Positions 1 through 35,162 of a DNA stretch of 35,162 nt are shown piece by piece. Each line of letters begins with the position of its first letter. Within the stretch, counting starts at the first letter, position 1. The position numbers and the translations under genes were made by a program. Origin of the DNA: Thermoplasmatota archaeon (GTDB lineage Archaea > Thermoplasmatota > E2 > DHVEG-1 > B18-G2); assembly GCA_029259115.1 (NCBI GenBank), contig JAPDJO010000030.1, forward strand, positions 1 to 35,162, read 5' to 3'. The notes beneath the pieces are model-generated. The model did no database searches, was not told the origin of the DNA, and saw nothing but the letters and a program-made list of their open reading frames with translations.

Positions 1-48
1 GTGGAAGCAACAAGAGAAGCGTATGAAAAGACAGAGGTGAAAGCATGA
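1..48 (+). CDS. porG: 3' end of probable 2-oxoacid:ferredoxin oxidoreductase gamma subunit (partial)
   Basis: Frame 1 reads VEATREAYEKTEVKA-stop. Its TGA overlaps the porD ATG (ATGA). This is the porG position in the usual gamma-delta-alpha-beta order. Confidence 0.7.
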   Translation: MEATREAYEKTEVKA

Positions 49-311
49 AGATAGAGATAGGTGGTGTGATCAAGAAACCGGGCTCAAGTATTGAATACAA
101 GACCGGGGGCTGGAGAACATTCAAGCCTGTTATTGACCCAAATAAATGTATAAGTTGCTGGATATGTGTTGGTTTCTGTCCAGATGCTGCTATCGAGAAG
201 ACGGAAAGAGGGAAGCCACCAATCATCGATTATGATTACTGCAAGGGTTGTGGAATATGTGCAAACGAATGCCCGAAAAATGCGATAGAAATGGTTCTGG
301 AGGAGAAGTAG
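45..311 (+). CDS. porD: Pyruvate/2-ketoisovalerate:ferredoxin oxidoreductase delta subunit (2x[4Fe-4S])
   Basis: KTGGWRTFKPVID motif and two CxxCxxCxxxCP motifs; GAGGTGA SD upstream. Confidence 0.93.
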   Translation: MKIEIGGVIKKPGSSIEYKTGGWRTFKPVIDPNKCISCWICVGFCPDAAIEKTERGKPPIIDYDYCKGCGICANECPKNAIEMVLEEK

Positions 312-312
312 T

Positions 313-1497
313 ATGAAGGTGATATTGAAGGGTAATGAGGCTGCCGCCCTCGCTGCAAAACTGGCAAAGCCTGATGTGGTTGCAGCATATCCAATAACTC
401 CTTCAACTGACTTTCCAGAAAAGATGTCGGAATTTGTTGCAAACGGAGAACTGCCTCACACTCAGTTTTTACCAGTAGAGAGTGAACACTCTGCTATGAG
501 CGCCTGCGTGGGCGCTGCTGCAGCAGGAGCAAGGGTATGCACGGCAACTGCATCTCAGGGCTTAGAGCTTATGCACGAGATTCTCTTCATAGCGAGTGGA
601 ATGAGATTGCCCATAGTTCTCTACAACGCAAACAGAGCATTATCTGCGCCGATAAACATATGGTGTGATCATCAGGATACAATATCAGCGAGAGATACCG
701 GATGGATACAGTTCTATGCAGAAAACAACCAAGAGATCTTTGATCTCATGTTGATAGCATTTAGAGTTGCTGAGGACAAGAGAGTTCTCCTCCCAGCTAT
801 GGCATGTATAGATGCTTTCGTTTGTACTCATACATTTGAGCCAGTTGATGTTCCTTCTCAGGAAGAGATTGACGATTTTCTCCCACCATACAAACCAGAG
901 CATGTGAAACTTGATCCAGAAGACCCATGGACACTCGGACCTTTTGGAGTTCCAGAGTACTATCAGGAGATGAGATATGCTCAACATCTTGCCATGAAAA
1001 ATGCTGAAAAGGTGATAGATGAGGTATTTCAGGATTTCGAGAAGAGATTTGGTAGAAAATACCAGAAAGTCACGCCTTACAGGACAGAGGATGCAGATAT
1101 AATATTCATTACCATAGGTTCGATAAGCGGAACAGCCAAGGAATTCGTTGACAAGGTTAGAGAAGAGGGCAAGAAAGTAGGTACAATAAAGATAACGGTT
1201 CTCAGACCATTCCCATTCAAGGAGATTTTACCGTTGATAAAGAACGCGAAAGTCGTTGCAACCCTGGAGAGAAACATATCAATGGGATACGGTGGAGCGG
1301 TCTATGCTGATCTGGCTGGAACATTGATAAACGAGGAGAAAAAACCTGTACTGATAGATTTCATCCTCGGTCTTGGAGGCAGGGATGTAACATTCAAGGA
1401 CTTCAACGAAATCCTTGATGTCTGCGAGAAGGTGATGGCAGGAGAGAAGGTGGAGAGACCCGTATGGATAGGTGTTAAGAAGGAGTTGATAGAATGA
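313..1497 (+). CDS. porA: Pyruvate/2-ketoisovalerate:ferredoxin oxidoreductase alpha subunit
   Basis: [37 protein letters not shown] and GLGGRD motifs. Confidence 0.95.
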
Positions 1498-2408
1498 ATG
1501 TTGAATCTCTCCTTGCTCCGGGTCATAGGGCATGTGCTGGATGTGGACCAGCAATAGCAATAAGACAGTTGCTTGAGGCTGCAGGCAAGAATACAATAAT
1601 CGTCGAGGCAACAGGTTGTATGGAGGTAACAACCACGCCTTACCCTCAAACAGCATGGAAGGTTCCATGGTTACATGTTGCTTTCGAGAATGCTGCTGCA
1701 GCAGCAAGCGGAGTGGAAGCCGCTTATAGAGCGATGATCGCGAAGGGGATCATACCAAAGGACAAGATGCCGAACATCATAGCTCTCGCCGGAGATGGGG
1801 GTACATTCGATATAGGTATCCAGGCTCTCTCTGGCATGCTCGAGAGGGGACACAAAGTTCTCTATGTATGCTACGACAACGAAGCATATATGAACACAGG
1901 TATACAGAGATCATCTGCAACACCTCTTGGTGCTGCAACGACGACATCTCCTGCCGGAAAGGTTATACCGGGGAAGATGACCAGAAAAAAACCAATAGCG
2001 ATGATTGCAGCGGCTCATGATATTCCCTATGTTGCAACAGCAAGCATTGCGTATCCTGCAGATTTCAAGAACAAGGTGAAAAAAGCTTTGAGTGTAGATG
2101 GACCATCTTTCATACATGTTTTTGCTCCATGTCCCACTGGGTGGAGATTCGGAACAGAGCAGACCGTTGAACTTGCAAGACTAGCAGTGGAGACAGGAGT
2201 GTTTGTTCTTTATGAAATAACCGAAGAGAATCCTCTCAAACCTATTATCACCAAAAAATTGAAAGATAGAAAGCCAGTAGAGGAGTATTTGAAGATACAA
2301 GGAAGATTTAGGCATCTCTTCAAGCCTGTAAAAAGACAAGATATCATCGATAAAATACAGAAAGAAGTAGACAGGAAGTGCGAGTTATTCGGTGTGGATG
2401 ATAAATAA
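1494..2408 (+). CDS. porB: Pyruvate/2-ketoisovalerate:ferredoxin oxidoreductase beta subunit (TPP-binding)
   Basis: [16 protein letters not shown]...[13 protein letters not shown] motif and PCPTGW; ATGA overlap with porA. Confidence 0.95.
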
Positions 2409-2417
2409 GAAAGAGTG

Positions 2418-3158
2418 TTAACTTGGGATACCGGTTGGCTCAATAACTCCCTGGACTTCAGATGATAGATTATTTGTCGTAGAGACAACTACACATTTAC
2501 CTGTTACACATCTTATGTACAACCAGTACAACATCTCCATTAGTGCTCCCATCAGTGCAGCGAGCCCATCTAATCCTAGGATCCAGAAAAGCCATCTCAG
2601 AGCGTTGAGAAGCCACATTAACAGTATAATGAATATACAGAAAATCTTTGGTGTAGCTGCAAAATTACTTGTCTGTCTTAACAGTCTACTTAGAGAGGTA
2701 ATCGTGGGTTTATTTATTTTCTGTAAACCTTCCTTCAGATCCCTGTTGTCGAGAGATTTAATATGTGATACGAACTCGTTTTCAGCACTTTTTACTTCAC
2801 TCAGCTCGTTACTCTCTACTCTTATCTTCTTGACTTTTGATACAACGGCAGAAGATGGCATAATATTTACAAGAACGTTTTTTTCCTCTATTGATAGAGA
2901 TGCCACTACGTCCAAAACCTCTTCAAAATACCTATCTTTGGTGGCTTCATCCCATCTGATACCCCTTTTCTCTATAAGATAAGCTATTTTTCTGGCTATG
3001 CTTTTTGCTTTTTCAAGATCCATGTTATTCATTTTGTTCTCCAGTTCTCTCTGCATAGAAACAACAGGTTGTGCATGTACTGCTGGTGTTATCGAGACGG
3101 TCATAAGTATTAGAATGGTTGCTCCACAAACGACAAAGATATTTCTTTTTCTCAGCAT
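2418..3158 (-). CDS. Hypothetical exported/membrane protein (signal peptide, charged helical middle, Cys-flanked hydrophobic C-terminal hairpin)
   Basis: MLRKRN plus hydrophobic stretch plus AVHA cleavage-like site; GGGGTGA SD upstream; convergent with porB. Confidence 0.75.
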   Translation of the reverse strand: MLRKRNIFVVCGATILILMTVSITPAVHAQPVVSMQRELENKMNNMDLEKAKSIARKIAYLIEKRGIRWDEATKDRYFEEVLDVVASLSIEEKNVLVNIMPSSAVVSKVKKIRVESNELSEVKSAENEFVSHIKSLDNRDLKEGLQKINKPTITSLSRLLRQTSNFAATPKIFCIFIILLMWLLNALRWLFWILGLDGLAALMGALMEMLYWLYIRCVTGKCVVVSTTNNLSSEVQGVIEPTGIPS

Positions 3159-3356
3159 CTCACCCCTTTGCCATTCTCAATATCAAATATATAATAAATC
3201 ACGTTTTAACATTTTCCATTTAATCTATCAAATTTTTATAATTTTACTGTGAAGAGGGTTTCTTAAACCGCCAGCAGAGTATAAAGTGAAAGGATCTCTT
3301 TATAATCAAAAACAAAGTTTAATTAGCTTTTCAGATATTAGGATGTCGAGGATGGG

Positions 3357-4703
3357 ATGCATATAGTAGATAAATCCAAGGAGATAGCCGAGTTTATAAA
3401 AAGGCAAGACAATTTTCACATTATAGCCCATTTAGATGCTGATGGTATATCTGCTGGTGCCATCGCCGTAAAAACCTTAGAGAGATTGGGTAAGGAATTC
3501 GACGTAGATTTTGTCAAACAAGTAGATCAAGACACGCTGAGAAATATCTTGGAAAAGAATATGGATGTGCTGTGGTTTGTTGATTTGAGCATAAATGTAG
3601 ATTTAAATTTTGATAATGTTATAGTAACAGACCATCACAGGTCTATGAAAAGATTCAGATACTCTTTGAATCCCAATGATTTCGGTTTTGATGGTGGAAC
3701 AGAGCTGAGCGGCGCCGGCGCAACCTACCTCGTAGCTAGGAGTATAAGCAGAGGTAATATGGATTTGTCCTATCTTGCAGTAGTAGGTGCATGTGGAGAT
3801 CTTCAAGATAGGAGAAACAGGAAACTAGTGAGTATCAATAGGGATATTCTCCGAGATTCAGTAAAGATTAACCTTATAGATATCATAAAAGACATTCAAT
3901 ATTTTGGCAGAGAGAGCAAGCCATTGTTTAGACTACTATTCTATGCCGATGATCCCGTTATTCCCGGAGTTAGTGGATCTGAGGAGGCATGTATAGCGTT
4001 TCTCCTAGATTTGGGTTTTAATAGAAGGGACATATACAGAAGATGGGTAGATCTAGATCGGAATAAAAAGAGAAAGATGCTCTCAGAGATTGCCAGAAGG
4101 CTATTGGGCAGAGGTTTCGGGGCAACTTTTGTCAGGAGATTGATAGGGGAGGTATATATTCTCAAAAATGAGAAAGAGGGAACAGAACTCCATGATGCAA
4201 GGGAATTTGCAACTCTATTGAACTCGACAGCCAGATACGGTAGACCAGATATAGCACTGAAGATTTGTTTGGGAGAAAGAGAGAAATATCTCAAAGAGGC
4301 CAGAAGATTTCTAGATAACCATCGACAAAATCTATCTAGCAGTTTACAGATAGCGAGATCCAGAGTGGAAAGAAGAAAATATCTATGCTATTTTCATGCG
4401 GAGAATAAGATAAAAGATACAATTGTTGGAAGTGTAACTTCTATGTTATCTAGGGAGTTTTCATCACATCCAATAGTTGGTTTTGCTAATGGAGACAACG
4501 GCAATGTTAAAGTTTCCGCAAGGTATAGAGGCAAAGGCATAGATCTATCGAGAGCAATCTATACGGCAGCTCTTTCTGTTGGAGGTACAGGAGGAGGACA
4601 TAGAAGAGCGGCTGGTGCTCTTATACCAAGAGGTACGGAGGAAGAGTTTCTTGATGTATTCGAAAGAGAGATAGAAAATCAACTTTCTTTGGAAGTTTTA
4701 TAG
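3357..4703 (+). CDS. RecJ/Cdc45-like (GAN-type) DHH-DHHA1 phosphoesterase
   Basis: HLDADG, TDHH, ELSGAG, VGACGD, KVSAR and GGGH..AAG motifs. Confidence 0.88.
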   Translation: MHIVDKSKEIAEFIKRQDNFHIIAHLDADGISAGAIAVKTLERLGKEFDVDFVKQVDQDTLRNILEKNMDVLWFVDLSINVDLNFDNVIVTDHHRSMKRFRYSLNPNDFGFDGGTELSGAGATYLVARSISRGNMDLSYLAVVGACGDLQDRRNRKLVSINRDILRDSVKINLIDIIKDIQYFGRESKPLFRLLFYADDPVIPGVSGSEEACIAFLLDLGFNRRDIYRRWVDLDRNKKRKMLSEIARRLLGRGFGATFVRRLIGEVYILKNEKEGTELHDAREFATLLNSTARYGRPDIALKICLGEREKYLKEARRFLDNHRQNLSSSLQIARSRVERRKYLCYFHAENKIKDTIVGSVTSMLSREFSSHPIVGFANGDNGNVKVSARYRGKGIDLSRAIYTAALSVGGTGGGHRRAAGALIPRGTEEEFLDVFEREIENQLSLEVL

Positions 4704-5806
4704 ACCTTCTCAACCTTTAGATCGAAGATTAGCGTTTTGTCAGCCAGTTTATCAAAACTGTACATGAAGGATGGGTCCATCATTCTTATATATGAGAATA
4801 TCTCTCTAAGAGCCTCAATTGGGTAACTCTCTGTTATATTTATGGTCTGATTCCTTTTTATGATAAATACTCTATCGAAATCTCTATAAGTTTTATTTCC
4901 ATCAGGCATCGTATATGATGCATTTATCTTATCCGACGTTATATTCTCAACTTTATACTGATAGCTGAAGAAACCCATTGATACAGTTATTGTATCATTT
5001 ATTTCGGGTTCAATTTCTACTACTATCAGATCATCAGTTAAATTCTCTACAAGAGATTTATTTTCTGGAAAGTTTACTATGCTCCCATTCGATGCGTCAT
5101 ACCATATAAACGTGAAATTTTCACCTTTTTCCGTCGTTGGATTTATGTAAACCCAAGCCCTTGTTTTGTTTATTTTGGTTATGACTGAAGAGTTTTTCCA
5201 ACATGGATAAGGATTTAGTGACTCAGGTAGTGTGTCACCCTCTTTGAGCCCCCCTATTCGTAAGGTGTAGAGTGTAGTTGTACCATTTCCATAGAAACTT
5301 TGAAAATCTTCAGGCATTGACACGTTTTCTTTTATATCCACAACCTCAAGAGGATAAGGCATTCCGCTGATATTTAAGATATCCCCAATCTTGGGTTTTA
5401 CTCCATATCCCTTCTCTGGAGGTATAGTAACAGTTTTTGTTTCTCCCTCTTTCATACCTATTAGCCCTTCTAAAACTCCTTTAATATAGTTAGAAGAGTA
5501 TTCTTCGTACCCTTCCGGTGGAAAACCACCTTCGAGATCTACATATATCTTGAGAGGTTGATAAGTTCTGTTTTCATTATAAATATTGTTTTCCTTAGCT
5601 ACATCTTCGTATGATGTATCGAATATAGTTCCGTTATCTGCATATCTTGCTATGTAATCGACTTCTACACAGTCTCCTACCTCGACAACCTTAGGTTGAT
5701 AAAACATTTTCTCTAGGTCTTGTTTAAAAGCATACATCCCCAGAGCTACTATCACAATGACTATGAGCGCAACTAAAGCGTATACTCCAGATTTCTCTAA
5801 CTGCAT
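4679..5806 (-). CDS. Membrane-anchored FKBP-type peptidyl-prolyl isomerase with very large flap insert
   Basis: N-terminal TM helix; GDCVEVDY..IFDTS..IKGVLEGLIGMKEGETKTVTIPPEKGYG N-half and KLADKTLIFDLKV C-half, separated by more than 200 aa. Confidence 0.8.
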   Translation of the reverse strand: MQLEKSGVYALVALIVIVIVALGMYAFKQDLEKMFYQPKVVEVGDCVEVDYIARYADNGTIFDTSYEDVAKENNIYNENRTYQPLKIYVDLEGGFPPEGYEEYSSNYIKGVLEGLIGMKEGETKTVTIPPEKGYGVKPKIGDILNISGMPYPLEVVDIKENVSMPEDFQSFYGNGTTTLYTLRIGGLKEGDTLPESLNPYPCWKNSSVITKINKTRAWVYINPTTEKGENFTFIWYDASNGSIVNFPENKSLVENLTDDLIVVEIEPEINDTITVSMGFFSYQYKVENITSDKINASYTMPDGNKTYRDFDRVFIIKRNQTINITESYPIEALREIFSYIRMMDPSFMYSFDKLADKTLIFDLKVEKVYKTSKES

Positions 5807-5824
5807 AGCTTGAGAACAGTTAAC

Positions 5825-6694
5825 TCATATATAAGGGTTGTTTTTCCATATCTCTGCTATAGCTATTCTTATAATTTTGGCAGCCAGTATAGATGTTATA
5901 CCCATGTCATAGGTTGGACATACTTCAACCAAGTCAAAACCAACCATCCTATCTGAAAACCTCTCGATTATCCTAATAACATCTTCTGGAGAGATTCCAA
6001 AGGGCTCAGGCGTAGATACGCCAGGCGCATGCGAGGGATCTATAACATCAAAGTCCAGAGAAATATAGACATTTTGCTCTCCTAGATTCTTACTCATTTC
6101 ATCTAGAATACTCTCTATACCTCTGGATCGAATCTCTTTTGATGTTATAATTTTCAACCCTTTTTTTCTCGCCTCCTCTAACTCGTTCTTTTCAGCCGAT
6201 CTTACACCTAGAGCCAGAATATTGTCCATATCTACCTTATCTGCCATCCTTCTAAGGGTACAGGCGTGATTATATCTGTTATTTTCATATTTATCTCTAA
6301 AATCAAGATGAGCATCCAAGAAAATAACAAATATGTCATCGAGGTTTTCCAATACTCCTACAGAAATGGAGTGTTCTCCACCAATAGCTATAGGTATTTT
6401 CCCATTCTCTATGATCCTCTTACTAAATTTTGACACCTCATCAATCATCTCTCTGCTTCCTTTTTCCTCCACGTCAAGATCTCCATGGTCATGCATGGGA
6501 ATCTCTGAGAAATCTACTCCAGTAAATAAATCAAAACTCTCAAAGTTCCAGCTAGCTAATCTTATCTCCTTTGGAGCTAATCTTGCTCCATATCTAAAAG
6601 AGGATGTTTTATCATAAGGTACACCAAAAATGATAAATTTTGATTTGCCAAAACTCTCTTCAGCATCCGCAAAATAATTAGGAAATTCTCTCAT
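5825..6694 (-). CDS. speB: Agmatinase / agmatine ureohydrolase family
   Basis: GVPYD, GGEHS, DAHLD, DFDVIDP..APGV and DLVEV motifs. Start moved to ATG 6694 (MREFPNYFADA) because the longer ORF overlaps the divergent gene. Confidence 0.9.
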   Translation of the reverse strand: MREFPNYFADAEESFGKSKFIIFGVPYDKTSSFRYGARLAPKEIRLASWNFESFDLFTGVDFSEIPMHDHGDLDVEEKGSREMIDEVSKFSKRIIENGKIPIAIGGEHSISVGVLENLDDIFVIFLDAHLDFRDKYENNRYNHACTLRRMADKVDMDNILALGVRSAEKNELEEARKKGLKIITSKEIRSRGIESILDEMSKNLGEQNVYISLDFDVIDPSHAPGVSTPEPFGISPEDVIRIIERFSDRMVGFDLVEVCPTYDMGITSILAAKIIRIAIAEIWKNNPYI

Positions 6695-6745
6695 GCGATG
6701 CTGAATTGAGATAAGATTTTTATCCATTTCTACTATGCGTAGCTT

Positions 6746-7348
6746 ATGCGACTGATAGCCATAGCTGATATCCATGGTAAGCAGTATAGAGTGAATGACC
6801 TCATAAAAAATATAGAGGAGTATTCTCCCGAGATAGTGATTATATGTGGTGATATAACCCATTTTGGGCCAGGAGAACTTGCAAAGGTTTTGTTGGATCA
6901 GATTCCAGTAAAAACTCTAGCTATACATGGGAATATAGATAGCGAAGATGTTTTGGATTATATAGATAAAAGCAAGGCAGAAAATATCCATCTGAGAGAG
7001 TACACTTACAAAGACCTTAAATTTGTAGGATTAGGGGGTAATCATTTCTCAGATGATGAGATCAAAGAAGTGAAGTCTCTGTTGGATGAGAACTCCATAT
7101 TCATTACCCATCTGCCACCATACAAGGTTCTGGACAATGCCATATTTGGCATACATGCGGGGAGCAGGGAGATAAGGCAGATAATAGAAGAAAAGAAACC
7201 AAGGTTGCATCTTTGCGGACATATCCATGAAAGACCCGGTTTTGATAGGCTGAACGACACAATCGTTGTAAACTGTTCAGCTGGAAAAAGCGGATCTGGC
7301 GCACTTATAGACATAGATGATGAAATAAGTGTCAAAATGCTTGAGTGA
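6746..7348 (+). CDS. Calcineurin-like (Icc-type) metallophosphoesterase
   Basis: ADIHG, GDIT, GNID, THLPP and GHIHE metal-binding motifs. Confidence 0.88.
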   Translation: MRLIAIADIHGKQYRVNDLIKNIEEYSPEIVIICGDITHFGPGELAKVLLDQIPVKTLAIHGNIDSEDVLDYIDKSKAENIHLREYTYKDLKFVGLGGNHFSDDEIKEVKSLLDENSIFITHLPPYKVLDNAIFGIHAGSREIRQIIEEKKPRLHLCGHIHERPGFDRLNDTIVVNCSAGKSGSGALIDIDDEISVKMLE

Positions 7349-7425
7349 GCCTTCCTTCAAATATCGTATCAAAAGCATCTTCTTTGATAGTACTTGAAAG
7401 CGAGATGTGAAAAATTCAAGAAAAA

Positions 7426-7498
7426 TAGCCCCGCCAGGATTCGAACCTGGGTCGCGAGGTCCAGAGCCTCGCATGATTGACCACTACACCACGGGGCT
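7426..7498 (-). tRNA. tRNA-Gln(CTG), no intron, CCA not encoded
   Basis: Minus strand AGCCCCG..GTGTAGTGGTCAATCATG CGAGG-CTCTGGA-CCTCG..CCAGGTTCGAATCCTGG CGGGGCT A folds as a cloverleaf. A1-U72 pair is typical of archaeal tRNA-Gln. A T-run follows. Confidence 0.96.
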
Positions 7499-7501
7499 AT
7501 A

Positions 7502-7574
7502 TGGGCTCGGCCGGATTCGAACCGGCGACCTCCGCGTTGTAAGCGCGACGTCATAACCCCTAGACCACGAGCCC
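7502..7574 (-). tRNA. tRNA-Val(TAC), no intron, CCA not encoded
   Basis: Minus strand GGGCTCG..GTCTAGGGGTTATGAC TCGCG-CTTACAA-CGCGG AGGTC GCCGGTTCGAATCCGGC CGAGCCC A folds as a cloverleaf. Confidence 0.96.
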
Positions 7575-7605
7575 AGCAAAAGAGGAAATAACCAACTATT
7601 ATATT

Positions 7606-8889
7606 TCATTTATGATAGACTTTACCTCCTATTCTTTTACATCTGTGTATCAACTTGTCTGCTATTCTTGGGTTTATTGATACATTAAGTACTATATTTT
7701 TTCCGTAATCCACGTTCTTTATCCAAGCCTTTTCAAATAGCTCTGACAAAAGCTTATGCCCCTCAGTGTTATTTGGGAGAATGATTTTTAGATCAACGGG
7801 AGAAGGGAGGTTTTTGCCTATCAGTTCTAACAATTTGTCTATATTTTTTCTTTTTCTTATAGATATAGCAACATAAGGTAGTCCATTTATCAGATCGCCC
7901 AAACTTTCGATTTTCTCCTTCAATGCTCTTTCATCCAACTCGTCTATCTTATTGAACACTATCAAAATCGAAGACCTTACACCAATTTCTCTTAATTCCC
8001 TAAGTGATGTGTCCAGTTTTTCCCTTACCTCTTGGATATCTTCACTTATGTCAACTAGAAGTAAAACCAAGTCTGCAACCTCTATCTCTTCTAAAGTAGA
8101 ATGAAATGCATCTATCACCCAAGCAGGTAGATTTCTTATGAATCCGACTGTATCTGTTAGTAAAATTGGGGGTCTAGAAAAACTCATTTTTTCACTTAAT
8201 CTTGCTGTTGTCGTAGAAAGAGTAGAAAACAACAACTCTTCGACTTTCACATTTTCCTTTGTCAAGAGATTAAGCAAGCTACTTTTTCCAGCATTTGTGT
8301 ATCCTGCTATTGCTATAAGATAAAATCCTATCTCTCTCCTGTGTTTTCTTCTAATCTCTCTATTTTCCCTTATCTTTTCTAGGTCTTTCCTTATCTTCCT
8401 CATCTGCCTTTTTATCATCTCATAGTAATCATCAACCTGATACTCTCCTCCTGCCATGTATCCCGGATGCTCTCCAGCCCTTGATCTATGTATTAACTCT
8501 CTAACAAAAGGCCTTTCATATCTCAGCTGTGCTAGTCTCACTTGAAGTTTTGCTTCTTTGCTTTCCGCTCTTCTCTCAAATATTGACAAGATGAGTCTCA
8601 ATCTGTCATATACCTCGATGCCAAACTCCTTTTCTAAATTGAACCACTGTGAAGGTTTGAGATCACTATCAACTATAGCTAAATCGATTTCTCTATTTTC
8701 TTTCAAAAAATTTTTTATCTCCTCTATCTTTCCTTTCCCTATAAATGTTCTAACATCAGGAGATTCTCTCCTCTGGATGAATTCTTTTACGATCTCAAAA
8801 TCTAGAGTTTTTGCAAGAGATTTTATCTCCTTGGTATCATGTGATGTGGAGATTAGTATAGCTTTCCTCAGATTACTTTTCCCTCCCAA
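7606..8889 (-). CDS. hflX: GTPase HflX (start uncertain: TTG 8889 or CTG 8871)
   Basis: IGKGK, ILSIF..RA..KEAKLQV, GYTNAGKSS, LFSTL, DTVGFI and NKID motifs. Confidence 0.93.
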   Translation of the reverse strand: MGGKSNLRKAILISTSHDTKEIKSLAKTLDFEIVKEFIQRRESPDVRTFIGKGKIEEIKNFLKENREIDLAIVDSDLKPSQWFNLEKEFGIEVYDRLRLILSIFERRAESKEAKLQVRLAQLRYERPFVRELIHRSRAGEHPGYMAGGEYQVDDYYEMIKRQMRKIRKDLEKIRENREIRRKHRREIGFYLIAIAGYTNAGKSSLLNLLTKENVKVEELLFSTLSTTTARLSEKMSFSRPPILLTDTVGFIRNLPAWVIDAFHSTLEEIEVADLVLLLVDISEDIQEVREKLDTSLRELREIGVRSSILIVFNKIDELDERALKEKIESLGDLINGLPYVAISIRKRKNIDKLLELIGKNLPSPVDLKIILPNNTEGHKLLSELFEKAWIKNVDYGKNIVLNVSINPRIADKLIHRCKRIGGKVYHK

Positions 8890-9502
8890 ACCATTCTAAT
8901 GTCATTATAAATCTTTGCACTGCTGTTACAAATCCAACTACCGCGAAATAGATCAGGACAATCTCAAGTAGATTGAAATCATACAACTCAAAATCCACAA
9001 AAAGGTGCTGAAGAACCGGAAATATCATGAGTAGTACCAATCTATCAGCTCTTCCCAACAATCCTCTGTATATTCTCTTGTATCCAACCGCCTGAGCCTG
9101 TGTACCCATATAGCTTGTTAGTAGCACGCCGGATAAAGCAAACAGCCCTATCTCTGGACTGCACCATTTACTCAAAGATAGTCCGAGAATCATGGATACA
9201 TCTGAAAATCTGTCTATTGCATGATCTAGAAAATCACCTTTCGCGGTCGCTTCATTTTTCATTTTTGCTATTTTTCCATCTATCGCGTCAGTAAATCCGT
9301 TCAGAAATACGAATACAGAAGCTATGCAGAGAAAGTAAGTTTCCTTTTCTGTTTCAGGATCGGACAAAAAGAAGATAATTCCTGCTATAAGAGCGAATAC
9401 AAAGGATATCCACGTTACTGTATTTGGAGAGAGGTAATCAAATCTTTTTGCCACAAGTGTCAGAATAGGATCGATTCTCTCTCTAAGTCTATCGAGCACC
9501 AT
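8873..9502 (-). CDS. CDP-alcohol phosphatidyltransferase (archaetidyl-inositol-phosphate/glycerophosphate synthase family)
   Basis: SPNTVT and DAIDGKIAK..GDFLDHAID (DxxDGxxA..GxxxDxxxD) motifs; several TM segments. Confidence 0.9.
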   Translation of the reverse strand: MVLDRLRERIDPILTLVAKRFDYLSPNTVTWISFVFALIAGIIFFLSDPETEKETYFLCIASVFVFLNGFTDAIDGKIAKMKNEATAKGDFLDHAIDRFSDVSMILGLSLSKWCSPEIGLFALSGVLLTSYMGTQAQAVGYKRIYRGLLGRADRLVLLMIFPVLQHLFVDFELYDFNLLEIVLIYFAVVGFVTAVQRFIMTLEWFGREK

Positions 9503-9511
9503 TTTTATCCC

Positions 9512-10042
9512 CTATATATACTCAGACCAGTCTATTTTTCCTACTTTGTATCTCTCATAATCCAGTTTTCCCTCTATTAATTCTTCTGTAATCTTTGCAA
9601 CTTCTTCCACGGTTTTATCGCTGGTATCTATCTCGAAAACTTTCCTTATTCCATGTATCTCTACAGCCTCAGATAGTATTATATCCAAAATCTCAGCCTC
9701 AACATTTTCTTCTATTTTCTCCCATTTCCATCCTTTCTCTTTTAACCTTTTTCTGAGAATATCGGGTCTGCACCTAAGGACGATAACCATATCAGAAAAA
9801 TCTATCAGATGAGAAAGATGTCCCTCGAGGATATAGTTGTTTGGCTTTTTCATAGTCTTTCTAAGGTGATTTTTCAATTTCTCTGTATCTATTATATAAG
9901 AATTTCTCTCTTTATCATGATCCAGCACGAAACCCTTTTCCAAGGCAAGATCGATCAGATTAATCACGTGGTATTTTTTCTCTAGGATTTTAGCTACCGA
10001 AGTCTTGCCGACGCCTGGCGTTCCTGTAAGTGCTATAATCAT
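9512..10042 (-). CDS. Archaeal AK6/Fap7-type adenylate (nucleotide) kinase
   Basis: GTPGVGKT P-loop, hhhEGH motif and KIEENVEAE. Confidence 0.88.
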   Translation of the reverse strand: MIIALTGTPGVGKTSVAKILEKKYHVINLIDLALEKGFVLDHDKERNSYIIDTEKLKNHLRKTMKKPNNYILEGHLSHLIDFSDMVIVLRCRPDILRKRLKEKGWKWEKIEENVEAEILDIILSEAVEIHGIRKVFEIDTSDKTVEEVAKITEELIEGKLDYERYKVGKIDWSEYI

Positions 10043-11334
10043 ACTAATCTATGGTATTCGTAACCATTAAGACCTTCGTGGAAGCAATAATGAACCTTCT
10101 GATAGTCTTTCCTAAATTCTTTTATCTCTTCCCTTATCTTCTTAGGATCTTCCTTATCTATTAAAACCCTTTTCATGAACTCGGCTACATTCTCCATCTC
10201 GCTTTCCTTCATTCCTATCCTTGTTAGCTCTTGCGTTCCTAGCCTTATACCCGATGGATTTAAAGGATCCTTGTCTCCTGGTATCATATTCATATTCGTT
10301 ATTATACCAGCCTCATACAGAAGCTTTGAAGCTTCCTTACCTTTCCCCTCACCAATCCTAACCAATAGCTGGTGAGATTTTGTAAAACCAAGTTTTTCTC
10401 CAAAAACATCAAACCCCCTCTCATAAAGTGCCTGACCAAGCTTTTGGGCATTTTTGATCGTTTGTCTAGCATAATCTTTTCCGAACTGGAGATGCTCAGC
10501 AAAAGCTATTGCCTTGGCAGCTACATGATGCAGATGGTATGAAGAGGTAACTCCAGGAAAAACACCAAAGTTTAATCTCCTTAGGAACTTTTTGTCTTCT
10601 TCTGTATCTCCTTTGTGATCAGATAGTATTACTCCGCCCTGCGGTCCTGGCAGAGTCTTATGAGTCGAGCCAGTCATGACATCCGCTCCTTCTCTTAGTG
10701 GATCCTGGAAATAGCCTGCTCCTATCAATCCTAAAACATGAGCAGCATCGTATACAACATAAGCACCAACCTCATGAGCAGCATCCGCAAGCTCCTCTAA
10801 CGGAGTGGGAAATAGAAAGACAGATTGACCAAATAGAGCCAATTTGGGTTTTACTTCCTTTATGAGCTTGACTGCTCCATCAACATCTATATTCATCTCC
10901 TCATTTCTAAATGGGTAGAATACAAGGTTGATTCCTCTAACTCCGGCTGCTCCCCATTTTCCAAAAGATATATGAGCTCCATCTGCAGTATCGAGAACCG
11001 TTGCAGTCTCTCCAGGTTTTATCAGAGCTTTGAGGACGGCCATGTTTGCTGTGGTTCCTGCTGTTGGTCTGACATCTGCATATTCACACTTGAAGAGTTT
11101 TTTAGCTAACTCTATAGCTTTAAGCTCAACTTTATCGAAAAACTCACAACCCTCGTAGTATCTGTTTCCAGGAGTTCCTTCCGCGTATCTTCCATGAAAA
11201 TCTGATATCAAAACCTCTTTGCATAGTGGCGAGAGAATATTCTCGCTCGCTATCATCGGCAAGGAGCTCGCAAAGAGCTCGTTGTTCTTGATGGTCTGCT
11301 CTCTTACATACAACGCTTCCTTATACCAGTCCAT
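10039..11334 (-). CDS. glyA: Serine hydroxymethyltransferase (archaeal type)
   Basis: IASEN, RYAEG..RYYEG, YDAAH, GSTHKTLPGPQGG (PLP lysine) and SGIRLGT motifs. Start set at ATG 11334, which has a GGTGA SD. Confidence 0.95.
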   Translation of the reverse strand: MDWYKEALYVREQTIKNNELFASSLPMIASENILSPLCKEVLISDFHGRYAEGTPGNRYYEGCEFFDKVELKAIELAKKLFKCEYADVRPTAGTTANMAVLKALIKPGETATVLDTADGAHISFGKWGAAGVRGINLVFYPFRNEEMNIDVDGAVKLIKEVKPKLALFGQSVFLFPTPLEELADAAHEVGAYVVYDAAHVLGLIGAGYFQDPLREGADVMTGSTHKTLPGPQGGVILSDHKGDTEEDKKFLRRLNFGVFPGVTSSYHLHHVAAKAIAFAEHLQFGKDYARQTIKNAQKLGQALYERGFDVFGEKLGFTKSHQLLVRIGEGKGKEASKLLYEAGIITNMNMIPGDKDPLNPSGIRLGTQELTRIGMKESEMENVAEFMKRVLIDKEDPKKIREEIKEFRKDYQKVHYCFHEGLNGYEYHRLV

Positions 11335-11409
11335 ACTGGTCACCAGATTCGAATATGGATGTGACATAAAAAGATGATGGAACAGAGATTTCTCATACCC
11401 ATCGATAAA

Positions 11410-11457
11410 TTTAAATATGTTATGTATATATAACATAATGTTAGAAATACTTAACAT
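11410..11457 (+). promoter_or_regulatory. TATA box (TTTAAATA) followed by two tandem ATGTTA-N8-TAACAT operators
   Basis: TATA at 11410-11417; palindromes at 11417-11436 and 11438-11457; GGTGA SD then ATG 11466. Confidence 0.75.
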
Positions 11458-11465
11458 AAGGTGAG

Positions 11466-11840
11466 ATGATGAATAGGAAGCGATTTGCGATGTGTGGCGC
11501 CGTGATAAGTGCAATTATTGGAGCAATCGTTGGCTACAGTATGCATATCCATAATTTTGTACTTCCATTTGTTGCAGTGACTGCAGGAATTCTAATACTA
11601 CATTTGCTCAGACGAAAAGTGGATGAGGTAATTGAAGATGAAAGGATTTACAGGATAAGCGAGAAAGCATCTAGAAGGGTTCTAGAGATTTTTGGCACAG
11701 GCTCAGCACTCGCAGGAATTACGTTAATCGCACTTGATAAACATCAAGAGGCTGGTTATGCCTTGGCATTCTCCGCATGTGTCTTGATACTATTGTATAT
11801 GGTCTTCTATGCTTATTACAGCATGAGATCCCTGGATTAG
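11466..11840 (+). CDS. DUF2178-like membrane protein
   Basis: Four hydrophobic helices with a central IEDER..ISEKAS motif. Confidence 0.78.
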   Translation: MMNRKRFAMCGAVISAIIGAIVGYSMHIHNFVLPFVAVTAGILILHLLRRKVDEVIEDERIYRISEKASRRVLEIFGTGSALAGITLIALDKHQEAGYALAFSACVLILLYMVFYAYYSMRSLD

Positions 11841-11848
11841 GTGATAGT

Positions 11849-12208
11849 ATGAAGGTTTTTTACATTGGGATTTTAATGATTCTTATTGGTGTCTTGCTCT
11901 GGCTGATAAAGATCTATACTCTTGGAACTGGGCTACTCCTGGCAGGAATCCTTCTGCTAATTTCATATATATACCATGTAAGGAAACCGAAAACGGAAAC
12001 CATCATAGATGAAAGAGTGGAAAGAATAAATGATAAAGCTGGCAATTATGCCTTCTGGATAACCATCGCAACTCTATCCATAGTTTTTTGGATCAATTTT
12101 TATGGAATCAAGGTGAGCATGAAAGATATCTACATGATCACTCTCCTTGCTGGGATCTACTCATGGATCATCTCCAGATTCTATCTCTCTAGAAGGGATA
12201 TGAGATGA
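11849..12208 (+). CDS. DUF2178-like membrane protein (paralogue)
   Basis: Four hydrophobic helices and [14 protein letters not shown]. Start at ATG 11849 with AGGTGA SD. Confidence 0.78.
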
Positions 12209-12408
12209 GGACAAGAATCAAAGAGTACAGAGCAAGGTACAACATGACTCAAGAAGAGCTTGCAAGGAGGGTTGGGGTTAGAAGAGAAACCATCGTTTTT
12301 TTGGAGAAAGGGAAATACAATCCCTCTCTGAAACTTGCATACAGAATTGCAAAGGTTTTTAACGCTACCATTGAGGACATCTTTCTGTTTGATGATGAAC
12401 AGTTATAG
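12205..12408 (+). CDS. XRE/Cro-family HTH transcriptional regulator
   Basis: [41 protein letters not shown]; ATGA coupling to the upstream gene. Confidence 0.93.
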
Positions 12409-12441
12409 TTGAAAATGACTTTTCGGCAGAGTTTTTAAGAT

Positions 12442-13527
12442 TTATATCTCAAGAAAGGTTGGAGCATGAGTTAATTTTCTCACCCTTCCGTTCAAAAAAA
12501 CAAAATCATCCTCTATCCTTATCCCACCAACACTTTTTAGATATATGCCAGGCTCTATGGTGAATGTTACCCCATTGGAAAATCTCTCTTTCACACCATT
12601 AACTAAACTGAATCCATCGTGAACCTCCAGACCTATGGTATGACCAGAGGAATGTATGAATTTGCCTCTAAATGCTGTTTTTTCTATGAATTCGAATATT
12701 CTCTTGTGAACGGTCTCGAATCTGGTACCTTCCCTTATTACTCTCCTTCCCGCTTCCTGCGCTTCCAAGACAATTTCAAACATTCTTCTTACTCTGTCAT
12801 TTGCTCTCCCATAGACAAAACTTCTTGTTATATCCGATACATAACCTTCATATCTCGCACCGAAGTCTAACAAAACGATTTCATTTCTTCTCAATTTTTT
12901 GTTTCCTGGAATGTGATGAGGTACTGCACTGTTCTTACCAAAAGCAACTATGCTTTTGAAAGCTGTTTCATCCCCACCATACTCTTTCACCAGCAGATCT
13001 ATTTGAGAAGCGATCCCTTTTTCGCTTATCCCTTCCTTCAGTTTATTCAACAACTCTTCGAAAACTTTCTCTGAAATCTTGCAAGCCCTTTTGATCATCT
13101 TTATTTCATGATCATCTTTTGTTAATCTTGATAGAAGCATCCCTTTACTGATGTCCCGCAGTTTCTTTTCCCCAGCCCATTTTTTTATGAGCTTATAATC
13201 ATAGAAGCTGGTATATTTTGCATCAAATCCTATAACTGAACAATCTTTAACCAGTTTTTTCAATTCATCCTTTATCTTTTTTTGATCTTTCGCTATAAAA
13301 ACATCAATGTAATCTTTCTCAACTTTGTCAAGACCAGATGTAATCAGTTTTACTCTCTTATCCTCTCTCTTGCAGATAGCTATAGATCCCTCAAAGAATC
13401 CTTTCACCAAACCAGTTATATAAGAAAAGGTAGGATTTGGACTGGACCTTTTTATTGAGATTATGCAGTCTATATCTTCACCAAGTAGAGAAAATATCTT
13501 CTTAACTCTATCTCCGATTCTTAGCAT
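12442..13527 (-). CDS. pepQ: Xaa-Pro dipeptidase/aminopeptidase (M24B)
   Basis: LLDFGA, SDITR, HSSGHTIGLEVHD, TIEPGIY and RIEDD metal ligands. Confidence 0.9.
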   Translation of the reverse strand: MLRIGDRVKKIFSLLGEDIDCIISIKRSSPNPTFSYITGLVKGFFEGSIAICKREDKRVKLITSGLDKVEKDYIDVFIAKDQKKIKDELKKLVKDCSVIGFDAKYTSFYDYKLIKKWAGEKKLRDISKGMLLSRLTKDDHEIKMIKRACKISEKVFEELLNKLKEGISEKGIASQIDLLVKEYGGDETAFKSIVAFGKNSAVPHHIPGNKKLRRNEIVLLDFGARYEGYVSDITRSFVYGRANDRVRRMFEIVLEAQEAGRRVIREGTRFETVHKRIFEFIEKTAFRGKFIHSSGHTIGLEVHDGFSLVNGVKERFSNGVTFTIEPGIYLKSVGGIRIEDDFVFLNGRVRKLTHAPTFLEI

Positions 13528-13557
13528 TGTACGTCCTTTCTGCGAACCCCCTCCTAT

Positions 13558-13947
13558 CTATTTTCTTTCGTATCTCTGTATGATCTCTTTGAGTTCTTGC
13601 AAACTCTCTTTTATGCTGTTTAACTCTTTCATCTTCTCCTCTTCAAGCTGTTTTATGATCTCTGACAAAGGTGTTGTAAGTCTGTAAACATGTACAGGCC
13701 TTCCTTTACCCTTCTTTTTAACGTCTCTCTTTGTTGCCCATCCCCTCCTTCTCAATTCCTGCATAGCTACACTAACTTCGGGCTGTCTTAAGTTTGCCCC
13801 CCTCTCCACATCCGCTGATTTACACTCTTCCACTTGAGATATGTAAAGCAAAGTTTTTGCTAAATTTTTTGGCACCCCTAACTCTGCAAATAGCTCTACT
13901 ACTTTCTCGTCAGACTCATCTAAAACAGGCTGTTTCTTTTGTTTCAT
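13558..13947 (-). CDS. Winged-helix transcriptional regulator (COG4738/ArsR-TrmB-like)
   Basis: LRQPEVSVAMQELRRRGW..GKGRP..Y motif; GGTGAGGAG SD. Confidence 0.8.
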   Translation of the reverse strand: MKQKKQPVLDESDEKVVELFAELGVPKNLAKTLLYISQVEECKSADVERGANLRQPEVSVAMQELRRRGWATKRDVKKKGKGRPVHVYRLTTPLSEIIKQLEEEKMKELNSIKESLQELKEIIQRYERK

Positions 13948-14011
13948 TTTCTCCTCACCGATATTGAAATCATTCTGACCTATTTATAATTTTCTTAATT
14001 TTTCCTCCACT

Positions 14012-14929
14012 CTATTTTTGCAACCTTATTTCCAATTTCATAAAATCTCTAGCAACTATAGAATCCTCAAAAACCTCTTTTGCCTCCCTTTCTAGATCAT
14101 CATCTCTCATATACCTTGGACTTATGTGAGTCAAAACCAATCTTTTAACATTCGCCTTCTTTGCTATCTCTGCAGCCTGGCGTGCTGTGCTGTGCGCATA
14201 CTCTAGAGCAACATCTTCCAGATCTGACAAGAAGGTTGAGTCATGTATCAGTAAATCTGCATTTTTTGCGTACTCTACCACTTTATTTGTAGGTCTTGTA
14301 TCTCCAGAGTAAACTATCTTTCTACCAGGTCTTGGAGGTCCGAGAACCATATCTGGAGTTATTATCCTTCCATCCTTTAGTTTCACACTCTCTCCCCTCT
14401 GCAGTTTTCCGAACAAAGGTCCTTCGGGAACTCCTAATTCAAGAGCCTTTTCTTTGTTGAATCTGCCAGGTCTCTCATCTTCTTCCAGAACGAAACCTAA
14501 AGTTGGAACATTGTGATTTACTCTAAATGGTCTCACTTCGTATCCTTCAAATCTGACCTTGTCCCCCTCATCCACATCTACACCTCGAATCTCATAGGTG
14601 GGCTTGAAGTATCCTAGATTTTTAATTGTCTCCACTAATCTACTCGTCCCTTTTGGTCCATATATTAGCAAGGGATCTTTTCTGTCGTTGAGTTGCATCG
14701 TTTGAATCAAACCAGGTAAGCCTAAAAAATGGTCACCATGAAAGTGTGATATGAATATACTCTTTATCTGCATATAGCTTAATTCTGATCTCTGTATCTG
14801 CCTCTGAGTCCCCTCTCCGCAATCAAACAAAATGATCTCTCCACCCCTCTTTACAGCAATAGAAGAAACATTCCTCTTTACCGTGGGCCAGCTTCCCCCG
14901 GTTCCCAAGAATATAACGTATAGTTGCAT
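14012..14929 (-). CDS. rnz: Ribonuclease Z (tRNA 3' endonuclease)
   Basis: FLGTGG, FDCGEGTQRQ, HFHGDH, GVPEGP exosite, YSGDT, HST and LTHISPRY motifs. Confidence 0.95.
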   Translation of the reverse strand: MQLYVIFLGTGGSWPTVKRNVSSIAVKRGGEIILFDCGEGTQRQIQRSELSYMQIKSIFISHFHGDHFLGLPGLIQTMQLNDRKDPLLIYGPKGTSRLVETIKNLGYFKPTYEIRGVDVDEGDKVRFEGYEVRPFRVNHNVPTLGFVLEEDERPGRFNKEKALELGVPEGPLFGKLQRGESVKLKDGRIITPDMVLGPPRPGRKIVYSGDTRPTNKVVEYAKNADLLIHDSTFLSDLEDVALEYAHSTARQAAEIAKKANVKRLVLTHISPRYMRDDDLEREAKEVFEDSIVARDFMKLEIRLQK

Positions 14930-14960
14930 CTCTTAAGGTTATTTCAAAGAAGAATAAAAA

Positions 14961-15965
14961 CTATTTTGTGAAGATACAGATGTATCTGGTTAGATTTCCA
15001 TGAACTCTGAATGGGTGTACCTCTACAAGATCCATGTAATCGCAGCCGATTTTTATCAATTCAATACTTGGGATTGCACAAACCAGTTTCTTTCCACTCT
15101 TTAGAACATTGGAAATGGAAAGGAAAGCTCTCTTGTACAATTTCTCTATAGGTTCTTTCTTTGTCGTCGAGGCTCTTCCATATGGAAAGTCTGTAACTAC
15201 AGCATCTACTTTGCCAAATATATCTATCTCGCCGACGTCTACATTCTCTATCTCGAATCCCTTAATCCCGTAGTAACGTAGATTCTTCTTGCAACCTTCA
15301 GCTATCCATCTTTCTATATCACTTCCCATGACTTCTGCTCCAATGAGACCAGCCTCTATTAATATACCCCCTGTTCCGCAAAACGGATCCAGAAGTTTTT
15401 CTCTTGCCTTTACCTCTGATAGATTTACCATGCATCGCGCCAGGCGTGGATGCATAGATATAGGTAGAAAAAAAGGTCGGAAGTTCGCTTTCCTCTTCTC
15501 GTATTGACTTCTATTCACTTCGAATAACTTTTTCCCCACAAACCAGAGTTCCTCTGATAATAGCAACCTTATCTCAGTATCTGGGTTAGTTAAATTTACA
15601 TCGTGTTTATCAGCGTATATCCCTCCTAGTTTCTTTTCTAAATCAATGGATCTAAGCTTTTTATTACTCCTGTTCTCACATCTCACCCTAAAGCTACCCT
15701 CTATATCTACTTTGGTTTTTCTTGCTTTTTTCAGAAGATGACGGAGGTATGGCTTTGTTGAGAAGAGATAGATGTCTATAAGATGGGAAAGAGCTAATCT
15801 TTGAGAGACCTTTTTGATATCGGCTCTACCCTCGATGTTTACCAGTAGAAAGCTACCAAATATATCCATATATCTATAACTTACACCCTCACTTTTCAGA
15901 CAATGAATGACTTCAGAAGGGGATAGCGATGGATGCTCTCCAGATAGCTCAAACACTACTTTCAT
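14961..15965 (-). CDS. THUMP-domain tRNA (guanine-10-N2)-methyltransferase (Trm11/TrmG10 family)
   Basis: ELSGEH N-terminus, THUMP region, RPFF.P.SM.PRLAR, LLDPFCGTGGILIEA and TDFPYG (variant of DPPY). Confidence 0.87.
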   Translation of the reverse strand: MKVVFELSGEHPSLSPSEVIHCLKSEGVSYRYMDIFGSFLLVNIEGRADIKKVSQRLALSHLIDIYLFSTKPYLRHLLKKARKTKVDIEGSFRVRCENRSNKKLRSIDLEKKLGGIYADKHDVNLTNPDTEIRLLLSEELWFVGKKLFEVNRSQYEKRKANFRPFFLPISMHPRLARCMVNLSEVKAREKLLDPFCGTGGILIEAGLIGAEVMGSDIERWIAEGCKKNLRYYGIKGFEIENVDVGEIDIFGKVDAVVTDFPYGRASTTKKEPIEKLYKRAFLSISNVLKSGKKLVCAIPSIELIKIGCDYMDLVEVHPFRVHGNLTRYICIFTK

Positions 15966-15968
15966 ATT

Positions 15969-16466
15969 TTACTTCTCTTCTGTAATCTCATGGTATTGGC
16001 AAGCTCTGTAATATTTGCATATCAGGTGATGTAATGTTATCTCTCCTATTAGCCTTCCTTTATTGTCGATGACGGCTAACCTTCTGACCCTGTATTTCTT
16101 CATCCTCAATAGTATATCGTATATCTTTTCATCAGCCTTACAAGTTACTGGTCTTTTTGACATGATCTCTTCAGCTTTAGATACCATCCCAAATTGCAAA
16201 GATCTAAGATCCGGTTTTCCGAACATATATGGGGGGAGATGAGGTGGAGAGAGTAAGGATAACAGATCATGCTCAGTTATGACACCTATCAATCTCATAT
16301 TTTTTTTGTCATCAACAACCCAAACGTGATTCTTTCCGCTGACTATAGATAAGATTGTTGCTATGTCGGTATCTTTATCTACGACGGGAAGATCCCAAGA
16401 TCTTCTATCCATCAAATCTTTGACTTTTAGGTTGTAGAATTCTTTTATCAGCCTCTCCTTTCTCAT
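15969..16466 (-). CDS. CBS-pair (Bateman module) protein
   Basis: KVKDLM..VWVVD..LIGVITEHD and AEEIMS..RRLAVID..LIGEIT. TTTAAATA (16497-16490) ends 23 nt before the ATG, suggesting a leaderless mRNA. Confidence 0.88.
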   Translation of the reverse strand: MRKERLIKEFYNLKVKDLMDRRSWDLPVVDKDTDIATILSIVSGKNHVWVVDDKKNMRLIGVITEHDLLSLLSPPHLPPYMFGKPDLRSLQFGMVSKAEEIMSKRPVTCKADEKIYDILLRMKKYRVRRLAVIDNKGRLIGEITLHHLICKYYRACQYHEITEEK

Positions 16467-16534
16467 TGCTTTAAGAGAATGTTGTAGAATATTTAAAATC
16501 TATGACCATCAGCTAGGCAAAGATAGAAACTTAT

Positions 16535-16557
16535 TTTAAGTATAATGAACATACTTA
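16535..16557 (+). promoter_or_regulatory. csp promoter TATA (TTTAAGTA) overlapped by a TAAGTAT-N7-ATACTTA inverted repeat
   Basis: TATA-like 16535-16542; perfect 7-bp arms at 16537-16543 and 16551-16557. Confidence 0.5.
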
Positions 16558-16561
16558 TCCT

Positions 16562-16656
16562 GCAAAAGAGTAGGAACAAAAGAGAAGCCCCGCTTCTTTT
16601 TGTTTCTATTCTTTTGCTAAAAAAACCAGACCTCCAAGGTCTGAGGAGGTGAGTAA
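16562..16656 (+). promoter_or_regulatory. Structured csp 5' leader: 26-bp hairpin plus alternative SD/anti-SD hairpins
   Basis: 16562-16588 pairs with 16592-16617 (2 G-U pairs, 1 bulge). CAGACCT/AGGTCTG competes with ACCTCC/GGAGGT. Confidence 0.65.
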
Positions 16657-16848
16657 ATGAAAGGGGTAGTAAAGTGGTACAACCCAAGGAAAGGCTACGG
16701 CTTCATCCAGGGAGAAGACGGAAAGGACGTCTTCCTGCATAGAACAGAAATACCATTTGGAACCTATCTCAAAGAGGGCGACGCAGTAGAATATGAAGTC
16801 GAAAATGCACCGAAAGGCCCAAAGGCAATACACGTGAAGAAGCTGTAG
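16657..16848 (+). CDS. Cold-shock protein (CspA family)
   Basis: KGVVKWYN, RNP1 KGYGFI, RNP2 VFLH and KGPKA; 63 aa; strong GGAGGTGA SD. Confidence 0.95.
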   Translation: MKGVVKWYNPRKGYGFIQGEDGKDVFLHRTEIPFGTYLKEGDAVEYEVENAPKGPKAIHVKKL

Positions 16849-16953
16849 TTGTTTGGTTCGCTTATAGAACGTCCTTAGGTTAAAAGTCTATTTTTGCTTT
16901 TTATCTTTCTTTTGACAACTTTTAATTACAACTTACTCATTTTTAGCAGAGGA

Positions 16954-17820
16954 ATGAAACTCAAAGCTATATGGGAATTAACAAGACTGGACCACGGTTT
17001 CATGCTCGTGTTAGCTATTTTGATTGGGGCAATTATCTCAGATAAAAGTTTCTACAACCAATATGTAAAGTTAATTTTTGCTTTTTTAACAGCTTTATTC
17101 TTGGAGGCAAGTACATTCTCCCTAAATGATTATTTAGATTTAGAAATTGACAGGAAAAACAGAAGGATAGATAGACCTCTGGTTAGGGGTGACCTCAAAC
17201 CGAGAACCGCTTTGTTGATATTTTTGCTTCTGTTTCCGATGGGTATAATTTCTTCACTGTTGGTGAATTTTAATTGTTTTATCATAGCTATTATTACAGG
17301 GATATTTGCAATCCTCTACGATTTCAAAATAAAGAAAATAAAGTACATAGGGAACTTTTATATCGCTTATACAACCGCAATACCCTTCATTTTTGGCTCC
17401 GTATCTGTATCATCACATATACCTTATGCTGTTTTAGTTTTAGCTATGATAGCATTTATTGCTAGTCTTGGGAGAGAAATGATGAAAGATATAATAGATA
17501 TTAAAGGAGACAGAATCGGAGGAGTAAGATCTATACCTATGTATATAGGTGAAAGAAAAACTTGCCTAGCTATTTCTATCTTGTATATATCGGCTGTATT
17601 ACTAAGTCTTCTCCCTTTCTTATTGCTGAAAAATACAACATACTATTTTAATTACGCATATTTAGCTCCTATACTTGTTACAGACTCTATTTTTGTCTAT
17701 CTTTCTGTAAAACATGTAACCGAGAAAAGACCACCTCTTGAAAAATTCAGAAGAACGTCTCTTCTAGGAATGGTGCTAGGCTTAGTTGCTTTCCTTTTGG
17801 GTTCGATTTTAAAGTTGTAG
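16954..17820 (+). CDS. UbiA prenyltransferase, probable digeranylgeranylglyceryl phosphate synthase
   Basis: NDYLDLEIDRKNR..RPL and REMMKDIIDIKGD aspartate-rich motifs; many TM segments; start ATG 16954. Confidence 0.87.
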   Translation: MKLKAIWELTRLDHGFMLVLAILIGAIISDKSFYNQYVKLIFAFLTALFLEASTFSLNDYLDLEIDRKNRRIDRPLVRGDLKPRTALLIFLLLFPMGIISSLLVNFNCFIIAIITGIFAILYDFKIKKIKYIGNFYIAYTTAIPFIFGSVSVSSHIPYAVLVLAMIAFIASLGREMMKDIIDIKGDRIGGVRSIPMYIGERKTCLAISILYISAVLLSLLPFLLLKNTTYYFNYAYLAPILVTDSIFVYLSVKHVTEKRPPLEKFRRTSLLGMVLGLVAFLLGSILKL

Positions 17821-17837
17821 AAAACCTAAAGCATCGT

Positions 17838-17860
17838 TGGATCTTTGGGCTAGAGATCCA
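17838..17860 (+). terminator. Short hairpin 3' of the UbiA gene (possible 3'-end or stability element)
   Basis: TGGATCTTTG-GGC-TAGAGATCCA forms up to 10 bp including 2 G-U pairs, starting 18 nt after the stop. Confidence 0.35.
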
Positions 17861-17868
17861 TGCAAAGT

Positions 17869-17966
17869 TTTAAATAGTTTTGTTACTTACATTTGGTAAA
17901 AAACCTACCAGTGAAAGGGATGCACGTGAGTGCTCTTTTTCATATGGTAGGTGTAGAAGGGATAAA
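17869..17966 (+). promoter_or_regulatory. TATA box and structured 5' leader of the FKBP gene (22-bp hairpin with GNRA loop)
   Basis: TTTAAATA at 17869-17876. 17903-17925 pairs with 17930-17952 (3 G-U pairs, 2 single-nt bulges, GUGA loop). Confidence 0.65.
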
Positions 17967-18398
17967 ATGAAAGTGGTAAAAAACGGAGATAAAGTAAAAC
18001 TTCTATGTGAAGCGAAATTGGAGAACGGGGAGATCTACTATAAATGGGGAGAAGAAAATCCTCTGGAATTGATTATAGGGGAGGGAACATTCTTTCCGGC
18101 TGCTGAGGAGAAGATAAAGGACATGAAGGAAGGAGAAACAAAGACCATAACCTTGGAACCCAACGAAGCATTTGGACCTTACATGGAAGAACTAGTTCTA
18201 GAAGTGCCAAAAGAAGCATTTAGACCAGGTGCGAAGCTAGAAAAGGGATCGAGAATAAGGATAAACACGCCATCTGGGAAGGTCTTCTATGGCATCATAT
18301 CCGAAGTCAAGGATGACACCGTAATACTCGATTTAAATCATCCATTGGCCGGGAAGAAAATAATACTCACAATAACCGTAATATCTATAGGTGAATAG
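17967..18398 (+). CDS. Short FKBP-type PPIase (SlyD/MtFKBP17-like, no His-rich tail)
   Basis: GDKVKL, PLELIIGEG, MKEGETKTITLEPNEAFG, IF domain and DLNHPLAGK; start ATG 17967. Confidence 0.9.
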   Translation: MKVVKNGDKVKLLCEAKLENGEIYYKWGEENPLELIIGEGTFFPAAEEKIKDMKEGETKTITLEPNEAFGPYMEELVLEVPKEAFRPGAKLEKGSRIRINTPSGKVFYGIISEVKDDTVILDLNHPLAGKKIILTITVISIGE

Positions 18399-18462
18399 TC
18401 CAGAACATTAAGAAAAGCTTATACCTTCATCTTTTATCCATTTTAAGAAAGGAGGGATTGCA

Positions 18463-19515
18463 GTGGAAGATATCATCAGGAAAATCAGAGAGAAATCTCC
18501 AATAAGGGTCTATGAAAGAAGCGTAAGAAATATCTTGGGAGCCATAGTGTCAAGTAAAAACTTCTGGAAAATAGTTGATCTGAGTGAGGAGCCTTTACCT
18601 TTAGTTGCAGATGTGATAGAAATATTGAAAGAAAAGGGTTACGTGAAAATCGATGATGGTATATTACTAACAGATAAGGGTAAAAAATTGATCGATAAAG
18701 AAGGTATAGAAGGTGCAAAAGAAATTCAGTGTAAACATTGCTCCGGAAGAGGAATAAGTATAGAGGATTTCAAAGATATCTTGAAGGATTTTGAGAGGAT
18801 CGTAAAGGATAGACCTCTGCCAAAACAGGAATTTGATCAAGCCTTTGTTACATCGGAAACCGTCATTGCTAGGATAGCTTTTATGCTCTCAAGGAACGAT
18901 ATCGTGAATAAAGAAATTTTCGTCATAGGTGATGATGATCTCACAAGTGTAGCCCTTATGTTATCTCATCTTCCAAAGAGAATAACTGTCATAGATATAG
19001 ATAGGAGATTAACAGATTTCATAATGAAGCTGTCAAAGGAGATAGGGTATAGTAACATAGATATTCTGACTTTTGATATAAGGGAAGAACTTCCCGATGA
19101 TATGAGAAAGAAATTCGATACATTCATAACGGATCCCCCGGAGACAATATATGCCATAAAGGCTTTTGTTGGAAGAGGGATTTCCTCCCTGAGGGCACCT
19201 GGCTGTGCCGGATACCTCGGGTTGACCAGGAGAGAAAGTTCCTTGGATAAATGGGTGAAAATAGAAAGGGTGCTGGTCGATGAATTTAAAGTAGTTATCA
19301 CTGATATAGTGAAGGATTTCAATGAGTACGTAAATTGGGGCTATGAAGAAAAAACAAGAGCTTGGAAATTATCCCCTGTTAAGAAAAAGCCTTTGCACAA
19401 CTGGTACAAAAGCTATATGATAAGGGTAGTTACTCTTGATGAATCTGTTGGATTTGATGGAAAGATAGAAGTAGATGAAGAGCTTTATAATGATGAGGAG
19501 AGTTCAACGACATAA
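18463..19515 (+). CDS. bpsA: Branched-chain polyamine synthase (N4-bis(aminopropyl)spermidine synthase)
   Basis: N-terminal winged helix, CKHCSGRG, EFDQA, GDDDLTS, DIDRRL, TDPPET, FNEYVNW and WYKS motifs; GGAGGG SD before GTG. Confidence 0.88.
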   Translation: MEDIIRKIREKSPIRVYERSVRNILGAIVSSKNFWKIVDLSEEPLPLVADVIEILKEKGYVKIDDGILLTDKGKKLIDKEGIEGAKEIQCKHCSGRGISIEDFKDILKDFERIVKDRPLPKQEFDQAFVTSETVIARIAFMLSRNDIVNKEIFVIGDDDLTSVALMLSHLPKRITVIDIDRRLTDFIMKLSKEIGYSNIDILTFDIREELPDDMRKKFDTFITDPPETIYAIKAFVGRGISSLRAPGCAGYLGLTRRESSLDKWVKIERVLVDEFKVVITDIVKDFNEYVNWGYEEKTRAWKLSPVKKKPLHNWYKSYMIRVVTLDESVGFDGKIEVDEELYNDEESSTT

Positions 19516-19529
19516 TCTAAATTGATAAC

Positions 19530-20702
19530 ATGTTATTGGAGATAGGTTTAGCGCTGCTGATAGCTAAACTGTTTCATTACCTTTTTGAGAGAGTAAAGCA
19601 GCCAGCCGTTATAGGAGAGATAATAACAGGAATACTCCTTGGACCATATGTGGGAGGGTTAGTTGGTGTAAACGTTCTATCTGCAGATACAGCCGATGTT
19701 TTTGAGGGGCTGGCAAAGATAGGAATAATATTGCTTCTATTCATATCAGGCTTGGAAATCGGAGTAGATGAGTTAAAAGGTGTTGGGAAGAAGGGTGCAG
19801 TGACATCCCTATTTGACGTTCTTGTTGCTTTTTTCTTTGGTTATCTTGCTGGAAAGATTCTTGGTCTGGGGTTTGTAGAGAGCATAGCTATAGGAAATAT
19901 AATGGTGGCGACAAGTGTTGGAATAACCGTGAGAACCTTGCTGGAGATGGATAAGTTACATACTAGGGTTGGAGAATTAATACTAACTGTAGCTGTTTTG
20001 GATGATGTCCTAGGAATACTGGTTTTGTCGATAACCCTTGGAACGGGACAATCAATACTAGATTTTCTTGGTCTTGAAAAGACTGTTATACTTTTCATTT
20101 CTGTAATCCTGTTCTTTGTGATATTCGTTGCATCTCTTTTCACTATTGACAAACTAAAGAAGTACCATCTCTTTATGCCAAGATTCCTTCTAACGGCATC
20201 CTTATCTGGAGCATTGATATTTGCTGCAGTAGCGAAAAGTTTGGGTCTTGCAGCTATAACAGGATCATTTTTTGCTGGTTTAGTGGTAAGTAAATTACCG
20301 CATAAGGATAGAATTTTAGACCCCATCAGATTAATCTCTGACCTTTTCTTCGTACCACTATTCTTTGTTTGGGTGGGTGCATCTTTCGATTTTAGTGCGC
20401 TTGAAGGACTAGGAGCTCTAGTTGCGATCTTCATACCCATGGCTCTTGTAGGGAAGATAATAGGCTGCTCTTTGGGATCCAAACTCTGTGGATATAGCAA
20501 TAGAGAAGCTTTATCTGTTGGTATCGGAATGATGCCTAGGATGGAGATAGCACTTGTCGTAGTAACTACAGAAATGGCTATGAATGTATTCAAGAGTCCT
20601 GCCCTTGCACATCAAGTTCTTGCTGCGACTATACTTTTGGTCATAATTTCATCCCTGATAACTCCACCTTTACTAAAAGCAGTTTATCCTAAGGAGAGTT
20701 AG
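19530..20702 (+). CDS. CPA2-family cation:proton antiporter (NapA-like)
   Basis: QPAVIGEII.G, LLFISGLE, ATSVGIT, AVLDD and GMMPRME motifs; about 12-13 TM segments. Confidence 0.9.
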   Translation: MLLEIGLALLIAKLFHYLFERVKQPAVIGEIITGILLGPYVGGLVGVNVLSADTADVFEGLAKIGIILLLFISGLEIGVDELKGVGKKGAVTSLFDVLVAFFFGYLAGKILGLGFVESIAIGNIMVATSVGITVRTLLEMDKLHTRVGELILTVAVLDDVLGILVLSITLGTGQSILDFLGLEKTVILFISVILFFVIFVASLFTIDKLKKYHLFMPRFLLTASLSGALIFAAVAKSLGLAAITGSFFAGLVVSKLPHKDRILDPIRLISDLFFVPLFFVWVGASFDFSALEGLGALVAIFIPMALVGKIIGCSLGSKLCGYSNREALSVGIGMMPRMEIALVVVTTEMAMNVFKSPALAHQVLAATILLVIISSLITPPLLKAVYPKES

Positions 20703-21831
20703 ATTTCTTTTTCTTTTCTATTTCCTTGAGTTTTTCATCGACTTTTGCTGCAATATCTTCTTTTCCAGTTAGCCACCTAGTCAAGTCCTTCTCTTTCCCT
20801 TCGATTTTTCCTAGTTTCTTATCTATCTTCTCTATAATAGAATCTCCACCAATAACCCAAGTATCCGGTTTAGCTTTAGGTTTTGATGGTCTAAAACTTA
20901 TGGGTGAGGTCTCTGGTTTTGCAGTTGCTATCCTTTTTCCTCCTTCCTTCTTTGGCTCTCCAACTATAATTTCTTCTATCTCTATCCTCTCCTTAGAAAC
21001 CGGTTTGCTATCCTCAATAGATCTGAGGGGTTTTCCTTCAAACTCCACAGGCTTTTCTTCATTGATATTTTCTTCGCAAGTTTCTTGGATCTCTTCTTTC
21101 CTCTGTATATACCTAATGGTTCCAGCAAAGAAAAAAATGATCGAGAGAGCAATACCTATGGCTATGAAAAAATTCCTGCTATTGAGTTTGTCCAGTAAAG
21201 AGCCTTGGGATGGAGAAATGAAACCATCTATCTTTGCGCTTTCGTACCCCTCCTTACTTACTTCGATATATGCTACAGTTTTTGTATCCACATCTGGAGC
21301 TTTCAAAACAGCTATACCACTTGCATTTGTTTTTGAAAAAATTTCCTTTCCTTCTATTTCCAACTTGACATCCACATCCTTGACAGTGTTTCCATTCTCA
21401 TCTCTGACTTCAACTGTTATCTCATCTCCAGATTTCACAGAAAACGTTGACGGATATATGAAGAGTTTTGCTTTGTTCTTCACGATAATTTCAACATAAG
21501 CATCTTCATACCCCTCCTTCCTGACCACTATCTGCATCTTTCGATCAGAACTTACTTGAGGAGCTGTTAGATAACAAAATGGATAGTTTGGATCTGATCT
21601 ATCAAAATAATAAGTTTCCCCATTAAACATAACAGTGTAGTTGTCTAAAGGTTGAGAAGGATTGTCTTTGTCAGTCACATAAACTAAGAAGGTTTCACCC
21701 TCATATACCTCGTTAATTACGTCTATGTCTTCGTTAACTATTATCAATTCTAACTCTTTACATTGGGATATCGATGCTAATATTAGGGTAATTAGAAGTA
21801 CGGAAGTTAGCATGTACACTGTTTTGTGCAT
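20689..21831 (-). CDS. Hypothetical single-pass membrane protein (signal peptide, two beta-rich Ig-like repeats, TM, charged cytoplasmic tail)
   Basis: Two repeats ending LTAPQV..RKEGYE and LKAPDV..SKEGYE; TM FFIAIGIALSIIFFFAG; GAGGAGGGG SD. Confidence 0.8.
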   Translation of the reverse strand: MHKTVYMLTSVLLITLILASISQCKELELIIVNEDIDVINEVYEGETFLVYVTDKDNPSQPLDNYTVMFNGETYYFDRSDPNYPFCYLTAPQVSSDRKMQIVVRKEGYEDAYVEIIVKNKAKLFIYPSTFSVKSGDEITVEVRDENGNTVKDVDVKLEIEGKEIFSKTNASGIAVLKAPDVDTKTVAYIEVSKEGYESAKIDGFISPSQGSLLDKLNSRNFFIAIGIALSIIFFFAGTIRYIQRKEEIQETCEENINEEKPVEFEGKPLRSIEDSKPVSKERIEIEEIIVGEPKKEGGKRIATAKPETSPISFRPSKPKAKPDTWVIGGDSIIEKIDKKLGKIEGKEKDLTRWLTGKEDIAAKVDEKLKEIEKKKKSNSP

Positions 21832-21906
21832 ATCCCCTCCTCTGAATTTTTGTATATCCTTTGCCTATATTTAATGGTTTTTGAACAGTCCAATTTACAA
21901 AACATA

Positions 21907-21920
21907 TTTTTATATAAAAA
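21907..21920. promoter_or_regulatory. Palindromic TATA-like element in the divergent intergenic region
   Basis: TTTTTATATAAAAA is a perfect 14-bp palindrome between the divergent genes starting at 21831 and 22015. Confidence 0.35.
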
Positions 21921-22014
21921 CTAGACTTAAAGTACTCCCTACAAAAGCAAAACCTTTATTAAAGATGGTGTGCATATTATACCTCCAGAATAAAAATAAA
22001 TCTTCGGTGCTCCC

Positions 22015-24909
22015 ATGAGGAAAGTAATCTGGGCATCTGTGATTATCACAGTATTGCTAATCCTGCCAACACAATATTTATCAACCTTCTCATTAGAATC
22101 AAACGACTGCAACGTCTTTTACTTCAGAGACGATGTGCTACCTTACCTCTCTAAATATCCGCCGGAGAAGGAAGAGGGTAATATCACTTTAGATAAAGCT
22201 TTTGTTCTAGAGAACGTCACATCCGTAGATGGTGAAATATATTTCGATCTCTACTTCAAAGCCCCCTTGCTCAATCTAACCGGTATCATGGAGTTACTAC
22301 TTACAATGTTGCCTGTATTTTCTAATATAACTATAGAACGACCAGGCGTGAACAGAAGTATAGGAGAAATACTCGAAAACATATCTCTTCCAGAATGGAA
22401 TATATCTCATCCTGCTATGCCAGAGATCATCTCGAAAATCAGTTACAATGTATCTGTAAATATCGGTGATATAAGCAAAGTAAAAACAATCGAGGTTTGC
22501 AGACTAGACGATTACTCAGAGCCTGGTCTTAACATATCTGTTACGAGTATTTTTGAGAACATAACCAATATAACAAAGATCATAACTACACTATTGGGAA
22601 AAGAAAGTAAGGTGGTGCACAAGAAGTTTTACATCGAGGGTATAAACTTCAACTCGACAGAAGAAGATGTTTTATTCGTAGAGATATACTGTGAGGATGA
22701 ACTATTACGGGCTCTTGCGCCAGCTATTGAGGTTATTCAATATACAAATGAGAGCGATTTACAAACTATAGTTGAGGAGTACATGGAGGTCAGCAACCTA
22801 ACACGATTTAAGGGTGTAGCAGGATTATTTGTTAAACTGACAAAAACCCTGCTGAAATGGATATCGAATAGTGTCGGTTTTATTTACGACTCATCTGAGT
22901 ATCCTTCAAATATAAAATTCTGTGGGACCGTTACTGGTTATGAGAAATTTGGTGCGGAAAAATACTATTTAAGGAGGATCAAGATCGATGGCAATTACAG
23001 CCTAGTCTTGGACAAAGAAGAGATCAAAACCAATGATACCATAGAAAGGGAAATATCTTCCAATATGATATGTTGGGAGCTTAGGGAACCATTTAGCGAA
23101 CCGACTAGAATTTTGGGCAACGTCTCTCTCCGTTTGTACATCCAGTGCGAGAGCATGGTGGAGCTATACCCTGTAGAGGCAACAATATATGACAAAAAGG
23201 GTAAGAACTATACAAAATTGGCGGCAGGCGTTGCCAAAATATTTAGTTACAAATACAGAAATCCAGCACCTTTAGACATAACTATAGAAAATGTTGATCA
23301 TACCTTTGAGAAAGGACATGTTTTGGTTTTAGGTCTAAAAATAGTGAATAGGACAATAGAAGCCATTGGCGTAGAATTAACTCTCCATAGACCAAAACTG
23401 CTTTTTAATTCAGAAGAGTATCCCTCATATATCCAAATTATTACGGCACCCCTTGATGACATTGAAGTAAAATTCTCGGACGAAACAACCCTAAGCCCGG
23501 AGATAAAAAGAGCAGAGGTCGCACGATACAACATAACAATAACAAACAAAGGAGAAACAGGAGACACTTTAACCCTCTCCCTTAGACTCCTAGGAGAGAT
23601 GAATCAGTGGCCGGAGGGCTGGCGTGCCGCCATAGAGCTGCCAGGAAAAACAGAGATTAGAGAGTATGATTGGGAAGATTCTGTGTATATCTCAGGTAAA
23701 GAAACCTTAAATATAACCATAAGCATCTATCCATCCCCAGATTCGCCAGACGGTAGCAAGGTAGATCTTCTTTTCTCGGCTAGAGGTACATACAGAGGTT
23801 CAGATTCTCTAAGTGATACGATAAGGATCAAGATCGGCAAAATAGATATAAAATTCGTAGCTGAACCCGAGAACAAAGAGATAGAAGTTGGAAAGAGCTT
23901 CAGTTATACATTCAAGGTGAGAAACGTAGGGGAAGAGGTTGACGATTTTATCGTAAATGCAACCTCTGAACACGGATGGATTGTAGGTAATACCAGTTTT
24001 GTTATAGAGGATCTCTATCCGGGAAATGAAACAGAATTTTCAATAACTATCAGAGTTCCAAGAAATCTTTCTTCTCTTCCTGTGGAGGATAATCTGACCG
24101 TGCTGGTAAAATCAAAGACAGATCCTGATGAGGGGGATGGGGCATGGGTTGTAACTAAAGCTGTAGAGCTATCCATATTTGACAGGATAAATGAATTCTT
24201 TGGTGGAATAACCAACTCGCTAAAAGGACAGTTTGGAGAAGCAGCATCACTCATAGCACTCGCGGTTCTATTGGCTATAGCGCTAATAATCATACTATCT
24301 CTAATCCATGTGTTCACTAGAAAATATGCAGAGCTAATATGCTTAGATAGGATAAAGGAGATATCCCCAGGAGAGGAGGCGAGGTTTGATATAACCATAA
24401 AGAATCCATCAAAGATGAGATTAAGCTATGATGCGTATGTAGATAAAGATATAATACCTGAGGGATGGGATGTAAAGATTTCAGAGAGCGAGTTTAGACT
24501 AGATCCGGGAGAGGAGAGAAAGGTATCAATATTTGTTAAGGCTACAGAGAACATAGATCCAGATGGATTTGCAAAGATAAGGCTCTTTGTTATTCCCAAA
24601 GAGAAATCGAAGACCTATTACATGGATCTTATTGTCACTTCAAAAAACGCAATCGTTGATCTCAAAATCGAGAACGTATCTCATTTACCGAGAACATTTA
24701 AATCAGGAGATACGGTAACGACAAAATTCATTCTTAGAAATAAAGGTACAGTTGGGGCAAAGAATGTGAGAGTCTCTCTTAGGGTAAATGGAGAGGAAGT
24801 GAATTCTGCAGATATAGAAGAGATACCTCCTGAGGGTTATGCAGAGATAGAGATGCCATGGATAGCTTATCCTGGCAGGAATGATATTAGCATAGTCGCA
24901 GAGATGTGA
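22015..24909 (+). CDS. Large single-pass surface protein: two PepX_C-like beta-sandwiches, Ig-like (NEW3-like) repeats, TM, then further Ig-like/CARDB-like domains
   Basis: Signal peptide; repeated (Y/F)(D/N)SxEYPSxI endings; ITNKGETGD and VRNVGEEVD motifs; TM at about 24240-24320; C-terminal DLKIENVS..LRNKG..GRNDISIVA. Confidence 0.8.
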   Translation: MRKVIWASVIITVLLILPTQYLSTFSLESNDCNVFYFRDDVLPYLSKYPPEKEEGNITLDKAFVLENVTSVDGEIYFDLYFKAPLLNLTGIMELLLTMLPVFSNITIERPGVNRSIGEILENISLPEWNISHPAMPEIISKISYNVSVNIGDISKVKTIEVCRLDDYSEPGLNISVTSIFENITNITKIITTLLGKESKVVHKKFYIEGINFNSTEEDVLFVEIYCEDELLRALAPAIEVIQYTNESDLQTIVEEYMEVSNLTRFKGVAGLFVKLTKTLLKWISNSVGFIYDSSEYPSNIKFCGTVTGYEKFGAEKYYLRRIKIDGNYSLVLDKEEIKTNDTIEREISSNMICWELREPFSEPTRILGNVSLRLYIQCESMVELYPVEATIYDKKGKNYTKLAAGVAKIFSYKYRNPAPLDITIENVDHTFEKGHVLVLGLKIVNRTIEAIGVELTLHRPKLLFNSEEYPSYIQIITAPLDDIEVKFSDETTLSPEIKRAEVARYNITITNKGETGDTLTLSLRLLGEMNQWPEGWRAAIELPGKTEIREYDWEDSVYISGKETLNITISIYPSPDSPDGSKVDLLFSARGTYRGSDSLSDTIRIKIGKIDIKFVAEPENKEIEVGKSFSYTFKVRNVGEEVDDFIVNATSEHGWIVGNTSFVIEDLYPGNETEFSITIRVPRNLSSLPVEDNLTVLVKSKTDPDEGDGAWVVTKAVELSIFDRINEFFGGITNSLKGQFGEAASLIALAVLLAIALIIILSLIHVFTRKYAELICLDRIKEISPGEEARFDITIKNPSKMRLSYDAYVDKDIIPEGWDVKISESEFRLDPGEERKVSIFVKATENIDPDGFAKIRLFVIPKEKSKTYYMDLIVTSKNAIVDLKIENVSHLPRTFKSGDTVTTKFILRNKGTVGAKNVRVSLRVNGEEVNSADIEEIPPEGYAEIEMPWIAYPGRNDISIVAEM

Positions 24910-24914
24910 ATACC

Positions 24915-25787
24915 ATGTCTAAAAAGGTGAGGAGAGAGGATCTTGCAAATGCTGAAAAGAAATACCAGATGCTGATAGAAAAAAGAAATGAGCTAAACGA
25001 GATAGCAAGAATTCTGAGAGATGAGAGAAATCTTCTCAATGAAAAAAAGAAAGAGCTTCTCGAAGAGATGAAAAAATGCAAGGAGTTGAGAGACAAAGCG
25101 GTCCAAGAGATGAGGAAGCATAAAGAAATGAGAAATAAACTCCAACATGAAGCTAAAAAATTGATCGAGGAGAAAAGAAAAAATAGAAAGCTTATGGTGA
25201 AAAGCTTACCTTTGAGAGTAGAGGAACTCAATGCAGAGATACAAATGCTGGAATATAAACAGGAGACCACTCCTATGAGCAAAGATGAAGAAGACAGAAT
25301 CATAGAGGAGATTAGGAAGAAAAGGGAAGAATATGATAGACTTAAGAAGGAATTGGAAAAACAGAAAGAGATAGAAATCAAATTGAGTGATGCAGAGAAA
25401 GCTATAGATGAGTTATTCAAAAAGGCAAATCAAGAACATGAGCTTGTTCTCAAGTTTTATAAGGAAAGTCAAGAGTACCATAAAAAGTACATCAAATTAG
25501 TTCAGGAAGTAGCTGCGCTGATAAACGAAGCTAAGAAGAAACACGAAGAGTATCTGGAGGTAAAGCGTCAGGCTGACGAATTTCACAGGAAGGCGATGGA
25601 GATGAGGGCAAGGATTATAACGATAAGAAGAGAAATAAGAGCAAAGAGAGAGGAGGCAAAGAAAGCTATAGAGGAGATAAACATAAAAGCAAAACAAGCT
25701 CTTTTCGATGAGAAGAAACTCGAAGAGATTACAGAAGAAGCCCTTGAGAATCTGAAGAAAGGAGGAAAGATAAGTATAGGTTTGTAA
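24915..25787 (+). CDS. Conserved archaeal long coiled-coil protein (COG1340-like)
   Basis: Nearly all K/E/R heptads, with LEYKQETTPMS..EE and C-terminal KKGGKIS. Start is ATG 24915 or GTG 24906. Confidence 0.8.
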   Translation: MSKKVRREDLANAEKKYQMLIEKRNELNEIARILRDERNLLNEKKKELLEEMKKCKELRDKAVQEMRKHKEMRNKLQHEAKKLIEEKRKNRKLMVKSLPLRVEELNAEIQMLEYKQETTPMSKDEEDRIIEEIRKKREEYDRLKKELEKQKEIEIKLSDAEKAIDELFKKANQEHELVLKFYKESQEYHKKYIKLVQEVAALINEAKKKHEEYLEVKRQADEFHRKAMEMRARIITIRREIRAKREEAKKAIEEINIKAKQALFDEKKLEEITEEALENLKKGGKISIGL

Positions 25788-25909
25788 GCTCATTGCAAAT
25801 TTTTCAAGATTTTTGATTAGAGTTTGTTCCTAGCCTTTATAGATCGATTCTAAAATCGTCGAAAAATAAATCGACAATTTTAAATAGAATTTCAAGGTTG
25901 CATCCCTCA

Positions 25910-26959
25910 ATGGCTGGGATTGGAATAGTGAGCTATGGAGCCTATATACCTATAAATAGGATAAAAATTGAAGATATAGCCAGTACATGGGGAAAGAATG
26001 CTGAGGATATAAAGAGAGGATTAAACGTTTTCGAAAAAACCGTTCCTTCTCCCGATGAGGACGTAGCAACGATAAGTGTAACAGCATCTAGATATGCTTT
26101 ATTAAGAGTGGATATAAATCCAAAGGACATAGGTGCCATCTTTATAGGTAGTGAGTCTCATCCATATGCAGTAAAGCCAACCAGCACTATAGTTGGAGAG
26201 GCAATAGGTGCAACCCCGGATCTTCTGGCTGCAGATTATGAGTTTGCATGCAAGGCAGGAACCGCAGCGATCCAGAACTGTCTTGCTCTAGTTAAGTCAG
26301 GCATGATAAAGTATGGCCTAGCAATAGGGGCTGATACAGCTCAATCTGCGCCTGGTGATGCGCTAGAATATACAGCATCGGCTGGAGGAGCAGCATTTAT
26401 AATAGGCAAAGACAAAGTGATAGCCACGATAAATTATACATGCTCATTTGCTACTGATACTCCAGATTTTTGGAGGAGAGAGGCCAGAAAATATCCTAGA
26501 CATGGGGGAAGATTCACGGGGGCTCCTGCATATTTCAGGCATATAGTGGGTGCAGCTGAAATGCTGATGAAGAAAATGAACACAAAACCTGAAGATTATG
26601 ATTATGTGGTGTTTCATCAACCCAATGGTAAGTTTCCAGTAAATGTTGGTAAGAGGCTCGGATTTAAAATGGAACAGATGGAACAAGGTCTGTTAACACC
26701 ATACATAGGAAATACCTATTCTGGAAGTTCACCCTTGGGATTATGTTCCGTTCTCGATGTTGCAAAACCAGGAGACAGAATAATGCTTGTAAGCTATGGT
26801 TCTGGGGCTGGCTCGGATGCGTTTGATATAACTGTTACAGATGAGATAAAGAAGTTTGAGAGAGATAAAGCTCCTACGATAAAGGAGATGATAGAAAAGA
26901 AGAGATATGTTAATTATGCAATATACGCAAAATATAGAAATCTTCTCTACTGGGAGTGA
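25910..26959 (+). CDS. Hydroxymethylglutaryl-CoA synthase (archaeal)
   Basis: [18 protein letters not shown] (catalytic Cys), [22 protein letters not shown] and SYGSGAGSD motifs. TTTAAATA ends 23 nt before ATG 25910. Confidence 0.95.
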
Positions 26960-26964
26960 TCTAG

Positions 26965-28131
26965 ATGAGGGATGTTGCTATAATTGGAGTGGGGTTAACA
27001 AAGTTTGGTGAACTTTGGGATAAATCTTTCAGAAATCTTATAACAGAGGCTGGAACAAAAGCAATACTGGATGCTGGTATAGAAGGAAAAGAGATAGATG
27101 CGCTTTATGTTGGTTCAATGAGTCCAGGTAGATTCGTAGGACAGGAGCATATTGGTGCTTTAGTAGCGGATAGCTCAGGCTTATCTATAATGAACATTCC
27201 AGCTACCAGAGTAGAGAGTGCGTGTGCATCTGGAGGCATGGCTTTAAGACAAGCCTATATAGCGGTAGCATCAGGAATACATGATATAGTTGTTGTAGGT
27301 GGAGTAGAGAAGATGACAGACGTTGCCGGTGGTGAGGCAACAAATATTTTAGCGATGGCTGCCGATCAGGAGTGGGAAGCCTTCTTTGGTGTTACATTTC
27401 CAGCTCTCTATGCCATGGTTGCGAGAAGACATATGTATGAGCATGGCACAACAAGAGAGCAACTCGCCATGGTTGCTGTGAAGAATCACGAAAACGGTTT
27501 ACTGAATCCTCATGCTCAATTCCATAGAAAAATAACCATAGATGATGTGTTGAATTCTCCAAAAGTTGCCGATCCTTTGACTTTGCTCGATTGCTCGCCT
27601 ATCTCTGATGGAGCGGCTGCTCTTATTTTAGCACCACTTGATAAAGCAAAGGAATATACTGACAAGATAGTTAAGATAATTGGATCTGGACAAGCTTCGG
27701 ATTCATTGGCTCTGCATGGAAGAGATGATATATGCACGTTTAAAGCTACGGTTGAGGCAAGCAGACAAGCTTATAAGCAAGCAGGCATAGAGCCAAAGGA
27801 TATCGATGTTGCAGAGGTTCACGATTGCTTTACCATAGCAGAGATCCTAGCTATAGAGGATCTTGGTTTTGTTAAGAAAGGAGAGGGTGGAAAGGCTGTT
27901 GAGGAGGGTAGAACAAGAATAGATGGAGATATTCCAGTAAATCCAAGTGGAGGTCTAAAGGCCAAAGGTCATCCTGTTGGCGCAACAGGTATAGCTCAAG
28001 CAGCAGAGGTTGTTCTCCAGCTAAGAGGAGAGGCAGAGAAGAGGCAAGTCAAGGATGCTGAAATAGGACTAACTCATAACATCGGTGGAAGCGGAGCGTC
28101 TTGCGTAGTGCACATAATGGAGGTGGTTTAG
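26965..28131 (+). CDS. Acetoacetyl-CoA thiolase (archaeal, SCP2-like)
   Basis: [38 protein letters not shown] and HNIGG motifs. Confidence 0.95.
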
Positions 28132-28557
28132 TTGGGAAGCGCTGTACCGAGATTCTGGAGAGAGATACCTTATAGGTATAATTTGATAGGAACGAAGTGC
28201 AAAGTTTGTAACAGAGTATATTTTCCACCGAGAGAGGTATGTCCGTACTGTAGAAGAAAGAGTCTTGGGAATATAGAAGAAATAAAGCTCAGTGGTAGAG
28301 GAAAGCTGATAACTTATACTGTGATATACACACCTCCATCAAATTTCGAAGTTCAAGCTCCATATGTTGTTGGTATAGTTGAGCTGGATGAAGGTCCAAG
28401 AATAACATCTCAGATAGTTGACTGCGATCCTGAGAATCTAAGAATAGGTATGAGAGTGGAGGCTGTATTTAGAAAGATACAGGAGGATGGAGATACCGGA
28501 GCTATATATTATGGCTACAAGTTTAAGCCTGTAGAGGAACATGAGGATAAAGGATAG
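28132..28557 (+). CDS. DUF35 Zn-ribbon/OB-fold scaffold protein of the thiolase-HMGS complex
   Basis: PRFWR, CKVC..FPPR..CPYC and YGYKF motifs; TTG start with GGAGGTG SD. Confidence 0.92.
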   Translation: MGSAVPRFWREIPYRYNLIGTKCKVCNRVYFPPREVCPYCRRKSLGNIEEIKLSGRGKLITYTVIYTPPSNFEVQAPYVVGIVELDEGPRITSQIVDCDPENLRIGMRVEAVFRKIQEDGDTGAIYYGYKFKPVEEHEDKG

Positions 28558-29245
28558 ATTGGCAGAGAAGATAGCTGGTGAGATAACCTTAAGTCCGAAC
28601 CCGGGGAGGACCATAAGGAAATGGAGAGAGATATTCGAGATATCTCAGATAGAATTGGCTAGAGTTCTCGATATATCTCCAAGCGTTTTGAGCGATTATG
28701 AGTCAGGTAGAAGAAAATCACCTGGTATAAAGAACATAAAGAGGATAGTTGAAGCCCTTTTCGAGATAGATGAAAAGAGAGGAGGCAAAATCCTACATAA
28801 GTATACCTCTATGATGGAAGTTCCGGAGGGAATAATAGAGATCATGGAATACCCATATCCTATACCAGCATTGGAGTTTATAGAAACTATAGATGGTAAG
28901 ATACTCAATTCTCCAACCGATGTAGATAAAAAGAGTATAAAGGGCTTTACTTTAGTTGATAGCATAAAAACAATTAAAACAATAACATCTGCAGATTTTA
29001 CACATCTTTATGGGTGGAGTACAGAAAGAGCCTTGATATTCACTGGAATACAATATGGCAGGAGTCCAATGATAGCGGTAAGGGTACATCCAATGAAACC
29101 TACAATGGTTGTGTATCATAAGCCGAATGCAATAGATCCCCTAGCTATCAAATTGGCAGATATGGAAAACATTCCTTTGGTCTTGACAAACCTATCCCTG
29201 GATGAGCTGATAAAGAGGATGATCTCTCTAAGGGAGAGCGAGTAG
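28541..29245 (+). CDS. XRE-HTH transcriptional regulator with C-terminal DRTGG-like domain (COG1709-like)
   Basis: IAGEITLS..PGRTIRKWR..SPSVLSDYESGRRKSPG, LYGWSTERALIFT and GRSPMIAVRV motifs. Confidence 0.85.
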   Translation: MRIKDRLAEKIAGEITLSPNPGRTIRKWREIFEISQIELARVLDISPSVLSDYESGRRKSPGIKNIKRIVEALFEIDEKRGGKILHKYTSMMEVPEGIIEIMEYPYPIPALEFIETIDGKILNSPTDVDKKSIKGFTLVDSIKTIKTITSADFTHLYGWSTERALIFTGIQYGRSPMIAVRVHPMKPTMVVYHKPNAIDPLAIKLADMENIPLVLTNLSLDELIKRMISLRESE

Positions 29246-29389
29246 ATGGAGCTCGTTGGTATATGTATGATATGTGGAAGACCAAATGCAAGATATACAT
29301 GCAGATTGTGTGGAAGGATAGTTTGTAATAACTGCTACGACTTTTCAAATGGAATATGCGTCGCATGTAGAGGCAGGATGATAAAGTAA
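29246..29389 (+). CDS. Small 47-aa double zinc-finger protein (4 x CxxC), missing from the ORF track
   Basis: MELVGICMICGRPNARYTCRLCGRIVCNNCYDFSNGICVACRGRMIK. ATG directly follows the upstream TAG, has an AGGGAG SD, and fills the intergenic gap. Confidence 0.85.
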   Translation: MELVGICMICGRPNARYTCRLCGRIVCNNCYDFSNGICVACRGRMIK

Positions 29390-29409
29390 AAATCCATATA
29401 ATGTAATTC

Positions 29410-31695
29410 TTGCCTGTGTTTGTAAAACATGAGCTTATAAAACCTAAAACCATAGAGCACAGAAGCTATCAGGTATCCATAGCTGAGTCAGCCTTAAGTA
29501 GGAACACCCTGGTCGTTCTTCCAACTGGAATGGGAAAAACAGTGATAGCTTTACTAGTTATAGCTGAGATACTCAGAAGAAAAGAGGGAAAGATACTTTT
29601 CCTAGCCCCAACAAAACCTTTAGTTATACAGCACTCGAATTTTTTGAAGAATCACCTTATCATAGAAGATCAGGATATAGTATCCTTCAGTGGAGAGATC
29701 GCGCCTGCAAAGAGACAAGATCTTTGGAAGAAAAGCAGAGTAATAGTAGCCACTCCCCAAGTTGTAGAGAACGATATTCTATCTGGTAGGATAGATCTAT
29801 CAGAATTCTCTTTAATCATTTTTGACGAAGCTCATAGGGCTGTGGGGGCGTATTCATATGTATTCATCGCTGAAACCTATAGGAAAAGAAAACCAGAAGG
29901 ATTAATCCTTGGAATAACGGCGTCTCCCGGAAGCGAAATAGAGAAGATACTTGAAGTATGTAGAAATCTAGGAATAGACAATATAGAGATCAGATCAAAG
30001 GACGATCCAGATGTAAAACCATATGTGCAAGAGATCGAGATATCATGGAGAAAAATAGAACTTCCTCACGAGTTTTTAAGAGTGATAAACCTCCTCAAAG
30101 AGGCTTTATCTCAAAGATTAAAGGCATTGAAGGAAGCTGGAGCACTAGAGAGTTCTTCGATATCCAGGATAAGCAGAAAGAAACTTTTAGAGATTCAAGA
30201 GAGGATCCAAAGATCTATAAAAGAGGGACGTATCAGCAACACTTTATTTACTCTCGCATCTCTACAAAATGAGGCATTAAAAATATATCATGCTTTAGAA
30301 CTTCTTCAAACCCAAGGTTCCACAGCCCTTAGGAGATTCTTTGAAAAACTGCAAGCAGAAGCAAAATCCAAAGGTGGAAGCAAGGCATCAAAGGTACTGA
30401 TGAAAGATCCCCTGATAATCGAAGCCATTGCTTACACAAAAGATCTCAAGATAGACCATCCAAAGATAGATGAGACTGTAAAGATAGTCAAGGAGCAGTT
30501 TGAGAGAAATCCAGACTCAAGAGTTATAGTATTTACAAATTACAGAGACACATCCATAAAGGTTGAAGAATCTTTAAAGAATCAACCTGGAATAAGACCT
30601 ATTAGATTTGTTGGTCAGGCTGCAAGAGGTGAAGACAAAGGATTAAGCCAAAAAAAGCAAGCAGAGATCCTTGATAAGTTTAGGAAAGGAGAGTACAATA
30701 CACTTATAGCTACATCCGTTGCCGAAGAGGGTATAGATATCCCCTCTACTGATCTGGTTGTATTCTATGAGCCTATACCTTCAGAGATTAGAACTATACA
30801 GAGGAGGGGAAGGACTGGTAGGAAAAGAGCTGGAAAGGTAGTAATACTGGTAGCAAAGGGAACCCCTGATGAGGGATACTATTGGTCAGCCTTAAGGAAA
30901 GAAAAGAGGATGAGGAGAGAACTGGAGATTTTGAGAAGGAAGCTTAAAAAGAGGTTAGAGAAAGAGAATATAATCCTTTCTCCTTCCCAGAAGAGATTGA
31001 CTGATTACGTTGACAAAGTAGAAGAAAACAGAGAGAATAAAGGTAAAGAGGAAGATCTCTCCATAATTGCTGATGTTAGAGAATGTAGAACACAGGTAGT
31101 AAAGGAATTAGCCAGTAGAGGAGTTGATGTGTCTCCAAAACAGATAGATGTTGGAGATTATGTTATTTCAGATAAAGTCTGTGTAGAGAGGAAAAGCTCT
31201 AGAGATTTTGTGGATTCGATGATAAATGGAAATCTCTTTAGACAGTTAGCAAACCTCAAAAACTCCTTTGAAACTCCAATACTCATAGTAGAAGGAGAAG
31301 ATATCTTTACTTCGAGAAATGTGAAACCCTCTTCAATATACGGATGTCTTGCATCAATAGCTGTTGATTATAAGATACCCATACTGTTTTCAAAAAATCA
31401 AAAAGAGACCGCTGATTTCATAGTAGCTATAGCAAGAAGGGAGCAGCAGGAAAGCAAGAAAGAGATACCGATCAGAGGTGGAAGGAAAACAATGACTTTA
31501 AGAGAGAGACAACAGTATATAGTGGAGGGTTTACCAAATGTCTCCTCTGTTTTAGCTAAAAGGTTGCTAAAACATTTCAGAACCATAAAGAATATTGCTA
31601 ATGCAGATGAATCAGAACTGTTTTCTGTAGAGGGTATAGGAAAATCAACCGCCAAGGATATATTTGATGTGTTTAATGAGCCATATGAAGAATAA
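29410..31695 (+). CDS. hef: Hef: FANCM-like SF2 helicase fused to ERCC4/XPF nuclease and HhH
   Basis: LPTGMGKT, DEAH, TASPG, HPK, ATSVAEEGIDIP, QRRGRTGR, GDY..VERKS..D and GIGK motifs; TTG or GTG start. Confidence 0.94.
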   Translation: MPVFVKHELIKPKTIEHRSYQVSIAESALSRNTLVVLPTGMGKTVIALLVIAEILRRKEGKILFLAPTKPLVIQHSNFLKNHLIIEDQDIVSFSGEIAPAKRQDLWKKSRVIVATPQVVENDILSGRIDLSEFSLIIFDEAHRAVGAYSYVFIAETYRKRKPEGLILGITASPGSEIEKILEVCRNLGIDNIEIRSKDDPDVKPYVQEIEISWRKIELPHEFLRVINLLKEALSQRLKALKEAGALESSSISRISRKKLLEIQERIQRSIKEGRISNTLFTLASLQNEALKIYHALELLQTQGSTALRRFFEKLQAEAKSKGGSKASKVLMKDPLIIEAIAYTKDLKIDHPKIDETVKIVKEQFERNPDSRVIVFTNYRDTSIKVEESLKNQPGIRPIRFVGQAARGEDKGLSQKKQAEILDKFRKGEYNTLIATSVAEEGIDIPSTDLVVFYEPIPSEIRTIQRRGRTGRKRAGKVVILVAKGTPDEGYYWSALRKEKRMRRELEILRRKLKKRLEKENIILSPSQKRLTDYVDKVEENRENKGKEEDLSIIADVRECRTQVVKELASRGVDVSPKQIDVGDYVISDKVCVERKSSRDFVDSMINGNLFRQLANLKNSFETPILIVEGEDIFTSRNVKPSSIYGCLASIAVDYKIPILFSKNQKETADFIVAIARREQQESKKEIPIRGGRKTMTLRERQQYIVEGLPNVSSVLAKRLLKHFRTIKNIANADESELFSVEGIGKSTAKDIFDVFNEPYEE

Positions 31696-31797
31696 TTTTT
31701 ATAGAAAATTTTAAATAAAATTTTAACCTAAACACTAAACAAATGTCCAACAAAACTTATAAAGAAAGATAGACAGGATCAATGGAGAAGGTGGAAA

Positions 31798-33267
31798 ATG
31801 AGGAAGTTATCATCTCTGATGATAACTCTGATGGTAATAGTAGCAACTTTTATGGTAGTTTCTCCAAGTAATGTTAAAGCCTCAACTGGAAATATATTGT
31901 ATGTTGGCGGATCAGGTCCAGGAAATTATACAAAAATTCAGGATGCGATAGATAATGCAACTGATGGAGATGTTATTTTTGTTTATAGCGGGACTTATTA
32001 TGAAAATGTGATCGTGAACAAGTCGATTAATCTCATCGGTGAGAATGAAAATACCACCGTTATTGATGGTAACTTGAGCGGAGATGTAGAGAAGGTTACT
32101 GCTAACTATGTTACTATCTCTGGATTTACTGTACAGAACAGCGGGAGATCATACAATGCAGGAATAATGCTTCATGGTGTACAGCACTGCCGTATAGAGC
32201 ATGTCAAGGCTAGCAACAACAAGTATGGCATCCTCTTGAGTTTTTCCACCAACTGCTCTATAACCAACTGTTCAGCCAACAACAATGTTGCTGCTGCCAT
32301 CGAGCTGGATCATTCTACCAACTGTACCATCACCAACACCACGATGATAGACAATGGTATTGGGGTATGGGGCTATGAGATTACCTATTGGAACACCCAT
32401 ACCATAGGTACATCTAATACTGTTAACGGTAAACCTGTTTACTATTTGAAGAATATCAATGATTATACTGTACCACTAGGAGCTGGACAGATCATACTCG
32501 CCAATTGTACCAACGTAACTATAGAAAACCAGAATGTGAGCAATGCAAGCATTGGAATAGAAATTGGCTTCTCATATCACTGCATCATCACCAACTGTTC
32601 AGTCAACAACAACGTTGTTGGCATCTTTCTGTATTCTTCCACCAACTGTACTATCACCAACTGCATAGTTAACAACAACTACTGTGGTATCAAGCTGTGG
32701 AACGCCGACAACAACCTAATCTACAACAATTACTTCAACAACACAATTAACGCAGAGGACGATGGAAACAACATATGGAACATTACAACAACACCTGGTA
32801 CAAACATTATTGGTGGACCGTATTTAGGTGGAAACTATTGGAGTGATTACACTGGTGTAGATCTGGATAGAAATGGCATAGGAGACACAGAAATACCACA
32901 TCATGGCGATTATCGACCTTTAACAAAACCAAACTACGATACAAATCCACCATCAATAACAATACAAAAACCTCAATCACATAACCTTTACATCTTAGGC
33001 AGGACATTCAAATTCCTATCACCAAATCCCTGGATAATAGGAGAACTCGAAGTGAAGGTAAACGCAAGCGATGAATCGGAAATAGAAAAGGTAGAATTCT
33101 ATCTGGATGGAGAACTAAAATACACTGATACATCATATCCATATGTCTATACATTCAAAGAAAGAAGCTTTGGAAAACTTCACACCATAAAAGTAAAAGC
33201 CTATGATACTGAAGGAAATTCGGCAAGCAGAGAGATAAAGGTGAGATGGTTCTGCTTCAAGATTTAA
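31798..33267 (+). CDS. Secreted NosD/pectin-lyase-like parallel beta-helix protein with C-terminal Ig-like domain
   Basis: Signal peptide (NVKA), LYVGGSGPGNYTKIQDAIDNA, GIxL..SxNCxIxN repeats, GGNYWSDY and KVEFYLDG motifs. Confidence 0.88.
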   Translation: MRKLSSLMITLMVIVATFMVVSPSNVKASTGNILYVGGSGPGNYTKIQDAIDNATDGDVIFVYSGTYYENVIVNKSINLIGENENTTVIDGNLSGDVEKVTANYVTISGFTVQNSGRSYNAGIMLHGVQHCRIEHVKASNNKYGILLSFSTNCSITNCSANNNVAAAIELDHSTNCTITNTTMIDNGIGVWGYEITYWNTHTIGTSNTVNGKPVYYLKNINDYTVPLGAGQIILANCTNVTIENQNVSNASIGIEIGFSYHCIITNCSVNNNVVGIFLYSSTNCTITNCIVNNNYCGIKLWNADNNLIYNNYFNNTINAEDDGNNIWNITTTPGTNIIGGPYLGGNYWSDYTGVDLDRNGIGDTEIPHHGDYRPLTKPNYDTNPPSITIQKPQSHNLYILGRTFKFLSPNPWIIGELEVKVNASDESEIEKVEFYLDGELKYTDTSYPYVYTFKERSFGKLHTIKVKAYDTEGNSASREIKVRWFCFKI

Positions 33268-33350
33268 TTTCTTCTCACTTCTAAAACAAACGCATAATGT
33301 TTTTATAGATAGTAAATATACACCCCTTGGGTTCTAGGAAGGTGATAGTT

Positions 33351-33611
33351 ATGGTAGAGGGGGATAACAAGTTAATGGAACAGATTTTGGATGGTCTCGA
33401 TATGTTAAATCAAGATACCTCTATACCTAGAAATATAAGGAGAGGGGCTGAAGAGGCGAAAAAGATGTTACTTGATGAAAAAAATCCTCTAGACGTTAGA
33501 GTCGCATCTGTGACATCTCTGCTTGACGAGCTCGCAAATGATCCGAATATCCCCCTACATGGAAGAACCCTTATATGGAATATTATTAGTAAGTTGGAGG
33601 AGCTTGTTTAG
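33351..33611 (+). CDS. UPF0147 family protein
   Basis: DTSIPRNIRR..VRVAS..LDELANDPNIPLHGRTLIWNIIS.LE; ATG 33351 with GGTGA SD. Confidence 0.9.
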   Translation: MVEGDNKLMEQILDGLDMLNQDTSIPRNIRRGAEEAKKMLLDEKNPLDVRVASVTSLLDELANDPNIPLHGRTLIWNIISKLEELV

Positions 33612-33621
33612 GGGAGAATAG

Positions 33622-34491
33622 ATGATTAGAATAGGACCTGCTGGTATACCTTTATCTTGTAAGGGTAGGACAAATAAGGATGGAATAATCTACATCAAGA
33701 AGGTTTTAGATCTAAACGCTATGGAAATACAACTCATAAGAGGAATACAAACTGTAAGTGACGAGGAGGCAGACTTTATAAGAAATTTTGCCGAGGAGAA
33801 TGATATCGAACTTCATGTCCATGCTCCATATTACATAAACCTTGCCGGAGATGAGGACGAGATTGAGCTGAGCAAAAGTAAGATACTTTATTCTGGAAGA
33901 CTGGCAAACAGACTTGGAGCCAAAATACTGGTCATACATCCAGGTTTCTACGGAGATAGGAGTAAAGAGGAGACGAAAGAGCTAATAATCAAGAACCTGA
34001 AGGATATAGTTTCACAGTTTAAAAAAGAGAAGATAAAGACAAAGCTCGGAATAGAGACGATGGGAAAGCAAAAGGTATTCGGATCTTTAGACGAAGTAAT
34101 AGAGGTTTGTAAGAAAGTGAAAGGAACAGTTCCAGCTTTGGATCTTGGACATATACATGCAAGATGTAACGGCTGTCTAAAAACCAGAGAAGATTTTGAA
34201 ATGATATTCGATAAGGTCAAACCGCTGAAATTAAAGCACTACCTTATACATATAACAGGTGTTCTCTACGAAAATGGGAACGAATATTACCACATACCCA
34301 TAAAGAAAGGAGATATGCCCCTTGAACCATTGATCAATATAATTCTGGACAACAAGTATAATGTCACTTTAATCTCAGAATCCCCTCTTCTGGAACACGA
34401 TGCTATGTATATCAGATTGCAGATAGAGAAGGCTATACAGAAAAGAACAGGTATAGAAAATCCTGATTATAGGGATTTGTCTGTACTATGA
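33622..34491 (+). CDS. nfo: Endonuclease IV (archaeal AP endonuclease, TIM barrel)
   Basis: IGPAG, HAPYYINL, HPG, ETMGK, DLGHIHAR and ISESP..EHDA motifs. Confidence 0.85.
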   Translation: MIRIGPAGIPLSCKGRTNKDGIIYIKKVLDLNAMEIQLIRGIQTVSDEEADFIRNFAEENDIELHVHAPYYINLAGDEDEIELSKSKILYSGRLANRLGAKILVIHPGFYGDRSKEETKELIIKNLKDIVSQFKKEKIKTKLGIETMGKQKVFGSLDEVIEVCKKVKGTVPALDLGHIHARCNGCLKTREDFEMIFDKVKPLKLKHYLIHITGVLYENGNEYYHIPIKKGDMPLEPLINIILDNKYNVTLISESPLLEHDAMYIRLQIEKAIQKRTGIENPDYRDLSVL

Positions 34492-35039
34492 ACACGTTCA
34501 AAAAATCCATAAATTATATAATGGATAAAGTCAAAACTTCCCTTCTTAGTCTGAATGATGAGCAGATAGAAAAGATATGTAGAGAATTTTTAAGGGCTGA
34601 CAGAATATTCTTGTATGGAGCAGGAAGGAGCGGGCTTGTTGCCAAAGCTTTTGCTATAAGGTTAGTTCACCTTGGATTTCAGACTTATGTGATAGGAGAA
34701 ACGATAACCCCTCCAGTCAGAAAGGGAGATCTTGTTATAGTTATTTCTGGATCCGGAGAAACTATACCTTCGGTTATGACTGCAGAGATAGCCAAGAAAA
34801 TAGGAGCAAAACTTATAGCTGTAACCTCTCGAGAAGATTCTAAGATATCCAAAAATGCAGATTTTACTGTAAAGCTTTCAACAGAATGTGAAGATAGGGA
34901 AAGAGCGAGGCTTGCCCCTTTAGGGACACTTTTTGAGGCAAGTGCATGGCTATTTTTGGATGGATTGGTAGCTAAACTAATGGAGATGAAAGGAGAAAGT
35001 GAAAAAAGAATGAAAGAGAGGCATGCGACCTTACAATAG
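34488..35039 (+). CDS. hxlB: 6-phospho-3-hexuloisomerase (SIS domain)
   Basis: GAGRSG, FAIRLVHLG, ISGSGET, APLGTLFE and RHATLQ motifs; ATGA overlap with nfo. Confidence 0.9.
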   Translation: MNTFKKSINYIMDKVKTSLLSLNDEQIEKICREFLRADRIFLYGAGRSGLVAKAFAIRLVHLGFQTYVIGETITPPVRKGDLVIVISGSGETIPSVMTAEIAKKIGAKLIAVTSREDSKISKNADFTVKLSTECEDRERARLAPLGTLFEASAWLFLDGLVAKLMEMKGESEKRMKERHATLQ

Positions 35040-35075
35040 CAAAACATAATAATTCTTTTTATCATATCTTGAATC

Positions 35076-35162
35076 ATGTTTCAGAGACCCAGAGGTACAA
35101 GAGATTTCCTGCCAGAGGATATGGAAAAAAGGAGATACTTGGAGAATAGGCTCAGAGAGACA
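35076..35162 (+). CDS. hisS: Histidine--tRNA ligase, N-terminal fragment (runs off the window)
   Basis: [29 protein letters not shown] matches the HisRS N-terminal PRGTRD motif. Confidence 0.85.

Follow-up and report, generated by a model that had tools for sequence, protein, structure and literature searches.

A conserved, possibly two-state 5′ leader on cold-shock protein genes of Thermoplasmatota archaea

Structured cis-regulatory RNAs have, to our knowledge, seldom been described in Archaea. A 35,162-nt stretch of DNA from a Thermoplasmatota archaeon (contig JAPDJO010000030.1; hereafter, the window) carries a gene for a small cold-shock protein (csp), and a first-pass annotation had read the leader of this gene as a candidate RNA thermosensor. 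The locus thus raises two questions: whether the leader is a conserved RNA element, and whether temperature is the signal to which it responds.

The closest relatives of the 63-aa protein are 95-98% identical to it and, where named, are cold-shock proteins of Thermoplasmata archaeon. The upstream neighbour, a CBS-domain protein gene (15969-16466), is on the minus strand. Since the two genes are on opposite strands, the region 16467-16656 is a divergent promoter region. The sequence TATTTAAAAT is present at 16490-16499. The CBS-domain gene begins approximately 25-30 nt away, with its start codon at 16466 (minus strand), and this distance suggests that the CBS-domain mRNA is leaderless or near-leaderless, in contrast to the 95-nt csp leader. 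Between 16657 and 19515, csp is followed by genes for a UbiA-family prenyltransferase, an FKBP isomerase and a protein with the C-terminal domain of BpsA (branched-chain polyamine synthase). This neighbourhood has the appearance of temperature-adaptation genes held together. Past the csp stop codon, a T-rich stretch (TATTTTTGCTTTTTATCTTTCTTTTG) was found at 16885-16915 on the plus strand. It is likely the transcript end of a monocistronic csp mRNA.

The best TATA-like box upstream of csp is TTATTTTAA at 16531-16539, with AGAAAC just before it. The predicted transcription start is near 16561 and the leader is accordingly about 95 nt long. The start and the leader length agree with the first-pass annotation, but the box is not at 16535-16542, where it had been placed. 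The leader opens with a hairpin, P1, which has 26 pairs including two G·U pairs (G16570·U16609 and G16574·U16605), one bulged G and a CCC loop (-31.5 kcal/mol). It is followed by the A7 linker, and every coordinate given for these elements in the first-pass annotation matched the sequence. The coordinates of all features are collected in Table 1.

The segment 16556-16675 folds at -45.8 kcal/mol on the plus strand, against a shuffle mean of -24.4 kcal/mol (z -5.9; none of 200 shuffles equalled it), and the fold of the minus strand is weaker (-36.4 kcal/mol). P1 ranked second when the whole window was folded in sliding segments of 70 nt on both strands (14,038 segments), and it is predicted to stay folded to about 85 °C. 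The top-ranked segment, 11226-11295 (plus strand, -35.6 kcal/mol), consists of two G+C-rich hairpins and is antisense in a long minus-strand ORF (10039-11514).

Two other origins of P1 were considered and rejected. Within the window, P1 does not behave as a repeat or mobile element: its arm is present only once with up to three mismatches allowed. A repeat search with a seed of 9 did not list P1 because the G·U pairs and the bulge interrupt the seeds. The P1 5′ arm is also not a mimic of the coding start, by which the U-rich arm could pair with either: the shared words were no longer than those in shuffles (longest 4 nt in the window, where 297 of 300 shuffles reached at least this length; 16 of 49 leaders attained 7 nt).

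Ahead of the start codon, two mutually exclusive folds are available. One is the hairpin P2, which leaves the Shine-Dalgarno sequence (SD) free and belongs to the minimum-energy fold. The other is a masked fold, in which an anti-SD at 16630-16635 pairs with 16645-16650 in a 6-bp helix. The bases 16630-16633 are common to both helices. At 37 °C, the energies are -9.8 kcal/mol for P2 and -9.1 kcal/mol for the masked fold, so that the leader has two exclusive helices of similar stability, as in a bistable switch. Furthermore, the SD is paired in one of the two states, as in an RNA thermometer. Both predicted folds had been proposed in the first-pass annotation, and their complementary bases match the sequence throughout.

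Table 1. Features of the csp leader, distribution of leader classes and predicted accessibility of the SD (positions are those of the window unless a locus is named)
Feature	Position, condition or count	Strand	Remarks
Predicted archaeal promoter: BRE-like AGAAAC and TATA-like TTATTTTAA	16525-16539	+	sequence; spacing in relatives
P1 5′ arm, purine-rich	16562-16588	+	sequence and fold; predicted transcript 5′ end
P1 apical loop CCC	16589-16591	+	fold
P1 3′ arm, U-rich	16592-16617	+	sequence and fold
A-rich linker (T, A7, C)	16618-16626	+	A7 = 16619-16625; A-rich linker conserved in alignments
P2 hairpin, CAGACCT / CCA loop / AGGTCTG	16627-16643	+	minimum-energy fold; -9.8 kcal/mol at 37 °C; SD free ("on")
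P2 arms	16627-16633 with 16637-16643	+	sequence
Anti-SD ACCTCC	16630-16635	+	complementary to GGAGGT 16645-16650; overlaps P2 5′ arm and loop
Shine-Dalgarno GGAGGTGA	16645-16652	+	ends 4 nt before ATG
csp coding sequence	16657-16848	+	63 aa, ATG at 16657; Pfam CSD E 2.3e-20
Leader class, P1 and anti-SD	27 of 81 leaders
Leader class, P1 only	24 of 81 leaders
Leader class, anti-SD only	18 of 81 leaders		short leaders
Leader class, neither	12 of 81 leaders
P1 copies before TFB	L067:195-308, L073:196-308, L058:197-315		R1 matches
P1 copies before TFB	L078:196-311, L069:225-336, L071:202-266		R1 matches
P(SD unpaired), window	0 °C		0.44
P(SD unpaired), window	30-37 °C		0.66
P(SD unpaired), window	65 °C		0.43
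P(SD unpaired), window	85 °C		0.28

To trace the leader in relatives, one genome per species was scanned with an alignment of 45 archaeal cold-shock proteins. A csp relative was encoded in 290 stretches, of which the best 80 were analysed, giving 81 leaders with the window (loci are cited below by number, and WIN is the window). By title, the best 80 of the 290 are nearly all from Thermoplasmatota, and the rest are under other archaeal phyla. Most of the relatives have a common leader design, namely a long hairpin, an A-rich linker and a short hairpin adjoining the SD. The long hairpin, P1, has a purine-rich 5′ arm (consensus CAAAAGGAATAGAAA...) and a U-rich 3′ arm (...TTTTTGTTTTTGTTCTTTTG). 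In most relatives, the P1 apex bears an extension of 20-45 nt; the window has the CCC loop only. Consensus folding of plain MAFFT alignments predicted no structure, because insertions and deletions in the P1 apex break the register. The structure was therefore set by hand from the fold of one member, and the leaders were realigned by covariance models.

In the MAFFT seed alignment of 37 sequences, 84.9% of the cells pair, as compared with at most 62.9% when the partners are slid. Changes on both sides were seen in 6/6 P2 pairs and in only 3/23 P1 pairs; the variation in P1 is mostly one-sided, from A-U to G·U. A search of 270 kb with the covariance model R1 gave 57 matches with E ≤ 0.005. These comprise 51 of the 81 csp leaders and six second copies elsewhere, and 20 of the 57 (14 csp leaders and six leaders of TFB genes, described below) were outside the seed. 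In the alignment of the 57 matches, which was fitted to the model, 87.0% of the cells pair, against at most 62.2% with slid partners. Both-side changes occur in 23 of 33 pairs (95 cells; shuffle mean 31.6), values that were reached in 0 of 500 shuffles, and P2 again shows them in all 6 of its model pairs. Shuffles of this alignment still pair at 80.7%. Since the covariation in P1 is one-sided and the shuffles pair this well, the support for P1 comes from the slide control and from the wobble asymmetry described below. In addition, the leader sequences are related, and thus the counts are of sequences and not of independent events.

For a second model, R2, the window and the four relatives closest to it were left out. 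R2 still matched the window at 16560-16661 with 63.6 bits (E 4.2e-10); L001-L003 scored 56-65 bits and L004 scored 26 bits. With R1 at full scoring, no second copy of the csp leader was found in the window (next plus-strand matches, E > 1).

Across the relatives, P1 cells contain 239 G·U against 39 A·C. Thus, the P1 helix works on the csp strand only, and the first-pass argument for selection at the RNA level, which was drawn from two G·U pairs, is borne out by the relatives and by the weaker minus-strand fold. In P2, the wobble counts (6 G·U, 16 A·C) do not assign a strand. The lower stem of P1 keeps a fixed orientation: in the 57 aligned leaders, purines make up 87% of the 5′ arm and U makes up 78% of the 3′ arm. 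P1 columns are nearly invariant (T in the 3′ arm), although the proteins are only 60-75% identical. Since both orientation and sequence are conserved beyond the needs of a helix, they point to a reader of the sequence.

The promoter is conserved together with the hairpin. In 48 of the 49 model-positive csp loci (L031 is the exception), there is a TATA-like hexamer whose first base lies 22-32 nt ahead of the model match, with a purine-rich BRE-like stretch before the hexamer. The match itself begins 4 nt before P1. This constant distance places P1 at the predicted 5′ terminus of the transcript.

The overlap of P2 and the anti-SD recurs in many relatives. Of the 81 leaders, 47 have a CTCC or CCTC motif in the 40 nt that precede the SD, in most cases at a distance of exactly 13 nt. 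As 1000 shuffles gave a mean of 5.5 and a maximum of 17, the anti-SD is enriched about 8-fold. Moreover, an anti-SD within 25 nt was found in 45 of the 58 leaders with a GGAG-containing SD and in 0 of the 23 leaders with other SDs. Judged from the sequences, the two-state anatomy around the SD is real and conserved.

The anti-SD is scattered over several well-supported clades of a protein tree that is poorly resolved. In the clade of the window (WIN and L001-L004; support 99/98), 4 of 5 members have it. The fifth, L004, keeps P2 through compensatory changes and has a TTCG loop without an anti-SD. Since 24 of the 51 leaders with P1 have no anti-SD, and the close relative L004 is among them, the masking module is dispensable. 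Several genomes possess csp paralogues whose leaders belong to different classes (L006/L013, L012/L015, L028/L033/L035 and L023/L040/L052/L064). Leaders with an anti-SD, with P2 only or with neither were seen within single genomes, and thus the leader types may divide labour in one cell.

P1 is not specific to csp, since second copies lie approximately 100 nt upstream of a TFB gene in six loci of one clade (L058, L067, L069, L071, L073 and L078). A possible seventh copy, L074:1-72 (E 0.55), is missing its 5′ end. The TFB identity was checked in L067, where the ORF 370-1305 contains Pfam TFIIB repeats and a zinc ribbon. In the same locus, a DEAD-box RNA helicase gene immediately follows csp (L067:1809-3005), and no comparable leader fold was detected upstream of this gene (z 0.16).

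A hairpin of similar style precedes the FKBP-type isomerase gene (ATG 17967), two genes downstream of csp in the window. It spans 17903-17952 on the plus strand (-29.9 kcal/mol, z -6.15; rank 3 in the 70-nt scan), and a TATA-like TTTTAAATA (17868-17876) lies about 25 nt before its start. Its arms are purine-rich and U-rich like those of P1 (GAAAGGGAUGC... / ...GCUCUUUUUC), and the csp covariance model did not match it. In 6 of 80 loci (L004, L005, L015, L023, L033 and L045), the sequence retrieved with csp also includes an FKBP gene downstream of it. By single-sequence folds, the hairpin recurs before the FKBP genes of L004, L033 and L045, with bases at the stem foot changed yet complementary. 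In L005 and L015, the arm motifs are conserved by eye only and the folds lack the helix (L015, -11.5 kcal/mol). The FKBP leader of L023 folds poorly (-7.6 kcal/mol).

The effect of temperature was modelled at equilibrium, with nearest-neighbour energies that are rough far from 37 °C. For the window, the predicted change in SD accessibility is modest and non-monotonic, with a maximum at 30-37 °C and lower values in both the cold and the heat (Table 1). Between 0 and 55 °C, the pair probabilities are 0.47-0.68 for P2 and 0.32-0.53 for the masked fold. The direct path from P2 to the masked fold has a calculated barrier of 18 kcal/mol at 5 °C, 13.2 at 37 °C and 8.3 at 70 °C (any rate derived from these has an arbitrary prefactor).

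The relatives behave differently in the model. In 42 of the 43 CUCC...GGAG leaders modelled, no free fold is more stable than the masked fold at 37 °C; the window is the only exception. The two states are within 1.5 kcal/mol of each other in 14 of the 43. Heating from 15 to 65 °C is predicted to free the SD further in 37 of the 45 anti-SD leaders; the SD becomes less accessible with heat in four leaders only (WIN, L041, L056 and L057). For L001-L003, the three closest anti-SD relatives of the window, the model predicts a mostly masked SD whatever the temperature. In most relatives, P2 has only 4-5 bp, and thus a kinetic trap is implausible there. It may also be that a 4-bp CUCC:GGAG helix is too weak to compete with the ribosome.

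In nearly all leaders modelled, the ground state is masked and more strongly so in the cold. This polarity is opposite to that of a simple cold-on sensor and is odd for a cold-shock gene. Therefore, a cold-on function would need kinetic trapping or a trans-acting factor. The thermosensor proposed in the first-pass annotation is supported in part, as a conserved two-state leader. As a temperature sensor, it is plausible for the window but not favoured by the modelling of most relatives, whose predicted polarity is the opposite. An attempt to place the organisms on a temperature scale by amino-acid composition was discarded, since the formula gave about 71 °C for the window and 13 to 67 °C for small groups of loci.

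We compared the leader with known systems. In Rfam 15, no family matched at the gathering score within 16400-16900, thermometer families included; adjacent tRNA-Gln(CTG) and tRNA-Val(TAC) genes at 7425-7575 (minus strand) gave the only such matches in the whole window. The best sub-threshold match was mir-268 (25.3 bits against 47). The cspA thermoregulator of Escherichia coli (RF01766) scored 12.2 bits against the leader (gathering score 78; E 0.79; model positions 37-222 of 428), so the independence from the cspA element that had been suggested at first holds. As in E. coli, the leader (16562-16656) is placed before an ORF with a cold-shock domain. The two systems are also alike in having a long structured csp leader in which alternative folds alter access to the start, and a 5′-proximal stem combined with a short hairpin immediately before the SD. 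In enterobacteria, the parts for comparison are the "cold box" and the "upstream box". The cold-box stem of cspA and its refolding are described in PMC9411577. However, the two share no homology of sequence or structure, and they belong to different domains of life. The archaeal leader is 95 nt long against about 160 nt, follows an archaeal promoter and has an explicit anti-SD in place of a global refold. The temperature response of cspA has been demonstrated, whereas that of the archaeal leader is a prediction in silico.

Zipper-type thermometers such as ROSE and fourU likewise mask the SD in a short helix, and in most relatives of the window leader this helix is predicted to melt with heat. 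However, these thermometers control heat-shock or virulence genes, whereas here the gene is csp and P2 competes with the masking helix. Bacterial 5′-terminal stabiliser hairpins, e.g. that of ompA, resemble P1 in that a stable helix lies at or beside the first transcribed base. Unlike P1, which is conserved with a fixed purine-rich/U-rich orientation, they are not known to be conserved in sequence across distant species. In Archaea, cold-responsive mRNAs with long 5′ UTRs are described for Methanolobus psychrophilus in PMC5378194. As presented there, these leaders belong to other genes and another lineage and rest on alternative start sites. The same paper reports that neither a conserved motif nor a cold box had been found, whereas a conserved covarying motif is defined here for the csp leader. 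According to PMC9585477, CspA was gained by Thermoprofundales. Full-text literature searches, with subscription journals outside their coverage, returned no archaeal csp leader element or RNA thermometer, in agreement with the first-pass statement that no archaeal counterpart had been characterised. From the comparative sequence data, the csp leader is a new conserved archaeal element with a candidate cis-regulatory function.

On balance, we think it probable that the window leader is one instance of a lineage-wide, structured 5′ leader of Thermoplasmatota csp mRNAs, hitherto undescribed, that acts post-transcriptionally, by a 5′-end hairpin (P1) and a switch made of P2 and the anti-SD. Transcription would start at or beside the base of P1, as the promoter spacing indicates, and the mRNA would therefore begin with a very stable hairpin of 26 bp. 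Such a base-paired 5′ end would be expected to shield the mRNA from 5′-end-dependent decay. A factor may also read P1, to judge from the strict asymmetry of its purine-rich and U-rich arms and from its recurrence on TFB leaders; the U-binding cold-shock protein itself would be the obvious candidate. Ahead of the SD, the RNA would take either P2 or the anti-SD:SD helix, with the SD presumably open to ribosomes in the former. P2 would be made before the SD; in the window, it is predicted to be as stable as the masked fold, with a high barrier between the two. Since P2 is complete before the SD is transcribed and the barrier is high, P2 could stay trapped in the cold and equilibrate in the warm. 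A drop in temperature would then lead to more translation through the persisting P2. Temperature, the level of the RNA chaperone, or both are candidates for the signal.

An autoregulatory operator is compatible with this switch and differs in what is sensed: the cold-shock protein, and not temperature, would bind the U-rich 3′ arm of P1 or melt P2 and thereby exert feedback. Cold-shock proteins are known from bacteria as RNA chaperones that prefer U-rich single strands, and bacterial Csp proteins act on the 5′ UTRs of their own mRNAs. For this reason, autoregulation deserves to be taken seriously, as an alternative or in addition. It would account for an arm orientation that is kept far beyond the needs of pairing, for both-side changes that are as scarce in P1 as they are general in P2 (seed alignment) and for the reuse of the same P1 sequence on TFB leaders. 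The masked ground state of nearly all leaders modelled also fits a design that is opened or reset by a chaperone. However, a passive chaperone may be unable to open the helix of -31.5 kcal/mol in which the U-rich arm is enclosed, and the binding preference is carried over by analogy from bacterial proteins. We regard autoregulation in place of temperature sensing as a possibility, though not a probable one. Alternatively, the leader may be a passive design, in which P1 serves only to stabilise the 5′ end of a strongly expressed mRNA, P2 only keeps the U-rich arm away from the SD and CUCC is loop sequence that is tolerated. The 5′-terminal position of P1 in 48 of 49 loci, its predicted persistence up to about 85 °C, the many P1 leaders without an anti-SD and the modest predicted change in SD access in the window are consistent with this design. 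An enrichment of the anti-SD of about 8-fold over shuffles, its fixed 13-nt spacing and its dependence on the SD type are against it. Furthermore, stabiliser hairpins need no conserved sequence, whereas P1 is near-invariant among proteins of 60-75% identity. We consider a purely passive leader unlikely.

Two further readings concern transcription and the DNA itself. A terminator-like site with a T-rich tail was flagged at 16579-16601 by a bacterial consensus, and the T-rich stretch past the csp stop is of similar composition. The apical hairpin of P1 and the U-rich arm could thus form a premature terminator with modulated read-through. However, sense-strand runs of T5 or longer are not avoided in long ORFs of the window (35 in 25.1 kb, near the estimate from base composition), and therefore such tracts are unlikely to be strong terminators in this organism. 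In addition, L002, L003 and L004 have T4 only. An attenuator is thus very improbable in our estimation. As for the DNA, the inverted repeat lies beside a divergent promoter region and could be a palindromic operator for a transcription factor, or P2 and T7 could serve as an antisense terminator on the minus strand, where the bacterial consensus flags a site at 16644-16626 followed by T7 to 16619. The wobbles of P2 give no strand and so leave room for this reading. However, the wobble asymmetry of P1 and the worse minus-strand fold oppose it, and the spacing of the P1 arms varies by tens of bases in relatives, which a dimeric DNA binder would not tolerate. The leader also lies downstream of the predicted start and accompanies csp and its promoter irrespective of the neighbouring gene, and no minus-strand gene converges on P2 in the window. 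We give a DNA-level element hardly any credence.

The preferred reading, a post-transcriptional leader with a 5′-end hairpin and a switch at the SD, could be part of a wider system. Thermoplasmatota would mark a small set of mRNAs for temperature adaptation (those of csp, a TFB paralogue and an FKBP-type prolyl isomerase) with a shared kind of 5′-terminal hairpin, to which csp adds a bistable switch of P2 and the anti-SD. This would be the first archaeal RNA cold sensor, independent of cspA and read by both temperature and the cold-shock protein. We offer this extension as a tentative proposal and, taken as a whole, a rather doubtful one.

A motif with covariation support, the leader occurs in dozens of genomes from a lineage that is widespread in sediments. 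Its natural variants, with or without the anti-SD and with or without P1, are usable as mutants. Since the modules are clear and such variants exist, archaeal cold-shock control can be tested directly in vitro, although the organisms themselves are uncultured. If the wider proposal is true, the shared purine-rich/U-rich hairpin would be the archaeal counterpart of the bacterial "cold box".
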